Positions 1-64,000 of a DNA stretch of 64,000 bases are shown here, in pieces. The notes under the pieces were generated by a model, which was not told where the DNA came from, searched no databases, and was given only the letters and a program-made list of their open reading frames with translations. The position numbers and the translations under genes are program-made. Positions within the stretch are counted from its first letter, which is position 1, and the number at the start of each line of letters is the position of its first letter. The stretch is from positions 141,861-205,860 of the forward strand of contig CAZWIT010000001.1 of the NCBI GenBank assembly GCA_964633905.1. The letters run 5' to 3'. The stretch comes from an uncultured Gammaproteobacteria bacterium. Its GTDB lineage: Bacteria > Patescibacteriota > Patescibacteriia > UBA1558 > GWA2-36-10.

Positions 1-87
1 ACTAAAATTAAATTTAATAATAGCATTATTAGCCTAGAACAGATAAAAGCCATTATTAAAAAGGCCGGCTACGATAGCAAGTAAGTT
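1..87 (+). CDS. 3' end of upstream CDS (C-terminal fragment, ...ISLEQIKAIIKKAGYDSK*), resembles end of a heavy-metal-associated (HMA) domain
   Basis: In-frame translation from position 1 to TAA at 85-87; HMA-like C-terminal pattern. Partial, weak. Confidence 0.3.
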
Positions 88-104
88 TGTGCTATAATTA
101 ATTA

Positions 105-1238
105 ATGGACTCCAAAGATAGTATTAAATTTAAATATTATTGGTTTTTGCTATTTTTATTAATAGTTTCAATATTTTTTTACTTTTATTTACAGCAAGAA
201 AATAGCCTTTTTTTAAAACGCGATTTAAGTTCTGGCTTTAATAAGCCTAGGTTAATAAGCAATACTCAAACAGAAAAGCTAGTAGAAACTCCGATAATCT
301 TAGAGCCTGAAAGTAAGACTTTAGATTTTTTGTTTTTTGGTGATATTATGCTAGATCGCAATGTTGGTACTAAAATTGCTAAAGATGGTTTAGATCCATT
401 ACTAGTTAATTTGGCGGGCGTAGATAAAAGTTTTTTTTCCGACTATGATTTAGTTTCAGCGAACCTTGAAGGCGCAGTAACTATTGCCGGAGCTCATTAC
501 GCGCCAGTGGCTGCTAATGATTTTGCTTTTAGTCCAGAAGTAGTAAGTGCTTTGCAAAATTATAATTTTAATTTTTTTAATATTGCCAATAACCATTTAA
601 CAGATCAAGGTCAAAAGGGTCTGCAAGAGACTAAAGATAATTTAACAGCCTTGGGTTTAAATTTTTCTGGTTGTCCAGATGCTCAAGTAGGGGAGTGTAG
701 TGCTAAAATTGTTGAAATCAATAATGCCAAAATAGCCATGCTAGGTTTTAGTATGGTTTATAACTCTTTTGATTTATTGGAAGTTAAAAAAATAATTAGT
801 GATTTTAAAAAACAAGCAGATTTAGTAATTGTTAATATTCATTGGGGAGTAGAATACGAACATCAATATAATACGACACAATCAGCAGTAGCTCATGATA
901 TTATTGATAGTGGTGCGGATCTGATTATTGGCCATCATCCTCATGTAGTGCAAGGCTTAGAAATTTATAATAATAAGCCGATTTTTTATTCTTTAGGAAA
1001 TTTTATTTTTGATCAATATTTTTCAGCTGCTACGCAACAAGGCTTAGCGCTAGGATTTAGCATTGACATACAAACTAAAAAAATTGCCATAAACTTATTT
1101 CTTTTATTGTCAAAGAGTTCCCAAGTACAATTAATGCCCAGTGATTTAAAAGATAAATTTTTGGCAGATTTTGTGACTTGGTCAAAATTAAGTCCAGAAC
1201 AAAACAAAGAAATATTAAGCGGTAAAATAAACTTATGA
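105..1238 (+). CDS. CapA-family (PGA_cap) metallophosphatase-like protein with N-terminal TM anchor
   Basis: ORF 377 aa; GHHPHVVQG...LGNFIFDQ motif typical of CapA/poly-gamma-glutamate capsule biosynthesis family. Confidence 0.6.
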   Translation: MDSKDSIKFKYYWFLLFLLIVSIFFYFYLQQENSLFLKRDLSSGFNKPRLISNTQTEKLVETPIILEPESKTLDFLFFGDIMLDRNVGTKIAKDGLDPLLVNLAGVDKSFFSDYDLVSANLEGAVTIAGAHYAPVAANDFAFSPEVVSALQNYNFNFFNIANNHLTDQGQKGLQETKDNLTALGLNFSGCPDAQVGECSAKIVEINNAKIAMLGFSMVYNSFDLLEVKKIISDFKKQADLVIVNIHWGVEYEHQYNTTQSAVAHDIIDSGADLIIGHHPHVVQGLEIYNNKPIFYSLGNFIFDQYFSAATQQGLALGFSIDIQTKKIAINLFLLLSKSSQVQLMPSDLKDKFLADFVTWSKLSPEQNKEILSGKINL

Positions 1239-1567
1239 AAAAATTTATTTTTTTGCTTGCCATTTTTGCTCTAGTTGGCTATTATGGTTTTCGTTTTTTT
1301 AATGACAACGGACTACTTGCCCAATTTAATAATAGTTTAAACACTTTTATGAATAATAAGCCGAAAATTGCCTGCATTGAAGATAGTGATTGTCATTTGA
1401 CTCGGCCAGATTGCAATCCTTGTACTTGCGGATATGCTGCTAATAAGGCTTGGCAACCATACTGCCCTTTTAAGCCCAATAAAAATATTTTTTGTGCTCC
1501 TTGTGAGAATTTTCCAGCAGCAGAAAATATCAAGTGTGTAAATACCGAGTGTAAAATCATTTATTAA
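1235..1567 (+). CDS. small secreted Cys-rich hypothetical protein
   Basis: 110 aa, N-terminal hydrophobic segment, 10 Cys; start overlaps stop of upstream gene (ATGA). Confidence 0.4.
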   Translation: MKKFIFLLAIFALVGYYGFRFFNDNGLLAQFNNSLNTFMNNKPKIACIEDSDCHLTRPDCNPCTCGYAANKAWQPYCPFKPNKNIFCAPCENFPAAENIKCVNTECKIIY

Positions 1568-1586
1568 TTTATTCTAAATAAAATAT

Positions 1587-3329
1587 ATGAAGTTATTATG
1601 GTCTTATGTTTCCCAACATAAAAAAGTGTTGGCCGGCTCTTTAGTACTGGCTAGCATTAATCAACTTTTTTCTTTACTTGACCCTCAAGTTTTTAGGTTA
1701 ATGATTGATAAGTATGCTACTAAAGCTGGAACTATTTCGGAAAGAGATTTTGTTGTTGGCATTGCCCTATTATTACTTGCTTATGTAGGCGTAGCTTTAG
1801 TTTCTCGGATTGCCAAAAATTTTCAAGATTTTTATATTAATGTCTTAACCCAAAAAGTAGGCGCTCAGATGTATGCTGATTCGTTGGCTCATTCCTTGTC
1901 TTTGCCTTATTTGAGTTTTGAAGATCAGCGTTCTGGTGAATTATTACAAAAATTAAATAAAGCTAGAAGCGATAGTCAAAATTTTATTAATAATTTTATT
2001 AATCAAATATTTTTATCTTTGATTGGCATTTTATTTGTATTGGTTTATGCTTTTGTGGTGCATTGGTTGATAGGTGTAGTTTATTTTTCCTTGATTCCAG
2101 TTTTAGGTTTTAGTACTTTTTATTTAAGCCGTAAGATTGGTAAGGCGCAAAAAGATATTGTGGCTCAGCAAGCCGATTTGATGGGTTCAACTACTGAGAC
2201 TTTGCGCAATGTGGAATTAGTAAAATCTTTAGGCTTAGAAACTCAGGAGATCAAACGTTTAAATCAAGTCAATGATGATATTTTGAAATTAGAGCTTAAA
2301 AAAGTAAAAATTATTCGCGCTTTTAGTTTTATTCAAGGTACAATTTTAAACGCTATGCGCGCTTTGCTTATTTTAGTAATGATGTGGTTAATTGGTCGGC
2401 AAGATATTACTTTAGGACAATTTTTTACTTTGTTTATCTATTCTTTTTTTATCTTTCAGCCTTTATCAAATTTTGGAGCAGTGGCTGCTCAGTATCAGGA
2501 AACCACAGCTAGTCTTGAACAATTAAATCAGATTTTACAACAAGAATCAGAATTAAAGCCAGTTAATCCTAAGGTAGTGGGAGCTTTACAAAATATAGTT
2601 TTTGATCAAGCTAGTTTTAAATATAATTCTGGTCAACAACATGCCGTTGATAATATTAGTTTAAAAATAAAAGCTGGTGATACGATTGCTTTTGTTGGTC
2701 CTTCGGGATCTGGTAAAACTACCTTAATAAAATTATTAGTTGGTCTATACAAACCAACGCAAGGGCAATTATTATTTAATAATACGGATGCCCAAATTAT
2801 TGATTTAGATGTTTTACGTCAGCGGATTGGTTTGGTTTCTCAGGATACTCAGCTTTTTGCCGGTACCATTAGAGATAATTTATTATTTGTAAATCCTAAA
2901 GCAAGTGATTTTGATTGTTTAGAAGTAATGAAGTTAGCTGCGGCTGAAAGTATTTTAGCACGTTCTGATAAGGGTTTGGATTCCAAAATTGGTGAAGGTG
3001 GTTTAAAATTATCAGGCGGTGAAAAACAAAGACTGGCTATTGCTCGAGCTTTGCTTAGAAAACCAGATTTGATTATTTTTGATGAGGCAACTTCTAGTCT
3101 TGATTCTTTGACAGAAAATGAGATTATAAATACTATTCGTGAGATTGAAAAGGCGCGCCCAGAAATAATTATGGTTATGGTGGCACATCGTTTATCAACA
3201 GTAGCGCACGCTAAAACTATTTACGTTTTAGAAAAAGGAAAGCTAATTGAACATGGTAATCATGAACAACTTTTGAAAAAGAAAGGTTTGTATGCGGCTT
3301 TATGGCGCCAGCAAGTTAATGTGCAGTAA
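1587..3329 (+). CDS. ABC transporter, fused permease/ATP-binding protein (exporter type)
   Basis: 580 aa; six-TM N-terminal half, Walker A GPSGSGKTT, signature LSGGEKQRLAIARA, Walker B IIFDEATS. Confidence 0.85.
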   Translation: MKLLWSYVSQHKKVLAGSLVLASINQLFSLLDPQVFRLMIDKYATKAGTISERDFVVGIALLLLAYVGVALVSRIAKNFQDFYINVLTQKVGAQMYADSLAHSLSLPYLSFEDQRSGELLQKLNKARSDSQNFINNFINQIFLSLIGILFVLVYAFVVHWLIGVVYFSLIPVLGFSTFYLSRKIGKAQKDIVAQQADLMGSTTETLRNVELVKSLGLETQEIKRLNQVNDDILKLELKKVKIIRAFSFIQGTILNAMRALLILVMMWLIGRQDITLGQFFTLFIYSFFIFQPLSNFGAVAAQYQETTASLEQLNQILQQESELKPVNPKVVGALQNIVFDQASFKYNSGQQHAVDNISLKIKAGDTIAFVGPSGSGKTTLIKLLVGLYKPTQGQLLFNNTDAQIIDLDVLRQRIGLVSQDTQLFAGTIRDNLLFVNPKASDFDCLEVMKLAAAESILARSDKGLDSKIGEGGLKLSGGEKQRLAIARALLRKPDLIIFDEATSSLDSLTENEIINTIREIEKARPEIIMVMVAHRLSTVAHAKTIYVLEKGKLIEHGNHEQLLKKKGLYAALWRQQVNVQ

Positions 3330-3496
3330 ATTTGACTTTTATTTAGAGCTTTGCTAAATTAAATATATGGCTAGAATAATGATTAATTTAAACAATAATA
3401 ATAACCGATTTTAAGACCGGCCAGATTTTATTTTATAAAAATATTTTAAAAAGCCGGTCAATAAAGATCGGTTTTTTAAAATATTTTTTTTGCTAT

Positions 3497-3571
3497 TCCG
3501 GGGTAGTTGAGTGGTACAACGCCGCGCTGTTAACGCGGATATCGCAGGTTCGATCCCTGCCCCCGGAGCCA
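3497..3571 (+). tRNA. tRNA-Asn (anticodon GTT)
   Basis: Cloverleaf read by eye: acceptor TCCGGGG/CCCCGGA, anticodon stem CCGCG/CGCGG with loop CTGTTAA, T-arm GCAGGTTCGATCCCTGC, 3' CCA encoded. Confidence 0.85.
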
Positions 3572-3573
3572 TT

Positions 3574-3606
3574 AAAAAAATACAAACGAAGGTTTGTATT
3601 TTTTTA
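3574..3606 (+). terminator. intrinsic terminator after tRNA-Asn
   Basis: aatacaaacGAAGgtttgtatt hairpin followed by T-run. Confidence 0.5.
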
Positions 3607-3696
3607 ATCTTGGCGGAGTGCGGAAAATTATTTTTCATTCCAAATTTTCTGCCGGAGCTAATTAATTATAAATAGTAGTTAAAGATAAAACATATC

Positions 3697-4737
3697 TTAA
3701 ATTGGCGATTTTTGTGATTGAGTAATAGCGTGTTTAATTGCCTCGTTAACTAATACCTCAGAATTATATTTGCCAGCATTTTGTTCTAACCAAGCTGCTA
3801 TGTTGCTGGCGACTAAACTAGAAAAACTTTTATCTTTTGAGTCGGCCGCAATTTTTGTTCTGCCCATTTCTCTTGGTGCCTCATGAATACCATTGTTCTG
3901 CATCCAGGTATTTAATATTTCTAAAATTCGGTTAGCATTATCTTTATTTTTAAAATGCACAACAATAGAATCATTATGCGCAAAAAATGCGCTAAAGCTT
4001 TCAGGGACTTTGACTTGAATAATGTCATCAGTTTCAAGTGATAATTGTCGGAGTTCTTGAGCTAGTTGGGGTAGATGTTGTATAAAAGAATATTCGCCAC
4101 TTGGTATGCTTACGTAGGCTTTGATATTTGTGCTTTCTTTTTTTGCTTCTTCTGGTCTTGTATTTATGCCAAACCAACCTGGGTTGCTATCCCATTTAAA
4201 TTCGCCGTCTTGGCTTAGCATTTGTTCTATATTAGCTCTAGTATTTCGGTACCATTCTACTTGTGTTTTATTATCTTCTAGTAAATCGGCGGCATTTTTG
4301 CCAGCTCCATCAGTACTGCTAATAAATTCGCTACGGCGAGTCAACATTTCATACAATACTACTTCTGCTTGAGCGGCTATATTAGTGTTATTTTGATTAT
4401 TTTCTAAAATTTTTTTTAATTTTTGTTTAGCCAAAATAACATTAGGAAGATCATCATAATTTTCCGTTTGTTCATTAGTATTAGCATCTTGGTTATCAAT
4501 AGCAGCAATATTTTGTCTAGCTGACTCTAAGTCAGCTTGGTCTTGGTTGGTCTGTTGCTGCTCTATTTCTGTCCAACTTTTTTCTCTTTCAGCTTTATAT
4601 TCATCAATTGTTTCATCAATGCGCATAGCTCGTCCAGTCATGTGCATTTCTTTTTTGAGGGCAGCTATTTCTTCAGGAGAAATATTTTGGTTAGCAGCTT
4701 CTGTATTTGCTGTTGCTTGTATTTTTTCAAAATCCAT
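3697..4737 (-). CDS. hypothetical protein (acidic, Q/N-rich N-terminal half)
   Basis: 346-aa ORF on minus strand, no recognisable domain by eye. Confidence 0.5.
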   Translation of the reverse strand: MDFEKIQATANTEAANQNISPEEIAALKKEMHMTGRAMRIDETIDEYKAEREKSWTEIEQQQTNQDQADLESARQNIAAIDNQDANTNEQTENYDDLPNVILAKQKLKKILENNQNNTNIAAQAEVVLYEMLTRRSEFISSTDGAGKNAADLLEDNKTQVEWYRNTRANIEQMLSQDGEFKWDSNPGWFGINTRPEEAKKESTNIKAYVSIPSGEYSFIQHLPQLAQELRQLSLETDDIIQVKVPESFSAFFAHNDSIVVHFKNKDNANRILEILNTWMQNNGIHEAPREMGRTKIAADSKDKSFSSLVASNIAAWLEQNAGKYNSEVLVNEAIKHAITQSQKSPI

Positions 4738-4887
4738 ATATAAAATTAATTTTTTAATAAAATAAAAATATTTATCTTATTATTGCCATTGTAATAAAAA
4801 TTACTAAAAAAGTAAACATTATCGTAGTTAATATTTATTCATAAATAAAATAATTGCTAAATATCTCTAAGTTGTTATAATAAACTA

Positions 4888-6126
4888 ATGAAAATAGCAA
4901 TTATTGGTGGTGGTGCAGCTGGTATGATGGCTGCGGCTACTATTAACGAAACTAATACTAAGATTGAAGTTTTTTTATTAGAAAAAAATGTTTCTTTAGG
5001 TAAAAAAGTAATTATCTCTGGCGGTGGGCGTTGTAATGTGACAACTGGTATTCAGGATATTAAAGTGGTTTTAACCAAATATCCGCGTGGTGCTAAATTT
5101 TTAAATTCCGCGATGTATAATTTTTCACCTAAAGCTGTTCAAGATTGGTTTACTGGTCACGGCGTGCCTTTAAAATGTGAAGCTGATGCTAGAGTATTTC
5201 CAGTTTCTAATAATGGTCAAGATATAGTAGCTGTTTTTGAAAAAATTTTTGCTAATAGTAATACTAAAGTTTTATTTAAACATTCAGTTCAGAAAATTGA
5301 ATATAAAAATCAACAATTTATTATTTATTGCCAAAATCAAAAAGTTTTAGTAGTTGATAAAGTTATTTTAACTTTAGGTGGGCAAGCTTATCGTCAGACC
5401 GGCTCTACCGGTGATGGTTACTTATTAGCAGAAAGATTAGGTCATAGTACTAGCGAGTTAGCTGCTAGTTTAAGTTCTTTGCTTACTAAAGAAAAATGGC
5501 CGGTTCAAGTGATGGGTTTGTCTTTTGCCAAAGCAAATTTTAAATTTAAGACTAATAAAAAACAGGAGTTTAGCGGACCTTTTGTTTTTACGCACTGGGG
5601 TTTAAGTGGGCCGGCGGTATTTGCTATGTCGGCATTGACGGCTTTTGAAAAAATTAGTCAAGAAAAACCACTAACTATATTTGTTGATATTATGCCAGAC
5701 TTAGCAGCTGAAAAAGTAGCAGTTCAAATTAAAAAATTTATGCAAGCTAATCCTAAAAAAACATTTAAATATGCTCTACAACCTTTGACTACTTTAGCTT
5801 TGGCTAATGTTATTTTAGAACAACTAAATATTTCTTTAGAAAAAAAGAATAGCGAACTTAGTAAGGCCGACTTAAATAAAACAGTAAATTTTTTAAAAAA
5901 CATACCTTTAACTATTGTAGGCAGAAGAGCTGGTGATGAGTTTGTAACAGCTGGTGGCATTAAATTAACAGAGGTAGATTCTAGTACTATGCAATCTAAA
6001 ATCTGCCCAAATTTATATTTTGCCGGAGAAATTTTAGATATTGATGGCTTTACGGGCGGTTTTAATTTGCAGGCAGCTTGGGCGACCGGACGACTAGCTG
6101 GCTTAAAAAGTAGTGCTATTAAATAA
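4888..6126 (+). CDS. NAD(FAD)-utilising flavoprotein, HI0933/BaiN family
   Basis: 412 aa; N-terminal GGGAAG dinucleotide fold, GGGRCNVT motif characteristic of HI0933-like proteins. Confidence 0.75.
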   Translation: MKIAIIGGGAAGMMAAATINETNTKIEVFLLEKNVSLGKKVIISGGGRCNVTTGIQDIKVVLTKYPRGAKFLNSAMYNFSPKAVQDWFTGHGVPLKCEADARVFPVSNNGQDIVAVFEKIFANSNTKVLFKHSVQKIEYKNQQFIIYCQNQKVLVVDKVILTLGGQAYRQTGSTGDGYLLAERLGHSTSELAASLSSLLTKEKWPVQVMGLSFAKANFKFKTNKKQEFSGPFVFTHWGLSGPAVFAMSALTAFEKISQEKPLTIFVDIMPDLAAEKVAVQIKKFMQANPKKTFKYALQPLTTLALANVILEQLNISLEKKNSELSKADLNKTVNFLKNIPLTIVGRRAGDEFVTAGGIKLTEVDSSTMQSKICPNLYFAGEILDIDGFTGGFNLQAAWATGRLAGLKSSAIK

Positions 6127-6154
6127 TTTATTATTTTTTAATTTTAATAAAGTT

Positions 6155-6685
6155 ATGAAAAAGGTAATTTTAGGTATTGGAATATCTGGTGCAGGTAAAA
6201 CAACTATATTAAAAGAATTTGCTCAAAAATATGATTATATTTATCTTTGCCCAGATGATATTAGGGAAGAAATATTGGGTAATGCTGCTGATCAGTCAAA
6301 AAATAAAGAAGTCTGGGCAGAAGCTAAACAAAGAATGAGTGATTATTTAGCTCAAGGTAAGACAGTTGTTTTTGATGCAACTTTTACCCAGGCTATTCAG
6401 CGTAAGGCCTTTATTGATTTTGCTAGAGAAAGTGGAGCAGATAAAATTCAAGGAATTTTGTTTGATACACCGCTTGATATTGCTATAGAGCGTAATGCAA
6501 AAAGAGAGCGTCAGGTTCCAGAATACGCTATTCAAAGAATGAATAATGATTTAAAAACGGCACAACCTAATATTAGTGAAGGACTGGATTCAATTTTTAC
6601 CCTTAACGAATATCAAGAATTAGTTGATGTTGATAGGGTAGAAAATAGAGAAGATTTTGAGCAAGGTTTTAAGAATATTCATTAA
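6155..6685 (+). CDS. P-loop kinase/ATPase (AAA_33/zeta-toxin-like fold)
   Basis: Walker A GISGAGKTT; start moved to internal ATG 6155 (MKKVILG...) because the track ORF start overlaps the upstream gene. Confidence 0.55.
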   Translation: MKKVILGIGISGAGKTTILKEFAQKYDYIYLCPDDIREEILGNAADQSKNKEVWAEAKQRMSDYLAQGKTVVFDATFTQAIQRKAFIDFARESGADKIQGILFDTPLDIAIERNAKRERQVPEYAIQRMNNDLKTAQPNISEGLDSIFTLNEYQELVDVDRVENREDFEQGFKNIH

Positions 6686-6792
6686 AGTTTATTTATTTCC
6701 AGATTTAAAATATTAGGGGCCTTATTATTTAATTATGCTTATTAGAGCTTAATGGCTTAACGTCTTGTCAAAAAGCCTTATTTCTGTTATTA

Positions 6793-8598
6793 TTGCTCCC
6801 TATGGAGATACGAAATATTGCAATTATTGCTCACGTTGATCATGGCAAAACAGCCTTGACTGACGCTATTTTAAAACAAACCGGCATGCTCACTGATGAA
6901 AGTGTGAGTATGGATTCAAATACCTTGGAAAAAGAACGTGGTATTACTATTTATTCTAAAAATGCTTCTGTTTTTTATAAAGATACCAAGATTAATATTG
7001 TTGATACTCCGGGTCACGCTGATTTTGGTTCAGAAGTAGAACGAGTTTTGCGTTCTATTGATAGCGTTTTACTAGTAGTAGATGCCCAAGAAGGGCCGAT
7101 GCCGCAAACTAGGTTTGTGCTTAAAAAATCTTTAGAGCTTGGTTTAAAGCCGATTGTAGTGATTAATAAAATTGATAAACCAGCAGCTAATCCAAATCTA
7201 ACTCATGAACAAGTTTTTGAGTTATTTATGGATTTGGGTGCTACTGACGAGCAATTAGATTTTACAGCGGTTTATGCTATTGGTAAGCTCGGTATTGCCA
7301 AGCGTTATTTAACGGATGAATCAGACAATATTAATCCTTTGCTTGATATTATCTTAGAAAAAGTGCCAGCCGCTAAAGCAGAATTAAATTTGCCAGTTCG
7401 TTTTCAAGCTTTTAATTTAGCTTACGATAATTTTTTAGGTAGACTGGCCATTGGTCGTATTTATGAAGGCACTTTGACTGATAAAGCTAATTTAGTTTTA
7501 AAGAAAATCAATGGTGAAAATAAAAGTGGGCGCTTAACCAAATTATTTACTTTTAATGGTTTGGAAAGAAAAGAAGTTTCAGAAGCTGGAGCTGGCGACA
7601 TTGTGATGGTAGCTGGTTTTCCTGATATTGATATTGGTGAAACTATCTGTCTTAATGCCGAACAAGAAGCAATGCCAGCTATTAATGTTGATGAACCGAC
7701 TATTTCTCTAGATTTTTTAGTAAATAGTTCTCCTTTTGCTGGACGCGAAGGTAAATTTGTTACTAGTAAACAATTAAAAGAGCGTTTAGAAAAAGAATTA
7801 GAAGTTAATGTTGGACTTAAAATTGATTTTTCTGGTGATACTTTTAAAGTTTATGGTCGCGGTGAATTACACGTCGCTATTTTGATTGAAACTATGCGCC
7901 GTGAAGGTTATGAGCTACAAGTTTCGCAACCACAGGTTATTATTGAAGAAAAAGACGGTAAAAAATTTGAACCATACGAAGAAGTAACTATTGATGTGCC
8001 AGAAGCACAGTCTGGTATTGTGATGGAAAAAATGGGTAAACGTAAAGGCATTGCTACTAGTATGAAAAGTGACAATAACCAGATGCGGGTAGTTTTTGAA
8101 ATGCCAACTAGAGGTTTGCTTGGTTACCGTGGAGAATTTATCATTGATACTCGTGGTGAAGGTATTTTATGTTCGCGGGTAATTGGTTATCGACTCTATG
8201 CTGGTGAAATCAAAAAACGCGATGTTGGCTCTATGGTGTCGATGGCTACTGGTAAGGCTTTGGGTTTTTCTTTGTATAATTTGCAAGATCGAGGTGTTTT
8301 GTATATTGGGCCAGGTGTTGAAGTTTATGAAGGCATGGTAATTGGCAATACTGCCAAAGGCGCCGATATGAATGTTAATCCAACCAAAGGTAAACAGCTT
8401 ACTAATATGAGAAGCAAAGCTTCTGATGAAGCGATTACTTTAGTGCCACCAAATATTTTGACTATTGAAAAAGGCTTAGAAATAATTGCTGAAGATGAAT
8501 ATTTGGAAGTTACTCCCAAAAGTGTGCGTTTACGTAAGCAAGCTTTAAGCGATAATGAAAGACGTAAAGTTAGTCGTAAAGCAGTTGAAACAGAATAA
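6793..8598 (+). CDS. typA: translational GTPase TypA/BipA
   Basis: 601 aa; G1 [20 protein letters not shown]; length and architecture of BipA. Confidence 0.9.
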
Positions 8599-8614
8599 TA
8601 AATTTTAAATTAAT

Positions 8615-8660
8615 TCAAGCCAGCTTAGTCGCATCTAGTGTGGCTAAGCTGGCTTTTTAT
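8615..8660 (+). terminator. intrinsic terminator after typA
   Basis: aagccagcttag...ctaagctggctt hairpin then TTTTTATT. Confidence 0.5.
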
Positions 8661-8734
8661 TGACAAAAACTTTAGTTTTTAGATAAAATAAAATTGCCTT
8701 TAGCTGTTTATTTATTTTTGACCAAGGAGGTCGA

Positions 8735-8878
8735 ATGATGGCGAGTAAGGCAACAAAAGAAAAAGATAGTCTGCCCACTTGGGCTATAGTAGTTATACTA
8801 GTTGGATTTATTTTGCTCTTTATTATTGGTGGCGATAATTTAGCCAATGTTTTGCGTAGATGGTTTAAATTTGCCTAA
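8735..8878 (+). CDS. small membrane protein (47 aa) with strong SD
   Basis: AAGGAGG 5 nt upstream of ATGATG; single TM helix; below the 60-aa cutoff of the ORF track. Confidence 0.4.
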   Translation: MMASKATKEKDSLPTWAIVVILVGFILLFIIGGDNLANVLRRWFKFA

Positions 8879-9001
8879 AAGATATTTTGTTGACTGCTTG
8901 ATGCCTATAGTATCGAGCAGTTTTTCAATTATGACAAATTTTGACTTTATGTTATAATAATCTTGTTTATTAACATATAATATATTTTATATTTTAAAAT
9001 T

Positions 9002-12000
9002 ATGATTAAAAAATTATTTTCTAAGGAGTATCTAAAAGGTACGGCTAAAAGAAAAGTAGTAGCAATAATTGCTATAATTATTTCTGTCGGACTGGTGCTA
9101 GCATCGGTTTTTTATTTTTCTGGCGGCTGGGATAGATTTAAAGTAAAATTTGGCAAACAGCCGAGTTTGTTTGATGGTTTTTCTAAATTGATTTTAAATG
9201 GGGCTAATGCTCAAGATAATTTTGATTTAGAAGCAGTGGGTGCTGATAGTCTAGGTATTGATGTTGATACCAGCTTTATTTTGACTAGTAAAGATGATGT
9301 TAGTACTGAAGATGTTGAGAAAATTATTAAGCTTAGCCCAGCAATAGCTTATGCTTTGGAAGAGAAGGATAAAAACAAATGGGAAATTAAGCCTAAAGAG
9401 CCGTTAAATCCTAATGACATTATTCGTATTTCTATGGCCACGGCTTATGTGGCTGAAGAAGGTAAAGAGCAGAGTCGTTATTATGATTGGGCTTTTCAGG
9501 TAAAAGATAGCTTTAAGATTTTAAATACTATTCCGCGTGATACAGGCGTGAGCGTGCCGGTAAATTCTGGTATTGAAATCACTTTTAGCCATGAAAATTT
9601 TTATGACTATGAAAAATATTTTAGTTTAGAGCCTAGTGTTGAAGGTAGATTTGAAAAACATGGTCGTACTTTAGTTTTTGTGCCTAAAGAGCCACTAGCT
9701 CTTAGTCAGATTTATCGCGTTACTCTTAAGCAGGGATTAGCCTTGTCCGATAGCCAGGAAGTGTTAGCAAGTGATTATACTTTTGCTTTTGAAACTATCC
9801 AAAAGAAATTTCAATTAAGATCAAGTGATCGTGATCCTTGGCTTTATTTGCACGAAAAATTACAGGATTTTGCTATCAATGAAGCGCCTTTATTGTTTTT
9901 ATCAGCTATGAATATTCCCCAAGATACTCTAGAAGTAAATGTTTATCCTTTAGCTGGACAGTCTGAATATATTGAAATTTTAGATAAACGTGATCAATAT
10001 CCCTGGTGGTCTTATTCTAAAGATAATCAATTGGTAGATTTACAAAATAAAAATAAATTAAATTCTTGGAAATTAAAAATTGAACAACAAAATAACAATC
10101 AATTTATTCATTTTCCTGAAGGCTTACCAAAAGGTTATTTTGTGGTAGAAATAAAAAATGGAGATATTAATGATCAGGCAATTTTACAGATTAGTAATGC
10201 TTCGGCTTACGTAAATGTTGCTAAAGATAAAACAGTAGTTTGGGTAGCAGATTTAGCTGCTAAAAAGCCAGCCAGCAATGCCCAAGTAGAGTTATTGGGA
10301 GATAGTCAAAAATATAATGGTGATGCGCAAGGAGTGGCTAGTTTTACTACACCTGGTCAACTAACTAAAGAAGCTTTTGATAAAAAAGATAATAAACGTT
10401 ATTACTTTAAGGCTAGCTTTGGCGATGAATCATTAATTATACCAGCCTCTTATCTTTCTCCTTATTATGGTTATTGGAGTAATGATATTCAAGCAAATTA
10501 TTGGCAGTATTTTTATACTGACAGGCCTTTATATCAGCCGACTGATACGATTAAATTTTGGGGCTTGCTTAAATTAAGAAATAAACAAGATAGTAGTAAT
10601 GATCAAATGAAAGTTGAGCTTTATAAAGCTGGCTATGTTGATTATTATTATCGTCCAGTAATGATTTCTGAGCAGAGTTTAAGTATAGATAGCGATGGTA
10701 TTTATAGTGGTCAAATAGATATTAAGGATTTACGTTCGGATTATTATTATTTACAAGTTAAAGTTGGCGAGCAAATAGTAGCCACTAAGTATTTACAAGT
10801 TAATCCTTATGAAAAACCAGCCTATAACTTGACTTTAACTCCAGAAAAAAAAGCTGCTTTTGCTGGTCAAGAAATTAAATTAACAGGCTTGGCTACTTAT
10901 TTTGAGGGAACGCCAGTACCAAATTTAGCTTTAGTTTTTAATACTGGTAGTGGCTCTCAAAAAGTTACAACTGATTCAGAGGGTAAGGTTAATTTAGTTT
11001 ATACGGAAAAATATAATGATTGTCAAAGTGAATATAGTTGTTGGCCAAGGAATGCTTGGTTAGAGTTAAGGCCAGAATCATCAGAACTGGCTGATATTTC
11101 AGCTAGTGCTAGCTTAACTTTTTATGGACCTAGTGTTTATGCTACTCAAAAAGTTACTTATTCAGACACTGCTAAAGGACGTTTAGAAATTAAAACTAAA
11201 AAAGTTGATTTAAATAAAGCAGAAACTCCTTATTGGTGGGGATATGATGATAAAGAAGCGCAGATTGCTCCTAATGTAAAAATAGAAGGCGAGGTTAAAC
11301 AAATTAATTATAAGCGCATAGAAACTGGCACAGCTTATGATTTTATTAATAAAGTTTCCCATAAAACTTACCGTTATGAGCGCAGTGAAAAAATAGTTGA
11401 TAATTTTGTCGGTATTAGCGATGGTAATGGTACTTATGTTTATGAACGTCAAGTCGAGCCAGAAACATCATATGAGATTAGTTTGAAATATTATGATAGT
11501 GAAGGCAGGTATGACGTCACGCGGTCTTATATGTATTATAGCGTTGGTAATAGAATATATAATTATAATGGATATAATTTTGATTATTATCATTTAAAAT
11601 TAGACAAAGAAGAATATTCTGTTAGCGATGAAGTAGTAGTTGATTTTTTGAAAAATGAAGAAAATCTACCAAGCAATGATAATAATTATTATTTGTATTT
11701 ACAGCATCAAAATGGTCTACGCGAATATGCTGTGACTCAAAATTCTAAATATGCCTTTTTCTTTACTAATGATGATATTCCCAATGTTAATTTGACTGGA
11801 GTTTATTTTAATGGCAGGGCTTTTATAAATACTTGGGGAGATTCAGTGCGCCTTAAAAAGGCCGATAAAACCATGAGTATTGATATTAAGACTGATAAAG
11901 AAAAATATCAGCCTGGTGAAGAAGTAAAATTAGATATTGTTACTAAAAATGCTAAAGGTGAGCCAGTGAGTGCAGCCGTTAATTTGAATTTAATTGACGA

Positions 12001-14419
12001 AGCATTTTATGCGGTAATGGACGACCAGGCTCATCCGATTGAATCAATTTATACTGATGTTGGCTCAGGCGTGATTTATACTAATTTTAGTCACCGTACT
12101 GCTTCTACTGATATGATGCGAGCTAATAGTATGGGTGCAGAAAAAGGTTGTTTCTTGTCAGGTACCGATATTTTGATGGCTGACGGTAGCTCAAAGAATA
12201 TCGAAGACGTGATCGTTGGTGATCAAGTTTTGACTTTAGCTGATCCGAGGGAGAGTAGGAAAACGGTCGGTACTGTCACTGAACTATATCGTCATACGGT
12301 TGGTAAATATTTGATTATTAATAATAAGCTAAAAGTAACTCCAGAGCATTTAATTTATACTAATTTTAGCTTTCGTCCAGCTTCTAGTTTAAAAATCGGT
12401 GACTGGTTGCTGACAGCTGATAATGAATTAATCTATATTAATTCTATAGAAACTAAAGACGAAATAGTGCCAGTTTATAATTTTAGAGTGGATCCGCAAC
12501 ATACTTTTTTTGCTAATGGATTTTTTGTTCATAATGAAAAAGGTGGTGGACCTAGAGAATTTTTTACCGATGCGGCCCTATTTCAAACAGTTAAAACCAG
12601 TAGTAATGGTGCAGTAAGCACTAGCTTTAAGTTGCCAGACAATATCACTTCTTGGCGGGTAACAGCTCAAGGCGTGAGTTCTAATATTGATGTTGGTTTA
12701 AATGTTTCTAAAATTCCAGTATCTTTGCCAGTTTTTGTGGATGTTACTATTGGTAAAGAATATTTAAGTGGTGATGAGCCAGTCGCTCGTTTGCGCTCTT
12801 TTGGTTCAGTTTTAAATAGTACTGATAGTTTGACTATGAGTTTATCAGCTCCTGATTTAGGCATTGAGACTCCGCAAACTAAAACTACGACTGCTTTTAA
12901 GTCCGAGTACTTTACTTTGCCTAGTTTAAGCGAGGGTAGCTACGACATTGTTTATTCTTTAGATTCAAGTAAGGGCAAAGACAGTGTTAAGTTACCATTA
13001 AAGGCTTTGAGCTCACTACTTACTGCCCAGTCTACTAATATTCAGGAGGCAACAGCCGATTTAGTAGTAGAAAATAAATCCAAGATACCATTGGCTGTTA
13101 ATTTTTCCGATCGAGAACGTAGCGCTGTCTTTAAAACTTTGGCTAAACTGACTTGGTCCGGTGGCGCTCGGATTGATCAGGGCTTAGCTAGAAAGATGAG
13201 TAGGCAGATATTAGAAGAAAAATTTGGCTGGCATAAATCTGATCCAGAATTTTCAGCTTTTAAATATCAAATGGCTAGCGGCGGTTTGACACTTTTGCCT
13301 TATAGTAGCGAAGATCTAGAATTATCAGCTCGAGTCGCAGCTTTGCATGTCAACGGTTTTGATAATATGGCTTTAACAAATTATTTTTTCAAAAAACTTG
13401 AAGATAAAAAAAGCACTCCCGAAGAAGTGACATTGGCCTTGTATGGCTTGTCAGCTATGGGTGAGCCAATTTTACCTAGACTTGAGGCTTGGGCAAAACG
13501 CGAAGATTTAAAACCAAAAGAACGTTTATATTTAGCTTTAGCTTATTATCAAGCTGGCTCTAGTGAAAAAGCGCGGGATATTTATTTTAATATTATGGAG
13601 CAATATGCCCAGGTTAAAGAGCCGCATGTTATTGTTAAAGTTAGTGATAACGAAGATGAGGTGTTAGAATTTACTACTTTAACAGCAGTGCTGGCAGCTT
13701 ATTTAAATGAAGCGCAGCAATATGGCATGATTGATTGGTTGCATTACTATCGACCTAATGATATTTTGTTATATTTAGAAGATTTAAATTATGCCATTGC
13801 TCACTTGCATAATCTAACGGACACTAACAGAAGTGTTAAATTTAGTGTTAACAATGAAGAAGTGACAGCTGAATTGAAGATGCCAAGCTTTTCTTATGCT
13901 TTTGAGTTAGCGGCGGGGCAGTCGTTAAAAGTTTTAAACGCTGATTCAGATATTATGTTGGCGACTAGTCAGCCAGTGCCGATTAGTCTTAGTGATATTA
14001 CTCCTGATGCTAGTCTGGTTTTAAAAAGAGAATATTTTGTAAATAATAAAAAAGTTAATACTTTTAAAGAAAATGATTTGATTGAAGTTAGATTATATAC
14101 TGATTTTAAAGAAGGCGCTTTAGATGGTTCTTATCAGATTACGGATGTGTTGCCAGCTGGCTTGTTGCCAATGAGCAGAGTCTATAATGGCTATAAGACT
14201 GAGGATTGTCATTATTATTACCCTTATTATTTAGAAGGACAAAAAGTAAAATTTATAGTTAGTAAAAATTGGAAGAAAAGTGTTTGCTCTGACTATATTA
14301 AATACTATGCTCGCGTCAAAACCAAAGGTAAATACAGGGCCGAGCCAGCTATTATACAATCAATGCTCAATAGTGATTATCTAAATTTTTCTAGTGAAGA
14401 TAAGGTGCAGATTGAATAA
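9002..14419 (+). CDS. giant (1805 aa) membrane-anchored extracellular multidomain protein; possibly alpha-2-macroglobulin/Ig-like-domain family, with embedded Hint/BIL domain
   Basis: Single uninterrupted ORF; N-terminal TM anchor; long beta-rich middle; helical C-terminal third; no CxEQ thioester motif, so the A2M assignment is tentative. Confidence 0.8.
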   Translation: MIKKLFSKEYLKGTAKRKVVAIIAIIISVGLVLASVFYFSGGWDRFKVKFGKQPSLFDGFSKLILNGANAQDNFDLEAVGADSLGIDVDTSFILTSKDDVSTEDVEKIIKLSPAIAYALEEKDKNKWEIKPKEPLNPNDIIRISMATAYVAEEGKEQSRYYDWAFQVKDSFKILNTIPRDTGVSVPVNSGIEITFSHENFYDYEKYFSLEPSVEGRFEKHGRTLVFVPKEPLALSQIYRVTLKQGLALSDSQEVLASDYTFAFETIQKKFQLRSSDRDPWLYLHEKLQDFAINEAPLLFLSAMNIPQDTLEVNVYPLAGQSEYIEILDKRDQYPWWSYSKDNQLVDLQNKNKLNSWKLKIEQQNNNQFIHFPEGLPKGYFVVEIKNGDINDQAILQISNASAYVNVAKDKTVVWVADLAAKKPASNAQVELLGDSQKYNGDAQGVASFTTPGQLTKEAFDKKDNKRYYFKASFGDESLIIPASYLSPYYGYWSNDIQANYWQYFYTDRPLYQPTDTIKFWGLLKLRNKQDSSNDQMKVELYKAGYVDYYYRPVMISEQSLSIDSDGIYSGQIDIKDLRSDYYYLQVKVGEQIVATKYLQVNPYEKPAYNLTLTPEKKAAFAGQEIKLTGLATYFEGTPVPNLALVFNTGSGSQKVTTDSEGKVNLVYTEKYNDCQSEYSCWPRNAWLELRPESSELADISASASLTFYGPSVYATQKVTYSDTAKGRLEIKTKKVDLNKAETPYWWGYDDKEAQIAPNVKIEGEVKQINYKRIETGTAYDFINKVSHKTYRYERSEKIVDNFVGISDGNGTYVYERQVEPETSYEISLKYYDSEGRYDVTRSYMYYSVGNRIYNYNGYNFDYYHLKLDKEEYSVSDEVVVDFLKNEENLPSNDNNYYLYLQHQNGLREYAVTQNSKYAFFFTNDDIPNVNLTGVYFNGRAFINTWGDSVRLKKADKTMSIDIKTDKEKYQPGEEVKLDIVTKNAKGEPVSAAVNLNLIDEAFYAVMDDQAHPIESIYTDVGSGVIYTNFSHRTASTDMMRANSMGAEKGCFLSGTDILMADGSSKNIEDVIVGDQVLTLADPRESRKTVGTVTELYRHTVGKYLIINNKLKVTPEHLIYTNFSFRPASSLKIGDWLLTADNELIYINSIETKDEIVPVYNFRVDPQHTFFANGFFVHNEKGGGPREFFTDAALFQTVKTSSNGAVSTSFKLPDNITSWRVTAQGVSSNIDVGLNVSKIPVSLPVFVDVTIGKEYLSGDEPVARLRSFGSVLNSTDSLTMSLSAPDLGIETPQTKTTTAFKSEYFTLPSLSEGSYDIVYSLDSSKGKDSVKLPLKALSSLLTAQSTNIQEATADLVVENKSKIPLAVNFSDRERSAVFKTLAKLTWSGGARIDQGLARKMSRQILEEKFGWHKSDPEFSAFKYQMASGGLTLLPYSSEDLELSARVAALHVNGFDNMALTNYFFKKLEDKKSTPEEVTLALYGLSAMGEPILPRLEAWAKREDLKPKERLYLALAYYQAGSSEKARDIYFNIMEQYAQVKEPHVIVKVSDNEDEVLEFTTLTAVLAAYLNEAQQYGMIDWLHYYRPNDILLYLEDLNYAIAHLHNLTDTNRSVKFSVNNEEVTAELKMPSFSYAFELAAGQSLKVLNADSDIMLATSQPVPISLSDITPDASLVLKREYFVNNKKVNTFKENDLIEVRLYTDFKEGALDGSYQITDVLPAGLLPMSRVYNGYKTEDCHYYYPYYLEGQKVKFIVSKNWKKSVCSDYIKYYARVKTKGKYRAEPAIIQSMLNSDYLNFSSEDKVQIE
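12149..12535 (+). other. Hint (intein-like / BIL) domain, about 129 aa, inside the giant CDS (C1050..N1178)
   Basis: Block A CFLSGTDILMADG, block B TPEH, block F/G VYNFRVDPQHTFFANGFFVHN; the residue after HN is Glu, not C/S/T. Confidence 0.7.
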
Positions 14420-15318
14420 TGAAGTTAGTAGTTAAAATAATAATCGTTTGTGTTATTTGTGGGGCACTAATAATTTTTAGTGCCTTTTGGCGTCGTGATT
14501 TTGATCAAGTTAACTTAGAGGATAATACAACTACTTTATTTTTAAGACCAATTGAATCACAGGCAATGTTTTATGATCCTATGAATTTTCAGCAGGCGAT
14601 ATTGTCAGCAGAAAATGTGCATTCTAAAAATAATATACAAGCGATTATGGTGCCACAGCATCTAGTAGCTTCTAGTTTAATGGCTCAAGCAATAAAGCAA
14701 GCGGCTGGCCGTGAGATTGAAACAGTCTTTATTATTGGACCTAATCATTTTAATGTTGGTACTGCGGATATTGCGACAGCTAGGGCAGTTTGGAAAACAG
14801 ACTTAGGTGATGTCGAAAGCGATACAAAATTGGTTAATAAATTTATCACAGATTTAAATTTACTCTCTGGACCGGAAATCTTTAGCAACGAGCATGCTGT
14901 TGGCGCTTTGGTGCCTTTTGTAAAATATTATCTACCGCAAGCCAGAATCGTGCCAATTGTTTTTCGTTCTTATGCTGATTTAGGCGATGTGGATCAAGTA
15001 GTAAATTGGTTAGCTGATAATTTACCCAAAAAAAGTTTAGTTATTTATTCTATTGATTTTTCCCATTATTTACCTAGGGAGCAAGCAGATGAAATGGATA
15101 AATTGACTAGAGAATATATTATCAATAATGATTTAGACCAGATCATAAAATTAGGCGATGATAATTTAGATTCACCAGCTAGTCTGGCTACGGCTTTATC
15201 TTTAGCGCAGAAAAAAAATTGGCACTTAGAAATTGTAGCCAATAAAAATTCGGATGATTTTACTAAAGTGAAGTCAAAACAAACTACTAGTTATTTTTTA
15301 ATTAATTTTTCGGATTAG
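14419..15318 (+). CDS. MEMO1 / AmmeMemoRadiSam-system protein B family (class III extradiol dioxygenase-like fold), with N-terminal TM
   Basis: 299 aa; GPNH and NEHAVGALVPF motifs; start codon overlaps stop of giant gene (TAATG). Confidence 0.5.
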   Translation: MKLVVKIIIVCVICGALIIFSAFWRRDFDQVNLEDNTTTLFLRPIESQAMFYDPMNFQQAILSAENVHSKNNIQAIMVPQHLVASSLMAQAIKQAAGREIETVFIIGPNHFNVGTADIATARAVWKTDLGDVESDTKLVNKFITDLNLLSGPEIFSNEHAVGALVPFVKYYLPQARIVPIVFRSYADLGDVDQVVNWLADNLPKKSLVIYSIDFSHYLPREQADEMDKLTREYIINNDLDQIIKLGDDNLDSPASLATALSLAQKKNWHLEIVANKNSDDFTKVKSKQTTSYFLINFSD

Positions 15319-15517
15319 TTTTTTTATTATTTTCACTATAAATAGCTCCAGTTGGGCAGAGTTCTTGTATATCTTTAGTTAAAATAGCATCAGGATTAAT
15401 TATTTGAATTTTGTTATTTTTAAATGCAAAGATATCAGGATAAAATTGCGCGCAAATACCGCAGGCAATACAGCTGCCGGTTTTTATTTTGATTGGTTGA
15501 TTTGCTTTTTCTGCCAT
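15302..15517 (-). CDS. 4Fe-4S ferredoxin
   Basis: 71 aa; CIACGICAQFYP cluster motif; 3' end overlaps convergent upstream gene. Confidence 0.7.
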   Translation of the reverse strand: MAEKANQPIKIKTGSCIACGICAQFYPDIFAFKNNKIQIINPDAILTKDIQELCPTGAIYSENNKKTNPKN

Positions 15518-15529
15518 TTTTCTAATTTT

Positions 15530-16981
15530 TTAGAGTTTACCTAAATCAAGAGTTTGAGTAAATTTTATTTCTTTTACAAAATCTGACATATGGCTAATTA
15601 AAATTATAGCGCCCTGATATTCATTAATGGCTTGGGCAATTACCGGTATGTGTCTAAAATTAATATGGTTAGTTGGCTCATCTAAAATTAATAAGCCTGG
15701 CTTCATGAGCACCAAGCGAGCAAAGGAAAGCAAGCCTTTTTGGCCTTCAGATAGATTAGAAATTTTGTGCCCCATGAGCTCACCAGTAATTAAAAAACCA
15801 GCAGCTACAGCTCGCATTTCTTGAATATCAATTTTATCAGTTAAAACAGATTGTAAAGAGTCAAAAACAGTTTGTTCATAATCCAAAGTGGCAAAGTCTT
15901 GGCTATAGTAGCCGATTTTAGTATTTTCTAAAATAATGGCACCTTCATTATGATTATCGACTAAAGAGCGTAGCAGGGTGCTTTTGCCAATGCCATTTGG
16001 TCCCGAAACAAGCAAGCGGTCTTTTTGTCTTAAAACAATTTCTACATCTTTTACTATTGGCTCGTGGTTTTTGATTATTTTTACAGCATTGATAGTAACG
16101 ATATTACCGACAATGCCTTGAGCAGGAATTGTAAATTCTCTAATGGTTTTATCTTCGCGTCTGACATCCACTTTATTTTCTTCTAGTTCTTCAATCTCTT
16201 CTTTTAATTTGCTAGCTAAGCGGCGCATTTTTCCACCTTTATTAGAGAAAAAATTTACTTTTTGTTTATTATCTTCAATTTCTTTTTCTAGTTGAGCGTT
16301 TTTCTTTCTTTCTCTTTCAATTCTTTCATTGATCTCATCAACTACGGAATAATAGTCGCCCACATAAGTCTCTATTTTTTTAGTAAAAACATCAAGGTAA
16401 ATTACGCCTTCAGTAAAACAATTTAAAAAGTCAGCGTCATGGGAAATGACAATGACAGTTTTATCATACATGACTAAAAAGGAAATTAAGTGATCAATAC
16501 CAGCTTTATCTAAATTGTTAGTGGGCTCATCTAGTAGTAAAATATCAGGATTTTGGATTAAAGCAAAAGCAAGTAGGATGCGAGCTTGTTGACCACCGGA
16601 TAATTCCGATAATTTTCTTTCTAAGGGAATATTTAAGTTAACAGCTTCTAATACTTTATTAATTTGACTTTTTAAATTACCAGGTACTTCCAAAAAAGCT
16701 TTAGCAAAGTAATCTTCAATATTCAAATCTAAGTCGTTTTTATCAATTACTTGAGCAGCGGTAGCAATAGTAGCGTTATTGGTAATAAAAACATTGCCTT
16801 TAGTTGGCTTGATGTCACCTTTGATTAATTTAAAAATAGTACTTTTGCCAGCGCCATTTTGACCCATTAAAGTTATTTTAGCACCAGTTCTGACACTAAA
16901 AGAAACATCGTCGAGTAATAATTTTTTCTCGGCGTATTCAAATTTTACATTACTAAAGCGCAAGATTACTTCTTCGGCCAT
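15530..16981 (-). CDS. ABC-F family ATPase (two tandem ABC domains, no TM)
   Basis: 483 aa; two Walker A (GQNGAGKST, GPNGIGKST) and two LSGGQ/LSEGQ signatures with charged linker. Confidence 0.85.
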   Translation of the reverse strand: MAEEVILRFSNVKFEYAEKKLLLDDVSFSVRTGAKITLMGQNGAGKSTIFKLIKGDIKPTKGNVFITNNATIATAAQVIDKNDLDLNIEDYFAKAFLEVPGNLKSQINKVLEAVNLNIPLERKLSELSGGQQARILLAFALIQNPDILLLDEPTNNLDKAGIDHLISFLVMYDKTVIVISHDADFLNCFTEGVIYLDVFTKKIETYVGDYYSVVDEINERIERERKKNAQLEKEIEDNKQKVNFFSNKGGKMRRLASKLKEEIEELEENKVDVRREDKTIREFTIPAQGIVGNIVTINAVKIIKNHEPIVKDVEIVLRQKDRLLVSGPNGIGKSTLLRSLVDNHNEGAIILENTKIGYYSQDFATLDYEQTVFDSLQSVLTDKIDIQEMRAVAAGFLITGELMGHKISNLSEGQKGLLSFARLVLMKPGLLILDEPTNHINFRHIPVIAQAINEYQGAIILISHMSDFVKEIKFTQTLDLGKL

Positions 16982-17144
16982 TTAAGTTAAATTAAACTAT
17001 AAAGAGAGTCAAGAAATTGACTCAAGATTGGTGCTTATCATCTCATAATTTTCCTAGATTGTCAACGTTTATAGACTAGTGTCTTATTTAATTTATTTTA
17101 AAAAATTGACTTTATAATTATCCAAATTATGTTATAATTTCTAT

Positions 17145-17318
17145 ATGAATAAAAGTGTGCGGATTATAAAAATAATATCTCTTATCCTATTAATATTGTT
17201 TGGCATTTTTTTATTTTTTTATGGAGGCTATGACGATAGCCCGGGCGCTCAATTATTAGGGCTAGTGCTGGCTGTAACAGCTTTTGTATTTTTATTAAAG
17301 AAAAAGAAAAATTCTTAG
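17145..17318 (+). CDS. small membrane protein (57 aa), speculative
   Basis: Intergenic ORF with two hydrophobic helices; no clear SD. Confidence 0.25.
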   Translation: MNKSVRIIKIISLILLILFGIFLFFYGGYDDSPGAQLLGLVLAVTAFVFLLKKKKNS

Positions 17319-17400
17319 TTATAATATTATTATTTTTTATTGACCGCAGGCTATAATTTGCTATAATTATAGTCCTTTTAGTATTAATTTTGTTAATCTT

Positions 17401-18681
17401 ATGAAAATAAAAAGTATTGAAGCGCTAGAGATTTTAGACTCACGTGGTAACCCGACTGTCGAAGCTAGTGTGATTTTAGAAGATGGTTCTGTGGGCAGAG
17501 CAGCGGTGCCATCTGGTGCTTCCACTGGTAGCTATGAAGCTGTCGAATTACGTGATAATGATCCCAAGCGTTATAATGGTTTAGGTGTTTTAAATACAGT
17601 TAAAAATATTGAAACTATTATTGCCCCAGCTTTAGTGGGTCTTGAAGCAGGTGAGCAAAACCAGATTGACCAAGTTATGATTGATTTAGATGCTACTGAT
17701 AATAAAGCTAAGCTTGGCGCTAATGCTATTTTAGCAGTATCTCTGGCTACTGCCCGTGCTCAAGCTGAGTCAGAAAAAAAACCACTCTATGAATATTTAA
17801 GTAAATTTAATCCTGATTTTGCTGGCGATTATTTTTTGCCTTTGCCTATGATGAATATTATGAATGGCGGTAAGCATGCTAATTGGGCAACTGATATTCA
17901 GGAATACATGATTTTACCAATTGGCGCTAAGAATATGACTGATGCTGTTAGGATGTGTGCAGAAGTATATTTTAACTTAAAGAAAATTTTAAAAGCCAAA
18001 GGCTATGAAATCAGCGTTGGTGATGAAGGTGGTTTTGCACCAGCTGTCAAATCAAACAGTGAACCATTTGAATTAATGTCAGAAGCTGTACAAATTGCAG
18101 GCTACACCTTAGGTACAGATATTATTTTTGGCATTGATGCAGCTGCTACTGAGTTTTACCAAAATGGTGTTTATGAACTTAAAAAAGAAGCTAAAAATTT
18201 AAATAGTGCCGAACTAGCTGATTTTTATTTAGAAATTATTAAAAAATACCCAATCAAAACCGTGGAAGATATTTTTAGTGAAGATGATTGGAATGGTTTT
18301 AAAGATTTTTTAAACAAAACTGAAAATAAGATCCAGATTGTTGGTGATGATTTGTATGTGACTAATATCAAACGCTTGCAGCAGGGCATAGACACTAAAG
18401 CTTCTAATTCAATTTTAATCAAATTAAATCAAATCGGCACACTTAGCGAAACTATTGAGGCTATACTTTTGGCTCGTAAAAATAACATGACAGCTGTTAT
18501 TTCCCATCGTAGTGGTGAAACTGAAGACGCTTTTATTGCCGATCTTGCAGTAGCTTTAGGTACTGGGCAAATAAAGACAGGCGCACCAGCGCGTAGTGAA
18601 CGTACAGTAAAATATAATCGTTTACTTAAGATAGAAAAAGAATTAGGCGCCAAAGCTATTTTAAAGAAATTTCCTTTTTAG
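17401..18681 (+). CDS. eno: enolase (phosphopyruvate hydratase)
   Basis: 426 aa; the whole sequence is colinear with enolase (SRGNPTVE..., SHRSGETED). Confidence 0.95.
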
Positions 18682-18682
18682 T

Positions 18683-20188
18683 ATGTCAAATAAAGTAGTT
18701 TTAGTGATTTGTGATGGCTTGGGTTATCGAGAAGCCAAAGAACACAATGCAGTGCTGGCAGCAGACACTCCTAATTTAGATAGTTTTAAAGCCAGTTTCC
18801 CTTTTGCCCTTTTGGCAGCCAGCGGTGAAGCTATTGGCTTGCCCGAAGGGCAGATGGGTACCTCCGAAGCCAATCATCTAGTAATTGGTTCAGGTCGGAT
18901 TATTTATCAAAATTTAGTTAAAATAAATCGGGCTGCTAAAAATAAAGAATTAGAAAGCAATTCAGCTATTTTGGAAGCTTTTGAGCATGTTAAAAAACAT
19001 AATAGCGCTTTACATATCAAAGGTATGGTGTCAGATGGCGGCGTCCATGGTCATATTGAGCATCTAAAAGCTTTAGTAGCAGCTGCTAAAGTGCATGGTG
19101 TTAGTAAAATATTTTTACATTTATTTACCGATGGTCGCGATGTAGCTCCGCAAAGTGCTAAAAATTATATTCAAGATTTAGAAAACTTTTTAGAAAACGC
19201 TGGTGTTGGTAAAATTGCTTCCTTGGGTGGCAGATATTGGGGTATGGATAGAGATAATAATACTGATAGAATTGAAAAACATTTTTTGGTCATGACTAGG
19301 GGTTCCGAGCAAAAATTTAAAAAGGCCTTAGATATTATCGAGCATAATTATCAGGCTGGTTTAAATGATGAATTTATTGAACCAGCTTCGATAGAGCTTG
19401 AGGAAGAAGGTGAGGGCTTAATTGCTGCTAACGATGCAGTAGTGTTTGCTAACTTTCGTTCTGATAGAGCCAGGCAGATTACTAAAAGGATCATTGATGA
19501 AAGAATTGATAATCTAAAATATGTAGCTATGACCAAATACGATGACGAATTAGATGTTCGCGTTGCTTTTGGTCCAGAAGAAATTAATAATTGTTTAGCG
19601 GAAGTTTTAGCTAAGCGCAATTTGAAACAACTAAAAGTTACCGAAACAGAAAAATTTACGCACCTGACTTTTTTCTTTAATGCGCAAAGATATGAGCCTT
19701 GGGAAAAAGAAGAGCGGATTATGATTGCCAGTAATAAAGATGTGAAAACTCATGATGAAAAACCAGTAATGAAAGCTAAAGAGATTGCTCAAGCTGTAGT
19801 GTCAGCTATTGAAAGTGATCAATATGATTTTATTGCGGTCAATCTTACTAATTGCGATATGGTGGGACATTCTGGCAATTTTCCAGCTATTGTCAAAGCA
19901 GTTGAGGCAGTGGATAGTGCCTTAGGTGAGATTGCGCAAAGTGCTTTAAAACAAGCTTATACTTTATTAATTACGGCTGATCATGGTAATGCTGAAGAAA
20001 CTTTTGATCCAAAAATAAACCAAGCCATCACTTCGCACACTCTCAATGCAGTACCGTTTTATTTGATTTCAAAAAAGTATGATAAAATAAAGCGTAGTCA
20101 AGGAAACTTGAGTGATGTAGCGCCGACTATTTTGAAATTAATGGATTTAGAAATTCCAGCGGAAATGACAGGTGAGTCATTTGTTTAA
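18683..20188 (+). CDS. gpmI: 2,3-bisphosphoglycerate-independent phosphoglycerate mutase
   Basis: 501 aa; iPGM N- and C-terminal motifs (VLVICDGLG, ADHGN). Confidence 0.9.
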   Translation: MSNKVVLVICDGLGYREAKEHNAVLAADTPNLDSFKASFPFALLAASGEAIGLPEGQMGTSEANHLVIGSGRIIYQNLVKINRAAKNKELESNSAILEAFEHVKKHNSALHIKGMVSDGGVHGHIEHLKALVAAAKVHGVSKIFLHLFTDGRDVAPQSAKNYIQDLENFLENAGVGKIASLGGRYWGMDRDNNTDRIEKHFLVMTRGSEQKFKKALDIIEHNYQAGLNDEFIEPASIELEEEGEGLIAANDAVVFANFRSDRARQITKRIIDERIDNLKYVAMTKYDDELDVRVAFGPEEINNCLAEVLAKRNLKQLKVTETEKFTHLTFFFNAQRYEPWEKEERIMIASNKDVKTHDEKPVMKAKEIAQAVVSAIESDQYDFIAVNLTNCDMVGHSGNFPAIVKAVEAVDSALGEIAQSALKQAYTLLITADHGNAEETFDPKINQAITSHTLNAVPFYLISKKYDKIKRSQGNLSDVAPTILKLMDLEIPAEMTGESFV

Positions 20189-20204
20189 AATTATTAGCAA
20201 ATAA

Positions 20205-20250
20205 AATAACCTCACTGGCATGTCGCATTTAGCACAAGTGAGGTTATACT
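20205..20250. terminator. bidirectional intrinsic terminator
   Basis: aacctcactgg...ccagtgaggtt hairpin between convergent genes. Confidence 0.5.
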
Positions 20251-20267
20251 ATTAGCTAGAAGCTTGC

Positions 20268-20453
20268 TTATTTCTTTTTTTGCTGATGATGTCGCCAGTC
20301 CAATGCAAGCATGGTTAGCAGATAGGCGCATGCTGGGCCCGTGCCATAAATATCTTTTATTATCCAGCCTAGGGCAGTGATAGCTGCCGCAATGAGAAAG
20401 CGGGTAGTTTCGCTCTTTAGGCCGTAAAACCAGTGAAAAAAACGACTGATCAT
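20268..20453 (-). CDS. small membrane protein (61 aa from internal ATG with AGGAG SD; 80 aa if from first ATG)
   Basis: Minus-strand ORF; SD AGGAGCAAGG precedes ATGATC; one TM helix; GC above local background. Confidence 0.35.
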   Translation of the reverse strand: MISRFFHWFYGLKSETTRFLIAAAITALGWIIKDIYGTGPACAYLLTMLALDWRHHQQKKK

Positions 20454-20546
20454 CCTTGCTCCTGTCGTTTGGGTTTGATGAACAAATTTAATTAATAACA
20501 TATTTTTCATTTTTTGTCAATCATAATATAAAAAATAAATATATAT

Positions 20547-21980
20547 ATGCATAAAAAACAAACCAAAATTATTGCAACTATTGGGATTAAACGCGATCCA
20601 GAATTTATTGAGGCCATGTATCGGGCTGGGACTGATGTGATGCGCTTAAATACTGCTCATCAAGATTTAAAAGGGTCTTTGGTAGTTATTAATAATATTA
20701 GGAAAGTTTCTGATCGGATTGCTATTTTGCTTGATACCAAAGGTCCAGAAGTAAGATTCACACAGCTTGCAGAAGATTTGTCTTTGCGCAAAGGGGATCT
20801 GCTCAAAATTTGCGGCACTGGTGATAATCTGCTTTCTACTAGGGATATGGTTTATGTTAATTATGCTAATTTTCATAAAGACATACCATTGCAGGCTGCT
20901 ATTTTTGTTGATGATGGTAAAATGGAACTCAAAGTAGAAAGAAAAAATAAGAATTATTTGCTTTGTCGGGTGACTAATGATGGTCTAATAAAATCAAATA
21001 AAAGCGTCAATGTTCCGGGAGTGCATTTAAATTTGCCAACCTTGAATAAAAAGGACAAAGAATTTATTAATTTTGCTATTAAACATAAAATTGATTTTAT
21101 TGCCCATTCTTTTGTGAGAAACAAAGAAGATATTATTACTATTCAGAAAATATTAGACGCTAAAAAAAGTAAAATAAAAATTATTGCCAAAATTGAAAAT
21201 CTCGAGGGAGTCGAACATATTGATGAAATTTTAGAGCATGCTCACGGTATTATGGTAGCTAGAGGCGACTTAGGCATTGAAATTGCGGCTGAAGAAATTC
21301 CGCTGATTCAAAAAGAAATTATTAGAAAATGTATTATTAGTCACAAGCCAGTAATTGTGGCTACGCAGATGCTACAATCCATGGTGCATAACCCGCGACC
21401 AACTCGAGCCGAAGTTTCTGATGTGGCTAATGCAGTGATTGATGGTGCAGATGCAGTCATGCTTTCTGAAGAAAGCGCTAGCGGCAATTATCCTTTGGCA
21501 GCAGTAGAAATCATGACTCGGATTGTCAGGCGTGTAGAGATTAGTAATGAAAAACATCATTTTAGTAATTTGCCGGAGATTAATACTAAAAATAAAGTAG
21601 CTCATTATTTGATTTCGTCAGCAGTACAGGCGACCAAAGAATTGGATATCAAAGAAATTATCATGACTTCTACTAGCGGTCATAGTGCTCAAGTAATGGC
21701 TTCGTATCGTGGTCGGACACCAGTTTATGTCAAATGTTTTGACAAAACTATTGCTAGACAATTAGCTTTGACTTATGGTATCAACGCTCACTATGTCAAA
21801 AAAGAGCAGGATCATCGTAAATTTATCACAGAATTGTTTAAATATTTAGTTAAAAAAGAAAAACTTGAACTCCAAGATCAGGTCATATTTTTGGCTCGCG
21901 ATATTGGTAAGGGCTCAGGCGCTACTTTTATGGAAATTTGCCAGGTAGCTGATTATGTTAAATTAAAATCAGGTAAATAA
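20547..21980 (+). CDS. pyk: pyruvate kinase
   Basis: 477 aa; PK barrel motifs (MVARGDLGIEI, TQMLQSM). Confidence 0.9.
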   Translation: MHKKQTKIIATIGIKRDPEFIEAMYRAGTDVMRLNTAHQDLKGSLVVINNIRKVSDRIAILLDTKGPEVRFTQLAEDLSLRKGDLLKICGTGDNLLSTRDMVYVNYANFHKDIPLQAAIFVDDGKMELKVERKNKNYLLCRVTNDGLIKSNKSVNVPGVHLNLPTLNKKDKEFINFAIKHKIDFIAHSFVRNKEDIITIQKILDAKKSKIKIIAKIENLEGVEHIDEILEHAHGIMVARGDLGIEIAAEEIPLIQKEIIRKCIISHKPVIVATQMLQSMVHNPRPTRAEVSDVANAVIDGADAVMLSEESASGNYPLAAVEIMTRIVRRVEISNEKHHFSNLPEINTKNKVAHYLISSAVQATKELDIKEIIMTSTSGHSAQVMASYRGRTPVYVKCFDKTIARQLALTYGINAHYVKKEQDHRKFITELFKYLVKKEKLELQDQVIFLARDIGKGSGATFMEICQVADYVKLKSGK

Positions 21981-22020
21981 TTTTATTCCCTCAAATTTTA
22001 AATTGTGCTATGATGAATTT

Positions 22021-23229
22021 ATGAAAAAATTTATTTTATTTATTTTTATTTTAAATATAATTTTGCCAATGCCAGTCTGGGCAGCTACTAGTCCAGCGCA
22101 AATTCAAGCAGGTAAATTTATAATTCAATCAGAAAGTTATGACCGCTTGTGGTATGTTGATCCGCAAGAACAGACTCGTTACCTACTTAAAGATGCTCAA
22201 GGCACTATGGATTTATTACGTCTTAAGGCTACTGGCATTAGTAACAAAGATTTAGCCAAAATTAAAACTACAGCCAAAGGCAGTTTTAATGCTAAATTAA
22301 CTAATCGTTTTAAGGGTAAATTTTTGTTAGCAGTCGAAAATCAAGGTCAAATTTGGTATATTGATCCAGCTTCTGGCATTCGTTATCACTTAAAAGATGG
22401 TCAAAGTGCTTATGATTTTTTTCTAAAAAGAGCCACTAAACTCAAAAATAAAGAATTAACTAAAATTCCAGTTACCAATAAACAAATAATTGCCAGCTAT
22501 ACTTTTGATCCTGTTACTTACGCTGTTTTTGAAGACGGTGAATATTTAGAAGGCAGTTATGCTGATGAGATTTTGCCAATTGCTTCTTTGTCCAAATTAA
22601 TGACAGCTTTGGTATTACTTGATCAAAAACCAGATTGGCAGAAAAAAATTACTATTACCAAAGCGCAGATAAATTATCCTAAAATATATGTTGGTAATGA
22701 CGCTACTTCAGAAGTAAATATTGCGGCTGGCCAGACTATTAGTTTTTATGACTTATGGGTGGCAATGTTGCTGGCATCTTCAAATCAATCAGCTGTAGCC
22801 TTAGCAGAATCCACTGGCATGACTAGAGGGGATTTTGTAAAATTGATGAATGTTAAAGCTAAAGAATTAGGTTTAAGTAAAACAATTTTTTATGATATTG
22901 CTGGACTTGATGAGGGCAATGTCTCAACTGCTAAAGAAATGGCTATGATTGCTAAAGCAGCTTTTGCTAAACCAGAAATAGTAGAAGCTACTGCTAAGGG
23001 ACAATATACCTTGCACATGATTAAAGAGGATGGTAGCACTACTACTTGCGAGGCAGTAAATCGTAATACTAGTTTGATGGCTTTTGGTCCGCAAGCTGCC
23101 AAAAGTGGCTTTTTAGTAGAAGCCCAACGCACTGCTGCTTTGCAAAAGGGTACAAAAATTATTACTGTTTTACATGCCAAAAGTATGGCTGAGCGCAATA
23201 AAGTTTTAGCTAAATATTTGGGTGAGTAG
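22021..23229 (+). CDS. D-alanyl-D-alanine carboxypeptidase (peptidase S11) with N-terminal tandem duplicated domain and signal peptide
   Basis: SxxK active-site motif (ASLSKLMT), SN motif; two about 100-aa N-terminal repeats; ATG at 22021 preferred over upstream TTG. Confidence 0.7.
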   Translation: MKKFILFIFILNIILPMPVWAATSPAQIQAGKFIIQSESYDRLWYVDPQEQTRYLLKDAQGTMDLLRLKATGISNKDLAKIKTTAKGSFNAKLTNRFKGKFLLAVENQGQIWYIDPASGIRYHLKDGQSAYDFFLKRATKLKNKELTKIPVTNKQIIASYTFDPVTYAVFEDGEYLEGSYADEILPIASLSKLMTALVLLDQKPDWQKKITITKAQINYPKIYVGNDATSEVNIAAGQTISFYDLWVAMLLASSNQSAVALAESTGMTRGDFVKLMNVKAKELGLSKTIFYDIAGLDEGNVSTAKEMAMIAKAAFAKPEIVEATAKGQYTLHMIKEDGSTTTCEAVNRNTSLMAFGPQAAKSGFLVEAQRTAALQKGTKIITVLHAKSMAERNKVLAKYLGE

Positions 23230-23305
23230 ATTTATTTTAAATTAAACTAGTAAGCATTTAGTTTGCTAATTAATTAATTATTTTATTATTAAGTACATAA
23301 AATAT

Positions 23306-23698
23306 ATGGCAAATAAAGTTATACACTTTGAGGTGCAGGCCGATGATGTAGCTCGCGCTAAAAAGTTTTATGAGCAAGCCTTTGGCTGGAAAGTAGAGCC
23401 ACTAATGACTAAAGAGCAGGGGGCTAATATGGATTATTGGGGTTTAGAAACTGGTCCTAAAAATGAACCGGGTATTTCCGGTGGCTTATATCAGCGTCCT
23501 CAAGCTAATGCTATTCACACTTTTGATTGCACAATTTTGGTAGAAGATATTGATAAATCGATAGCAGCAGTCAAAGCTAGTGGCGGGCAGATCACTAGAG
23601 ATAAAGAAGAGTTAAAGGGCGTGGGTTGGTTTGCTAGCGCTTTAGATACGGAGGGTAATAGATTTGCTATGATGCAGGCTACTGATTGGCAACCTTAA
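23306..23698 (+). CDS. VOC (glyoxalase/bleomycin-resistance fold) family protein
   Basis: 130 aa; typical VOC length and betaalphabetabetabeta motif pattern (VIHFEV..., FGW). Confidence 0.65.
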   Translation: MANKVIHFEVQADDVARAKKFYEQAFGWKVEPLMTKEQGANMDYWGLETGPKNEPGISGGLYQRPQANAIHTFDCTILVEDIDKSIAAVKASGGQITRDKEELKGVGWFASALDTEGNRFAMMQATDWQP

Positions 23699-23720
23699 AA
23701 TAAAAATTTAAATTTATAAA

Positions 23721-23750
23721 AAAGGACCGCGTCAAACGCGGTCTTTATAT
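23721..23750. terminator. bidirectional terminator
   Basis: ggaccgcgtcaaacgcggtc hairpin flanked by A/T runs between convergent genes. Confidence 0.5.
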
Positions 23751-23770
23751 TGGCAAAGTAAAGTTTAAGT

Positions 23771-24310
23771 CTAAACTCGACGTTCGGTTTTAAAAACCGG
23801 CTGGCCAACTTGGGGTAGCGGCAATTTCCAGGTCCAAAAAGTAGCATTGGTCAAAGAGCTTATGGTGTGGCGCAAATTAGGATCGCTGATATGCATTGAC
23901 TTAGGTATCAAAGTATCACCAATGCCAAAGAAAAATTCCGAGCGCATCATTTCATATACTTCTTCAACGGTCAGGTCAGGATGCTCAATAAAGAGCAGGC
24001 GGCCAGTATTTACTAGCGTGACTTCCAGGCAAGTGTCCTGGTGATTGTGAAATTCTTGTACTAAGCCAGCAGGCAATTCTGTAAACACAGCTTCAAATTG
24101 AGGATTGAGATGATTTTCGCCCAAACTAAATCTTTTGAAATAATAGCGGATTTCCATATTAGGTAGCTTTTTAGCTTGTTCGATTTGTTTAAGAGCGCTA
24201 CTGTCATCGGCAGTTAGGCGAATAAAACGATCGATTGATTCGATGGGGAGATTGTGATTGGTGATTGACCAGCCACTTGGTGGCTCGGTAAACAGGGTCG
24301 AATAGCCCAC
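23771..24310 (-). CDS. hypothetical protein
   Basis: 179-aa minus-strand ORF; no confident domain. Confidence 0.5.
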   Translation of the reverse strand: MGYSTLFTEPPSGWSITNHNLPIESIDRFIRLTADDSSALKQIEQAKKLPNMEIRYYFKRFSLGENHLNPQFEAVFTELPAGLVQEFHNHQDTCLEVTLVNTGRLLFIEHPDLTVEEVYEMMRSEFFFGIGDTLIPKSMHISDPNLRHTISSLTNATFWTWKLPLPQVGQPVFKTERRV

Positions 24311-24403
24311 TTTTGTCTCCTGGGTTAAGGGTGAAAGGTACGGACTTTAGTCCTTAAATTATAATAAATAAAGGCTATTGTCAATTATTGTTGTTTTTTA
24401 TCA

Positions 24404-24432
24404 TTGACAATTTATCTATTATATGCTATAAT
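24404..24432 (+). promoter_or_regulatory. consensus sigma70-type promoter TTGACA-N17-TATAAT
   Basis: TTGACA at 24404-24409, 17-nt spacer, TATAAT at 24427-24432. Confidence 0.5.
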
Positions 24433-24477
24433 AATAAGTATCAGTAGTGTTCTTCCCTCTAAACGAAGGAGCTAGTC

Positions 24478-24684
24478 ATGTCGCGTTTGACTTATGTCCT
24501 GACCGAGCCCTTGTGCCTGGTTTGCCGGACGGCGGCTCTGACCATCTACACACGCGAGGCCTACGCCCAGGAGATGGAGCGGTGTAGCTCGCTTGAGCGT
24601 CGCCGTTTCGAAGAGAGCATGGTCGGCGGCACCATCATTGGCCTGCTGGCCATCGCGGTCCATACCATCGTCAAGACTTTCTAG
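24478..24684 (+). CDS. small protein (68 aa) with C-terminal TM helix, GC-rich (about 58%)
   Basis: AAGGAG SD 7 nt upstream of ATG; own promoter and terminator; composition strongly deviates from flanks. Confidence 0.4.
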   Translation: MSRLTYVLTEPLCLVCRTAALTIYTREAYAQEMERCSSLERRRFEESMVGGTIIGLLAIAVHTIVKTF

Positions 24685-24714
24685 TTGCCCACGTGGCAAC
24701 AGAAGTCGCAAGTA

Positions 24715-24763
24715 AGCCCCGGGTTTTTCCGCAAGGAGATCCTGGGGCTGATTTTTTTATTTT
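24715..24763 (+). terminator. intrinsic terminator
   Basis: agccccgggtttttccgcaaggagatcctggggct hairpin followed by TTTTTTTATTTT. Confidence 0.6.
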
Positions 24764-24866
24764 AAAATTGCTTAGGCAAGTTGACAAATATTATTTTATC
24801 AGGCTAAATTAATTAGCTCTTTTCGTTTTAATTTGATCAATCAATTCCCCGCCAAAGGAGAAGCTT

Positions 24867-25157
24867 GTGCAACAAGCAGAAATCAAGAGTCTCTTAATTG
24901 AGTTAGCTCAAGATGACTGTTCTTTTGCGCGTCATCAAGAAGTTTCTCAGTTGTTTTATGCTGCTGCTCAGCGTCGGCCAGCACCTGACTCTACTACTGA
25001 TGATACTAGTATGTTATTTACAGCCATGCTCAATAAACTTTTGCGGATTGTGAATAAGAAACATTTGCCGGGCTTATTTCCGGTTTTTGCTATGTTGTGT
25101 GGCGATCGTTATGATTTTATTGGTTTTGCTGAAATTGACTGGGATTTGATGTCTTAG
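24867..25157 (+). CDS. hypothetical small protein (96 aa, GTG start)
   Basis: AAGGAGA SD before GTG; upstream TTGACA-N17-CTAAAT promoter (24781-24809); followed by terminator. Confidence 0.4.
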   Translation: MQQAEIKSLLIELAQDDCSFARHQEVSQLFYAAAQRRPAPDSTTDDTSMLFTAMLNKLLRIVNKKHLPGLFPVFAMLCGDRYDFIGFAEIDWDLMS

Positions 25158-25183
25158 TTTGATATTGATTGAATCAATTTTTG

Positions 25184-25215
25184 AACCGCTCTCTCGCAGG
25201 GCGGTTTTTATTTTG
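25184..25215 (+). terminator. intrinsic terminator
   Basis: aaccgctctctcgcagggcggtt hairpin plus T-run. Confidence 0.5.
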
Positions 25216-25305
25216 TGAATAAACAACCATTGACTTTGGGTGTAACTATAGTATACTTATATGTTTTAGGTCCAAGTTCTTCACATCAAACTTTAAGGGG
25301 GCTCA

Positions 25306-25938
25306 ATGAACGCTGCCTTTTTTGGAGTTTTAATGCTTCTTTTAATTGCGGTAGTATTTTACGTATGGGTTTCTAATATAAATTATAAAACTCGTAAAGA
25401 ACAAGATAGGCTGGAAGCACTTGATGCTATTGAGAGAGTAGAGACAGAGAGTCCTGAATATATATTGACTCATAAGCCAAGTCCTTATCAGATTGAAGTT
25501 ATTCTTAGTTCTAATCCAAATTACCACATTGAACAGATGGCTATTAAAGCAGCTTTGGCTAGCAGAAATATTATTTCTTTATCTTTAGTAGATAAGTATG
25601 CGCCACGGTATAGCGAGCAAGCAAGTCGTGCTCACTGGGATATTATATTTGCTAAAGCCAATACTATTGCTGAATGCGAGCAGTTACTTAGAGAACATAG
25701 GCATGATTGTAGTGATTGGTGTTTAGCTTGGAAAGCTAAACTTGAACAGAAAATTAAGCAAGCTAGACAGCTTGAGAAGAAAGTAGCTTTCTTGAATCAA
25801 GCGAGGGCAGCTGGTATAGAAGTGTGTTCTATTTGTGACACAGTAGATCCCACAAGATGCGATGATTGTAACTGTTGTATTTCAGGCAAAAGAGGTTGTT
25901 CGCATAGCTTTGGTGGGCTATGTGAGGACTGTAAATAG
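25306..25938 (+). CDS. membrane-anchored protein with C-terminal 8-Cys domain (paralog A)
   Basis: 210 aa; AAGGGGG SD; N-terminal TM; C-terminus CSICDTVDPTRCDDCNCCISGKRGCSHSFGGLCEDCK. Confidence 0.6.
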   Translation: MNAAFFGVLMLLLIAVVFYVWVSNINYKTRKEQDRLEALDAIERVETESPEYILTHKPSPYQIEVILSSNPNYHIEQMAIKAALASRNIISLSLVDKYAPRYSEQASRAHWDIIFAKANTIAECEQLLREHRHDCSDWCLAWKAKLEQKIKQARQLEKKVAFLNQARAAGIEVCSICDTVDPTRCDDCNCCISGKRGCSHSFGGLCEDCK

Positions 25939-25957
25939 ATGCTCCTATAAGTGTTTG

Positions 25958-26030
25958 AGCCTCACAGCTTTGTGTAAGCATTGTGGGGCTTTTTTATTTT
26001 AAAAAAAGCCCTACGATAGGTAGGGCTTAA
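25958..26030. terminator. back-to-back terminators between convergent paralogs
   Basis: gcctcaca...tgtggggcttttttatttt (plus strand) and aaaaaaagccctacgataggtagggctt (minus strand). Confidence 0.5.
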
Positions 26031-26070
26031 GATTTTTAGCTTATAATTTTGTTTACTAAATTTTATGAAA

Positions 26071-26769
26071 TTAATCATAATAAAGATAGTAACAACTATA
26101 ACATTCCCCATCATAATCAGAACAGTCGCCATTACCAGAAATACAAGTATGATCACTGCATTTACATCTTCTAGGTTCAATGGTCTTACATTTCCAACAA
26201 ACATCTTGTCCAGCGGCTTCAGCTTGTTCTAGTTGGGCTTGACGTATTGCATTGGCAGCTTGTCTTTCGCGCGCTTCAATAATTGGTAAAGCTCTAGCTT
26301 CCAATTTAGGCTTCCAAGTGTGCCACCATTTACCATGGCTAGATGTAGTATCATTATCCCAAACACTATTTTTCCTTAGAGTAACTTCACACTCTTCATC
26401 TGGGATTTTGCTCATTATTATATCCATGATAGCAAAGTAAGCGCGTTCCTTATCTATTGTGCTAATAAAATTAAACCTATCAAGTACAGATATAGTATAA
26501 ATGCTACCGCTTTTTAGTGCAGCGTCAATAGCCATTTGTCTGATTTTTGGATCATGATTTTCATTTAAAATATTTGCTATTTGTCCATAACCAGGATCAT
26601 GACTAAGGATATATTCAGGGGTTTGGCGCCTAGCTCTTTCTTCATCTCTGGCTTTTTGTTCAGCTTCGATTTTACGATATTCTGCATCTTTTTTTTCATT
26701 TTCTTCTAAATTTTGTATAAAAAATATACATAACAATACTACTATCAAAATGATTCCTAGGCCTATCAT
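26071..26769 (-). CDS. membrane-anchored protein with C-terminal 8-Cys domain (paralog B)
   Basis: 232 aa; AAAGGAGG SD; shares PEYIL(S/T)H, QMAI.AAL and the CxxCxT.xPxRCxxC...CISGxxxCS Cys pattern with paralog A. Confidence 0.6.
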   Translation of the reverse strand: MIGLGIILIVVLLCIFFIQNLEENEKKDAEYRKIEAEQKARDEERARRQTPEYILSHDPGYGQIANILNENHDPKIRQMAIDAALKSGSIYTISVLDRFNFISTIDKERAYFAIMDIIMSKIPDEECEVTLRKNSVWDNDTTSSHGKWWHTWKPKLEARALPIIEARERQAANAIRQAQLEQAEAAGQDVCWKCKTIEPRRCKCSDHTCISGNGDCSDYDGECYSCYYLYYD

Positions 26770-26825
26770 CTCATCCTCCTTTTGTGGGGTTTTTAGGTTG
26801 TCTAAGAACTAAGAGTGAACAATTT

Positions 26826-26854
26826 AATATATGCTAAAAAAGCTCAGGTGTCAA
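26826..26854 (-). promoter_or_regulatory. sigma70-like promoter for paralog B (TTGACA-N17-TATATT on minus strand)
   Basis: Read from reverse complement of 26826-26854. Confidence 0.4.
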
Positions 26855-26907
26855 TTGATATTATGGTTATTAATTTAAAAACCGCCTTAAGTTTGGCGGT
26901 TTTTATT

Positions 26908-27954
26908 TTATAAATTTTCTTGATAAAATTTAATACTGCGCTCAAAAGCTTTATTAACATTATTACTAATATTATGATTATCGCCAAGGTATTCGTAATA
27001 ATCAAGCGTTTTATTATTTTGTTCTAAAGCTTGTTTTAAGCTGCGCGATAATTCAACTGGCACACTGTCATCTTTAGTGCCGTGTTGTAATTCAATTTTA
27101 GCACTAATGTCAGTTAAATAATTATAAGGATCAAGTTGGCTCCAAAATTTAATATTTTTACTAGGCAGATCATTGGCTATGATAAGCGGACTACTGGTAG
27201 CGTTATGTAAAAAATCAATTTTGGCATTGTAGGTTTCAAACATATCTTGATAACTACCAACTACGCCAGCCCAGAGCGAAGCCGCTTTTATATCTTTGGA
27301 TATGACTAGTATTCGTAAACCAATTTCACCGCCATTAGAGTGGCCCCAGTAGCCCAGGCGTTCAGGATTGACATCTTTGTATTGTTTTAGATAATTAATA
27401 GCATAAAGAGTATCAACTACATATTTTTCTGAATAATGAGCCATTACTGCTTCGCCTTCAGATTTACCATGACCGCGTAAGTCAGGTTTAAAAGTAATAA
27501 AGCCAGCGCGAGCAAGTTTAGCTTGGTAAGTAGGATAATTACCAGTAGTAGAATATTCTTTAGGCGGGATGTAGCCGTGAATAAAAATAATAGCTGGCCA
27601 ACCACCCGCAGGCATTTGTGCTAGAGGCACAGTTAGGAGACCATATATTTTTAAACCTTCTGATAAATAAGAAACAATATATTGAGAGTAGTTTGTACCA
27701 TTATTTAACTTTTGTTCAATCACAAAATCTCCTCCTGGATAAGAGTCAGCGCGTAAATTAGCAATAGCCATAGGGTGATCAGTTTTATTATCAAGAATAG
27801 TCTTATTTTGATCACTTGTTAAATTACTGACAAACGATTTGATGAAATTGTCTGCTTGCTTGTTTGATTTTTTGTTTGTTAAATTAAGACTAATGATTAT
27901 TAGTAGCGCAGTTAGCATTAATAACAAACTTATATATAATTTATTTATTTTCAT
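26908..27954 (-). CDS. secreted alpha/beta-hydrolase (S9 peptidase / dienelactone-hydrolase-like)
   Basis: 348 aa; signal anchor; nucleophile elbow GHSNGG. Confidence 0.65.
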   Translation of the reverse strand: MKINKLYISLLLMLTALLIIISLNLTNKKSNKQADNFIKSFVSNLTSDQNKTILDNKTDHPMAIANLRADSYPGGDFVIEQKLNNGTNYSQYIVSYLSEGLKIYGLLTVPLAQMPAGGWPAIIFIHGYIPPKEYSTTGNYPTYQAKLARAGFITFKPDLRGHGKSEGEAVMAHYSEKYVVDTLYAINYLKQYKDVNPERLGYWGHSNGGEIGLRILVISKDIKAASLWAGVVGSYQDMFETYNAKIDFLHNATSSPLIIANDLPSKNIKFWSQLDPYNYLTDISAKIELQHGTKDDSVPVELSRSLKQALEQNNKTLDYYEYLGDNHNISNNVNKAFERSIKFYQENL

Positions 27955-28094
27955 ATTTTTATAAATTTAAATGCTTAGAGCTTTATTAATTTTAGTTTAG
28001 CATAATTTTAAGATTAGAAAAAATTTTTTTAATTGGTTTGACTTTTAAAGTTTAAAATAGGATAATAAAGACAGTTTTTGTCTAGAAAAGCATT

Positions 28095-28637
28095 ATGGAT
28101 AGCTCAAATTTAGTCATAGAATCACCAAATCTAGTAATTAAAGCTATTGGTCTTGATTATGCTCCTGATATTTTCAAAGAGTTTACTCCAGAGATTACAC
28201 GTTATATGTCCCCCAAGCCAGCGGAAAATATTGAAGAAACTAGAGCTTTTATCGAAAGTTCAATTAAATCTAATCAAGCTGGTACAGATTTTCAAGCTGT
28301 AATTATTAGTAAAGACACTAAAGAGTTTATCGGTCTTACTGGTTTGCATCATATTGACATTCCTCATCCTGAGTTTGGAGTTTGGGTCAAAAAGTCTGCT
28401 CATGGTCACGGCTATGGTAAAGAAGCGATTCTAGCTATGAAGACCTGGGCTGATCAAAATCTTGATTATGAATATTTAGTTTATCCAGTTGATAAAGCTA
28501 ATATTGCTAGTTGCCGTATTCCAGAAGCTATGGGCGGTAAAGTATTTAAAGAGCGCAATGATGTTGGGATGGGTGGCAATAAATTAAATATTGTGGAGTA
28601 TAGGGTGTATAAAAAAAGTTATAAGTTAAAAGTGTAA
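28095..28637 (+). CDS. GNAT family N-acetyltransferase
   Basis: 180 aa; acetyl-CoA binding motif region (HGHGYGKEA). Confidence 0.65.
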   Translation: MDSSNLVIESPNLVIKAIGLDYAPDIFKEFTPEITRYMSPKPAENIEETRAFIESSIKSNQAGTDFQAVIISKDTKEFIGLTGLHHIDIPHPEFGVWVKKSAHGHGYGKEAILAMKTWADQNLDYEYLVYPVDKANIASCRIPEAMGGKVFKERNDVGMGGNKLNIVEYRVYKKSYKLKV

Positions 28638-28655
28638 AGTTAAAAGAAATAAAAT

Positions 28656-30233
28656 ATGTCTGAAGAACAAAAAAGATTATTAGAAAAACAGCTTTGGAAG
28701 GTTGCTGATGTTTTACGTGGCAAAATGCATGCCGATGAATATAAAAACTATATTCTCGGTTTTATTTTTTATAAATATCTTTCTGAAAAATTAGAGCTTT
28801 TTGTAAACGATAAATTATTAGCTAGTGAAAAATTTATTTTTTCTGAGATTAAAGAAGATACTAAGCTTGGTAAAGAAAATCTCAGGCATATCGAAATTGC
28901 TTGTACTGATCAGCTAGGATTTTTTCTAAGACCAACGGAGCTTTTTTCTTATTTAGTTAAAAAGGGTAAAGGTGAGATTAAAGGCGAAGAATCTTTTATT
29001 TTGGAAGATCTTAAAAATGTTTTAAACGATATAGAAAAGACTTCGGATGGTACAGCTAGCGAGGATGATTTTAAGGGTTTATTTGATGATATGGACCTTA
29101 CTTCTTCTAAACTCGGTTCTCGTGAAAGTGATAAAAATGAAGTTGTAGTTGAGATACTCAGTTTACTCAGTGGTATCGATTTTAAACTTAAGGATTCAAA
29201 AAGCGATTTACTTGGCGATGCTTATGAATATTTGATCGGTGAATTTGCGGCTGGTGCTGGTAAAAAGGGTGGTGAATTTTATACACCTGCTCAAGTATCA
29301 CGCTTACTAGCTCAAATTGTTTCTGTAGATAAAAAACGTATCAAATCAGTCTATGATGCCGCTTGTGGTTCTGGTTCGCTTTTGTTGCGTCTAGGTGAGT
29401 TTACTGATGTAGTCAATTATTATGGGCAAGAGCTCAATCCAACTACTTATAACTTGGCTCGTATGAATATGATCTTGCATGGCGTGCACTTTGATCATTT
29501 TTCCATCCGCCAAGGTGATACACTCCGAGAGGATATGCACCCTGATTTGAAGGCTGAAGCTATAGTCGCTAATCCACCATTTGCTGCTCAATGGAAAGGA
29601 GATACGGATCCAGCTTTAGCGCATGATGATCGTTTTTCTCAATATGGTCGGTTAGCGCCAAAGAGCGCGGCTGATTATGCTTTTGTTACTCACATGCTTT
29701 ATCATCTGGCTGACAATGGTACTATGGCAATTGTCTTACCTCATGGTGCACTTTTCCGTTCTGGTGCTGAGGGACATATCCGTAAGTATATTATAGAAAA
29801 ACAAAATTATCTTGATGCGGTGATAGGATTGCCGGCCAATTTGTTTTATGGCACTTCTATTCCAGCTACTGTTTTAGTGTTTAAGAAATGCCGTCGTGAG
29901 GATGAAGATATTTTATTTATTGATGCTTCCAAAGAATTTGAAAAAGTAGGTAATCAAAATAATCTTAGTGACGAAAATATTGCCAAGATTTTTGATACTT
30001 ATAAAAATCGTAAAGAAATAGCCAAATATTCCCACAAAGCTTCTTTAGCTGAAATCAAGGAAAATGAATATAATCTCAATATTCCACGTTATGTAGATAC
30101 TTTTGAAGAAGAGGAATTGGTAGACATTGGTCAAGTTGCAAAAGATTTGAAAGATTTATCTAAGCAAGAAGTAGATTTGCAAAATAAAATAGCAGAATTT
30201 TGTGAAGAATTAAAAATAGATAAGCCTTTTTAG
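28656..30233 (+). CDS. hsdM: type I restriction-modification system, methyltransferase subunit
   Basis: 525 aa; HsdM N-terminal domain, motif I DAACGSGS, motif IV NPPF. Confidence 0.9.
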   Translation: MSEEQKRLLEKQLWKVADVLRGKMHADEYKNYILGFIFYKYLSEKLELFVNDKLLASEKFIFSEIKEDTKLGKENLRHIEIACTDQLGFFLRPTELFSYLVKKGKGEIKGEESFILEDLKNVLNDIEKTSDGTASEDDFKGLFDDMDLTSSKLGSRESDKNEVVVEILSLLSGIDFKLKDSKSDLLGDAYEYLIGEFAAGAGKKGGEFYTPAQVSRLLAQIVSVDKKRIKSVYDAACGSGSLLLRLGEFTDVVNYYGQELNPTTYNLARMNMILHGVHFDHFSIRQGDTLREDMHPDLKAEAIVANPPFAAQWKGDTDPALAHDDRFSQYGRLAPKSAADYAFVTHMLYHLADNGTMAIVLPHGALFRSGAEGHIRKYIIEKQNYLDAVIGLPANLFYGTSIPATVLVFKKCRREDEDILFIDASKEFEKVGNQNNLSDENIAKIFDTYKNRKEIAKYSHKASLAEIKENEYNLNIPRYVDTFEEEELVDIGQVAKDLKDLSKQEVDLQNKIAEFCEELKIDKPF

Positions 30234-30238
30234 CTACT

Positions 30239-30868
30239 ATGTCTTATATATTTTTGGATGAAAGTGGAGATTTAGGGTTTAAGCCGACGTCAAGCAAGTG
30301 GTTTATTTTTACTATTGTTTTGGCTAGCCACCACAAAAAGATAGAAAAAGTTATTAAAAATATTAGAAAGAGCTTAAAAAAGAAATATAAAATAAAAGAA
30401 TTACACGCTTATCATGCAGATCCGCTTACTAGGCATAGGATGCTAAAAAATTTAGCCGAGCTGGAAGATTTGAAAGTACTTTGTGTTATTTTGAATAAGA
30501 AAAAAGTTTATACTGATTTACAGAATCAAAAAAATTATTTATACAATTATACGGCTAATATTTTGTTAGATCGTTTGCATAATAAAAAATTAATTAAAAC
30601 AGATGAGCCAATAAATTTGTATATTGATAAAAAAGATACTAACAAATTTATTAGGAATAATTTTCAAAAATATTTAGAAGATAATCTTTTAAAAAGAGGT
30701 AATAGTGGTAAGATTGAAATAAAAATAAAAGCCTCGCATACAGAAAAGTGTTTGCAAGCAGTTGATTTTGTAAGCTGGGCTATTTTTAGAAAATACGAAA
30801 AAAACGATTATGAATATTATAATGATATCAAAGATAAGATTATAGAAGAAAATTTATTGTTTTCTTAA
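30239..30868 (+). CDS. DUF3800-family protein embedded in R-M operon
   Basis: 209 aa; N-terminus MSYIFLDESGDLGF characteristic of DUF3800. Confidence 0.55.
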   Translation: MSYIFLDESGDLGFKPTSSKWFIFTIVLASHHKKIEKVIKNIRKSLKKKYKIKELHAYHADPLTRHRMLKNLAELEDLKVLCVILNKKKVYTDLQNQKNYLYNYTANILLDRLHNKKLIKTDEPINLYIDKKDTNKFIRNNFQKYLEDNLLKRGNSGKIEIKIKASHTEKCLQAVDFVSWAIFRKYEKNDYEYYNDIKDKIIEENLLFS

Positions 30869-31045
30869 AAAGAAAACCCCCTGCTTTGACGAGACGCCTT
30901 ACGGTATCTCAACGCAGGAGGAATTACATCTATTTATAATATACATAAATTGTTTAATCTTGTCAACATAAGATTATAAGATTATAAATTTATAACTAAT
31001 ATAAGATAAAATTAATATATAGTCTGGGAATAATAGTGTTAAAAT

Positions 31046-32221
31046 ATGTTAAATAAGCATAATAAAATAAATATTAAAAACAACGTCCCCAAACTCCGTT
31101 TTCCGGGTTTTTCTGGTGAGTGGGGTGAGAAAAGATTAGGCGATTGTTTAGATTATGAACAACCAACAAATTATATTGTTCATAGTACAGAATATAATGA
31201 TTCTTATAAAACTCCCGTATTGACAGCTGGTAAAAGCTTCATTCTTGGCTACACAAATGAAGAGGATGATATTTTTGATAATTTACCAGTTATTATATTT
31301 GATGATTTTACAACTGCCTCTCAATTTGTTGATTTTCCATTTAAGGTTAAATCTTCAGCTATGAAAATTTTAAAACCAAAAGATAGATTGGACATTAGAT
31401 TTATTTTTGGTGCAATGAGTCAAATAAAATATAAAATTGGTGGTCATGGTCGACATTGGATTTCAAAATATTCAAATATAAAATTTTTTATACCAAATAA
31501 TAACAAAGAACAACAGAAAATCGCTGAATTTTTAGGGTCAATTGATGAATGGATAGAAAATCTAAAAAATCAAAAAAAATCTTTTGAAGCTTATAAAAAA
31601 GGCTTGATGCAAAAAATATTCTCACAAGAAATAAGATTTAAAGATGATAGCGGCAAGGATTTTCCGAAGTGGGAGGAAAAGAGGTTGGGAGATACAGGGG
31701 AAGTAATTACTGGCTCTACACCGCCAACAGCTAATAAAGAGTATTATAATGGTACTTTTCCATGGATAACACCTACGGATATAAATCATTCTAAAAATAT
31801 TTATTCGTCAGCAAAACTTTTGACGAAAAAGGGGTTAAGTGTAGCTCGTTTAATCCCTAAAAATAGTTTATTAGTCACCTGTATTGCGAGTATTGGTAAA
31901 AATGTAATTTTAAGATTAGATGGAAGTTGTAATCAGCAGATTAATGCTATTTATCCTAATAAAAATAATGACGTAGATTTTTTATATTATCTTGTAGAGA
32001 AGAATAAAAATATTTTAATAAGGTTCGCTGGTGCTGGTGGGATGCAAATGTTAAACAAGAAGGATTTTTCTAATTTAACTTTTAAAATTCCCACTATTGG
32101 TGAACAACAAAAAATTGCTGAATTTTTAGGCTCAGTTGATAATTTAATAGAGTCAAAAGAGAAACAGGTTAGTCAGGCTGAACAATGGAAAAAGGGGTTG
32201 ATGCAGAGATTGTTTGTATAA
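31046..32221 (+). CDS. hsdS: type I R-M specificity subunit
   Basis: 391 aa; two target-recognition domains each followed by conserved QQKIAEFLGS...L.. KKGLMQ repeat. Confidence 0.85.
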   Translation: MLNKHNKINIKNNVPKLRFPGFSGEWGEKRLGDCLDYEQPTNYIVHSTEYNDSYKTPVLTAGKSFILGYTNEEDDIFDNLPVIIFDDFTTASQFVDFPFKVKSSAMKILKPKDRLDIRFIFGAMSQIKYKIGGHGRHWISKYSNIKFFIPNNNKEQQKIAEFLGSIDEWIENLKNQKKSFEAYKKGLMQKIFSQEIRFKDDSGKDFPKWEEKRLGDTGEVITGSTPPTANKEYYNGTFPWITPTDINHSKNIYSSAKLLTKKGLSVARLIPKNSLLVTCIASIGKNVILRLDGSCNQQINAIYPNKNNDVDFLYYLVEKNKNILIRFAGAGGMQMLNKKDFSNLTFKIPTIGEQQKIAEFLGSVDNLIESKEKQVSQAEQWKKGLMQRLFV

Positions 32222-32227
32222 AAAATT

Positions 32228-33055
32228 ATGACAGAAGAAATTAGACAAAATGAAACTGGTATTTTATTTGATGGATCAAAATTTGAGATAACTCATGACA
32301 TCTTGCCTATTTTTTATTTTTTGAAAGGGATAGAAATCGAGATTGAAAATATTTTGGGGTTTGACAATAAATTAGAAAAATTGAGATCTGGTTATTTAGA
32401 AATTTTTAATTTTACTAAATTTCTTGCAGAAAAATTAAAAGAAAACAACATTAATTTTGAGTACAATTTGAATCACAATTTATTTTCGTTAATGGATGAG
32501 TTTCATTTTAATTCACCGGACAGATCACAGATGATATCTTTATTTGCTAGTTTAGAAGTATTATATTTTTTATATATTTCATATGAGCAAGAGACTAGTA
32601 ATGACGATATTTTAAGAAAAATAGCGATGAGTGAAAAAAAATTTTATAGTAGATTTATCAGGACTTTTCTTTTCACAGATCAAAATCAATATTACTTAGA
32701 AAATAAAGAAAGATTGAATAAGATAGACCCGATAAAGATAAGGAAATTAAGAAACTCATTAACACATTTTTTTTCTTTAGCACCAGGAGGATTATCTATA
32801 GCTCCGAGCAATGAGTATGAAAAAGCAAGGCGTTTAGAAAAAAAATTACAACAGGATAAAAAAGGTTATATAGTTTTTATTTCAACAAAAGATTTGTTTG
32901 AATTAATTAAATTTGCAAACATTTTAATGTTTAAAAAATGGAGCGATGATTTTTTGTTGTCTCCAAATGATTTTCGTAGAAAAATTCAGTATGTTATTAC
33001 TGTAGTTAGGGATAATGGTGCAGTTATTATAATGAATAAAGATTTAAAAATTTAG
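32228..33055 (+). CDS. hypothetical protein, possible HEPN/Abi-like (Rx4H motif RNSLTH) between hsdS and hsdR
   Basis: 275 aa; RKLRNSLTHF matches Rx4-6H HEPN signature; position typical of embedded defence genes. Confidence 0.4.
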   Translation: MTEEIRQNETGILFDGSKFEITHDILPIFYFLKGIEIEIENILGFDNKLEKLRSGYLEIFNFTKFLAEKLKENNINFEYNLNHNLFSLMDEFHFNSPDRSQMISLFASLEVLYFLYISYEQETSNDDILRKIAMSEKKFYSRFIRTFLFTDQNQYYLENKERLNKIDPIKIRKLRNSLTHFFSLAPGGLSIAPSNEYEKARRLEKKLQQDKKGYIVFISTKDLFELIKFANILMFKKWSDDFLLSPNDFRRKIQYVITVVRDNGAVIIMNKDLKI

Positions 33056-33058
33056 TTT

Positions 33059-35860
33059 ATGACACATCAATCAGAACAACAGCTAGAAAAAACATTAATC
33101 GAACAGCTTAAGCGCTTAGGCTTTGCTTCTATTATTTTAGTAGACGAAACTGATTTGATTAGAAATTTACATCAGCAATTAGAGAAATTTAATCAAACTA
33201 AATTTTCAGCTCAAGAGTTTATAAAAATTTTAAATCATATCAATAAAGGTGATCGTTTTTATAAGGCCAAAACTTTACGTGATAGATTTGCTTTGAAACG
33301 GGATGATGATAGTACTTTTTTTGTGCGATTTTTCAATATGGATTATTGGTGTAAAAATGAATATCAAGTTGCTCAACAAATTGTTCAGACTGGTCGCTAT
33401 AAAAATCGTTATGATGTAACTTTGCTAGTCAATGGCCTGCCTTTGGTGCAGGTTGAGCTCAAGCGTCGTGGTATGGAGCTCAAAGAGGCCTTTAATCAAA
33501 TTCAGCGTTATCACAAGCATTCCTTTGCGGGGACTTTTTTTGACTATATTCAGATATTTGTCATCTCTAACGGAGTCAATACAAAATATTTTGCCAACAA
33601 TCCCAAACAAACTTTTGAACAAACATTTTATTGGACCGATATCAATAATAGAAAAATCACCAAGTTAGATGAATTCGCGGAAGTATTTTTGGAAAAATGC
33701 GCAGTATCAGAAATGATTGCTGAATACATAGTATTGGCCGAAGCGACTAAAATTCCCATGGTACTGCGCCCATACCAGTATTATGCAGTCAAAGCTATAG
33801 CTGAGCAAGTGCGTAAATCTGATAGTAATAGCTATATTTGGCATACTACTGGCTCAGGCAAGACACTGACCTCATATAAAACCAGTCAAATATTATCGCG
33901 TATACCAGAAGTAAAAAAAGTACTTTTTGTAGTAGATAGAAAAGATTTGGATATTCAGACCACCAAAGAGTTTAATTCATTTTCCGAAGGATCTGTAGAT
34001 GGCACCAACAATACCAGAAGTTTAGTCAATCAACTCCAAGACAAAAATAGAAAATTGATTGTTACTACCATCCAAAAATTGGATATTGCTATTGGCCGAG
34101 AAATATATTTAAAGAAATTTGAGTATTTGGCTGACGAAAAAGTAGTGATTATTTTTGATGAATGTCATCGTAGTCAATTTGGTCAGACACATGCACGTAT
34201 TAAGGGATTTTTTAGAAAAGCACAGTTATTTGGTTTTACTGGCACACCTATTTTTGCCGATAATAATATTGGTGGGGTAACGACTATGGATGTTTTTGGT
34301 AAATGCCTACATAAGTATGTCATCACCAATGCTATCGCTGATAACAATGTTTTGGGATTTGCTGTTGAATATGTCGGTAAATACAAACAAAAAGATCTAG
34401 ATACTTTGGATGCTGATATTTTTGCCGATGCTATGGTAGAGGGTATTGATACCAAAGAAGTATTAGAAAGCGATGGTCGTTTGCATAAAATTACGGATTA
34501 TATTTTGGCTGATTGGAAGCGGAAAACTAAACAAGGTAAATTCAATGCTTTATTTGCGGTTTCATCTATTGAAGTTTTAAAAAAATATTATACTTTACTC
34601 AAAGCTAAGAAAGCAGATGATTTTTCTATTGCTACTATTTTTACCTATCAAGTAAATGAAAACGAAAGCTCGGATATGCTTGATGTCGATGTTTTTGCTG
34701 ATGAGGGAGCGGCTATCAATAAGCACTCCAGGGACTTTTTAGAGGAATGTATTAAAGACTATAATAAAAAATATCTGACTAATTTTTCTACTGATCGTTT
34801 TTATGATTATTATCGGGATTTACAAAAAAGGATAAAGAACAAAGAAGTTGATCTGACTTTGGTAGTGAATATGTTTTTGACTGGTTTTGACAGTCCTAGA
34901 TTAAATACACTCTACGTAGATAAAAATTTACGCTATCATGGACTTGTTCAGGCTTATTCCAGAACTAATAGGCTATTAAATTCGGATAAACCTCATGGCA
35001 ATATTGTTTCTTTTAGGAATTTAAAAGAAGCTACTGATAGGGCTTTAGCATTGTTTGGCGATGAAAATGCCAAAGAGGTAGTATTTAAGAAGCCGTACGA
35101 AGCACAGAAAAAAGAATTTGATGAAAAGCTATCGGAATTGCGAGATAAAGTGCCGACTGTTGCATCAGTGGACGATCTTCAAGGTGAAGAAAAAAAGGCG
35201 GAATTTGTTAAATCTTTCCGTGATTTATTACGTATTAAATCATCTTTGGAGACCTTTGCTGAATTTTCTTTTAAGGATCTCGGCATAACAGAGCAAGAAT
35301 TTTATGATTATCAGAGCAAATATTTGGATGTTTATGAGGATCGTAAAAATAATAATAGTGATGTTGAATCAATTTTAGATCAGATTGATTTTGAGATAGA
35401 TCTTACTGTACGAGATATTATTAATTTTGATTATATAATTCAACTTATTGCTGGTTTAAAAAATATTAGTTCAGCTGTAGTGCGCAAAAAGAAGACGGAT
35501 GAGATTTTGCAATTATTTGATAGAGATGCTCAAATGCGTAAAAAGAAAGATTTGATCCAGAAATTTATTGAAAAAAATTTACCAAAAATTAGTAAGTCAG
35601 ATGATGTGGAAAAAGCTTTTAGTGAATTTTGGACAAGTGAGCGTTCTGCTAGCTTGAAAAAGATCGCTCAAAAAGAAAAAATTCCTGTAGAGAAATTTGA
35701 ATATCTAATTGGAGAATATTTATATAGTCAGAAATTACCAAATGGACAGGATATTATTGATTTATTACCCGGAGGAATTCCTAGAATTAGAGATAGACAG
35801 GGGATTATCGACAGAATTAAGAGCGCTTTACAAAATATAGTTGATATATTTGAGTGGTAG
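33059..35860 (+). CDS. hsdR: type I restriction enzyme R subunit (SF2 helicase-nuclease)
   Basis: 933 aa; HsdR N-terminal nuclease, Walker A TGSGKT, DECH box (IFDECHRSQ). Confidence 0.9.
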   Translation: MTHQSEQQLEKTLIEQLKRLGFASIILVDETDLIRNLHQQLEKFNQTKFSAQEFIKILNHINKGDRFYKAKTLRDRFALKRDDDSTFFVRFFNMDYWCKNEYQVAQQIVQTGRYKNRYDVTLLVNGLPLVQVELKRRGMELKEAFNQIQRYHKHSFAGTFFDYIQIFVISNGVNTKYFANNPKQTFEQTFYWTDINNRKITKLDEFAEVFLEKCAVSEMIAEYIVLAEATKIPMVLRPYQYYAVKAIAEQVRKSDSNSYIWHTTGSGKTLTSYKTSQILSRIPEVKKVLFVVDRKDLDIQTTKEFNSFSEGSVDGTNNTRSLVNQLQDKNRKLIVTTIQKLDIAIGREIYLKKFEYLADEKVVIIFDECHRSQFGQTHARIKGFFRKAQLFGFTGTPIFADNNIGGVTTMDVFGKCLHKYVITNAIADNNVLGFAVEYVGKYKQKDLDTLDADIFADAMVEGIDTKEVLESDGRLHKITDYILADWKRKTKQGKFNALFAVSSIEVLKKYYTLLKAKKADDFSIATIFTYQVNENESSDMLDVDVFADEGAAINKHSRDFLEECIKDYNKKYLTNFSTDRFYDYYRDLQKRIKNKEVDLTLVVNMFLTGFDSPRLNTLYVDKNLRYHGLVQAYSRTNRLLNSDKPHGNIVSFRNLKEATDRALALFGDENAKEVVFKKPYEAQKKEFDEKLSELRDKVPTVASVDDLQGEEKKAEFVKSFRDLLRIKSSLETFAEFSFKDLGITEQEFYDYQSKYLDVYEDRKNNNSDVESILDQIDFEIDLTVRDIINFDYIIQLIAGLKNISSAVVRKKKTDEILQLFDRDAQMRKKKDLIQKFIEKNLPKISKSDDVEKAFSEFWTSERSASLKKIAQKEKIPVEKFEYLIGEYLYSQKLPNGQDIIDLLPGGIPRIRDRQGIIDRIKSALQNIVDIFEW

Positions 35861-36428
35861 ATTAAAATATAATATTATGAATAAACTTTGGAGTATACCA
35901 TTAATATCACTTTTTTTCTACTTGGTGACCACAATCACTCAATATGGCTTTAATTCCTATTTTAATATTCCGCCTAGTTTTATTGAAGTTTCTCTTAGGT
36001 ATAATATAGTCTATTTTTATAGACTATTTAATACAGGCATATATCTCGCCGGTATAATGAAATGGTGGATTTGGGTAGTTATTGTTTTTTCAATACTTAT
36101 AGTAGTATTTTTGTATAATTTTAGTTCCTTGCTTTCTAAATTTTTGAGATATATTTTTGTATTTATTTTATTAATTATCGTAATAATATCCTATAATTTT
36201 GGTATAGAATTAGCAAAAAATACTAGTGAATTTTATATAGTACCTTCAAGCTGTATTTCCGGAAATGAAAATAATTTGTATATAGCCCCAATATTTTATG
36301 ATAAACACATAATATTTATTTCTATTGATAAAAGTACGAATAGAATAAAGGAAGGTTTAGTTATTAAAGATATTTCAGATTTAAATTGTCCAATAGAATA
36401 TCATAAGATTGAGAAAATAATAAAATAA
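35841..36428 (+). CDS. hypothetical polytopic membrane protein
   Basis: 195 aa; several hydrophobic helices; overlaps hsdR 3' end. Confidence 0.45.
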   Translation: MIYLSGRLKYNIMNKLWSIPLISLFFYLVTTITQYGFNSYFNIPPSFIEVSLRYNIVYFYRLFNTGIYLAGIMKWWIWVVIVFSILIVVFLYNFSSLLSKFLRYIFVFILLIIVIISYNFGIELAKNTSEFYIVPSSCISGNENNLYIAPIFYDKHIIFISIDKSTNRIKEGLVIKDISDLNCPIEYHKIEKIIK

Positions 36429-36434
36429 AATCCC

Positions 36435-36605
36435 ATGCCTTCAAAAATCAACGCCCCCTGGCATCTTAAAAATAAAATGCCTAAAAATCCCACACTTGAT
36501 CAAAGAATAGAGTGGCATTTAGCTCATGCTAAAAATTGTCAGTGCCGGCCCTTGGGTGGTAAAATTTTAGAAGAAATAAAGAAAAGAGGAATAAAATATC
36601 AATAA
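36435..36605 (+). CDS. small ORF (56 aa), speculative
   Basis: ATG just after upstream stop; no SD; contains HLAHAKNCQC. Confidence 0.2.
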   Translation: MPSKINAPWHLKNKMPKNPTLDQRIEWHLAHAKNCQCRPLGGKILEEIKKRGIKYQ

Positions 36606-36615
36606 AAGAATTATA

Positions 36616-36700
36616 TTTGTCATTCCGATCCGCCAGTTGGCGGATTCGAAATCTTCAATTAGTCAAAGTGATTTGTAGATCCTGAACTAAATTCAGGATG
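36616..36700 (+). other. twin perfect hairpins (tccgccaGTtggcgga; atcctgaaCTAAAttcaggat) flanked by TGTCAT(T/C)C inverted ends
   Basis: Direct reading; followed by T-rich run 36720-36740. Confidence 0.3.
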
Positions 36701-36824
36701 ACAGTTTGAAGTTCATTTTGGGGCTTTGTTTTTTTCAATATTATTTATTGACAAATTATTATTCCTATGGCATAAGTAATTTACTGGAATAAATAAAGCC
36801 CCACTTTTCAAGGAGGAGGGTCTA

Positions 36825-37166
36825 ATGAGTCATCTTTCCGATGACGATCTTAGGGACTTGCTTGGTATGAGTCCTAAACCTAAAAAGGAAAGGCTATTTG
36901 ACCTGGGGCGCTGCACTTGTGGCGGTAGGGTTAGTAGCCAGGGTATTTGTTATCGTTGTCAGACTGATCATAGCGCGGCTATGAAAATTCAGGCTCAAAA
37001 GTCTTGCAAACAGATCAAGTCACAACTGTCGGCAGAAGAATTTCGAGCTAAGCTAGCTTGTTTGCGTGGCACTAGCTGCCACAGCTGTTTTCATGGACAG
37101 CTTGATGAACATGGTAATTGCGATTTTTGTGAATATCGTTATACGGATTATCACAACATTATCTAG
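36825..37166 (+). CDS. Cys-rich small protein (113 aa, several CxxC pairs)
   Basis: AAGGAGGAGGG SD; TTGACA at 36748; terminator downstream; GC about 45%. Confidence 0.5.
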   Translation: MSHLSDDDLRDLLGMSPKPKKERLFDLGRCTCGGRVSSQGICYRCQTDHSAAMKIQAQKSCKQIKSQLSAEEFRAKLACLRGTSCHSCFHGQLDEHGNCDFCEYRYTDYHNII

Positions 37167-37191
37167 GATCTTATCACTTAATAGGATTTTC

Positions 37192-37232
37192 CAGTCCGAG
37201 CCAGATACTAAAGTTCTGGCTCTCTTTTTTAT
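37192..37232 (+). terminator. intrinsic terminator
   Basis: gagccagatactaaagttctggctc hairpin then TCTTTTTTATTT. Confidence 0.5.
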
Positions 37233-37290
37233 TTAAAATATGTTAGAATATAGCTAAGAATTAGTTTTTATAAAATATAAAAATAATCTT

Positions 37291-37656
37291 ATGGCAAACA
37301 ACAAGTTTAAAATTTTATTAAACACTATTTTTTGGGGCGTGTTACTTTGGCTGATTGGCTATATTTTAGGGTTTATTTTCTTTGCCTTTGTCCCCCAAGA
37401 GCAAATTGGCTGGTACGTCATGCCATTTGGTATTTTGATTACTCTTTGGGTACTATGGAAAAAGATCAAAAGAGATTCTTTTACTTGTTACATTGGCTTG
37501 GGTGTGATCTGGACAATACTAGCAGTTTTGTTAGATTATTTGTTTTTAGTAAAAATGTTAAAAGCAACAGATTATTATAAGCTAGATGTTTATATTTATT
37601 ATGTTGTCACTTTTATTTTGCCAATTTTATTTGGCTGGAGAAAATTTAAAAAATAA
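37291..37656 (+). CDS. small membrane protein (4 TM)
   Basis: 121-aa hydrophobic ORF. Confidence 0.5.
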   Translation: MANNKFKILLNTIFWGVLLWLIGYILGFIFFAFVPQEQIGWYVMPFGILITLWVLWKKIKRDSFTCYIGLGVIWTILAVLLDYLFLVKMLKATDYYKLDVYIYYVVTFILPILFGWRKFKK

Positions 37657-37659
37657 ATT

Positions 37660-38367
37660 ATGAAAAAGAACATTATTTTATTAGCTATTATTTTATTTTT
37701 GTTTTTGGCTTTGGTTTATTATTTATTTTTTATCCAACAAAAAAAGCAAGCGCCATTAATAACTAATAATAGTCAAACGGTGGAAGTGGTGGAGGGTATT
37801 AAGACCACTTTTAATTGTCCTGACGGCAAGAGTATCGAAGCTGAATTTGTCAATCAAGGCGATAGTTATGTGAATTTAGTTTTGAGTGATGGAAGAGCAA
37901 TGAAACTGGCTCGGGCTGTTTCGGCTGATGGCGCGCGCTATGCTAATCAAGATGAGAGCTTTGTTTTTTGGAACAAAGGAGACAATGCTTTTATTCTAGA
38001 AAATGATAGTAATAGTTATGCGGATTGTTTGGATAGCAAAAGCCAAGTTAATTTGGCTAATCCAGCTAGTGTCTATTGCCAAAGTCAAGGCGGCCGTTTA
38101 GTAATTATGAATAAGCCAGATAATAGCCAATATAGCTTGTGTTATTTTGATGATAACCGCGCTTGTGAAGAGTGGGCAATGCTTAGGGGGATTTGTCCAA
38201 TTGGCGGTGTTAAAACAACCGGTTATGACACTGAAGCACAAAAATTTTGTGCTTGGTCAGGTGGGTCCACTTTAGCAGTAGAAGCTGCAATTTGTACTTT
38301 TAAAAATGGCTCCACTTGTTTAGCTGAAGATTTTTATAATGGTAAGTGTCCGGTGCAGTCAGAATAA
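37660..38367 (+). CDS. MliC-like lysozyme-inhibitor domain fused to DUF333 domain, secreted
   Basis: N-terminal signal; C..G...SADGARY...W.KG motif (MliC) then NPASVYC...GG (DUF333). Confidence 0.6.
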   Translation: MKKNIILLAIILFLFLALVYYLFFIQQKKQAPLITNNSQTVEVVEGIKTTFNCPDGKSIEAEFVNQGDSYVNLVLSDGRAMKLARAVSADGARYANQDESFVFWNKGDNAFILENDSNSYADCLDSKSQVNLANPASVYCQSQGGRLVIMNKPDNSQYSLCYFDDNRACEEWAMLRGICPIGGVKTTGYDTEAQKFCAWSGGSTLAVEAAICTFKNGSTCLAEDFYNGKCPVQSE

Positions 38368-38393
38368 TTAAATAAAAAAAGGGGTTCTTTGTC

Positions 38394-38897
38394 TTGAATC
38401 CCAAATATAAATTGGATTATTCCTCAAAATTTATTATGCTAAAAGAAGAATTACAAAGAATGTTATTGGAGTTTATTGATGAAATAAGAAATGAAAAATG
38501 GTTTGGTAAGGAAAGGGAATTAGTAAGTAGATTTACATTTTCTAAACTAGTAAAAAATATAGACTGTTGTGCGGAGTTGTATGATACTAGACAAATTGGT
38601 ATAGAAGTTAGAGTTGAGCAAGTTGTTGATGGCAAAAAAGAAGTATGTAAAGATATGGTTATCTGGAAAGAGCCAAATCAAAACGCTTGGACAGAGAATA
38701 ATGTGCCGTATTGTATTATTGAATGGAAACACAGGCATAAAATTCCTTATCAATATGATATAGATTGGCTAAAAGAATATACTAAAAAGAACCATAGTTG
38801 TTTTGGTATAGCTTTAAATGTTGAAAATGAAAAAGAATATTCACTTAAAGCCTGCCTAATTGAAAATGGTGAGGTAGTAGATAATAATTGGATTTAA
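38394..38897 (+). CDS. hypothetical protein
   Basis: 167-aa ORF. Confidence 0.45.
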   Translation: MNPKYKLDYSSKFIMLKEELQRMLLEFIDEIRNEKWFGKERELVSRFTFSKLVKNIDCCAELYDTRQIGIEVRVEQVVDGKKEVCKDMVIWKEPNQNAWTENNVPYCIIEWKHRHKIPYQYDIDWLKEYTKKNHSCFGIALNVENEKEYSLKACLIENGEVVDNNWI

Positions 38898-39994
38898 AAT
38901 ATTTTCTAAAAAATAAATATATGAATTTAAGAAAATTTTATTTAGGGCGAGCCATTGGTTTTATTGTTGTTGTATTGTTAGCTTTAATTTATTTTGTTTT
39001 TTTTAAATCTAAACCAATTGCAATAACGCCAACTAATAATTCATCTGATATGGATGTTAAAAATATTTCTTACACTATTAATAATGAGACTTTTAGTATT
39101 ACTTTTGATCTCCAAGATGGCAAGGCAGAATCACCAATACCAGAGTCTGCTAGTAAAAATATTTTAACTATGTTTGGTGAACCAACTTTTGGTGATGTTG
39201 ACGCTGATGGTGATCAAGATGCGGCTGTGCTTTTGGTAAATGAAACTGGTGGCAGCGGCTTATTTTATTACGCTGCTTTAGCTATCAAAAATAGTGATGG
39301 TAGTTATCAAGCAACAAATTCTTTGTTATTAGGCGATCGGATTGCGCCGCAAACAGTAGAAATCAGAGATGGTCAAATAATTTATAATTATGCTGATCGC
39401 AAGCCAGATGAGTCAATGACAGCTCAGCCTTCGATTGGGCAGAGTTTGTATGTGCAGTACAACAAAGATTCTAAGCAGATTAGTATTAAGCCTAGTGAAG
39501 CGGTTTTTTGTACTATGGAAGCCAAGGAGTGTCCCGATGGGTCTTGGGTTGGTCGCAGTGGTCCAAATTGTGAGTTTGCCCCTTGCCCTAGTGCAATCGG
39601 TGGGAAAATTACTGTTGGTAAAAGTTTAGATTTGAGTAGTCAAAATTTAAATGAATTACCAAAATACGTAGTTAATCAAATTGATTTAGAAAGTCTTGAT
39701 ATATCTAATAATAATTTGAGTGGTGCTTTACCTGCTGAAATCAGACAATTAAAAAATTTAAAAGTTTTGAATATTAGTCATAATCAATTTACTGGCTTGC
39801 CAGCCGAAGTTGGTCAGCTCAATAATTTAGAGGTTTTAGATTTATCTTATAATAAATTAACAGGCTTGCCTTATGAGCTAGGTAATCTAACTAAGTTAAA
39901 AACTCTGATTTTGATAGGCAATAATTATTCGGAAGTTGATTTAAAAATTATTAAAGACAAATTAAATCAGTCAGTGCAGATAGTAGAAAATTAA
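38888..39994 (+). CDS. leucine-rich-repeat protein with N-terminal TM anchor
   Basis: Five LxxLxLxxNxL repeats in C-terminal 130 aa. Confidence 0.7.
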   Translation: MDLKYFLKNKYMNLRKFYLGRAIGFIVVVLLALIYFVFFKSKPIAITPTNNSSDMDVKNISYTINNETFSITFDLQDGKAESPIPESASKNILTMFGEPTFGDVDADGDQDAAVLLVNETGGSGLFYYAALAIKNSDGSYQATNSLLLGDRIAPQTVEIRDGQIIYNYADRKPDESMTAQPSIGQSLYVQYNKDSKQISIKPSEAVFCTMEAKECPDGSWVGRSGPNCEFAPCPSAIGGKITVGKSLDLSSQNLNELPKYVVNQIDLESLDISNNNLSGALPAEIRQLKNLKVLNISHNQFTGLPAEVGQLNNLEVLDLSYNKLTGLPYELGNLTKLKTLILIGNNYSEVDLKIIKDKLNQSVQIVEN

Positions 39995-40129
39995 CAATTA
40001 TTGTATTACTAAAATATTTTTTAGAGATTAATTACTTTGAGCTTTGATTCTTTAGCTAATTGTTTATGTTTAGAGTTTTTTAAATTAAAATAAAAAATAT
40101 TAACAGTTTAATAATTATTAAGTAAAAAT

Positions 40130-40645
40130 ATGTATATATTAAAAAATAAAAAAGGTAATAATATTTTAGTAATATTAATTATTATAGCTTTATTAATCTT
40201 ATTTGTTTTGGGCTTTTATTTTTTTAGTAAAAATAAATCCGTTGATTTAGTGGCTAATAATCAGATTGCAACTAATATTAATTTTAAAACAAAAGATTTG
40301 GAACCGGGTTTGATTTTAGATCAAAAATCTTCAACTACTGCCGTTTATATTGATTATAGTCAAGAATTATATGAAGCATCAAAAAATAAGCGCAGAGTTT
40401 TATTTTTCTTTGCCAACTGGTGTCCAACTTGTCAAGCGGCTAATGCCGATTTTAATAATAATTTATCGCAATTACCATCGGATGTAGTTTTGTTAAAAAC
40501 TAATTATGACACAGAAAGCGTTCTTAAAGAAAAGTATACTATTACTTATCAACATACTTTTGTTCAGGTTGACGAGCAGGGTAATGAGATTAAAAAATGG
40601 AATGGCGGCGCTAGTCAAGAGCTTGTTCAGAATATTTTACCTTAA
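40130..40645 (+). CDS. membrane-anchored thioredoxin-like protein
   Basis: WCPTC active site. Confidence 0.65.
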   Translation: MYILKNKKGNNILVILIIIALLILFVLGFYFFSKNKSVDLVANNQIATNINFKTKDLEPGLILDQKSSTTAVYIDYSQELYEASKNKRRVLFFFANWCPTCQAANADFNNNLSQLPSDVVLLKTNYDTESVLKEKYTITYQHTFVQVDEQGNEIKKWNGGASQELVQNILP

Positions 40646-40650
40646 ATTTT

Positions 40651-42330
40651 ATGATCATTTTAATATTATTTGCCTTTTTAGGAGGCTTAGTTACTATTTT
40701 ATCTCCTTGCATTTTACCGATTCTGCCAATTATTTTGGCTGGATCTTTAACAGGTGGTAAGCGTAAACCTTATGGTATTATTTTAGGTTTTGTTTTTAGT
40801 TTTACTTTTTTTACTTTATTTTTATCTAGTTTGGTAAAACTATTTAATATTTCCGCTGATAATTTACGCTACTTGTCTATTGTGATTTTAATAATTTTTG
40901 CTTTAACATTATTAATACCTCAAATTCAATTATTTTTAGAAAAAATAATTAGTCGTTTTTCTTCGTTGTTAGGGAGTAGTAGTAAGCGGCAGGGTTTTAG
41001 TGGCGGTTTACTAATTGGTTTTAGTTTGGGTTTATTGTGGACGCCTTGTGTTGGTCCGATTTTAGCATCAGTAATAACTCTGGCTTTAACTGGTTCGGTT
41101 AGTGGTGGAGCATTTTTAATTACTTTAGCTTATTCTTTAGGTACGGCCTTACCGATGTTAGCGATTATGTACGGCGGTCGGAATTTACTTAATAAAGCGC
41201 CTGGTTTATTAAAAAATAGTGTAGCTATCCAAAAAGTTTTTGCTGTTATTATGATCATTACGGCAGTTTTGATTTATTTTAATCTTGATCGTAAATTCCA
41301 AGTTTATATTTTAGAAAAATTTCCCAGCTATGGTACTGGTCTTACTAGTTTAGAAAATAATAATTTAATTAAAAAACAATTAAATAAGCTTATGGCTAAT
41401 TCAGAAGATAGCCTAATTGGCAAAACAGCGCCAGCTTTGCAAGTTGGTGGTGTTTGGCTTAACTCACCAGCTTTGAATTTAGAGCAGCTTAAAGGGCATG
41501 TAGTTTTATTAGATTTTATGACTTATTCTTGTATCAATTGTATTCGGACCTTTCCGTACTTGGAGGCTTGGCATCAGGCTTATCAAGCTGATGGTTTGGT
41601 AATTATTGGCATTCATTCGCCGGAATTTGAGTTTGAAAAAAATCCTGACAATGTTAGGCAAGCTTTGAGTGATTTTGGTTTAAGTTTCCCAGTGATGCAA
41701 GATAATGATTTTAAAACTTGGCAAGCTTATAGTAATCAATATTGGCCTCATACTTTTTTGATAAATTATCAAGGACAAATAGTTTATGATCATATTGGTG
41801 AAGGTGCTTATGATGCTACTGAAGCCAAAATTCAAGACTTATTAAAAGAGCGTCAACTAGCCTTAGGTTTGTCTCAGGATTTAGATAAAGATGTTAGTAA
41901 AAATGTTGTAGTTGATACTAAAGGCTTGATTCAAAGTCCAGAAATATATTTTGGTTCTCGTCGTAATAGTCTTTTGGCTAACGGTAAACAGGGTTTTTCT
42001 GGTCAACAAACTTTGCTTAAGCCAGCTAAAATTAAAATTAATAATTTATATTTAGTTGGCACTTGGGATATCCAAAGTGAATATGCTCAAAACGTTGAAA
42101 AAGAGGCAAGTATTATTTTTAAATATAATGCTAGGCAGATTTTTATGGTTGCTGGAGCTGAAGGTGAGATTAGTGTGCGGATAAAGCAAGATGGTCAAGA
42201 TTTAGGAGTTATTAAAATTAATGAAGAAAAATTATATAATTTAGTAGATAATAATAAAGCGGGTGAGCATACTATTGAATTGATCCCAGAAAGTAGTGGT
42301 TTACAAATATTTACCTTTACTTTTGGTTAA
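40651..42330 (+). CDS. CcdA/DsbD-like membrane domain fused to TlpA/ResA-like thioredoxin domain
   Basis: 559 aa; N-terminal polytopic domain with conserved Cys pair, periplasmic CxxC (YSCINC). Confidence 0.7.
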   Translation: MIILILFAFLGGLVTILSPCILPILPIILAGSLTGGKRKPYGIILGFVFSFTFFTLFLSSLVKLFNISADNLRYLSIVILIIFALTLLIPQIQLFLEKIISRFSSLLGSSSKRQGFSGGLLIGFSLGLLWTPCVGPILASVITLALTGSVSGGAFLITLAYSLGTALPMLAIMYGGRNLLNKAPGLLKNSVAIQKVFAVIMIITAVLIYFNLDRKFQVYILEKFPSYGTGLTSLENNNLIKKQLNKLMANSEDSLIGKTAPALQVGGVWLNSPALNLEQLKGHVVLLDFMTYSCINCIRTFPYLEAWHQAYQADGLVIIGIHSPEFEFEKNPDNVRQALSDFGLSFPVMQDNDFKTWQAYSNQYWPHTFLINYQGQIVYDHIGEGAYDATEAKIQDLLKERQLALGLSQDLDKDVSKNVVVDTKGLIQSPEIYFGSRRNSLLANGKQGFSGQQTLLKPAKIKINNLYLVGTWDIQSEYAQNVEKEASIIFKYNARQIFMVAGAEGEISVRIKQDGQDLGVIKINEEKLYNLVDNNKAGEHTIELIPESSGLQIFTFTFG

Positions 42331-42419
42331 TTTATACTATTGACAAAAATATAAAAAAATAGTAATCTAGCTTGTTTTTGCTGCCAGATTTGGTCATTAG
42401 CCAGGGGAGGAGTGGCATT

Positions 42420-42650
42420 ATGTTCTCTCGTAGCCTAGAAGGCAAGACTGCTATTTTGTTAAGCGATATGACTACAATCAGTGGCGAAGTATTAGAAGAA
42501 GATTCACCTTTGATTTTAAGTGGTAATTATCAGATTTGTATTGATAAAAAAACTAGAAAAGCTTTTCTTCGTTTGGGCGCACGTCCCTTGTCAGCAACTC
42601 TAGATTCACAAGATATTTTGATTCATCAAAATGATTTGGAAATATTATAG
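42420..42650 (+). CDS. small hypothetical protein (76 aa)
   Basis: GGGGAGGAG SD 7 nt upstream of internal ATG; TTGACA at 42340; terminator follows. Confidence 0.45.
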   Translation: MFSRSLEGKTAILLSDMTTISGEVLEEDSPLILSGNYQICIDKKTRKAFLRLGARPLSATLDSQDILIHQNDLEIL

Positions 42651-42653
42651 ACT

Positions 42654-42700
42654 AGCAGTCTTTTGTAAAGACGCTCCTTGCGAGCGTCTTTTTCATTTTT
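42654..42700 (+). terminator. intrinsic terminator
   Basis: aagacgctccttgcgagcgtctt hairpin then TTTTCATTTTTTT. Confidence 0.5.
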
Positions 42701-42754
42701 TTAGTCAAAAAAGCTTTACAAAGAAAAAAAACTTTTGTATCATTAAGTGAGTTA

Positions 42755-44161
42755 ATGCTTATAATGAAATCGAAAAAAAATAAAGTAAAAAATGTTTTAC
42801 CTCAAACTATAAAAATTTCTTCGCTAGTTACAAGTAATGGTTTTAGGATTGGCTTTGGCAAAAATAAAAAATACGGTGTTAAATATCAGTCAAAAATATT
42901 TTCAAGTTTGAGTCCAGCTCAAGCTAAAATATTGGCTGATAATTTTGTTTATGCGCGTACACGCCAATTGACTTTTAGATTGGATAGTGGTTTGGCTTAT
43001 GATTTTTCTAAGCCACTAATGGCTGCTTTTACTGACTATGGTATTAATACTGATTTAGGTAAAATTGCTGATTTAAATAAGCTAAGCACTAAAGCTTTGC
43101 TAGCTGATTTTAAAAAGGCTAAGATTAGCTTTAATTTAGCTAAAAAATCAGCTTATTTGGCTCCGCTAAAAAGAAGTCAGTCTAATCAATTTATTTTGGC
43201 TATGTCTTTTGGTAAAGATAGTCTATTATCCTATGGTCTAGCTCGAGAATTGGGTCTAAATTTGCATTTGGTTTTTGTTAAAGAAATGGAAAATTTAAAT
43301 AGTGAAGAGGCTAGGCACAAAAATCAAATTATCAAAGAATTTACTAAACAAGAAAAATTAAAGCTTGATTATTTGTATGATAATGCTGACGAGATTTTTT
43401 TGGCTAAAGAATTAAGCAAAGATATTCACGAGTTTGATAATACTAATGGTATGCTGGCTTTTATGTTGGAGCTTTTGCCCTTGGCTTATTATCATCGGGC
43501 TAAATATGTAATTTTGGGCAATGAAGCTAATTTTATGGATAGCTTTATCAATCACGATGGTCATCGGGCTTATCCTTCCTTTGATCAATCTATTGTTTAC
43601 GCTAAAAAACACAATCAACATTTAGCCAGATTAACTAAAAATAATTTGCAGTCTGTCAGCTTAGTAGAACCGATTTATAATTTGGCAGAAATGCATCTTT
43701 TGTATCATTGTTATCCTGATCTATTAAAATTTGTTATGTCCTGTTCACCGGAAAAGCCCAATAGTGAACGTTGGTGTTATGATTGTCCAATGTGTGCTAA
43801 GGCCTTTTTGTATTCTTGGGCAGTAGGGGGTGATCCTAAACTGATAAAATTTAGTAAAGATTTTTTTGCTCAAGAATATCAAGGACTTTATCCTTTATTT
43901 GCTAAAAAAATTACTCGTGCTTATGAAAAACCCAAAGCAGTGCGTGATGAGCAATTACTGGCTTTTCTACTGGCTTATCAAAACGGCGCCCAAGGCTATT
44001 TGATTGATTTATTTGTACGTGATTATTTGTCAGAAGCTAAAAAAAGAGCCAAATCATTACGCGCTAAATTTTTTGGTATTCATCCTAGCACAACTATTCC
44101 TACAGAATTTAAAACTAAGTTATTAAATATTTACAAGCAAGAACTTAAAGGACTCTTATGA
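42755..44161 (+). CDS. PP-loop-like ATPase superfamily protein (SFGKDS variant of SGGxDS; C-terminal CxxCxxC), divergent
   Basis: 468 aa; motif MSFGKDSLLS; CYDCPMCAKAF near C-terminus as in QueC-like enzymes. Tentative. Confidence 0.4.
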   Translation: MLIMKSKKNKVKNVLPQTIKISSLVTSNGFRIGFGKNKKYGVKYQSKIFSSLSPAQAKILADNFVYARTRQLTFRLDSGLAYDFSKPLMAAFTDYGINTDLGKIADLNKLSTKALLADFKKAKISFNLAKKSAYLAPLKRSQSNQFILAMSFGKDSLLSYGLARELGLNLHLVFVKEMENLNSEEARHKNQIIKEFTKQEKLKLDYLYDNADEIFLAKELSKDIHEFDNTNGMLAFMLELLPLAYYHRAKYVILGNEANFMDSFINHDGHRAYPSFDQSIVYAKKHNQHLARLTKNNLQSVSLVEPIYNLAEMHLLYHCYPDLLKFVMSCSPEKPNSERWCYDCPMCAKAFLYSWAVGGDPKLIKFSKDFFAQEYQGLYPLFAKKITRAYEKPKAVRDEQLLAFLLAYQNGAQGYLIDLFVRDYLSEAKKRAKSLRAKFFGIHPSTTIPTEFKTKLLNIYKQELKGLL

Positions 44162-46578
44162 AAAACGGAAATGATTTTAGCAATAAGACTATCTTATTGG
44201 TTAATACTGGCTCGCTTAAAAAAAGATTTATTTTACAACGCCTAAAAAAATTAGGTTTAAAAATCGTTTGTTTAAACAGTGAAAAAAACTGGGCACAGGC
44301 CTATGTTGATCATTGGATTATTGCTGATAATACCAATTATCGCGAAGCTATTGCTGCTGTTAAAGATTTTATCAACTCTAATCCCGAAGTGCATATCGAC
44401 GGTGTTTTGACTTTTTGGGAAGACGATGTGTTGCTTACAGCTAAGATTGTTGATAAATTCAATTTTATTGGCACGCCCTATGGTATTGCCAAGCGGATTA
44501 GAAATAAATTTGCTTTTCGTGATTTTTGTCAAAACAATGGCTTACCTTCACCCAAACACGCTTTACTCAAGAGTTTGAGTGACGTTCAAAATTTGCCGGC
44601 AGATTTTACTTTTCCTTTGGTGATTAAACCAGCCTATGGTGCTTTGAGTGCTTATGTTATTAAAGTAGATAATAAAGAGGAATTAATTGATACCTATAAT
44701 TATGTTCGTAAAAATATTTCCGTAAAAATTGAAAGTGCCTTAACTGAAGGTTTGGATATTTTTGTAGAAGAATATATTGCTGGTGATGAAGTGGATGTGG
44801 ATATTGTTTTGCAAAACGGTAAGATTAAATTTCATTCTATTACCGATAATCATCAAACTAAAGAGCCTTTTTTTGTGGAAACTGGTGATTCTTTGCCATC
44901 TAGTCTTTCTACTAAAATTCAAGCTGATTTGCTGGCTTTAGCTGAGGAAACTTTAGAAAAATTAGGTGTGCAAAATGGCATTATTCATTTTGAGGCTAAA
45001 TCTACCAAAAATGGGCCAGTGCCGATTGAGGTTAATTTGCGTATGGGTGGTGATCAGGTGCATTCTTTTATCAAGACAGCTTGGGGGGTTGATTTAGTCG
45101 AGTGTGCTGTGCGCATTGCCTTAGGTGATCATTTGCCCAAGATTGAGCGTCCAGAAATACCAAAAAAATATATTACCGGTATTTACTTTTTATCTGATCA
45201 TTCTGGTGTTTTGTCAAAACTTGATATTGATCATGATATTTATAAAAAAGAATATCTAGAAGAAATTTATTTTTTCAAAAAAATTGGCGATGCTATTTTG
45301 GTGCCGCCCGAAGGTTATGAATTTTTAGGTTGGATTACGGTTTCTGGTTTTAGTATGCCGGATGCGCAAGAAAATTTAAGAGATGCTCTAAAGCATATTA
45401 ACTATGAGGTAGCTAAATTTGCCCCTGAGTCATCGATTGGTAAAACTTCTCGTAAAAATAGTTTTTCGCACGCCGCTTTGAATACTAGCTTGTTGATCCA
45501 TAGTGCTAAAATTGAAAAAATTAGGGTCTTAAAAAAAGAAGATCAGCGTAATTTACATGTTGGCATTGCCTGCAATATTTACGAAGGTGGCAGTAGCGTC
45601 GAACAGGATTTAATGTCGGTTGGTCGTAATATTGAAAAAACTTTAAAAGATCGTGGTTATCGGGTTACGTTTTTTAATTTTAATGAAATCGAAAAAGCTT
45701 TTAATGATTTAAAACATAGCGATGTTGATATTGTTTTTAATGTTTGTGAACGTATCAACGATTCTAGTTTATTAGAACCGCACGCGGCTGCTTTACTAGA
45801 TATTTTAGGTGTTCCTTATACTGGCTCTAATCCGCTGACTTTAGGTCTTTGTATTGATAAAATCAGAGTTAAAAAATTACTAGCTCATCATAATATTCCG
45901 ACTCCGCGTTGGGATTATGCCTATACTTTAGATGATGATATTGATGAAAGCTTAAAGTATCCTTTGATTGTCAAGCCAGCTAACACGGATAATTCTATTG
46001 GTATTGGCAATGATTCGGTGGTTACTAATCGGGAAGAGCTAAATCGTCAGCTTAAAAAAATTATTGATGATATTGGCAGTCCCGCTTTAATCGAAGAATT
46101 TATTGACGGTGATGAATATGATGTTTCTATTGTTGGCAGTGAAGAAGATGATTTGAAGGTTTTGCCATTATCACGTTCAGTTTTTAAAGATATGAAAGAA
46201 GGTAATTGGCATATTTATACTCATGAAATGAAATTCGGACCCAAACACGTTGAAGATTATGGTGTGGTAGTGCAAGCTCCGCCAAAAAATATTAGTAAGA
46301 AATTAGAAACTTTGATGACCGAAATTGCCTTGGATACTTATAATATTTTAGATTGTCATGATTATGGTCGAGTAGAGATTAGGGTTGATAAAGATGATAA
46401 TCCTTATGTTTTGGAACTTAATCCAAATCCATCTATTAATATTGGTGATTGCGTGCCAGACATGGCTGGCCTTACTGGTCTTGATTACGGTGATTTTTTG
46501 GAGAGCATTATTAGTATGGCTATTAGCCGTTATCGTAATCGTCCGCCTTACAATCATCTCAAAACTAATTCGATGTAA
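44158..46578 (+). CDS. fusion protein with two ATP-grasp ligase modules (L-amino-acid-ligase-like plus D-Ala-D-Ala-ligase-like)
   Basis: 806 aa; two copies of the ATP-grasp central/C-terminal motifs (VIKPAYGALS...E.N.R; IVKPANTDNSIGI...ELNPNP). Confidence 0.7.
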   Translation: MKNGNDFSNKTILLVNTGSLKKRFILQRLKKLGLKIVCLNSEKNWAQAYVDHWIIADNTNYREAIAAVKDFINSNPEVHIDGVLTFWEDDVLLTAKIVDKFNFIGTPYGIAKRIRNKFAFRDFCQNNGLPSPKHALLKSLSDVQNLPADFTFPLVIKPAYGALSAYVIKVDNKEELIDTYNYVRKNISVKIESALTEGLDIFVEEYIAGDEVDVDIVLQNGKIKFHSITDNHQTKEPFFVETGDSLPSSLSTKIQADLLALAEETLEKLGVQNGIIHFEAKSTKNGPVPIEVNLRMGGDQVHSFIKTAWGVDLVECAVRIALGDHLPKIERPEIPKKYITGIYFLSDHSGVLSKLDIDHDIYKKEYLEEIYFFKKIGDAILVPPEGYEFLGWITVSGFSMPDAQENLRDALKHINYEVAKFAPESSIGKTSRKNSFSHAALNTSLLIHSAKIEKIRVLKKEDQRNLHVGIACNIYEGGSSVEQDLMSVGRNIEKTLKDRGYRVTFFNFNEIEKAFNDLKHSDVDIVFNVCERINDSSLLEPHAAALLDILGVPYTGSNPLTLGLCIDKIRVKKLLAHHNIPTPRWDYAYTLDDDIDESLKYPLIVKPANTDNSIGIGNDSVVTNREELNRQLKKIIDDIGSPALIEEFIDGDEYDVSIVGSEEDDLKVLPLSRSVFKDMKEGNWHIYTHEMKFGPKHVEDYGVVVQAPPKNISKKLETLMTEIALDTYNILDCHDYGRVEIRVDKDDNPYVLELNPNPSINIGDCVPDMAGLTGLDYGDFLESIISMAISRYRNRPPYNHLKTNSM

Positions 46579-46583
46579 AATTT

Positions 46584-47921
46584 GTGATTACTAAAAATAG
46601 AGAATATCGAGTTGGCATTATGGCTAGCGGCATTGACGCTTTGTTTTTGGCTGACCATAATTTATCTAAAGATATAAAGCTTTTTTATTTAGTGCCTTAT
46701 GATATGTCTGAAGAGATTTGGGCGCGTCAATTTTTGCCTTTAAAAAACATTATTTTTTACCGTTTAAAAAATAAAAAAATATCAATGACCATGATTGACT
46801 TTGAAGGTATGGTTCATAATTCGGATATTGCCAGTCTGCTTAAGCAAAATAAAGTAGATTATCTACTAGTTGATCACGGCGTTGATAAGAGTTTGTATTT
46901 GTGGGCAAAAAAGCACAAAGTTAAATTAATTGCCACTGATTTTAAGTTAAGTGAAAAATTAGAGCATAAAATTTATTTTGATCAGTTTTTGAGTAAATAT
47001 AATTTACCAAAACCGGCTAGTCAGGTTATTAGCCCAGCTTCTCAGCTAGAGCTAAAAGGAAAATTAGTTTTACAGGATCCAGTTTCTTGTGGTGGCGACG
47101 GTACTTATTTTGTTGAAAATACCAGTGATATTAAAAAGTTATTGCTCAAGAAAAAAATCAAAGCCAGCCAAAAATATTTATTGCGTCAGTTTATCAAAGG
47201 TGAGACTTATGGTATTACGATTTTTATTACTCCTAGCCAGATTGCCTTGTCGGCTTTGCGAGTGCAGTGTTATGATGGTCTTAGTGATTTGGGGCAAAAG
47301 ATTTTTGCTGGCATTGAGTGGTTGCCGAGCAGATTATTTAAAACAAAATTACAAGCTAATCTTAATTCAGTTTTTTTAAGACTAGCTAAAGCTTTGGAGC
47401 AAAACAGTTTTTTTGGCTATGCTAATATTGATTTTATCGTTGATGATAAGAACCAAATTTATATTATCGAGTGTAATCCGCGTTTTGCCGCCTCTACTAC
47501 GCAGTTATTAAAATTTACTGAAACTATTGGCCATATTAAGACTGATAAAATTTTTGTGGAAGATTTTATCTTCAAGCCAAAAAATTCTAAGCAAAAGATT
47601 TCTTATTTCCCTCAATCTAATTTTCGTGGGTCTTTACTTTATATCCAGACAGCTTTAGATGTAAAAAAGTTTTTGGTTAAAAAAGAATATCCAGGTGGCG
47701 TTTATCGTTTGCAAAATAATAAAATAAAATTTATTACACCAGATGTAAGGCAGATTGGTTTAAAAGCCAAAGAATTTATTTTTTATTCTGATACTAGAAA
47801 GGGCGAATACCACGAGGCTAATACAGTTTTAGCATCGGTAGTTTCTAATTTTTCTTTATATAATAGCAAAGGTCAAGCTAATTCAGCTGCAAAAATTATT
47901 TTAAAGTATTTTAAGTATTAA
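46584..47921 (+). CDS. ATP-grasp domain protein
   Basis: 445 aa; IIECNPRFAAS motif typical of ATP-grasp C-terminal lobe. Confidence 0.55.
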   Translation: MITKNREYRVGIMASGIDALFLADHNLSKDIKLFYLVPYDMSEEIWARQFLPLKNIIFYRLKNKKISMTMIDFEGMVHNSDIASLLKQNKVDYLLVDHGVDKSLYLWAKKHKVKLIATDFKLSEKLEHKIYFDQFLSKYNLPKPASQVISPASQLELKGKLVLQDPVSCGGDGTYFVENTSDIKKLLLKKKIKASQKYLLRQFIKGETYGITIFITPSQIALSALRVQCYDGLSDLGQKIFAGIEWLPSRLFKTKLQANLNSVFLRLAKALEQNSFFGYANIDFIVDDKNQIYIIECNPRFAASTTQLLKFTETIGHIKTDKIFVEDFIFKPKNSKQKISYFPQSNFRGSLLYIQTALDVKKFLVKKEYPGGVYRLQNNKIKFITPDVRQIGLKAKEFIFYSDTRKGEYHEANTVLASVVSNFSLYNSKGQANSAAKIILKYFKY

Positions 47922-47931
47922 ATATTTTTTA

Positions 47932-49248
47932 ATGTCAAAAATTTCTGAAGCGCAAGCCAAAAAATTAGTTAATAAGTTTTTAAAAGAACGCACTCGGCAT
48001 CTACAGGGCGATTTAGCTAATGTCTTAGAAGATAATTTGCCAAAAAGAAAAGCTATTTTAGCTTTAGCTAAAAAACATCCTACTCCTTTTTACGCTTTTG
48101 ATAATAAGGCAGCCAGTAAGGCTATTCAAGAATTTAAAACAATTTTTACTAAAGTAATACCAAATTTAGAAATATATTATGCTGTCAAATCTAATCCTTG
48201 TTCTTATTTATTAGATATAGTAGTAAAAAATGGTTTAGGCCTTGATGTTTCTTCTGGTCGGGAGTTAAAACTGGCTTTAGAAGCAAAAGCTAAAAAAATG
48301 GTTTTTTCAGGACCAGGTAAAACTGAGTCAGAATTAAAATTAGCTCTTGCTAATACTGATAAGCTTATTATTCATTTAGATAGTTTTGGTGAGTTAAAGC
48401 GTTTGGGAGAATTACTAACTAATAGTAAAAAGACCATTAGAGCCGGTGTGCGTGTTTATACTAAATACCATGATGCTTGGACTAAGTTTGGTATTTCCCT
48501 GACAGAATTGCCAGAGTTTTTTAAATTAGCCAAAAAATATCCAAAGCTAGATTTAAGGGGTATTCAATGTCACATGAGTTGGAATCAAGGCCTTGAACCT
48601 TATGAAAAAATGTTGGCAGAAATTGCCAAAGCTATAAAAAATCTGTCTCCAGAGCAAAGACAGCAAATAAAATTTATTGATTTTGGGGGAGGCTACGAAG
48701 CTCATCGTTATGAAGGGCAGTTTCCTTGGGCGACAGCTCAGGGTGAAGTTTTAAAAACGGCAGCTGATTACTTTGGTAAGGATATTAATTTTAAAACTAG
48801 ATATTATTTAAATCAGGCGCCAAAATTATCAGTTTATGCTCAAGGCATAGCCCAAGCTATTAAAAAATATTTAGAGCCTTTAGTTGCTTGCCAGTATTTT
48901 TGTGAGCCAGGCAGAATTATTTCTTATCAAGCCATGCATTTGATTTTGGGAGTGGTTGATGTCAAAAAGCCAGGCATGGTTATTTTAGATGGTGGTAATA
49001 ATATGTTGGGTTATGAATTATTTGAAGAATACTATTATCCAACAATTAATTTAAGTCAGCCAGACAAAAAAGAAATTGCTTGCCGTTTATTTGGTTCTTT
49101 ATGTACGCCTTATGATTTATTTGGTTATTATTGTTATGCCAAGTCTATCAAAGAGGGTGATGTTATTATGATTCCTAATCAAGGTGCTTATACTTTTACT
49201 TTAGCGCAAAGTTTTATTAAAGGCATTCCACCGGTTTATCGTTTTTAA
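47932..49248 (+). CDS. PLP-dependent decarboxylase, Orn/DAP/Arg (fold III, alanine-racemase-like) family
   Basis: 438 aa; PLP-lysine motif YYAVKSN, GGG...E.GR motifs. Confidence 0.75.
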   Translation: MSKISEAQAKKLVNKFLKERTRHLQGDLANVLEDNLPKRKAILALAKKHPTPFYAFDNKAASKAIQEFKTIFTKVIPNLEIYYAVKSNPCSYLLDIVVKNGLGLDVSSGRELKLALEAKAKKMVFSGPGKTESELKLALANTDKLIIHLDSFGELKRLGELLTNSKKTIRAGVRVYTKYHDAWTKFGISLTELPEFFKLAKKYPKLDLRGIQCHMSWNQGLEPYEKMLAEIAKAIKNLSPEQRQQIKFIDFGGGYEAHRYEGQFPWATAQGEVLKTAADYFGKDINFKTRYYLNQAPKLSVYAQGIAQAIKKYLEPLVACQYFCEPGRIISYQAMHLILGVVDVKKPGMVILDGGNNMLGYELFEEYYYPTINLSQPDKKEIACRLFGSLCTPYDLFGYYCYAKSIKEGDVIMIPNQGAYTFTLAQSFIKGIPPVYRF

Positions 49249-49334
49249 TTAATTTTGCTTGCACCGTAAAATAAGTTGTGTAGTAATATTTTACGGTGTG
49301 GATAACTTAGGCTTGACCAAGCTAATAGATGTGA

Positions 49335-49547
49335 TATCATATATATGAAGACTAAGAGTCGAAATTGATTTGATAGGAAAAGTATGATCGTTGGCGAACG
49401 ATTTTCTGCAGCTTAAAGTTTAAGCAATAGAAATTCGTTCACCACGTTATCTCTTTTCCCCAATCAAACATATTTCTAAGACACTTAGTCTTCTTCCTTT
49501 TATATAAGTTTATTAAAAATCGCCACAATGGCGATTTTTTATTTTAG
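49335..49547 (+). ncRNA. candidate rod-shaped small RNA (long imperfect hairpin) ending in a bidirectional terminator
   Basis: TTGACC-N16-TATCAT at 49303-49330; 5' gaagactaagagtcgaaattgatttgatagg pairs imperfectly with 3' ccaatcaaac...cttagtcttc; terminator aaaaatcgccacaatggcgatttttt. Confidence 0.25.
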
Positions 49548-49835
49548 TTTAACAATTAAAACTCCTTGCCCGCCTTGGGCATATTTACCAGGGCTAATAT
49601 TTTTAACTAAAGGGTGATGTTTTAAATAATCAGTCAGTAGAGGCTTAATTATTGGTCCATGAGCAGAGTGTAAGCCTTGGCCAACGATAAAAGAAATTGT
49701 TTTTAGATTTTGCTCTAAACATTCAGTTATAAAATCTTCGCTTAGTTCTATAATTTGATCAGCACTTAAAGGGCCGCGATTATGAAAATCAAAGCTAGCT
49801 TGGGCTAAGTTTAAATGTTGGTATTTATTGGCCAT
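49539..49835 (-). CDS. Smr-domain protein
   Basis: 98 aa; FDFHNRG...FIVGQGLHS pattern of Smr (MutS2 C-terminal-like) domains. Confidence 0.6.
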   Translation of the reverse strand: MANKYQHLNLAQASFDFHNRGPLSADQIIELSEDFITECLEQNLKTISFIVGQGLHSAHGPIIKPLLTDYLKHHPLVKNISPGKYAQGGQGVLIVKLK

Positions 49836-49906
49836 ACATTGATCATAGCACTATCTTAAAAATAAAAAAATATTGTTATTATTGGTATGTTTGTTATAAT
49901 ATTGAT

Positions 49907-50416
49907 ATGAAAAAGAAATTGGTAATAGTTAATGATTCTTTTCAGAAAAACTACCGTTATTATTTGACTGAAAGTCCAGGTAAAAATTTTCAGGCAGATT
50001 TTAAACCAGAATTAACTCCTAAAGAAATGTTAGCTTTAGGTATTTTTGGTGGTAAATATTTAACTGATTGTCAAAAGGAGTTTCCTAAAAGCTGGTTTGT
50101 CAAAGCAAAATTAGCTAGTGATAAAAAAGACCCGCAGTTAAATTATTTTAAAGTAAATGCCAGCCAGTCTTTAGCTGAATGGCGTAAAAAAGGTTGGATC
50201 TACTCAGAGGATCCGCGCGGATGGTTTCAGTGGTATTGTCGTTATTATATGGGCAGGAGAATTCCAGGTGAAGATCAAAGGCAAATTAAGCGTTGGTTAA
50301 ATGTGCGCCGACATCTTTATCAAATCATTAGACATTGTAAAGCTGGCGATATTAAGTGTCGTCCCAGACAAAGACAAGCTTTGTTGCACTGGGCTTATGA
50401 CACTAGAAAACTCTAA
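49907..50416 (+). CDS. hypothetical protein (basic, W/R-rich C-terminal half)
   Basis: 169-aa ORF. Confidence 0.45.
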   Translation: MKKKLVIVNDSFQKNYRYYLTESPGKNFQADFKPELTPKEMLALGIFGGKYLTDCQKEFPKSWFVKAKLASDKKDPQLNYFKVNASQSLAEWRKKGWIYSEDPRGWFQWYCRYYMGRRIPGEDQRQIKRWLNVRRHLYQIIRHCKAGDIKCRPRQRQALLHWAYDTRKL

Positions 50417-50521
50417 AAATAAATAAGAAGTTTGTTTTTTAATAATAGCTTGCTTGACCAGTGGCTATTTTTTGTTAAACTTATTTTAGTGTTCTTTTCC
50501 TTATTCAAGGAGGTCTGCAAC

Positions 50522-50635
50522 ATGAGGCGTTTGCGATTGGTTTGGGAGTGGATCTGGGGACTTAGTTTATTATTGCTTATTGTTCTAGTTGTTTTGTCAG
50601 TTTATGTGCCTTGGTGGCAGATTTTTAAGCATTGA
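50522..50635 (+). CDS. small membrane peptide (37 aa)
   Basis: AAGGAGG 7 nt upstream of ATG 50522; single TM. Confidence 0.35.
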   Translation: MRRLRLVWEWIWGLSLLLLIVLVVLSVYVPWWQIFKH

Positions 50636-50730
50636 TCCCAAGAGTCATAGAACTTTTGGGATTTTTTATTCTTGTCTAAAACTTTAAAATTTGCTAAAAT
50701 ATTCCTGCTTTTATTATTAAAATATAGTTT

Positions 50731-52032
50731 ATGACCCGAAAATTAAAGTCATTTATTTTTTTTCTTTTAGAAATAGCGATTTTATCTATTATTTTACATT
50801 ATACGCGTGAGCAATTAATACATAGTCATAATCATGAAGTTTCCGTTTTTTTACCAATGTTGATTGATATTGCCTTTTTGGCTTTATTTGCTTCTTTTGG
50901 TGGTCGTTTGGCCAGCATGCTGCACATTGCTCCTATGGCTGGCAAAATTATTATGGGCATTGTAGCTGGGCCAGCTATTATTGGTGTTATTGATCCTTAT
51001 GCTGAAGGTGTAGAATTAGCGCGCTTGGCTGGTGTTTTGTTTATTTTATTTGAAGCTGGTTTGCATTTTGACATGGCCTTACTTAAGAAAAATATTGTAT
51101 TGGCTACTTTAGTTGCTTGCGTGGGCGTATTAATACCTTTAGTTAGTTTTACAATATTGGGTTATTATGTAATGCACTTAGCTTTGATTCCTAGTATATT
51201 TTTAGGGGGAGTTTTTACTGCTACTTCGGTTGGTTTATCAGTTGAGGCTTTAAAACGAGCTGGTAAATTAGAAACTAATGTTGGCAATATTATTGTTGGC
51301 GCAGCTGTCTTGGATGATATTTTGGGTGTGGTAATATTAACAGTCTTGGCTAAGTTAGCGGCTACTGGCGAAGCGGCTAGCAGTCCTTTTGGTTTAAATC
51401 CTTTTGCGTGGTTGACTATAGCTGTTATTGTTTTTATGGCCGCAACTTATATGTTATGGAGCTGGGGGTTAGCTCATAAAATTGCTACTTATTTAAATAA
51501 TAATTATACACACAATAGCACCGGCATTTTTACTAGATTCTTTTTTGCTATGCTTATGATTGGTGCAGCACTAGCTGCTATGATTGGTTTAGAACCGGTT
51601 TTAGGAGCTTTTGGCATTGGCGTTGTTTTATCTAAAGTAGATAATGAAATTAAGCATGAAGCTTGGGCAAAGTTAGAAGGTTATATGCATATTTTTGTGG
51701 GTGCATTTTTGGTTAGTATTGGCACGATGTTGCCTCGCAGTTCTTTGGTGGAATTAAAAGTTTGGTTATGGGCTTTATTATTCACTGCACTTGCTTTTGT
51801 AGGAAAATATTTAACTAAATATTTTATTAAAGATAAGGAAGAAGGTTTATTAGTTGGCTTGGCAATGACAATTCGAGGTGAAGTCGGCTTAGTATTCGTA
51901 GCAGTAGCTTTAGCAAGTCGTGCTTTGTCGGACACCTTGGCTTCCTCAGCTTTACTAGCAGTAATACTAGTTACAGTGGTAGGGGCAATTTTATTTGAAA
52001 AGGCTGTGCAGACTAAAAAAGTTTCAGCTTAG
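50731..52032 (+). CDS. cation:proton antiporter (CPA/Kef-type membrane domain)
   Basis: 433 aa; about 12 TM; Na+/H+ exchanger family pattern. Confidence 0.7.
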   Translation: MTRKLKSFIFFLLEIAILSIILHYTREQLIHSHNHEVSVFLPMLIDIAFLALFASFGGRLASMLHIAPMAGKIIMGIVAGPAIIGVIDPYAEGVELARLAGVLFILFEAGLHFDMALLKKNIVLATLVACVGVLIPLVSFTILGYYVMHLALIPSIFLGGVFTATSVGLSVEALKRAGKLETNVGNIIVGAAVLDDILGVVILTVLAKLAATGEAASSPFGLNPFAWLTIAVIVFMAATYMLWSWGLAHKIATYLNNNYTHNSTGIFTRFFFAMLMIGAALAAMIGLEPVLGAFGIGVVLSKVDNEIKHEAWAKLEGYMHIFVGAFLVSIGTMLPRSSLVELKVWLWALLFTALAFVGKYLTKYFIKDKEEGLLVGLAMTIRGEVGLVFVAVALASRALSDTLASSALLAVILVTVVGAILFEKAVQTKKVSA

Positions 52033-52135
52033 TTATATTTTAAAAACCAGTCATTTTAAGGTGATTGGTTTTTTATTTAGCTCAAAAATATGCTATACTA
52101 AAAAATAATAAGCTAATTATTAATTTTATTAAAAT

Positions 52136-52873
52136 ATGCTTTTAGATAATAAAATAGCAATTGTGACAGGCGCTGCTGCTGGGATTGGCTTGGCAATTGC
52201 CGAAAAGTTTTTAAGCGAAGGAGCCAAGGTGGTTTTATCAGATATTAATGAAAATAAAGAAATTATTGCTAAATATCCAGAGCAAGCCATTTTTGTTAAG
52301 TGTGATGTTTCTCAGTCTGCAGAAGTAGACGCTTTACTAGCTGAGGCGCTTAAAAAATTTGGTCGTTTGGATATTATGGTCAACAACGCTGGTATTGCCA
52401 CTGCTGGCACGGCTAGTGATACTAGTGATGAAATTTGGCACAAGACTATTGAGGTTAATTTATCTGGTGTTTTTTATGGTGTGCGCGCAGCCGCTAAAAC
52501 AATGTTAGCTCAAAAGAGTGCTGGTGTTATTATTAATACTACTTCAATTGCAGGTTCAGTTGGTTTTGCCGGCTCTTTAGCTTATTGCAGTTCTAAGGGC
52601 GGTATTACTCAACTTACTAGAGCAGCGGCAGTTGATTTAGCACCAGCTGGTATTAGGGTCAATGCCATTGCTCCAGGCGTGATTGATACTAATATGACTA
52701 AATCATATTTAGCTGATCCAGGCTTTCAACAATTAGTAAGCAGCATGACGCCACTAGGTCATGTAGGCAAAGCAGTTGATATTGCTAATGCCGCTTTATA
52801 TTTAGCTAGTGATTTATCCAGCTATGTCACTGGTCAGATTTTGCATGTTGATGGTGGTTGGACAACTAAATAA
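52136..52873 (+). CDS. SDR-family oxidoreductase (FabG-like)
   Basis: TGAAAGIG cofactor motif; catalytic YxxxK (YCSSK). Confidence 0.85.
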   Translation: MLLDNKIAIVTGAAAGIGLAIAEKFLSEGAKVVLSDINENKEIIAKYPEQAIFVKCDVSQSAEVDALLAEALKKFGRLDIMVNNAGIATAGTASDTSDEIWHKTIEVNLSGVFYGVRAAAKTMLAQKSAGVIINTTSIAGSVGFAGSLAYCSSKGGITQLTRAAAVDLAPAGIRVNAIAPGVIDTNMTKSYLADPGFQQLVSSMTPLGHVGKAVDIANAALYLASDLSSYVTGQILHVDGGWTTK

Positions 52874-52905
52874 TTTTAAAATAATTTATAATTAATTATA
52901 AAATT

Positions 52906-53370
52906 ATGAAAAAAATATCATTATTTATTAGTATCTTTATATTTACTAGTTTTTTGACTGGGCCTGTTTATGCAGAAACCAGCTTTAAAGACAAATGGCA
53001 AGATATACAATGGTTAAGCTTTAAAAAAGCCACTACTACCCAATCTGTTAATCTAAGTTGTGTGCAAACAGCCGTTGGTGTAAGGGAAAAAGCTATTTTA
53101 GATAGTTATGAAGTTATATCTAGTGGCATTAAAAATGCTCTTAGTATTCGTCAGACAGAACTTTTAGCTGCTTGGGGTATTAGTAATGATAAAGAAAGAC
53201 GGACAGCTAGAAAAGTCGCTTGGGATAAGTTTAATAAGCAGGTTAAAGATTTGCGTAAAAATTATAAAAATTCGGTTAATGCTGTTTGGAAAAAATATAA
53301 TGCTGATACTAAAAGTTGTAGCGTAAATACTCAAGGCGTTGAATCTTCAAGTAGCGATTTATCTTTATAA
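52906..53370 (+). CDS. secreted hypothetical protein
   Basis: Signal peptide; 154 aa. Confidence 0.5.
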   Translation: MKKISLFISIFIFTSFLTGPVYAETSFKDKWQDIQWLSFKKATTTQSVNLSCVQTAVGVREKAILDSYEVISSGIKNALSIRQTELLAAWGISNDKERRTARKVAWDKFNKQVKDLRKNYKNSVNAVWKKYNADTKSCSVNTQGVESSSSDLSL

Positions 53371-53449
53371 AATAACCAAATAGCTCAGCTAATTGGCTGA
53401 GCTATTTAAATATGCTAAAATTATAATATAAATTTTTAAGTATAAAAAT

Positions 53450-54115
53450 ATGTCAAATTTTGAAACAGCTAGCTCTACTCAAAATCAAGAATTTGGAGCT
53501 GATGTCTTATTAGACCAGTATGCGGAATTACTGGCTGGTAGAGAAGAAAAAGATATTGAGGACAAGGCAACTTTAGCAGAGTTATCAAGGCTTAAGGCTG
53601 CTATACTTTTGGCTCAATCAACGGCTAAAAAAATTGACAAAGAATTAAGTTGGGCCGGAACCAGGGCCAAGGAGGGCATTGCTTTAACACAAGAATCAGT
53701 AAAAGCTACAAAAGTAGATGATGTTAAATTAGCTTGGGAAAAATCTGATCCAGATGCTAACATTAACGCCATGATGGATCATTTAGAGAATCGAGAGCGA
53801 GCAAGACAAAGAGAAATGAATGATGTTCGTATAAAAATTAATTCAATTTTTCGCGAGATTACAGAAACAAGGCGTAAGATTTTAGAAGAGATTTTGCCAT
53901 ACTGTAAAAATGAATATAAACTGGGCATTGAAAATAGCTTGTCTAGATTAATGGATGAAATAGTTCAGCTTAATGAAGATTTAAACCATGACTCATGGGA
54001 AAGTAGTTTTGGCATAGAACAAGCTCAAGAATATGCTCAAGAATTTGGAGTCTTAAGCAGCCAAATGAAGACTTTGTATGAAGACAGTTTGGATGATTTA
54101 ACAGATTTAGACTAA
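53450..54115 (+). CDS. hypothetical acidic coiled-coil protein
   Basis: 221-aa ORF. Confidence 0.5.
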   Translation: MSNFETASSTQNQEFGADVLLDQYAELLAGREEKDIEDKATLAELSRLKAAILLAQSTAKKIDKELSWAGTRAKEGIALTQESVKATKVDDVKLAWEKSDPDANINAMMDHLENRERARQREMNDVRIKINSIFREITETRRKILEEILPYCKNEYKLGIENSLSRLMDEIVQLNEDLNHDSWESSFGIEQAQEYAQEFGVLSSQMKTLYEDSLDDLTDLD

Positions 54116-54164
54116 AGTAAGCCCCGTACTTGTTACGGGGTTTTTGTTATTAAGATTTAATATA

Positions 54165-54193
54165 TTGACATTTTATCATTTTTTTGTTATAGT
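54165..54193 (+). promoter_or_regulatory. consensus promoter TTGACA-N17-TATAGT driving element R1
   Basis: TTGACA 54165-54170, TATAGT 54188-54193. Confidence 0.5.
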
Positions 54194-54199
54194 CCTATA

Positions 54200-54550
54200 T
54201 CAGTACATTAAATCGGAGGGCTCCCTATGGGACCATGGAATAAAGGGCAGCCTTCTGCTCAATATGTCCTGGCTCTAATGAGCCCTCCTGCAAGCGCGGC
54301 CTAGAGAAGCATATCGCTTTTCGGCCGCAAGAGGCGACGCATCGTCGCCTGTGGCACTCTGCCACCGCTTCTTCGGTAAGCGAGAGACTGAAGCGTATAG
54401 CACCCCGTAGGAGAAGTTCCTGGTGAGGATTACCAGGACTGACCGCGTGCGGTGAGGTAGCCAACGATAAGGGCCGAAGGTGGGGACATGACTAAGGTTG
54501 AAGTAAGGACTAACACTTACTAGACTAAAAGTTTCTCCCCACTTTTTTAT
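54200..54550 (+). ncRNA. unclassified GC-rich structured RNA R1 (about 350 nt)
   Basis: At least 7 perfect hairpins (for example GGCGACGcatCGTCGCC, GTGGCActcTGCCAC, CCTGGTgaggattACCAGG); long-range GGAGGGCTC/GAGCCCTCC pairing; promoter plus terminal GGGGA...TCCCC-TTTTTT; GC far above flanks. Confidence 0.45.
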
Positions 54551-54575
54551 TTTGTTTAAAAATATGGTAAAATAT

Positions 54576-54598
54576 ACCCATAAAAATTTTTTATGGGT
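54576..54598 (+). promoter_or_regulatory. perfect 11-bp inverted repeat ACCCATAAAAA-t-TTTTTATGGGT spanning the hydB start codon
   Basis: Direct reading; ATG 54593 lies in the 3' arm. Confidence 0.35.
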
Positions 54599-55567
54599 AT
54601 TGATATTATTAATCAATTAAAAAGTGCTAATTTGTTGGGTAGAGGTGGAGCAGCCTTTCCTACTTGGCAAAAATGGGAATTGGTTAAAAATTTTAAATCT
54701 GATAAAAAATACATTGTAGCCAATGGTTCTGAGGGTGAACCTGGTACTTTGAAAGATGGCTATATTTTAGCTAACTATCCAGAACAATTAATTACTGGTA
54801 TCAAGATTGCTTTAGAAACAATTGATCATTCAGAAGCCTTTATTTTTTTGAATAAACAATATTTTCGCCAACATAAAGAACGTTTAACTAAATTAATTGG
54901 AAAATTACCAATTACTATTTTTGAAGAGCAGGGCGGCTATTTGTCTGGCGAAGAAACTATGATTTGCCAGGAAATTGAAAAGTCATTATTAAGGCCAAGG
55001 CAAAAACCACCTTTTACTGCTCAAGTTGGAATTTGGGGAAAGCCGACTTTAATTAATAATATTGAAACTTTTTACTATGTAGCTAAAATTGCAACTGCTG
55101 AGTACAAGCAAACTAGATTTTATTCTATTTCTGGTGATATTCCTTATGCTGGTGTTTATGAATTTCCACTTGCTTGGGATATAAACAAAGTGTTACTGGA
55201 AAGTAATAATTGGCCGCAAGGAGATTTTTTTGTTAGTGTTGGCGGTGGTGCTAGCGGTGAGATTTTGCTGGCGCATGAATTGCATCGACCTACGCCTGGC
55301 GGTGGAGTGATTGTGGTTTATGATAAAAAACACACTGATCCTTATCAGCTTTTAGTAAAGTGGGCTGATTTTTTTATTGCGGAAAATTGTGATAAATGTA
55401 CGCCTTGTCGGGAGGGTATTTATCGTTTGCGTGAAATGTTTAAAACACGCAATCTTGATAAAAAAACTATGGCTGAGTTGATTTTTATTTTAGAAAATAC
55501 TAGTTTTTGCCCTTTGGGTAAGATGGCGGCTTTGCCTTTTAAAACTTTAGTTAGTAAATTATTATGA
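54593..55567 (+). CDS. hydB: [FeFe]-hydrogenase-associated flavoprotein subunit (NuoF/HydB-like, NADH- and FMN-binding, 4Fe-4S)
   Basis: 324 aa; GRGGAAFPT, CDKCTPCREG motifs of NuoF family; translationally coupled to hydA. Confidence 0.75.
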   Translation: MGIDIINQLKSANLLGRGGAAFPTWQKWELVKNFKSDKKYIVANGSEGEPGTLKDGYILANYPEQLITGIKIALETIDHSEAFIFLNKQYFRQHKERLTKLIGKLPITIFEEQGGYLSGEETMICQEIEKSLLRPRQKPPFTAQVGIWGKPTLINNIETFYYVAKIATAEYKQTRFYSISGDIPYAGVYEFPLAWDINKVLLESNNWPQGDFFVSVGGGASGEILLAHELHRPTPGGGVIVVYDKKHTDPYQLLVKWADFFIAENCDKCTPCREGIYRLREMFKTRNLDKKTMAELIFILENTSFCPLGKMAALPFKTLVSKLL

Positions 55568-57282
55568 CTAGTTTTCATATAAAAATTAATGGTAAAGATT
55601 GCCTAGCTCAAGAAGGGCAAACAATTTTAGCAGTAGCAAAAATAAATAATATTAATATTCCAACTCTTTGCTATCATCCAGATATCAAGGTTCAAGCTAG
55701 CTGTCGTTTATGTGTGGTGGAGATCAAAGGCAAAAACGGTATGTTTACTGCTTGTTCTACCCAAATAGCAGACGGCATGGAAATTCAAACAGATACACCG
55801 TCTATTAGACTAGCACGTTTAAATAATTTACAACTTATTTTTTCTGAACATTGCGAAGAATGTAATGATTGTATTTTAAAACAAAAATGTTTAATCAAGA
55901 GTTTAGCTAAAGAATACCGGGTGCCAATTACTAAATTTCCCGATCGTAAAAAAGGTTTTCCAGTGCACCAATTTGGGCCAGCTCTACAATTTGATAGCTC
56001 TAAATGTGTTGATTGTGGTTTATGCGTTGATATGTGTAATCAACAAGTCGGATTTTTGGAATACAAAAAAAGAGGGGATTTTTGGGAAGTATGTCCGTCT
56101 GACAAAAAAGATAAAGATTGCATTTATTGTGGACAGTGCTTAACGCATTGCCCAGTTGGTGCTTTTGAAGCAATTGGCGAGTTTGAAGACGTAGATTTGC
56201 CCTTACGTGATAAAACTAAGACAGTTGTTTTTCAATTTGCGCCTTCAATTCGAGCAGCTATTGGTGAAGAATTTGATTTGCCATATGGTTCAGTGGTTAC
56301 TGGGCAGTTAGTAGCCGCTATTAAACAATTAGGCATAAAGCATGTTTTTGATGTTAGTGTTGGCGCTGATGTGACTACTATGGAAGAAGCTGAAGAGTTA
56401 GTTGAGCGGATTAAAACCGGTGGGAAACTGCCAATGTTTACTGCCTGTTGCCCTTCTTGGGTAAAATACATGGAATTTTTTGAACCTAAATTAGTACCGT
56501 ATTTAACAACAGTGCGTTCACCACAAATTATTATGGGTGGTCTGATCAAAACTTATTGGGCGCAAAAACAAGGTATTAATCCAAAAAATATTACTGTTGT
56601 TTCAGTTATGCCTTGTGTGGCCAAAAAATACGAAATTGAAAGACCAGAATTTAAAATTAAAGGTATCAAGCCAGTTGATTATGTAATGACAACTAGAGAA
56701 TTGGCTTGGTTATTTAAGAAAAATAACATTGATTTAAAAGATATTAAGCCAGCAGAGCTTGATCCAGCTTTGGGTATTCCAACTGGGGCCGGTGTGATTT
56801 ATGGTGCTTCTGGCGGCGTGATGGAATCAGCTTTGCGTACTGCTTATTTTAAATTAACTGGAGAAAGATTGGCTAATGTTGAATTTAAAGCAGTGCGCGG
56901 CTTAGAAGGTTTTAAAGAGGCAGAGGTAAAAATTGGCGAGCGAACAATTAAAGTGGCAGTTGTTAACCAAATGTCCAATGGCAAAAAGATTTTAGAAGAG
57001 CTAGCTAAAGATCCTCATAAATATGATTATATTGAAGTAATGTCTTGTCCGGGTGGTTGTATTGGTGGAGGCGGGCAACCAGTGCCAGTAAATGCTGAAA
57101 TTAGAAAAAAACGGGCGCAGGCTTTGTATGATATTGATGCTAGTAAAGATATTCGTCGCGCTGAAGATAGTGTGATTGTCAAGACCTTGTATCAAGAATT
57201 TTTAGCTGATCATAAAAATGTTCACCAGATAGCTCACACTAAATACAGTCCTAAGAAAAAAGAGGTTTACCCCGTCAAATAA
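55564..57282 (+). CDS. hydA: [FeFe] hydrogenase catalytic subunit with N-terminal 2Fe-2S and 4Fe-4S domains
   Basis: 572 aa; H-cluster motifs TACCPSW, MPCVAKKYE, EVMSCPGGCIGGGGQP. Confidence 0.9.
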   Translation: MTSFHIKINGKDCLAQEGQTILAVAKINNINIPTLCYHPDIKVQASCRLCVVEIKGKNGMFTACSTQIADGMEIQTDTPSIRLARLNNLQLIFSEHCEECNDCILKQKCLIKSLAKEYRVPITKFPDRKKGFPVHQFGPALQFDSSKCVDCGLCVDMCNQQVGFLEYKKRGDFWEVCPSDKKDKDCIYCGQCLTHCPVGAFEAIGEFEDVDLPLRDKTKTVVFQFAPSIRAAIGEEFDLPYGSVVTGQLVAAIKQLGIKHVFDVSVGADVTTMEEAEELVERIKTGGKLPMFTACCPSWVKYMEFFEPKLVPYLTTVRSPQIIMGGLIKTYWAQKQGINPKNITVVSVMPCVAKKYEIERPEFKIKGIKPVDYVMTTRELAWLFKKNNIDLKDIKPAELDPALGIPTGAGVIYGASGGVMESALRTAYFKLTGERLANVEFKAVRGLEGFKEAEVKIGERTIKVAVVNQMSNGKKILEELAKDPHKYDYIEVMSCPGGCIGGGGQPVPVNAEIRKKRAQALYDIDASKDIRRAEDSVIVKTLYQEFLADHKNVHQIAHTKYSPKKKEVYPVK

Positions 57283-57299
57283 AAATTAATAAATTTTTT

Positions 57300-57815
57300 A
57301 TGGATAATATTAGAGCCATAGCTGTAGATAAAGTTAAAACTAATTCTTTAGCTACTTGGGTTTCGATTTTAGGCATTGCTTTAGTGGCGCCACTTTTTCC
57401 TTTGCAACAAGTAACTGGGCCAATTATTAATGCCTTGTTATTTATTGCTGTAGTTATGTTGGGTTTAAAACAAAGCTTACCAATTTGTTTTATACCAAGC
57501 GTGATGGCATTACTAGCAGGCTTATTATTGCCGGTAATGATACCGATTGTGCCTTTTATAATGCTGTCGAATGTTGTTTTAGTAGTAAGTTTTTCTTATT
57601 TTTATCAGAAAAATTTTTGGCTAGGTATTGCTATAGCAAGCGCTGTTAAATTTATTTTTATTTGGAGCACTACTTCGGCCATTGCTAATTTATTTATAAA
57701 AACACCGGCGATTGTAAATAAAGTAGCGCAATTGATGAGCTGGCCACAGTTATTTAGTGCTTTACTAGGAGGCTTGCTTGCTTATGCTTTTTTAAAGTTT
57801 ATTAAACGCATTTAA
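57300..57815 (+). CDS. hypothetical polytopic membrane protein
   Basis: 171 aa, 5-6 TM. Confidence 0.5.
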   Translation: MDNIRAIAVDKVKTNSLATWVSILGIALVAPLFPLQQVTGPIINALLFIAVVMLGLKQSLPICFIPSVMALLAGLLLPVMIPIVPFIMLSNVVLVVSFSYFYQKNFWLGIAIASAVKFIFIWSTTSAIANLFIKTPAIVNKVAQLMSWPQLFSALLGGLLAYAFLKFIKRI

Positions 57816-57929
57816 TTTTGATATTTTATTATTTTTTTAAATAGCCTTTACAAAAGGCTATTTTGTTGTTTATAATTATTCTTTATTGTTATTTCCCAGT
57901 TTGAGTTGGACCCTTACAAGGAGGTTGTG

Positions 57930-58253
57930 ATGGATACTAGGCGCAGGACTGATTTTTTTCATGTTTGCCATCTTATGTTACCCGGTCAGGGCTTGCGTTT
58001 GTATTTTTATCGTGATGCTATTGATGGCATTTGTATTTTGTTTAATGATTTGAACAGGCAGTGCTTAGTTGATGAAGATACTCAGCAAAGATTATCGCGC
58101 TTAGTGGAAGCGCGTAACTGGTCGTCAGCTGGTGACCAGATTGTCGACATTTGGCCTTTGCCGAATGATTATATGTTTAATGCTAAATGGTTAGCTGATC
58201 GGATCGGTAAATTTTTGATAGCAGTTGATATTTTGATAAAAACACCTTCTTAA
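57930..58253 (+). CDS. small hypothetical protein (107 aa)
   Basis: AAGGAGG SD before ATG 57930 (the track ORF starts at an upstream TTG); TATAAT at 57871; terminator 58282-58316. Confidence 0.45.
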   Translation: MDTRRRTDFFHVCHLMLPGQGLRLYFYRDAIDGICILFNDLNRQCLVDEDTQQRLSRLVEARNWSSAGDQIVDIWPLPNDYMFNAKWLADRIGKFLIAVDILIKTPS

Positions 58254-58281
58254 AATCGTGAGATAACTCAAACATTTTTTA

Positions 58282-58316
58282 ACCTTCAAGGTCATTCGGC
58301 TTTGAAGGTTGTTTTA
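58282..58316 (+). terminator. intrinsic terminator
   Basis: aaccttcaaggtcattcggctttgaaggtt then GTTTTAT. Confidence 0.5.
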
Positions 58317-58368
58317 TATAAAAAAACCGCTTAATTGGTCACTGCTTGGGCAGGGTAAATTAAGCGGA

Positions 58369-58572
58369 TCAGGGAGCATGTTTTTTTAAAAAAATAGTAA
58401 TAGCAAGTTTTTGTTCATTTTGTGAAAGGATTTCGTATTCGCCTAAAGGTAAGTAGTCAATAACTAACTCAACTTGACCGTTTTGTTCTAGCTGTTGAAG
58501 AATATGGCGAATTACATTGGGGTGAAAATGTAGTTTTTCAAGGGCTTGAGCCAAGGCGTCAACATTACTCAT
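58369..58572 (-). CDS. small hypothetical protein (67 aa)
   Basis: AGGAGCAAGAAG SD; minus-strand promoter TTGACC-N17-TTAAAT upstream; terminator downstream at about 58322-58362. Confidence 0.45.
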   Translation of the reverse strand: MSNVDALAQALEKLHFHPNVIRHILQQLEQNGQVELVIDYLPLGEYEILSQNEQKLAITIFLKKHAP

Positions 58573-58654
58573 CTTCTTGCTCCTATGCTTAGTGAAAAAG
58601 TACTAATGACCATCATAATTTAATCAGGATTTTTTTACTTGGTCAAATTTTTTT

Positions 58655-59085
58655 CAAAAAGAAAAAGCCTCACCAATGGTAAGGCTTTCCGGGCTGGCTT
58701 ATACCTGTGTGGGACCATGTTGTCATAGTCCACAAAAAATTACACAAGTTGGGGAGCCCGTTCTGCGCTAGCGCGTCTGTACCCCGTAGGACGCTCTAGT
58801 TCTGAGGTCTGACCTCAGAAGTGGTGGAGGTTGCCAGGATAAGTCCTGTGTAAGCTGCAGTTTGCAGGTAGCGTTCAACGCTTGTGGCGGAACGACCAGT
58901 CCCTACGAACCAGCGGCTGCTAGCCAAGTTAACTCGAGGCCTTCGAGTCACTTGAGATACCTTTGTTTTGGGTATCCGCAATGTCCAGGTTAGCGCTAAC
59001 CTGAATATCGCAACAAGCAGTTGTCCACAGAGCTTATTAAGCCCCAGCAACCCCCGTCTATTCGATGAACTTTTACGATTTTGTA
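58655..59085. ncRNA. unclassified GC-rich structured RNA R2 (about 400 nt), homologous to R1; strand unresolved
   Basis: Shares TGGGACCATG, ACCCCGTAGGA, GTGGTGGAGG/GGTGAGG and GCCA..GATAAG with R1 in plus orientation; the intervening hairpin covaries. Yet promoter TTGACA-N18-TAGAAT and terminator are on the minus strand. Confidence 0.4.
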
Positions 59086-59192
59086 TTCTAGCATATAATA
59101 AAAAATTTGTCAAGGGTATGGTTATGAGTTTATTTTTAGGCTTGAAATATATAGTTTTTTTAGGTATCATTAAATCATGATTTTTTAATTTT

Positions 59193-60482
59193 ATGGAAAA
59201 AGTTTTAATAACAGATTTAGCAAAAAATATTGGTAAAGAAGTGACTATCCAGGCTTGGGTAGCCAATTTTCGTTCTTCTGGTAAAATTGCTTTTTGGCTC
59301 TTACGTGATGGTTCTGGTTTTGTCCAGGCAATTTTAAATAGTGAGACTCTTGATTCTAAGAAGTGGGAAAGAGTAAAGGATGTTACTTTAGAAACTTCAG
59401 TAGCTATTAGCGGTAAGGTTAGTAAGCATCCTAAAAAAGAAGAATACGAAATTCAAGTCAGTGATTTTGATTTTATTTCGATTGCTCAGGAATATCCGAT
59501 TGCCAAAAAAGATCACGGCATAGATTTTTTAATGGATAATAGACACTTGTGGTTAAGATCTAGTCGGCAGTGGGCTATTCAAAGGGTACGTAATACTTTG
59601 ATTAAAGCCAATTATGATTTTATGGCGGCTAATAATTTTATCAAAATTGATTCGCCAATTTTGACACCTAATGCTTGCGAAGGCACAACCGAACTTTTTG
59701 CTATCAAGTATTTTGATGAAACTGCTTATTTATCGCAAAGTGGTCAATTATATTTAGAAGCAGCTATTTTTGCGCATGGCAGAGTATTTGATTTTGGTCC
59801 TGTTTTTCGAGCGGAAAAATCCAAGACCAGACGTCATTTGACTGAATTTTGGATGATGGATGCAGAAATGGCTTTTACTGACTTATCGCAAAATTTAAAG
59901 ATACAAGAAGAGTTGATCCGTTTTATGGTCAAAGCGGTTTTAGAAAACAATAAAATAGAACTAGCTCTTTTAGAAAGAGATACTAAGATGCTAGAAAATA
60001 TTACTAAACCATTTCACCGTATTACGCACGCTGAAGCTGTTAAAAAATTACAGGCCTTAGGTAGTGATATTAAAGCTGGCGAAGACTTAGGGGCTGACGA
60101 TGAAACAATTTTAACTAAAGAATTTGATAATCCTTTATTTGTGACCAACTATCCGGCTGAGATTAAGGCTTTTTATATGAAACGTAATGCCCAAGATGAT
60201 AGTTTAGCCGAATGTGCTGATTTACTAGCTCCTGAGGGCTACGGTGAGATTATTGGTGGTTCGCAAAGAGAAGACGATTATGAAACTTTGCTGCAGCGTA
60301 TTAAAGAGCATAAATTGCCAGTCAAAGAGTTTGAATGGTATTTAGATTTACGAAAATATGGTTCAGTTCCTCACGGCGGTTTTGGCTTTGGTTTAGAGCG
60401 TATTGTAGCTTGGGTTTGCGGACTTGATCATGTTCGAGAAACTATTCCTTTTCCACGGACGATCTATCGTTTAAGGCCTTAA
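59193..60482 (+). CDS. asnS: asparaginyl-tRNA synthetase
   Basis: 429 aa; class IIb motifs FRAEKSKTRRHLTEFWMMDAE, GGSQRE, GFGFGLERIVAWV. Confidence 0.85.
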   Translation: MEKVLITDLAKNIGKEVTIQAWVANFRSSGKIAFWLLRDGSGFVQAILNSETLDSKKWERVKDVTLETSVAISGKVSKHPKKEEYEIQVSDFDFISIAQEYPIAKKDHGIDFLMDNRHLWLRSSRQWAIQRVRNTLIKANYDFMAANNFIKIDSPILTPNACEGTTELFAIKYFDETAYLSQSGQLYLEAAIFAHGRVFDFGPVFRAEKSKTRRHLTEFWMMDAEMAFTDLSQNLKIQEELIRFMVKAVLENNKIELALLERDTKMLENITKPFHRITHAEAVKKLQALGSDIKAGEDLGADDETILTKEFDNPLFVTNYPAEIKAFYMKRNAQDDSLAECADLLAPEGYGEIIGGSQREDDYETLLQRIKEHKLPVKEFEWYLDLRKYGSVPHGGFGFGLERIVAWVCGLDHVRETIPFPRTIYRLRP

Positions 60483-60495
60483 GTTTGGCCTTGTT

Positions 60496-60571
60496 GCCAC
60501 CCTAGCTCAGTTGGTAGAGCAACGGTATCGTAAACCGTGGGTCGTCGGTTCAATTCCGACGGGTGGCTCCA
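60496..60571 (+). tRNA. tRNA-Thr (anticodon CGT)
   Basis: Acceptor GCCACCC/GGGTGGC, D-arm AGCTCAGTTGGTAGAGC, anticodon loop ATCGTAA, T-arm GTCGGTTCAATTCCGAC, CCA encoded. Confidence 0.85.
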
Positions 60572-60585
60572 TTATTTAATAAATT

Positions 60586-60882
60586 ATGACTTACGAGAAA
60601 TTTTTACAAACACCAGAGACTAAAGACGCAATAGAAAGTAAGTTTTTGATCTGGCAAGATTTGATAAAAGATGCAGATGTTAGCGAGGAAACTAAACAAG
60701 AATTTATTGAAGCTTTACTTAAAATCAAAAATTGGCCAGAGTCTTATAGTAATTTAGAAGATGCAATTTATGGCATAGTTGGTTATTTGATCAATGTTTA
60801 TAAAAAAGATCCTAATCAGGCAGAAGCCAAAGCTTTGTTTGAAAATATTAGAGATGATCTTTGGCCTTTGGTTAGGGGCTAG
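60586..60882 (+). CDS. hypothetical protein
   Basis: 98-aa ORF. Confidence 0.45.
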   Translation: MTYEKFLQTPETKDAIESKFLIWQDLIKDADVSEETKQEFIEALLKIKNWPESYSNLEDAIYGIVGYLINVYKKDPNQAEAKALFENIRDDLWPLVRG

Positions 60883-60915
60883 CCTAAGTTTTAATTTTAG
60901 CTATATAATATAAAT

Positions 60916-62328
60916 ATGAATAGAATAAAAACAATCGAAACTGCAAATAAAGTTGGGGAAACAGTTTTACTCAAAGGTTGGGTAAATGTTCGTCGCAATA
61001 TGGGCAAGATCGCTTTTTTGGATTTACGTGATCGCTGGGGAATTGTGCAAGTGGTGGCAGTGCCAGCGGAACTTGATGAAGCTTCGCAAGCAATCTTAAA
61101 AGATATTAGGCCAGAATTTGTTTTAGCAATTACTGGATTGGTGCAAGCACGGGGAGCTAAACAAATTAATGTTGAAATGCCAACTGGTAAAGTAGAGATT
61201 TTAGCTAAACAAATCCAGATTTTAGCTACAGCTGAAACTCCACCATTTGAAATTGATAACGAAGAGCGACAAGCTAATGAAGAATTACGTTTAAAATATC
61301 GCTATTTAGATTTGCGCCATGAACGTATGACCAAAAATATAGTAATGCGTGATAAAGTAATGGCTTACTTAGGAAATTACCTTAGACAGCATGATTTTGT
61401 GTCAGTACAAACTCCAATATTATCCAAATCAACTCCTGAAGGAGCACGTGATTATTTAGTACCATCGCGCTTGCATCCAGGTAAATTTTTTGCTTTACCA
61501 CAAGCTCCACAACAATATAAACAGCTTTTAATGGTGGCTGGTATTGATCGTTATTTCCAAATTGCGCCTTGTTTTCGTGATGAAGATGCGCGTGCTGATC
61601 GAAGTCCGGGAGAATTTTATCAACTTGATATGGAAATGTCTTTTATTAAACAAGAAGATATTTTGGATTTAGTTGAGGATATGATGACTAAAATGGTACA
61701 AGAGCTTTTTCCGGAAAAGCATTTTACCCAAACTCCTTGGCCTCGTTTAAATTATGAAGAAGTGATGAAAAAATATAATTCTGATAAACCAGATTTACGT
61801 AAAGACAAAAATGATCCTAATGAACTTGCTTTTGCTTGGGTAATTAATTTTCCTTTATTTATGCCTCAAACTGACGAGGATAGATTTGTAGGGGCTGGTG
61901 ATACTTGGGGGCCAGCTCATAATATGTTTACTGCTCCTAAAGAAGAAGACATTGCTTTACTTGATACAGATCCAGGCAAAGTAAGATCTTATCAACACGA
62001 TATGGTTTTAAACGGTTTTGAAGTTGGCGGTGGGGCAGTGCGCATTCATGATATGAAGATTCAGGAAAAAGTTTGGGATTTGATTGGTTTTAAACCAGAA
62101 CAAAAAGAACAATTTAAGCATTATTTTGAAGCTTTTAAATATGGCGTACCGCCACACGGCGGAATTGCTCCTGGTTTAGATCGTTTACTAATGGTGCTGT
62201 TAAAAGAAAAAAATTTAAGAGAGGTAACAGCTTTTCCACTTACTTCTGATGGACGTGATCCAATGATGGAGTCTCCTTCAGAAGTTTCTAAAGATCAATT
62301 AGCAGAATTAAAGATAAAAACTACATAA
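60916..62328 (+). CDS. aspS: aspartyl-tRNA synthetase, short form lacking the bacterial GAD insertion
   Basis: 470 aa; QIAPCFRDEDARADRSPGEFYQLDME motif 2, GGGAVRIHD, GIAPGLDRLLM motif 3. Confidence 0.85.
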   Translation: MNRIKTIETANKVGETVLLKGWVNVRRNMGKIAFLDLRDRWGIVQVVAVPAELDEASQAILKDIRPEFVLAITGLVQARGAKQINVEMPTGKVEILAKQIQILATAETPPFEIDNEERQANEELRLKYRYLDLRHERMTKNIVMRDKVMAYLGNYLRQHDFVSVQTPILSKSTPEGARDYLVPSRLHPGKFFALPQAPQQYKQLLMVAGIDRYFQIAPCFRDEDARADRSPGEFYQLDMEMSFIKQEDILDLVEDMMTKMVQELFPEKHFTQTPWPRLNYEEVMKKYNSDKPDLRKDKNDPNELAFAWVINFPLFMPQTDEDRFVGAGDTWGPAHNMFTAPKEEDIALLDTDPGKVRSYQHDMVLNGFEVGGGAVRIHDMKIQEKVWDLIGFKPEQKEQFKHYFEAFKYGVPPHGGIAPGLDRLLMVLLKEKNLREVTAFPLTSDGRDPMMESPSEVSKDQLAELKIKTT

Positions 62329-62339
62329 TTTTTCACTGT

Positions 62340-62475
62340 ACTTACATATATTGGCATCGTGCCTGACTTGTTTTGTTGGTGTCTAACGGGCTCATAACCC
62401 TTGACCCTCCAAGGATGTGGCAAGCAGGCCGATGGAGCCCCATGCATGGCACATGGGGCTTCTTTATTTCATATA
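62340..62475 (+). other. GC-rich hairpin cluster R3 downstream of aspS (GGGCTC...GAGCCC long-range pair plus terminator-like gagccccatgcatggcacatggggcttc-TTTATTT)
   Basis: Direct reading. Confidence 0.3.
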
Positions 62476-62504
62476 TTGACATAATAGTGTATTTCTGATA
62501 TAAA
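62476..62504 (+). promoter_or_regulatory. consensus promoter TTGACA-N17-TATAAA
   Basis: TTGACA 62476-62481, TATAAA 62499-62504; leader contains perfect hairpin aacaacaaacaTGCtgtttgttgtt. Confidence 0.5.
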
Positions 62505-62621
62505 AATATATTGTTCTTCACAATTTTTTACCAACAACAAACATGCTGTTTGTTGTTAAACCTGGACAAGTTGAGAAAGGGTGGTGTTCTCGTGTTGTTT
62601 GAAGAAAACAAAAGGTTTGCA

Positions 62622-62984
62622 ATGTCCGACTTTATTGTGGTGCTTGTGATTATTGGTATTTTGGCAGCTATTGCTATTCCGCATCAAATTGCTAAACAAA
62701 ATCGTGAAAAAGTAGAATATAATATTAATTATTTGCAGATCAAGATAAACGATTATTATCGGGATAAGGGAATGTATCCGTATTCTGTTATTGAAATGGT
62801 TAGGTATGGTTATTTGGATAAAAAAGGTTTTGAAAACCCATATAGTAATACTTGGCAGCAGCCAATCGATGGCCAAGCTGTAAGTATTGGCCAAATTGGT
62901 TATGAATTTCTTGATAGCAATGATATCAAATATCGTATTACGACTCGTATTGGTAATGACTTGATTACTAGGATTGGTAAATAA
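62622..62984 (+). CDS. type IV pilin-like (pseudopilin-like) protein with atypical prepilin leader
   Basis: N-terminal helix FIVVLVIIGILAAIAIP matches pilin alpha1-N; the Gly(-1) is replaced (KRFAMSD versus canonical KGFTLIE); an alternative GTG start at 62592 is possible. Confidence 0.5.
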   Translation: MSDFIVVLVIIGILAAIAIPHQIAKQNREKVEYNINYLQIKINDYYRDKGMYPYSVIEMVRYGYLDKKGFENPYSNTWQQPIDGQAVSIGQIGYEFLDSNDIKYRITTRIGNDLITRIGK

Positions 62985-63056
62985 ATTTTAATGACTCGTC
63001 GAAAAGCCCAATGGGGTAATGGCGGGTCATTTTTTTTGACAGGTTTTTATATAGTA

Positions 63057-63085
63057 TTGACAGTTTTATTATTTTAGTTTATAAT
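63057..63085 (+). promoter_or_regulatory. perfect consensus promoter TTGACA-N17-TATAAT
   Basis: TTGACA 63057-63062, TATAAT 63080-63085. Confidence 0.55.
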
Positions 63086-63091
63086 AGCAAT

Positions 63092-63309
63092 TAATATTTG
63101 TTCTATAAGCTTGTCCCTTTGGCAGGTAGAATTGGACCTCCACCTGTCTAGGGGCGAGGCTGACTGCGGGCATTCGTAACATTATGCTCAAGGTCAGCTG
63201 AAGGCCGTACGCAAGAGAATAGGGTTGTGGCTCTCTCCTCCCAACCCAATCTCCGCACCAAAGCTTACGGTTCTTCGGGAGCTCTCGCCAAGAGAGCTCT
63301 TTTTATTTG
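63092..63309 (+). ncRNA. candidate small RNA R4 (about 215 nt), GC-rich, 5'/3' ends pair (rod-like), intrinsic terminator
   Basis: CTTTGG...AGAATTGG pairs with CCAATCT...CCAAAG; internal GCTGAC...GTCAGC hairpin; terminator gagctctcgccaagagagctc-TTTTTATTT. Confidence 0.4.
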
Positions 63310-63354
63310 GAAAAAAATTACTAAAATGCTATAATAGCAGTAGCTTTTTTGTTT

Positions 63355-64000
63355 ATGCAACATATTTCTTTAGAAAAATTTGAGGGTCCTTTGGACTTAT
63401 TATTGCAGTTAATAGAAAAAGATAAACTCAATATTACCGAGATATCTTTAGCTAAAATTACTGATCAATATTTAGACTATATTCATGACAAAGTTATTGC
63501 TTCTGAAGAAATGGCTGACTTTTTATTGATTGCTGCCAAGCTTATCTATTTAAAATCAAAATATCTTTTACCTAATGTAGTTGTCAACGAAGAAGAAGAT
63601 GGTTTATCATTGGCTAAGCAATTAAAGATTTATCGACAATATTATGAGGCTAGTAAGTTGATTAATAAAATGTGGTTAGATAAAAGTCGTTTAGCTTACC
63701 AACGTAATGTAGATTTAAAAGCTTACTTAGAGTTTGGTTTTTTACCGCCTAAAAATCTTAAATTAGAGCACTTGGGCGTTTATTTTCAGGCAGTCTTAGC
63801 TAGGATAGAAACTATTGTTAATCTACCCAAAGTGGTCATGGCTCGAGCTATTTCCATTGGTGAAAAAATTAAGCAAATTAAAGATTTAATTAATCAAAAA
63901 CAAGAACTGCTTTTTAGTCATTTACGTTCATCAAATAATAAAACGGAAGTAATTGTAAATTTTTTAGCTATTCTAGAATTAGTAAAACAAAAAGAAATTA
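63355..64000 (+). CDS. scpA: segregation and condensation protein A (partial, continues past window end)
   Basis: N-terminus FEGPLDLLLQLIEKDKLNITEISLAKITDQYL is the ScpA signature; TTGGAA-N17-TATAAT upstream. Confidence 0.75.
   Translation, partial: MQHISLEKFEGPLDLLLQLIEKDKLNITEISLAKITDQYLDYIHDKVIASEEMADFLLIAAKLIYLKSKYLLPNVVVNEEEDGLSLAKQLKIYRQYYEASKLINKMWLDKSRLAYQRNVDLKAYLEFGFLPPKNLKLEHLGVYFQAVLARIETIVNLPKVVMARAISIGEKIKQIKDLINQKQELLFSHLRSSNNKTEVIVNFLAILELVKQKEI

Follow-up and report, generated by a model that had tools for sequence, protein, structure and literature searches.

R1, a GC-rich intergenic unit at positions 54165–54548 of the window (the whole stretch of DNA analyzed, 64,000 nt), is judged from comparison of homologous loci to be a real and conserved gene for a structured RNA, unclassified and confined to a narrow clade of Patescibacteria (CPR) as far as known. 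It has been identified in five lineages of this single clade, where it precedes a NuoF-like/[FeFe]-hydrogenase operon, and what is preserved across these lineages is the pairing of the helices, not their sequence. R1 lies outside every curated RNA family, and we think it probable that R1 is a stand-alone RNA acting in trans.

Composition, folding and coding potential

The segment was initially described as having about 55% GC and being packed with helices, and both properties are seen here. The GC content is 55–57.5% in 200-nt windows across 54200–54499, compared to approximately 30–35% in the flanks and 33–34% overall (window/genome). The 358-nt fragment 54195–54552 has the minimum free energy (MFE) of –148.1 kcal/mol, the dinucleotide shuffles yielding –111.8 ± 5.1 (z = –7.1); none of 100 shuffles fold as stably as the plus strand of R1, while its reverse strand reaches z = –3.2 only. 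Each R1 homologue also out-folds its own shuffles (z from –4.0 to –6.9). The previously described features of R1 are real and far exceed chance.

High-GC sequence is stable on folding anyway, and one could regard R1 as a non-functional GC-rich remnant (a decayed gene, a mobile-element fragment or an assembly artefact) that folds by chance. However, the above z-scores have been obtained with dinucleotide shuffles of equal composition, and, given also the conservation described below, we consider this explanation extremely improbable.

A conserved open reading frame was sought among the homologues on both strands and none was found; as the frame and length of the ORFs vary by lineage, the region is considered non-coding. 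The protein-coding reading of R1 is rejected accordingly, in line with the initial annotation, which fitted no protein gene here and treated the minus-strand ORFs as artefacts.

Transcription unit

Sequence signals predict that R1 is made from a near-consensus sigma-70 promoter of its own and that a long terminator hairpin, likewise its own, ends the transcript. The unit and its boundaries are as follows.

54165–54548, plus strand: R1 unit from the promoter to U6, predicted RNA of ~350 nt
54119–54143, plus strand: intrinsic terminator of the upstream 221-aa gene (10-bp stem and T-run, terminator scan), 5' boundary of the R1 unit
54165–54170 and 54188–54193, plus strand: R1 promoter, TTGACA and TATAGT with a 17-nt spacer (11/12 sigma-70 match, TG-extended –10)
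54199–54214, plus strand: predicted single-stranded 5' leader AUCAGUACAUUAAAUC, with AGUAC and UUAAAU conserved in the alignment of the four lineages with the 5' end
54480–54548, plus strand: terminal hairpin and U6 (MFE and centroid fold), R1 terminator and 3' end
54564–54572, plus strand: TGGTAAAAT, predicted extended –10 of the NuoF-like/HydA operon, 3' boundary, outside R1

The promoter, reported earlier as TTGACA-N17-TATAGT, is the top-scoring site in a promoter scan of 2 kb around R1, and a TTGAC(A/T)-17-TAnnnT promoter is found at the same position in L003, L006, L004, and L007, that is, in all four lineages with the recovered 5' end (the sequence of L015, cut 5' of the promoter position, covers the 3' 220 nt of R1 only). 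Spacing from the –10 box would place the transcription start at approximately 54199–54202, and the predicted transcript begins with single-stranded AUCAGUAC...UUAAAU. As the upstream 221-aa gene ends at its own terminator, R1 is a separate transcription unit; a hairpin with a T-run is found at this position in other lineages too.

At the 3' end GUGGGGA (54480–54486) pairs with UCUCCCCAC (54534–54542), and UUUUUU (54543–54548) follows. The intrinsic terminator noted earlier thus stands: a long terminal hairpin with a U-run is present in all five lineages, three of its six base columns being compensatory. A simple terminator scan did not pick up this hairpin, presumably because it is long and branched. 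With its predicted promoter and terminator, no conserved ORF and covarying helices, R1 has what is generally looked for in a stand-alone ncRNA gene.

Genomic context and distribution

The gene order in the window is SDR, a 154-aa protein, a 221-aa protein, R1, a NuoF-like protein (Complex1_51K), a HydA-type [FeFe] hydrogenase and a 171-aa protein, the latter with a weak ECF-S-component-like match. Homologues of R1 have been reached only via synteny, by tracing the NuoF-like and 221-aa proteins into public assemblies, which derive from SRR13355620, DRR784968, ERZ27282891, SRR33902050, SRR30230051, and ERR14822418. The family of the 221-aa protein has five members among 5.8 billion proteins.

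The copies of R1 in L001 and L002 are identical to W (the copy carried by the window itself), and those in L017–L019 are identical to L003. This identity across independent samples and assemblies, as well as conservation of the promoter and terminator, argues against a non-functional remnant. NuoF is 81% identical in L006 (nhmmer against W R1, 1.5e-22), 79% in L015, 78% in L004 (= L005, L011, L013), where a tRNA-synt_1b gene lies between R1 and nuoF, and 74% in L007, which has a minimal R1 without the 5' domain. NuoF-like homologues of at least 74% identity carry R1 upstream. In L008 and L009 (NuoF 63%) R1 is not seen in the only ~100 nt available 5' of nuoF, and hence synteny is lost at 63% NuoF identity. 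Further look-ups of homologues yielded only copies identical to L003, or a contig ending before R1.

An exact-pattern scan of 185,579 species genomes with GAGGGCTCCCN{3,5}GGGACCATG, a probe in the 5' domain, returned one true match (the L004 contig) and one Actinomycetota contig, taken as chance. A scan of metagenome contigs with CCTGGCGTATCGCCAGGNTAA returned the L004 contig again and two random matches in GC-rich coding sequence. So narrow a spread, with a single true match to the 5' motif, would fit a non-functional remnant; both probes sit in dispensable modules (the 5' domain and h4), and therefore the true distribution is probably underestimated and the known range is a lower bound. Blastn against phage and plasmid collections yielded zero matches to R1, which speaks against a fragment of a mobile element.

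Helix anatomy

The modules of R1 downstream of the leader are listed below.

54215–54288, plus strand: variable 5' domain, 74 nt, found in W, L003, L006, and L004 but missing from L007
54296–54328, plus strand: h3, outer GCGGCC/GGCCGC, inner GAGAAGC/GCUUUUC, loop AUAUC, in the four covering lineages
54333–54349, plus strand: h4, GGCGACG/CGUCGCC, loop CAU, absent in L015
54351–54365, plus strand: h5, GUGGCA/UGCCAC, in all five lineages, longer in L004 and L007
54366–54395, plus strand: h6, CGCUUC/GAAGCG, 18-nt loop with GGUAAG, in all lineages, stems differ
54401–54454, plus strand: h7 domain, outer CACC/GGUG (54401–04/54451–54), inner UCCUGGU/ACCAGGA (54418–24/54432–38)
54460–54474, plus strand: h8 hairpin, GCC/GGC, conserved 9-nt loop AACGAUAAG, consensus WACGWYAMK

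The order of the core is constant, comprising h3 (outer and inner), h4, h5, h6, the junction GUA(U/A/G/C)..., the h7 domain, h8, and the terminal hairpin, with a short junction CGAAG/CAAGA between the last two; every lineage repeats the eight helices without a change of order. Peripheral modules come and go: the 5' domain is wholly missing from L007, where the leader runs directly into h3, and h4 is missing from L015.

The initial annotation described GGAGGGCUC (54215–54223) and GAGCCCUCC (54280–54288) as a long-range stem closing R1. The stem itself exists, both strands being present and perfectly complementary; however, the strands are only ~65 nt apart, so that the stem closes the 74-nt 5' sub-domain, the one absent in L007, and not the whole of R1. 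Inside this domain are the hairpins UCCC/GGGA (54222–25/54229–32) and GGGCAG/CUGCUC (54245–50/54255–60), and a local hairpin GGCUC/GAGCC (54271–75/54280–84) competes with the nine-pair stem for its 3' strand, the two overlapping by 2–3 nt. We observe two independent compensatory changes in the local hairpin (GACUC/GAGUC in L003 and GGGUC/GACCC in L004) and one in the nine-pair stem (AGAGGG/CCCUCU in L006), of which L004 keeps six pairs only. The local hairpin is better backed by covariation than the long stem.

In h3 five of the 11 pair columns are compensatory, with zero mismatches, and the 5'-side GCC-Y-AG-R-G is conserved. Compensatory changes are further seen in all five aligned pair columns of h4 (W vs. 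L006 vs. L004/L007), in two of five columns of h5, and in three of four inner columns of h6, the latter also having one C.A mismatch (L007). The outer stem of h7 is GCGUC/GACGC in L006, L015, and L004 and GCCCCG/CGGGGC in L007 (three of four columns compensatory), and the h8 stem is CCG/CGG in L006, GUCA/UGAC in L015, and GGAGG/CCUCC in L007 (three of three). The h8 loop takes the forms AACGAUAAG, UACGAUACU, UACGACAAU, and UACGUUAAG by lineage, A2, C3, G4, and A7 being invariant. Long-range pairing of the 5' GUAC with GUA(C/U) after h6 is possible and shows no covariation in the lineage alignment.

Covariation and selection

With MAFFT and RNAalifold run unguided on four sequences, the variable hairpins were misaligned and, as a result, the covariation term came out weak (+1.56); the helices were therefore defined by hand. 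Helix strands were extracted manually with the register fixed at the helix base (at the loop for h8), and pairs were counted by a script. The sample comprises five lineages of one clade, four of them full length; the h8 columns exclude L004, since the assignment of h8 is uncertain there, and the register of the h7 closing stem in L004 is ambiguous.

The eight helices form 38 pair columns with 171 cells, and 170 of these cells are canonical in the hand alignment of the five lineages. When the 3' partners are shuffled among lineages, 127.8 ± 4.5 cells are canonical, and none of 5000 shuffles reach 170. Compensatory double changes are present in 24 of the 38 columns, which weighs against a non-functional remnant; in two columns the changes are confined to one side, and 12 do not vary. 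Lack of conservation and covariation in related genomes had been named from the outset as an outcome that would overturn the assignment of R1 as an RNA gene, and both are present.

Between the close relatives W and L003, R1 is 96.9% identical (11 aligned columns differ), compared to 88.0% DNA identity of the nuoF-like gene, with 70 of 248 third codon positions different (28%), 83.3% of the upstream gene and 84.3% of the promoter-side spacer. R1 thus evolves several-fold slower than the neighboring genes, contrary to what is expected of a remnant. Between W and L006 the identity of R1 falls to 64% (nuoF, 77.6%) with all helices kept; such low identity with preserved helices is typical of structure-constrained RNA.

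Comparison with known RNA families

With Rfam 15 (4227 models) at gathering thresholds, two tRNAs were found in the whole window and R1 was unmatched. At E ≤ 10 the region 54050–54650 yielded chance-level matches only, on flanking terminators or short pieces of R1. The loci of L004, L006, and L007 likewise gave no match to R1, at gathering thresholds or at E ≤ 10, beyond sub-threshold matches of this chance-level or flanking kind, and the same holds for the minimal R1 of L007 taken alone. ARAGORN identified two tRNAs only and no tmRNA in the window. Hence the cmscan comparison proposed in the initial annotation returned no housekeeping RNA in the window or in the three homologous loci, R1 retains its unclassified status, and the rejection of RNase P RNA, tmRNA, SRP RNA and T-box, made there by eye, agrees with the covariance models.

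Still, R1 could be a housekeeping RNA of this CPR lineage (RNase P RNA, tmRNA, SRP RNA or 6S/Ms1-like) so strongly diverged that it escapes the curated models. Its size, strong promoter, high GC content and strong purifying selection would fit. Moreover, two more unclassified GC-rich units are present in the same 64 kb, where the genes for RNase P, tmRNA, SRP and 6S RNAs are not seen; however, absence of canonical genes from a window this small carries no weight. Across four lineages, searches confined to 600 nt and run at E ≤ 10 brought not even a weak match to the models of these four RNAs, and overall we regard a diverged housekeeping RNA as very unlikely. The individual families are considered below.

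RNase P RNA is marked by CR-I (GGAAAGUCC) and CR-V (ACAGAA..GGCUUA), which form helix P4. It is close to R1 in length and GC bias, and the R1 string GGGCUCC-UA-GGG resembles the P5/P7 region of RNase P RNA and the segment GGGCUCCAUAGGGCA of E. coli M1 RNA; a similarity of this string to RNase P RNA was already pointed out in the initial annotation. The string is indeed present, but it belongs to the 5' domain, which L007 lacks. On reading of R1 both CR-I and CR-V are absent, RF00010 and RF00011 are unmatched at E ≤ 10 (W, L004, L006, and L007), and RNase P RNA is rejected.

A tmRNA would show a tRNA-like domain (acceptor stem, T-arm and 3' CCA) together with a tag reading frame inside the molecule. 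Both ARAGORN and the covariance model are negative, and the 3' end of R1 is a terminator and not a T-arm with CCA. SRP RNA, either 4.5S or the long Bacillus type, is characterized by helix 8 of domain IV with a GNAR tetraloop and conserved symmetric and asymmetric loops; this motif is read in no lineage, and the models are unmatched at E ≤ 10.

6S RNA is a rod-like duplex of ~180 nt with a large central bubble mimicking an open promoter. R1 shares with 6S/Ms1 RNA the organization of a stand-alone promoter-to-terminator RNA, highly structured and under strong purifying selection, and a trans-acting, protein-binding role for R1 is plausible. On the other hand, both the MFE and centroid folds of R1 are a row of separate hairpins rather than a rod with a bubble, and the covariance model is unmatched, so 6S RNA is rejected as well.

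T-box leaders contain Stem I with a specifier loop and a T-box antiterminator competing with the terminator, and precede aminoacyl-tRNA synthetase or amino-acid genes. Similarly to T-boxes and other terminating riboswitches, R1 precedes an operon in the same orientation and combines a domain of several helices with an intrinsic terminator behind it; in L004 it is indeed an aminoacyl-tRNA synthetase gene that comes next. In L004 and L007 UGGUACAGC is reminiscent of the T-box sequence GGUGGUACCGCG, but it is located ~150 nt from the terminator and is absent in W, L006, and L015. Unlike these leaders, R1 is followed by a separate promoter between its terminator and the gene, an antiterminator was not found, and the covariance models, including RF00230, are unmatched. 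Four of the five lineages have a nuoF-like gene next downstream, and the T-box assignment is also rejected.

Of the larger orphan RNAs, ROOL, GOLLD, OLE, raiA, and HEARO are unmatched (Rfam 15) in every lineage searched. Orphan structured ncRNAs such as raiA, ROOL, OLE, and further candidates of the Breaker-lab IGR pipeline were found as long GC-rich intergenic regions of AT-rich genomes (PMC6429828, PMC8632094, PMC11109978). R1 resembles them in being a gene-free GC-rich region with its own promoter and terminator, covarying helices and uninformative context, and differs in that it matches no family, is smaller than ROOL, GOLLD, and OLE, and is confined so far to one Patescibacteria clade. 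A text search of one of these surveys (PMC11109978) for CPR terms returned none, and we found no description of R1 in papers on ncRNAs of CPR, on RNase P of Patescibacteria or on surveys of GC-rich intergenic regions. R1 is therefore new at the level of RNA family, in the sense that no relation to a known family was detected; this novelty is not claimed for its mechanism.

Relation to the downstream operon

In all five lineages R1 directly precedes the NuoF-like/[FeFe]-hydrogenase operon and shares its strand, as one would expect of a cis-regulatory leader (riboswitch or attenuator), in which a ligand or factor is sensed and the terminator gates read-through. In agreement with this, the R1 terminator ends ~45 nt before the ATG, the multi-helix build includes conserved junction and loop nucleotides, and a hairpin sequestering the nuoF start codon covaries (CCCAU/AUGGG, CUCAU/AUGAG, GGCAU/AUGCC).

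However, a perfectly conserved extended –10 is located between the R1 terminator and the ATG, and the 17-nt block AAAAATATGGTAAAATA in this interval is identical in all five lineages. In L004 the first downstream gene is the tRNA synthetase, inserted behind AAAAATATGGTAAAATA, which stays attached to the R1 terminator. In L008 and L009 the elements TGnTAAAAT/TGTTATAAT are found 10–15 nt before the NuoF ATG without room for R1; as these relatives share the extended –10 type, the operon has a promoter of its own. Conserved pairing competing with either terminator strand, as an antiterminator or anti-sequestor, was not found by inspection of the folds and the alignment. Of the features generally expected of a riboswitch, adjacency and the terminator are present, whereas the terminator is followed by a conserved extended –10 and alternative pairing was not seen by inspection. 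Moreover, an aptamer core does not usually gain or lose entire helices, as R1 does with its 5' domain and h4, and the Rfam riboswitch models are unmatched. We consider a cis-regulatory leader unlikely. Given the separate operon promoter and the lack of an antiterminator on inspection, we favor a stand-alone RNA, which probably acts in trans, over a riboswitch.

Possible role of R1

R1 (~350 nt here, ~250–390 nt in relatives) would be made from its own promoter to its own terminator, and the comparison of lineages shows that it folds into an ordered series of helices (h3–h8 and the terminal hairpin) behind a short single-stranded 5' end. It would then act in trans as a stable structural RNA, most likely by partnering a protein or serving as its scaffold. 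Candidate recognition sites are the h8 loop with its invariant positions (.ACG..A..) and AGUAC/UUAAAU, conserved at the 5' end. Both the action in trans and the scaffold role are our guess, arrived at by exclusion. The adjacent 221-aa protein is acidic, and it is unlikely to be an RNA binder.

Two further unclassified promoter-to-terminator GC-rich units, R2 (59078–58660, minus strand) and R3, are located within 9 kb. R1 and R2 have runs of perfect complementarity of 10 and 11 nt, the putative pairing sites being UGGGACCAUG and ACCCCGUAGGA; two perfect runs of at least 10 nt were observed in none of 300 shuffles. Across the window, however, 11-mers shared with R1 turn up seven times, five same-sense and two complementary. 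No R2 homologue was detectable in the other R1 loci, and the putative base-pairing between R1 and R2 is a lead only.

The genomes of Patescibacteria (CPR) are tiny, and hardly any of these bacteria have been cultured. As a 250–390-nt RNA that looks strongly expressed and is under strong purifying selection in such tiny genomes, R1 is likely needed by the cell. One may speculate, with rather low confidence, that R1 founds a new class of medium-sized structured RNAs of this clade with a dedicated biochemical role, as a ribozyme or a subunit of an unknown RNP, and is possibly one of several. R1 makes a solid candidate for a new class of RNA in reduced genomes, within the limits of a narrow family known from five lineages. 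If confirmed, R1 would add a new structured RNA class, and together R1, R2, and R3, if confirmed, would suggest a lineage-specific set of structured RNAs in CPR genomes, overlooked by standard annotation.

Additional GC-rich transcription units

Two more unclassified GC-rich units have been identified within 9 kb of R1, the structured RNA candidate of about 350 nt, each with a promoter, a terminator and a stable predicted fold:

59113–58655, minus strand: R2, second unclassified GC-rich RNA unit
63057–63305, plus strand: R3, third unclassified unit

The R2 promoter (TTGACA–17–TAGAAT, 59113–59085, minus strand) precedes an RNA of about 420 nt with the terminator AAGCCUUACCAUUGGUGAGGCUUUUU near 58690–58660, and its fold has an MFE of –172.9 kcal/mol (z = –6.9). 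The R3 RNA is about 214 nt long with GC content up to 57%, lies between the TTGACA–17–TATAAT promoter (63057–63085) and the terminator GAGCUCUCGCCAAGAGAGCUCUUUUU (63279–63304), and has a fold z-score of –4.2. Relevant Rfam matches were found for neither R2 nor R3 at E ≤ 10, and no homologue of R2 was detected by nhmmer across the other loci.

R1 and the minus-strand R2 RNA share two runs of perfect complementarity, one of 10 nt (UGGGACCAUG, R1 54228–54237 and R2 58710–58719), and the other of 11 nt (ACCCCGUAGGA, R1 54402–54412 and R2 58781–58791); two such runs together were observed in none of 300 shuffles. On the other hand, seven 11-mers in the entire window are common with R1, five of them in the same sense and two complementary. 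Pairing of R1 with R2 is a tentative lead.

GC-rich islands are also observed elsewhere. In the window, the stretches concerned are 24431–24760 and 24850–25160. A 330-nt island, with GC content up to 64%, follows a TTGACA–17–TATAAT promoter and contains a 68-codon ORF (ATG at 24479) with an AAGGAG Shine-Dalgarno sequence, and a terminator; a second small ORF is located downstream, and the composition looks foreign compared to the rest of the genome. In L004, a related lineage with a homologous R1 locus, islands of 57–64% GC are found at 5788–6473, 13381–14050 and 17531–17950, the first and the last without genes, the middle one overlapping a called 109-aa minus-strand ORF. These L004 islands may represent further structured RNAs that annotation has missed; nhmmer detected no similarity between them and R1, R2 or R3.

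The hydrogenase operon and its start-codon hairpin

Downstream of R1, on the same strand, we observe:

54574–54600: hairpin AUACCCAUAAAAA/UUUUUAUGGGUAU, enclosing the ATG (54593) at which the nuoF-like gene starts
54593–57282: NuoF-like and HydA-type [FeFe] hydrogenase genes, overlapping by 4 nt
L004 8993–9997: tRNA-synt_1b gene (TrpRS/TyrRS-type), between the R1 terminator-plus-promoter block and nuoF

The NuoF-like protein (324 aa, domains Complex1_51K and NADH_4Fe-4S) and the HydA-type hydrogenase (572 aa) form a pair conserved in many Patescibacteria; over 1200 homologues reach E ≤ 1e-60. The inserted L004 gene ends with a stop codon 3 nt before the nuoF start.

Compensatory changes in the hairpin retain pairing while altering codon 2: the stem is CCCAU/AUGGG with Gly in the window lineage, CUCAU/AUGAG with Ser in L003, and GGCAU/AUGCC with Pro in L006, the latter two being related lineages. 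This hairpin may provide translational control of the hydrogenase operon.

Follow-up and report, generated by a model that had tools for sequence, protein, structure and literature searches.

Introduction

Why should the start codon of a hydrogenase gene lie inside a perfect inverted repeat? The question is raised by a locus in a 64-kb stretch of DNA (the window, by which we mean the whole stretch that was analysed), in which the operon hydB-hydA follows a gene for a structured RNA and the hydB ATG is enclosed in one arm of such a repeat (Table 1). A preliminary description of this DNA read the repeat in two ways, as an mRNA hairpin that occludes the start codon and would gate translation and as an ideal operator for a dimeric repressor, and it suggested that the operon is under coupled control with the terminator of the upstream RNA (R1). 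A further arrangement is known from insertion sequences. According to the statement in PMC13181058 that cites Davis, Simons & Kleckner (1985), IS10 folds back externally initiated transcripts, and in IS200 a start-occluding stem-loop sequesters the translation signals in impinging transcripts (PMC3196728). In this study, we examined the sequence, its conservation in relatives, its position with respect to the hydB promoter and its predicted folding, and we weighed these arrangements against one another.

Table 1. Positions of the hydrogenase genes, the upstream RNA gene and the control elements at the hydB start in the window
Feature	Coordinates	Strand	Remarks
Near-consensus sigma-70-type promoter of the RNA gene, TTGACA-17-TATAGT with upstream TG	54165..54193	+	11/12 matches
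Unannotated structured RNA gene, ~354 nt, 55–57% GC	54199..54552	+	Presumed source of read-through
Long terminal hairpin followed by U6AU4, probable intrinsic terminator	54476..54552	+	−28.1 kcal/mol, z −3.8
Extended −10 element of hydB, TGGTAAAAT	54565..54573	+	Adjoins the left arm; best-conserved intergenic block
Perfect inverted repeat, ATACCCATAAAAA-T-TTTTTATGGGTAT	54574..54600	.	13-nt arms, 1-nt spacer, 100% complementary
Predicted transcription start, A	54580	+	C-1 A+1 T+2, 7 nt after the −10 hexamer, inside the left arm
hydB, NuoF-like FMN/NADH subunit, 324 aa	54593..55567	+	Complex1_51K and NADH_4Fe-4S domains
hydA, [FeFe]-hydrogenase catalytic subunit, 572 aa	55564..57282	+	Start overlaps the hydB stop by 4 nt

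Results

Sequence and rarity of the palindrome

The hydB start codon is credible, since the first Met of HydB falls no more than four residues from that of 28 aligned homologs. HydB homologs also place the sequence in Patescibacteria/Parcubacteria. The preliminary description had located a perfect 11-bp palindrome at 54576–54598, which in the window sequence, read directly, is ACCCATAAAAATTTTTTATGGGT, with the hydB ATG in its 3′ arm. This was confirmed, and the arms proved to be two pairs longer on each side, extending over 13 nt at 54574–54586 and 54588–54600. The ATG occupies 54593–54595, and the right arm takes in codons 1–3 of hydB. The identical palindrome sequence was also recovered in assemblies made independently from other samples (L001 and L002) and is thus not an assembly artefact.

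The rarity of such a structure was estimated with 100 dinucleotide-preserving shuffles of the window, in which perfect inverted repeats with loops of up to 8 nt were counted. Two repeats in the window have arms of 13 nt or more, compared with 0.02 expected per shuffle, and seven have arms of 11 nt or more, compared with 0.49. Other perfect inverted repeats, with arms of 11–17 nt, are located at 3571–3608, 26876–26905, 49515–49539, 53378–53407, 57839–57863 and 62533–62557. Except for the one at hydB, the perfect repeats of at least 11 nt resemble (bidirectional) terminators with a G+C core and A/T runs outside, and the 17-nt repeat lies directly 3′ of tRNA-Asn. The hydB palindrome is reversed in build with respect to these terminator-like repeats: its G/C pairs are near the base and its A/T pairs are in the middle. 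Rfam searches over the palindrome returned only weak matches at the level of chance, e.g., RsaE with 19.7 bits (threshold, 79). Inspection by eye for a minus-strand ORF or promoter within the palindrome gave a sole candidate, an 18-codon ORF, for which no support was found.

Concerted changes of the two arms in close relatives

Comparison with orthologous loci (designated by L numbers) revealed four distinct versions of the palindrome, all in the closest relatives, whose HydB proteins are at least 81% identical. In the window, the arms pair as CCC/GGG and codon 2 of hydB encodes Gly. L006/L007 (HydB 96% identical) have ATATCCATAAAAA-A-TTTTTATGGGTAT, in which the single arm difference, TCC/GGG, corresponds to a U.G pair in RNA. 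In L106, which was retrieved via the upstream 221-aa protein, the sequence is ATACTCATAAAAATTTTTATGAGTAT, a perfect 13+13 repeat without a spacer; codon 2 is AGT (Ser) in place of GGT (Gly), the left arm has CTC in place of CCC, and the arms pair as CTC/GAG. L004 (HydB 81% identical) has GGCATAAAA-TT-TTTTATGCC with CCA (Pro) as codon 2 and GGC in the left arm (GGC/GCC). Between the window and L106, the region from −200 to −20 is 98% identical and the coding sequence 88% identical, and the left arm differs at a single base, exactly the one that pairs with the changed base of codon 2. The window, L006 and L106 share the A/T core, the CAT and the outer ATA. CAT and ATG are separated by 11 nt in L006, as in the window, and by 10 nt in L106 and L004.

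When the four versions were scored for covariation, 96% of the cells were paired and two pairs were changed on both sides (three cells), and sliding the partner by 1–3 columns lowered the pairing to 37–57%. The covariation score was reached by 13 of 500 shuffles, a statistic that is weak because the versions are only four in number and related to one another. The concerted arm changes, the tolerance of a 1-nt difference in spacing and the occurrence of G.U at imperfect positions favour base pairing over recognition by a sequence-specific protein. As judged from these alignments, the arms have evolved as paired strands would, and the compensatory substitutions among four distinct sequences, albeit a small sample, are of the kind by which a conserved RNA secondary structure is recognized.

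The palindrome is not common to all relatives. The preliminary description had named its absence from orthologous hydB upstream regions as evidence against its proposal, and the distribution is divided in this respect: the closest relatives have the palindrome, whereas it is lacking in L105, L003 and L005, all of which have the same RNA gene, terminator and −10 element, and in approximately 70 more distant Parcubacteria orthologs. Its absence from L105, L005 and L003 indicates that it is dispensable. L105 (HydB 79% identical) has ATAGCTAGTAATTTTTTTATGCC in its place, and in L005 (74%) the ATG lies 10 nt after the −10 element. A gene for a class-I aminoacyl-tRNA synthetase lies between the promoter and hydB in L003 (78%), a locus that L008 and L025 also represent. 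This inserted gene (L003 2950–4000) is of the tRNA-synt_1b (TyrRS/TrpRS) type and follows the conserved TGGTAAAAT, and hydB starts 3 nt past its stop codon. The L003 sequence after the −10 element, ATATACACCATAAAAAG, still resembles the left arm while the right arm is missing, so that part of the constraint on the left arm may come from a role as discriminator and initial transcribed sequence. A scan of genome contigs for close relatives returned one only, which is the same place as L003, and with the N-terminal 113 residues of HydB as the query only distant fragments were retrieved.

Position of the hydB promoter and predicted transcription start

The stretch between the U-run of the RNA gene and the palindrome, AAATATGGTAAAATAT, includes the extended −10 element of hydB. 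Within it, AATATGGTAAAATA is invariant in seven of seven clade members, with flanks that are only 58–69% identical in the more distant ones. The −10 hexamer TAAAAT ends at 54573, and the C-A-T that follows in the left arm matches the pyrimidine-purine-pyrimidine "start element" that is reported to set start sites across bacteria (PMC12641261). From these two features, we infer that hydB transcription starts at A54580; an A is found at the start-site distance from the −10 element in all clade members. TGnTAwAAT-type −10 elements lie 6–9 nt before the ATG in 38 of 72 distinct upstream regions of hydB orthologs from metagenomes. This recurrence is a further reason to take TAAAAT as the −10 hexamer and A54580 as the start, and the short distance suggests that hydB is normally leaderless or nearly leaderless in Parcubacteria. 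A weaker −10-like hexamer, TATGGT, was seen by inspection at 54563–54568, overlapping the extended −10 element.

Other genes in the window have a similar organization. Five leaderless-looking genes (at 105, 4888, 22021, 49907 and 60916) have exactly 6 nt between a TATAAT-like hexamer and the ATG, and Shine-Dalgarno sequences are almost absent upstream of the 47 long ORFs. An anti-Shine-Dalgarno motif occurs in only 48% of Parcubacteria 16S rRNAs, and one subgroup often lacks it (PMC9297842). With Shine-Dalgarno sequences nearly absent, the accessibility of the start site should dominate initiation.

Accessibility of the hydB start codon

As RNA, the palindrome is predicted to fold into a hairpin of 12 pairs and a 3-nt loop (−12.0 kcal/mol, z −2.8). 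When one RNA contains both arms, the probability that the AUG is unpaired is 0.0007, against a median of 0.57, and the minimum free energy of the region from −30 to +30 is −14.3 kcal/mol; both values are the lowest of the 47 genes in the window. Across 75 distinct orthologous start regions, the palindrome versions of L106, L006 and L004 had the least accessible AUG codons, occupying ranks 1–3. The occlusion of the start codon claimed in the preliminary description thus holds wherever both arms are part of one RNA.

The gating of translation that was derived from this occlusion fares less well. A transcript from 54580 has a 13-nt AU-rich leader that contains neither a Shine-Dalgarno sequence nor the ATACCC that pairs with GGGTAT. 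Its predicted fold does not include the hairpin (−3.8 kcal/mol, z −0.6), and the probability that the AUG is unpaired is 0.71. Because a start at A54580 deprives hydB's own mRNA of the G/C part of the left arm, the hairpin would not be formed in it and, on this folding model, probably does not gate the main hydB mRNA.

The structured RNA gene upstream of hydB

The RNA gene ends 22 nt before the palindrome, and its long, non-canonical hairpin and U-run intervene as a probable terminator. Its GC content is 55–57%, compared with 34% for the window. The promoter is conserved in L106, L004, L003 and L005, and an equivalent terminal hairpin with a U-run is found in L004 and L005. The 354-nt RNA folds at −147 kcal/mol (z −6.3 against shuffles), and compensatory changes were found at 21 of 64 consensus pairs across five homologs. 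The 98% identity to L106 noted above for the region from −200 to −20 concerns a portion of this RNA gene and exceeds the 88% of the adjoining coding sequence. Searches against Rfam 15 gave no match for this RNA, even at E ≤10 on 54100–54700, and nothing at gathering thresholds on the window or the 19+4 loci; ARAGORN detected no tmRNA. The 354-nt RNA is probably a new RNA class.

Its distribution was examined with nhmmer and with a 62-position covariance model built from four sequences. Among 87 loci, the RNA was limited to the close clade (L106, L004, L003, L005, L105 and L006/L007), a range that may be too narrow, since distant homologs may have been missed by so small a model. Compared with the palindrome, a small feature restricted to one clade, the structured RNA gene is probably the more valuable lead.

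A different hairpin at the hydB start in another clade

In L090–L093, an unrelated 12-bp hairpin, AAUUUUAUAAUG / CAUUGUAAAAUU, lies at the hydB start and overlaps the −10 box. It extends from approximately 12 nt before the ATG to 20 nt past it (e.g., L092 1484–1512). The AUG is in the 5′ arm and is unpaired with a probability of 0.003–0.1. The variants of this hairpin differ by changes from G-C to G.U and from U.G to U-A. An ORF of 55 aa in the same direction ends shortly before the hairpin and has no terminator. The imperfect helix positions, one in L006/L007 and two in L090–L093, are G.U on the sense strand in three of three cases.

Discussion

Proposed insulation of hydB from read-through transcription

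We propose, at a probability of roughly 0.35, that the palindrome serves as an IS10-like fold-back device that insulates hydB from read-through transcripts. The RNA hairpin would bury the hydB AUG only in transcripts begun upstream of the hydB promoter, and such transcripts would arise by read-through from the strongly promoted structured-RNA gene. The native hydB mRNA, starting at A54580 and thus without the C-rich half of the 5′ arm, would stay translatable. Hydrogenase synthesis would then track the hydB promoter and not the adjoining RNA gene, which may be the selective benefit. This proposal is tentative; its attraction is that it reconciles two findings that are otherwise at odds, namely, that the arms pair in evolution and yet that half of the 5′ arm is missing from the predicted native mRNA, by confining the hairpin to transcripts that enter from upstream. 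The hairpin of the same geometry in L090–L093 lends some support to it. The conserved promoter between the terminator and the palindrome argues against the coupled control with R1 suggested earlier, and insulation fits this arrangement better. On the other hand, the terminator, with its −28 kcal/mol hairpin and U-run, may be efficient and leave little read-through to insulate against.

As in IS10/Tn10, the start codon lies in one arm of an inverted repeat; the predicted transcription start inside the 5′ arm, by which only outside transcripts would fold, and the putative read-through from directly upstream would be further parallels. The proposed device differs from IS10/Tn10 in that it belongs to a cellular hydrogenase operon and not to a transposase gene, that the outside transcription would come from a fixed adjoining RNA gene, and that the palindrome pairs the AUG only and involves no Shine-Dalgarno sequence. 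If the proposal is correct, a streamlined Patescibacteria genome uses the transposon-style overlap of a promoter and a start-codon arm to insulate a packed operon, and the locus would be one case of how adjacent units are kept independent despite scarce Shine-Dalgarno sequences, leaderless mRNAs and short spacers.

A possible neutral quasi-palindrome

It is possible, although on balance doubtful, that the palindrome is a neutral or nearly neutral DNA quasi-palindrome, which arose by an inverted-copy (template-switch) event and is kept perfect by the same mechanism. Quasi-palindromes are hotspots of template-switch mutation in E. coli (PMC7202029), and template switching can copy a change from arm to arm without selection; the concerted change of the arms can also be produced by such correction. 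The hydB palindrome resembles these hotspots in being an inverted repeat with a short spacer whose arms change together, and its complementarity is perfect through the centre, including inner pairs that are impossible in an RNA hairpin. Its patchy, clade-restricted distribution with losses in L105, L005 and L003, as well as the existence of an imperfect intermediate in L006/L007, would also be expected. Moreover, eight of the 13 pairs are expected anyway, as the CAT of the start element is complementary to ATG and the A-run and T-run reflect an AU-rich leader.

However, template switching at a hotspot is a mutational process and not a function, and it explains the perfection of the arms but not the bias toward G.U on the sense strand. 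This bias, which a DNA-only process does not predict, weighs weakly against neutrality, as does the occlusion of the AUG, the most extreme among the 47 genes, which would be costly if long transcripts matter. The independent evolution of a different hairpin with the same geometry in the L090–L093 clade also counts against a neutral origin.

A possible operator for a dimeric repressor

The operator of the preliminary description, at which a dimeric repressor bound to the dyad would block RNA polymerase at the hydB promoter, is unlikely. Its position is the part of the claim that stands: the perfect dyad covers approximately −6 to +21 of the promoter, as in symmetric operators of the lac O1 type, adjoins the −10 element and includes the predicted transcription start, a classic location for a repressor. 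The bases common to the window, L006 and L106 (outer ATA, CAT and A/T core) and the left-arm-like sequence kept after the −10 element in L003 are also compatible with protein binding.

In contrast to operators of the lac O1 type, however, the half-sites covary, two positions being changed in both arms together (CCC, CTC and GGC; TCC also occurs), and the distance between CAT and ATG shifts by 1 bp. The recurrence of the palindrome elsewhere, which the preliminary description had raised, was not observed: no second copy was found in the 64-kb window with up to three mismatches allowed, and a half-site search in the window with up to one mismatch returned the palindrome itself and matches at the level of chance. 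No regulator was identified, and Pfam scans of five small or unknown operon neighbours revealed no DNA-binding domain. Natural operators are usually shorter-armed and less perfect than this palindrome. To our knowledge, none of the consensus sequences of Rex, Fur, IscR type 2, CodY, CRP/FNR, LexA and CIRCE fits ACCCAT-N10/11-ATGGGT.

A possible gate on the principal hydB mRNA

Covariation and occlusion of the AUG would also be accounted for if the hairpin acted on the principal hydB mRNA, as a thermometer-like or factor-opened sequestor or as a 5′-terminal stabilising stem-loop. We consider this quite unlikely. The hexamer TATGGT would give a start at approximately 54574–54576, at the 5′ end of the hairpin, but it has neither a TG extension nor a −35 element, and the TGnTAwAAT pattern of the orthologs points to TAAAAT and a start at A54580. 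In addition, no factor that would open the hairpin was identified, and at −12 kcal/mol a permanently closed stem would simply shut down an operon that in all other respects is intact and conserved. The palindrome does resemble RNA thermometers (fourU/ROSE) and the sequestor stems of riboswitches in that an AU-rich stem pairs the initiation region. However, those elements are contained entirely in the mRNA and sequester the Shine-Dalgarno sequence by pairing, whereas the 5′ arm of the palindrome is probably outside the native mRNA, and the palindrome has no Shine-Dalgarno sequence, no alternative pairing and no identified sensor.

Other readings

It is improbable to a high degree that the RNA, its terminator and the palindrome form one new, large riboswitch-like leader that senses a redox or hydrogenase signal and controls hydBA by termination and start-codon sequestration in passing transcripts: the terminator and the palindrome are separated by a perfectly conserved promoter, the aminoacyl-tRNA synthetase gene separates the RNA from hydB in L003, and the RNA was not detected upstream of the more distant hydB orthologs. 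A back-up intrinsic terminator for the upstream RNA gene is scarcely credible; although a pattern scan flags 54574–54600 as terminator-like with 12 pairs and the tail TGATATTATT, we reject this reading because the stem is AU-rich (three of 12 pairs are G-C) and the tail, UGAUAUUAUU, which is not a real U-tract, is not conserved (AGCAGACAUU in L004), and the site lies within the start of a coding sequence.

Composition of the hydrogenase locus

The hydrogenase locus (54593–57282) comprises only the short NuoF-like subunit of 324 aa and HydA. In the window, L001, L003 and L004, hydBA has no NuoE-like (HydC) gene beside it. Compared with the trimeric bifurcating HydABC enzymes, a two-subunit hydBA locus without an adjacent HydC gene is unusual. 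The next gene, at 57300–57815 (+), encodes a 171-aa membrane protein with a weak match to the S component of ECF transporters (E 1.5e-4, below the Pfam cut-off), and this protein is also encoded directly downstream of hydA in L001, L003 and L004.

Follow-up and report, generated by a model that had tools for sequence, protein, structure and literature searches.

The intergenic space between a pilin-like gene and scpA raises the question of whether it houses an RNA gene and, if so, what kind of RNA this is and what it might do. The original prediction had placed an RNA of roughly 215 nt here and had compared it loosely with 6S RNA and SRP RNA. We examined this element, called R4, together with the whole 64,000-nt stretch of DNA that contains it (the window). 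The closest relatives of the ScpA fragment were found in MAGs labelled Komeilibacteria, Parcubacteria or Patescibacteria, and the host of R4 is a Komeilibacteria-like member of Parcubacteria (Patescibacteria/CPR).

The transcription unit upstream of scpA

The features of the locus are listed here in their order along the forward strand; hairpins are those of the minimum free energy (MFE) structure.

63057-63085 (+): sigma-70-type promoter of R4, with TTGACA at 63057-63062, a 17-nt spacer and TATAAT at 63080-63085
63092-63109 (+): predicted start at about 63092 (±2, placed from the -10 element) and single-stranded, A/U-rich 5' leader UAAUAUUUGUUCUAUAAG
63110-63158 (+): hairpin H1, with an outer 9-bp and an inner 7-bp stem; apical loop AGAAUUGGACCUCC at 63128-63141, with CCUCC at 63137-63141
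63159-63198 (+): hairpin H2, with the outer stem GCUGACU/GGUCAGC, a 2x2 internal loop (GC/AA), the inner stem GGGCAU/AUGCUC and the loop UCGUAACAUU
63199-63277 (+): hairpin H3, a long interrupted stem (helices 4-6); apical loop UGGCUCUCUCCUCC at 63228-63241, with CCUCC at 63237-63241
63277-63308 (+): intrinsic terminator of R4, with a GC-rich stem of 9-10 bp (63277-63301), a 5-nt loop and then UUUUUAUUU
63307-63335 (+): scpA promoter, outside R4, with TTGGAA, 17 nt and TGcTATAAT (extended -10; 10 of 12 matches, with the TG)

The perfect TTGACA-N17-TATAAT promoter that had been predicted was recovered with 12 of 12 matches, and it was the sole perfect site within 62200-64000 in a promoter scan. 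Its spacer/-10 stretch, TTTTAGTTTATAAT, is kept behind TTGACA at four loci from relatives (L002, L099, L103 and L104), and a fifth, L101, has TTTTAGTGTATATA. With the start placed approximately 7 nt past the -10 element, the RNA would be 215-217 nt long (63092-63308). The terminator scan likewise bore out the clean terminator, a 10-pair stem at 63277-63301 followed by a U-tract that reads TTTTTATTT, and an equivalent terminator closes every R4 homologue. The body is GC-rich as described, with 52-57% GC over 63100-63300 (~55% for the R4 body) versus 33.9% in the whole window. Inside the element we detected no ATG-initiated ORF, no Shine-Dalgarno (SD) sequence and no GGAGG, in agreement with the earlier reading, and R4 as a coding gene was ruled out on these grounds.

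The predicted location was also confirmed. The L099 orthologue of the upstream, pilin-like gene contains an N_methyl domain, and the gene 3' of R4 encodes ScpA (PF02616). It starts at 63355, and R4 ends 47 nt ahead of it. This position, which is kept in many Parcubacteria, would suit a leader or attenuator that acts in cis on the scpA-scpB operon, with read-through controlled by the structure and terminator of R4. However, scpA has its own conserved extended -10 promoter: TTGRAAAAA...AAAATGNTATAAT precedes scpA in relatives with and without the sRNA, and at L003, L016 and L062 the same promoter is present and the RNA is absent. As scpA keeps its own promoter with or without the RNA, control by attenuation is very improbable. 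The terminator, moreover, is strong and constitutive-looking, we found no conserved anti-terminator pairing, and the RNA at L108 stands ahead of a gene other than scpA.

The separate scpA promoter also makes R4 its own transcription unit. R4 is thus a well-supported, predicted gene: it has a promoter and a terminator of its own and would yield a separate, structured, non-coding transcript of ~215 nt. This part of the original prediction was upheld by the structure of R4 and by homologues at the same locus. The extended -10 promoter of scpA (TTGGAAAAA...AAAATGCTATAAT) overlaps the U-tract of the sRNA terminator, and the scpA mRNA has an SD-less leader of ~13 nt; both arrangements recur across Parcubacteria.

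Fold of R4 and comparison with known RNA families

The forward strand of R4 folded with an MFE of -86.9 kcal/mol, compared with -63.6 ± 4.5 kcal/mol for dinucleotide shuffles (z = -5.2), and none of 200 shuffles was as good. The reverse strand gave z = -2.4. The MFE structure consists of the single-stranded 18-nt A/U-rich leader (unpaired probability 0.6-0.99), the tandem hairpins H1, H2 and H3, and the terminator. In the covariance-model alignment described below, the H1 helices (1 and 2) were 95-100% paired, with both partners changed in 5 pairs, and the H2 helix (3) was 97% paired with 2 double changes. The H2 layout of outer stem, internal loop and inner stem recurs in L099, L101, L103 and L104. 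The apical loop of H3 had unpaired probabilities mostly between 0.8 and 1.0.

The suggestion that the 5' and 3' ends of R4 pair with each other to form a rod did not survive folding. The end-to-end helix UAAGCUU/AAGCUUA had a pair probability of ~2e-5, enforcing it cost 6.4 kcal/mol, and two uncompensated changes disrupt it in L002, the closest relative. The apparent pairing derives from two copies of the palindrome AAGCUU. No 6S-type central bubble was seen either, and the MFE structure, the homologue folds and the compensatory changes all indicated three local hairpins plus the terminator.

We then compared R4 with known families. Across the whole window, cmscan with 4227 Rfam families at gathering thresholds returned two tRNAs and nothing at R4, and a tRNA/tmRNA scan of the window likewise gave just two tRNAs, both elsewhere. 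At E ≤ 10 on 62300-63400, matches were at chance level (rli52, RAGATH-17 and CncR1), and none lay in the sense orientation on the R4 body. Nothing relevant was found at E ≤ 1 on the loci of homologues and positional orthologues. The 6S (RF00013) and SRP (RF00169/RF01854) models, which the original prediction had proposed as checks, gave no match at the gathering score or at E ≤ 10, as was also true of all other SRP models and of RsaE (RF01820).

R4 resembles 6S RNA in its length (~185-215 nt in 6S RNA), strong sigma-70 promoter, high GC content and stable structure. Unlike 6S RNA, it does not match the model, lacks the closing stem, the central bubble and the rod with its terminal stem, and forms three local hairpins in which 12 compensatory pairs were found; we rejected this identity. 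The likeness to SRP RNA is limited to a loose resemblance of one stretch (AAGGTCAGC..GAAGG) to domain IV. Within it, GGUCAGC supplies the 3' strand of H2 and UGAAGGCCGUA the 5' strand of H3, so that the stretch spans the junction of two helices, which carry compensatory changes in relatives. The GGUCAGC..GAAGG stretch is not conserved in L103 and L104 and is therefore not SRP domain IV, and SRP RNA was rejected as well, given that neither model matched.

Other parts of the window contain further GC-rich or structured elements. At 54203-54560 (+), upstream of NuoF-like/FeFe-hydrogenase genes, there is an RNA-like GC-rich island of ~350 nt with a TTGACA...TATAGT promoter and a terminator (MFE -149.5 kcal/mol, z = -6.6; no Rfam match at E ≤ 1 and no tmRNA by ARAGORN). 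A second GC-rich island of ~400 nt, at 58655-59080 (-), lies upstream of asnS (MFE -172.9 kcal/mol, z = -6.5; no Rfam match at E ≤ 1). It has a terminator near 58660-58690, and TTGACA...TAGAAT near 59115-59087 resembles a promoter. These two islands are putative large structured RNAs outside Rfam. Directly past the aspS stop codon, a GC-rich (up to 60%) structured element at 62350-62465 (+) ends in a strong terminator (62434-62462) and includes a small hairpin with the loop ACCCUC(C) and CCTCC at 62406. It had no Rfam match; L002 has a conserved counterpart (E = 2e-26) and L099 a weakly conserved one. As it is without a convincing promoter of its own, it may be an RNA derived from the aspS 3'-UTR. 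The GC-richest island of the window (up to 67%), at 24447-24757 (+), looks foreign to the genome in composition. It has its own promoter and terminator and carries an SD-led ORF (24478-24684) of 68 aa with a hydrophobic C-terminus and no Pfam match.

Homologues at the scpA locus

ScpA proteins of a close cluster are 65-98% identical to that of the window, and all other ScpA are at most 63% identical. The cluster is made up as follows.

ScpA 95-98% identical to the window: P0002-P0004; locus L002 (95%)
ScpA 88% identical to the window: P0005; loci L099 and L100
ScpA 75% identical to the window: P0006; loci L101 and L102
ScpA 65-66% identical to the window: P0007 and P0008; loci L103 and L104

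The cassette of promoter, leader, H1-H2-H3 and terminator was found before the scpA promoter at L002, L099/L100, L101/L102, L103 and L104, that is, in all close-cluster members whose upstream DNA was available. In the collections searched, the homologue set comprised six distinct sequences from four to five lineages. The original prediction had made its case depend in part on conservation in relatives, and same-locus homologues were present in four further lineages. When folded independently, the other five sequences showed the same element order, with z values from -3.6 to -8.5; the L101 homologue bears additional 5' hairpins.

Compensatory changes were evaluated by covariance models. A first model (R1), built from the window and L002 over H1-H3, retrieved L099 at E = 1.7e-4 and did not retrieve L103 or L104. 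In the resulting alignment of the window, L002 and L099, 93.8% of cells paired, compared with 31-47% in slid controls, and 12 pairs were changed on both sides, values that none of 500 shuffles reached; because the alignment was fitted to the structure, these counts from three distinct full-length sequences are inflated. G-U pairs at several supported positions are compatible with the forward strand alone. Between L103 and L104, pairing in H1 and H2 was complete (100%), and the 3 double changes all fell in H2. This adds little, as only two sequences are involved and 68 of 500 shuffles did as well.

A second model (R2), from H1 and H2 of L103 and L104, found neither the window nor L099 at default filters. 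With the filters off, its best match in the window was at 63113-63199, in the expected register, at 7.6 bits (E = 0.053 in a 351-nt search). With no significant cross-model scores, the case for homology of the L103/L104 type with the window type is built on synteny, promoter, architecture and short shared motifs that flank the H2 internal loop (CUGC on its 5' side, CAAG on its 3' side). Searches by nhmmer with each RNA against all fetched loci found near relatives only, and MAFFT gave no structure-consistent alignment of all six RNAs, which precluded a single family-wide model. The predicted sRNA upstream of scpA is nevertheless a new, narrow, lineage-specific RNA family of Komeilibacteria-like Parcubacteria, as judged from sequence: its members share promoter, position, the leader-H1-H2-H3-terminator architecture and compensatory changes, although the link between the subtypes is not significant by covariance model.

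Outside the close cluster, P0009 and P0012 have no intergenic space upstream of scpA, and at L007, L011, L107 and L108 the RNA is either missing or replaced by a different and much shorter one. This narrow distribution is unlike that of an essential housekeeping RNA. It bears on the idea that R4 is a structural RNA serving as a protein scaffold, either a 6S-like regulator of RNA polymerase or another ribonucleoprotein, with loops that are protein contacts or incidental. The consensus-strength promoter, which suggests high, constitutive expression, would agree with such a role, as would a size near that of 6S RNA and a hairpin architecture, including the H2 internal loop with its CUGC and CAAG motifs, that is kept beyond the sequence divergence detectable by nhmmer. 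Given the distribution, the lack of any match to 6S or another Rfam family, and the lack of a closing stem and central bubble, we consider a scaffold distinctly unlikely.

The 5' leader showed another pattern of conservation. Its first 12 nt are identical in the window, L002 and L099, although the bodies have diverged greatly, and among close relatives it is better conserved than the loops. The leader (UAAUAUUUGUUC) might thus be a seed targeting A/U-rich, SD-less initiation regions; it is predicted to be unpaired, and the upstream regions of most genes are A/U-rich and SD-less. On the other hand, the similarity is merely loose in L101, L103 and L104, its conservation may reflect constraints on the promoter or the initial transcribed region, and the window's best complementary sites lie away from start codons. 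A leader seed is quite improbable in our judgement.

A second sRNA, which we call type A, is absent from the window and lies just upstream of the R4-type gene in several relatives (L099:1236-1345, L103:2550-2690 and L104:2620-2752). It also occurs at L009:3674-3690, L050:1288-1304 and L058:1757-1773. It forms one hairpin with covarying stems and a large C-rich loop of 18-21 nt (consensus CUCCCUCCAAAUCCCCC), followed by a terminator (z = -4.6 to -5.3). At L101 (902-1000), the sequence indicates that type A and the R4-type RNA are fused into one transcript.

CU-rich loops and the proposed function of R4

The apical loops of H1 and H3 in R4 are CU-rich and resemble the anti-SD sequence (GGACCUCC in H1 and CUCUCUCCUCC in H3). 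The CUCUCUCCUCC part of the H3 loop is identical in L099, and the loop remains CU-rich in L101 (CUCCUCCC), L103 (GCUCUCUCAC) and L104 (..GCCUCCCCCC). The H1 loop varies, with CCUCC replaced by CCUCG in L099 and by CCCUG in L104. Across the six RNAs, CCUCC occurs 9 times, in or beside apical loops, and GGAGG does not occur, which indicates that the motifs are not the stem partners of a purine strand. On the forward strand of the 64-kb window there are 7 CCTCC, 2 of them in R4 and 2 in other putative RNAs.

In Parcubacteria at a greater distance (ScpA 55-63% identical), this position is often occupied by a shorter, different and unalignable cassette of promoter, hairpin and terminator. At 13 of 17 loci from relatives, the GC-rich, RNA-like cassette before scpA has CCUCC on the sense strand (4 are without it), and the 17 cassettes together contain 20 CCTCC versus 4 GGAGG. 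A set of 13 RNAs, taken singly, contains 16 CCUCC, compared with 5.0 ± 2.1 expected from dinucleotide shuffles; this set was picked after the motif had been seen, so the fraction of 13 in 17 is the fairer figure. CCUCC lies in a predicted apical loop in six distant positional orthologues. On this evidence, R4 belongs to a broader, fast-evolving class of predicted sRNAs with anti-SD-like loops, anchored upstream of scpA.

Three positional orthologues are predicted sRNAs of ~110 nt with a single hairpin loop (L009:3826-3935, L053:75-190 and L058:1890-2012). In these, the loop GGUU(C/G)ACCUCCUUACC is invariant, while the enclosing stems are completely different, and the loop contains GGUUCACCUCCUUA, which is near the 16S rRNA 3' tail. 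The 3' end of E. coli 16S rRNA reads ...GGAUCACCUCCUUA, and the loop GGUU(C/G)ACCUCCUUA is identical to it at 12-13 of 14 positions. This identity exceeds that required to pair with AAGGAGG, and it raises the possibility of a decoy of the 16S 3' tail, whose loops would titrate a factor that recognises the tail (an assembly factor, maturation RNase, methyltransferase or ribotoxin) rather than mRNAs. Era is a known protein that reads GAUCACCUCC (Tu et al. 2011, as cited in PMC10582724). However, most CPR lack era, which weakens the idea of an Era decoy, and none of the genes linked to the locus is a candidate partner. The loops of R4 itself, UUGGACCUCCACC and CUCUCUCCUCC, are without the UCA and UUA flanks, which makes mimicry of the tail, attractive for loops of the L009 type, weak for R4, and we give this decoy a slim chance. 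The H2 loop (UCGUAACA) also seemed to resemble the conserved 3' region of 16S rRNA, but we discarded this likeness because the loop differs in L002.

We tentatively favour, at somewhat under even confidence, a trans-acting regulatory sRNA whose CU-rich loops pair with SD regions. The functional elements of R4 would be the exposed apical loops GGACCUCC (H1) and CUCUCUCCUCC (H3), which may base-pair with the GGAGG ribosome-binding regions of the minority of mRNAs that are SD-led, mostly from small or unannotated genes. Such pairing would occlude the ribosome-binding site and lower translation, mRNA stability or both, in the manner of the Gram-positive sRNAs with C-rich loops.

Known sRNAs offer parallels to this proposal. 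In the cia-dependent csRNAs of streptococci and in cyanobacterial Yfr1, a single-stranded anti-SD-like element (CCUCC/CUCCUC) pairs with ribosome-binding sites. These RNAs are 60-100 nt long and carry the motif between two stem-loops, whereas R4 is 215 nt long, carries it in apical loops and has no Rfam match. In RsaE/RoxS and the other UCCC-motif sRNAs of Firmicutes (RF01820), C-rich motifs act against SD regions (PMC6158497, PMC8216469). Like R4, these RNAs have their own promoter and terminator and more than one C-rich single-stranded loop motif complementary to the G-rich SD; R4 has at least two such motifs, with CCUCC in both the H1 and the H3 loop. Unlike them, R4 is about twice as long, forms three hairpins and shows no sequence or covariance-model similarity to them. 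Its motifs are CU-rich (CCUCC, CUCUCUCC) rather than CCCC/UCCC, and it resides in a CPR bacterium whose genes are mostly SD-less. As there was no Rfam match to RF01820, R4 is not a member of RsaE/RoxS and is merely a possible functional analogue.

Given CCUCC-type loops, R4 would regulate the few SD-led genes. We found an SD-like motif at 7 of 47 long ORFs of the window, and most ORFs start behind A/U-rich sequence, often a few bases past a TATAAT. Roughly 85% of the long ORFs are SD-less, with leaders that are strongly A/U-rich and in many cases very short. Strong AAGGAGG sites precede the ORFs at 8735, 24478, 24867, 25306, 26769(-), 36825, 42420, 50522 and 57930, several of which are small, and the seven strongly SD-led ORFs that were scanned had no Pfam match.

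Among SD-led ORFs, perfect 7-nt complements of both loops occur at ribosome-binding sites: GGAGGUC (for the H1 loop) in front of ORFs 8735-8878 and 50522-50635, and GGAGGAG (for the H3 loop) in front of ORFs 36825-37166 and 42420-42650. By our own estimate, GGAGGUC is expected ~2 times per 128 kb by chance, so these matches are not above chance and the four ORFs are candidate targets only. A duplex scan of the whole window with the loop sequences did not single out ribosome-binding sites.

An anti-SD motif was detected in ~48% of Parcubacterial 16S rRNAs (PMC9297842), and PMC13000453 describes a precedent in Bacteroidia for SD-blind ribosomes with few SD-led genes. R4 and its positional orthologues might even be trans-acting copies of the 16S anti-SD tail, a global SD sponge and not a gene-specific sRNA, a proposal that we regard as unlikely. 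If it were true, abundant CCUCC RNAs, some with the full GGUUCACCUCCUUA, would gate, titrate or substitute for SD recognition in a small regulon whose genes are SD-led, small and mostly orphans, in bacteria that are largely SD-less. If the mechanism is that of an ordinary base-pairing sRNA, R4 would be a useful new family and no surprise.

In a limited literature search, which included 6S RNA in CPR, we found no description of a regulatory RNA in Patescibacteria/CPR. Rfam-based annotation overlooks several strongly structured RNAs in these genomes. Translation initiation in CPR is unusual, and this locus offers a conserved sRNA family at a fixed address just before the scpA promoter. A small SD-dependent regulon, controlled by anti-SD-like RNAs, may be retained by CPR bacteria that have mostly dropped SD-led initiation.
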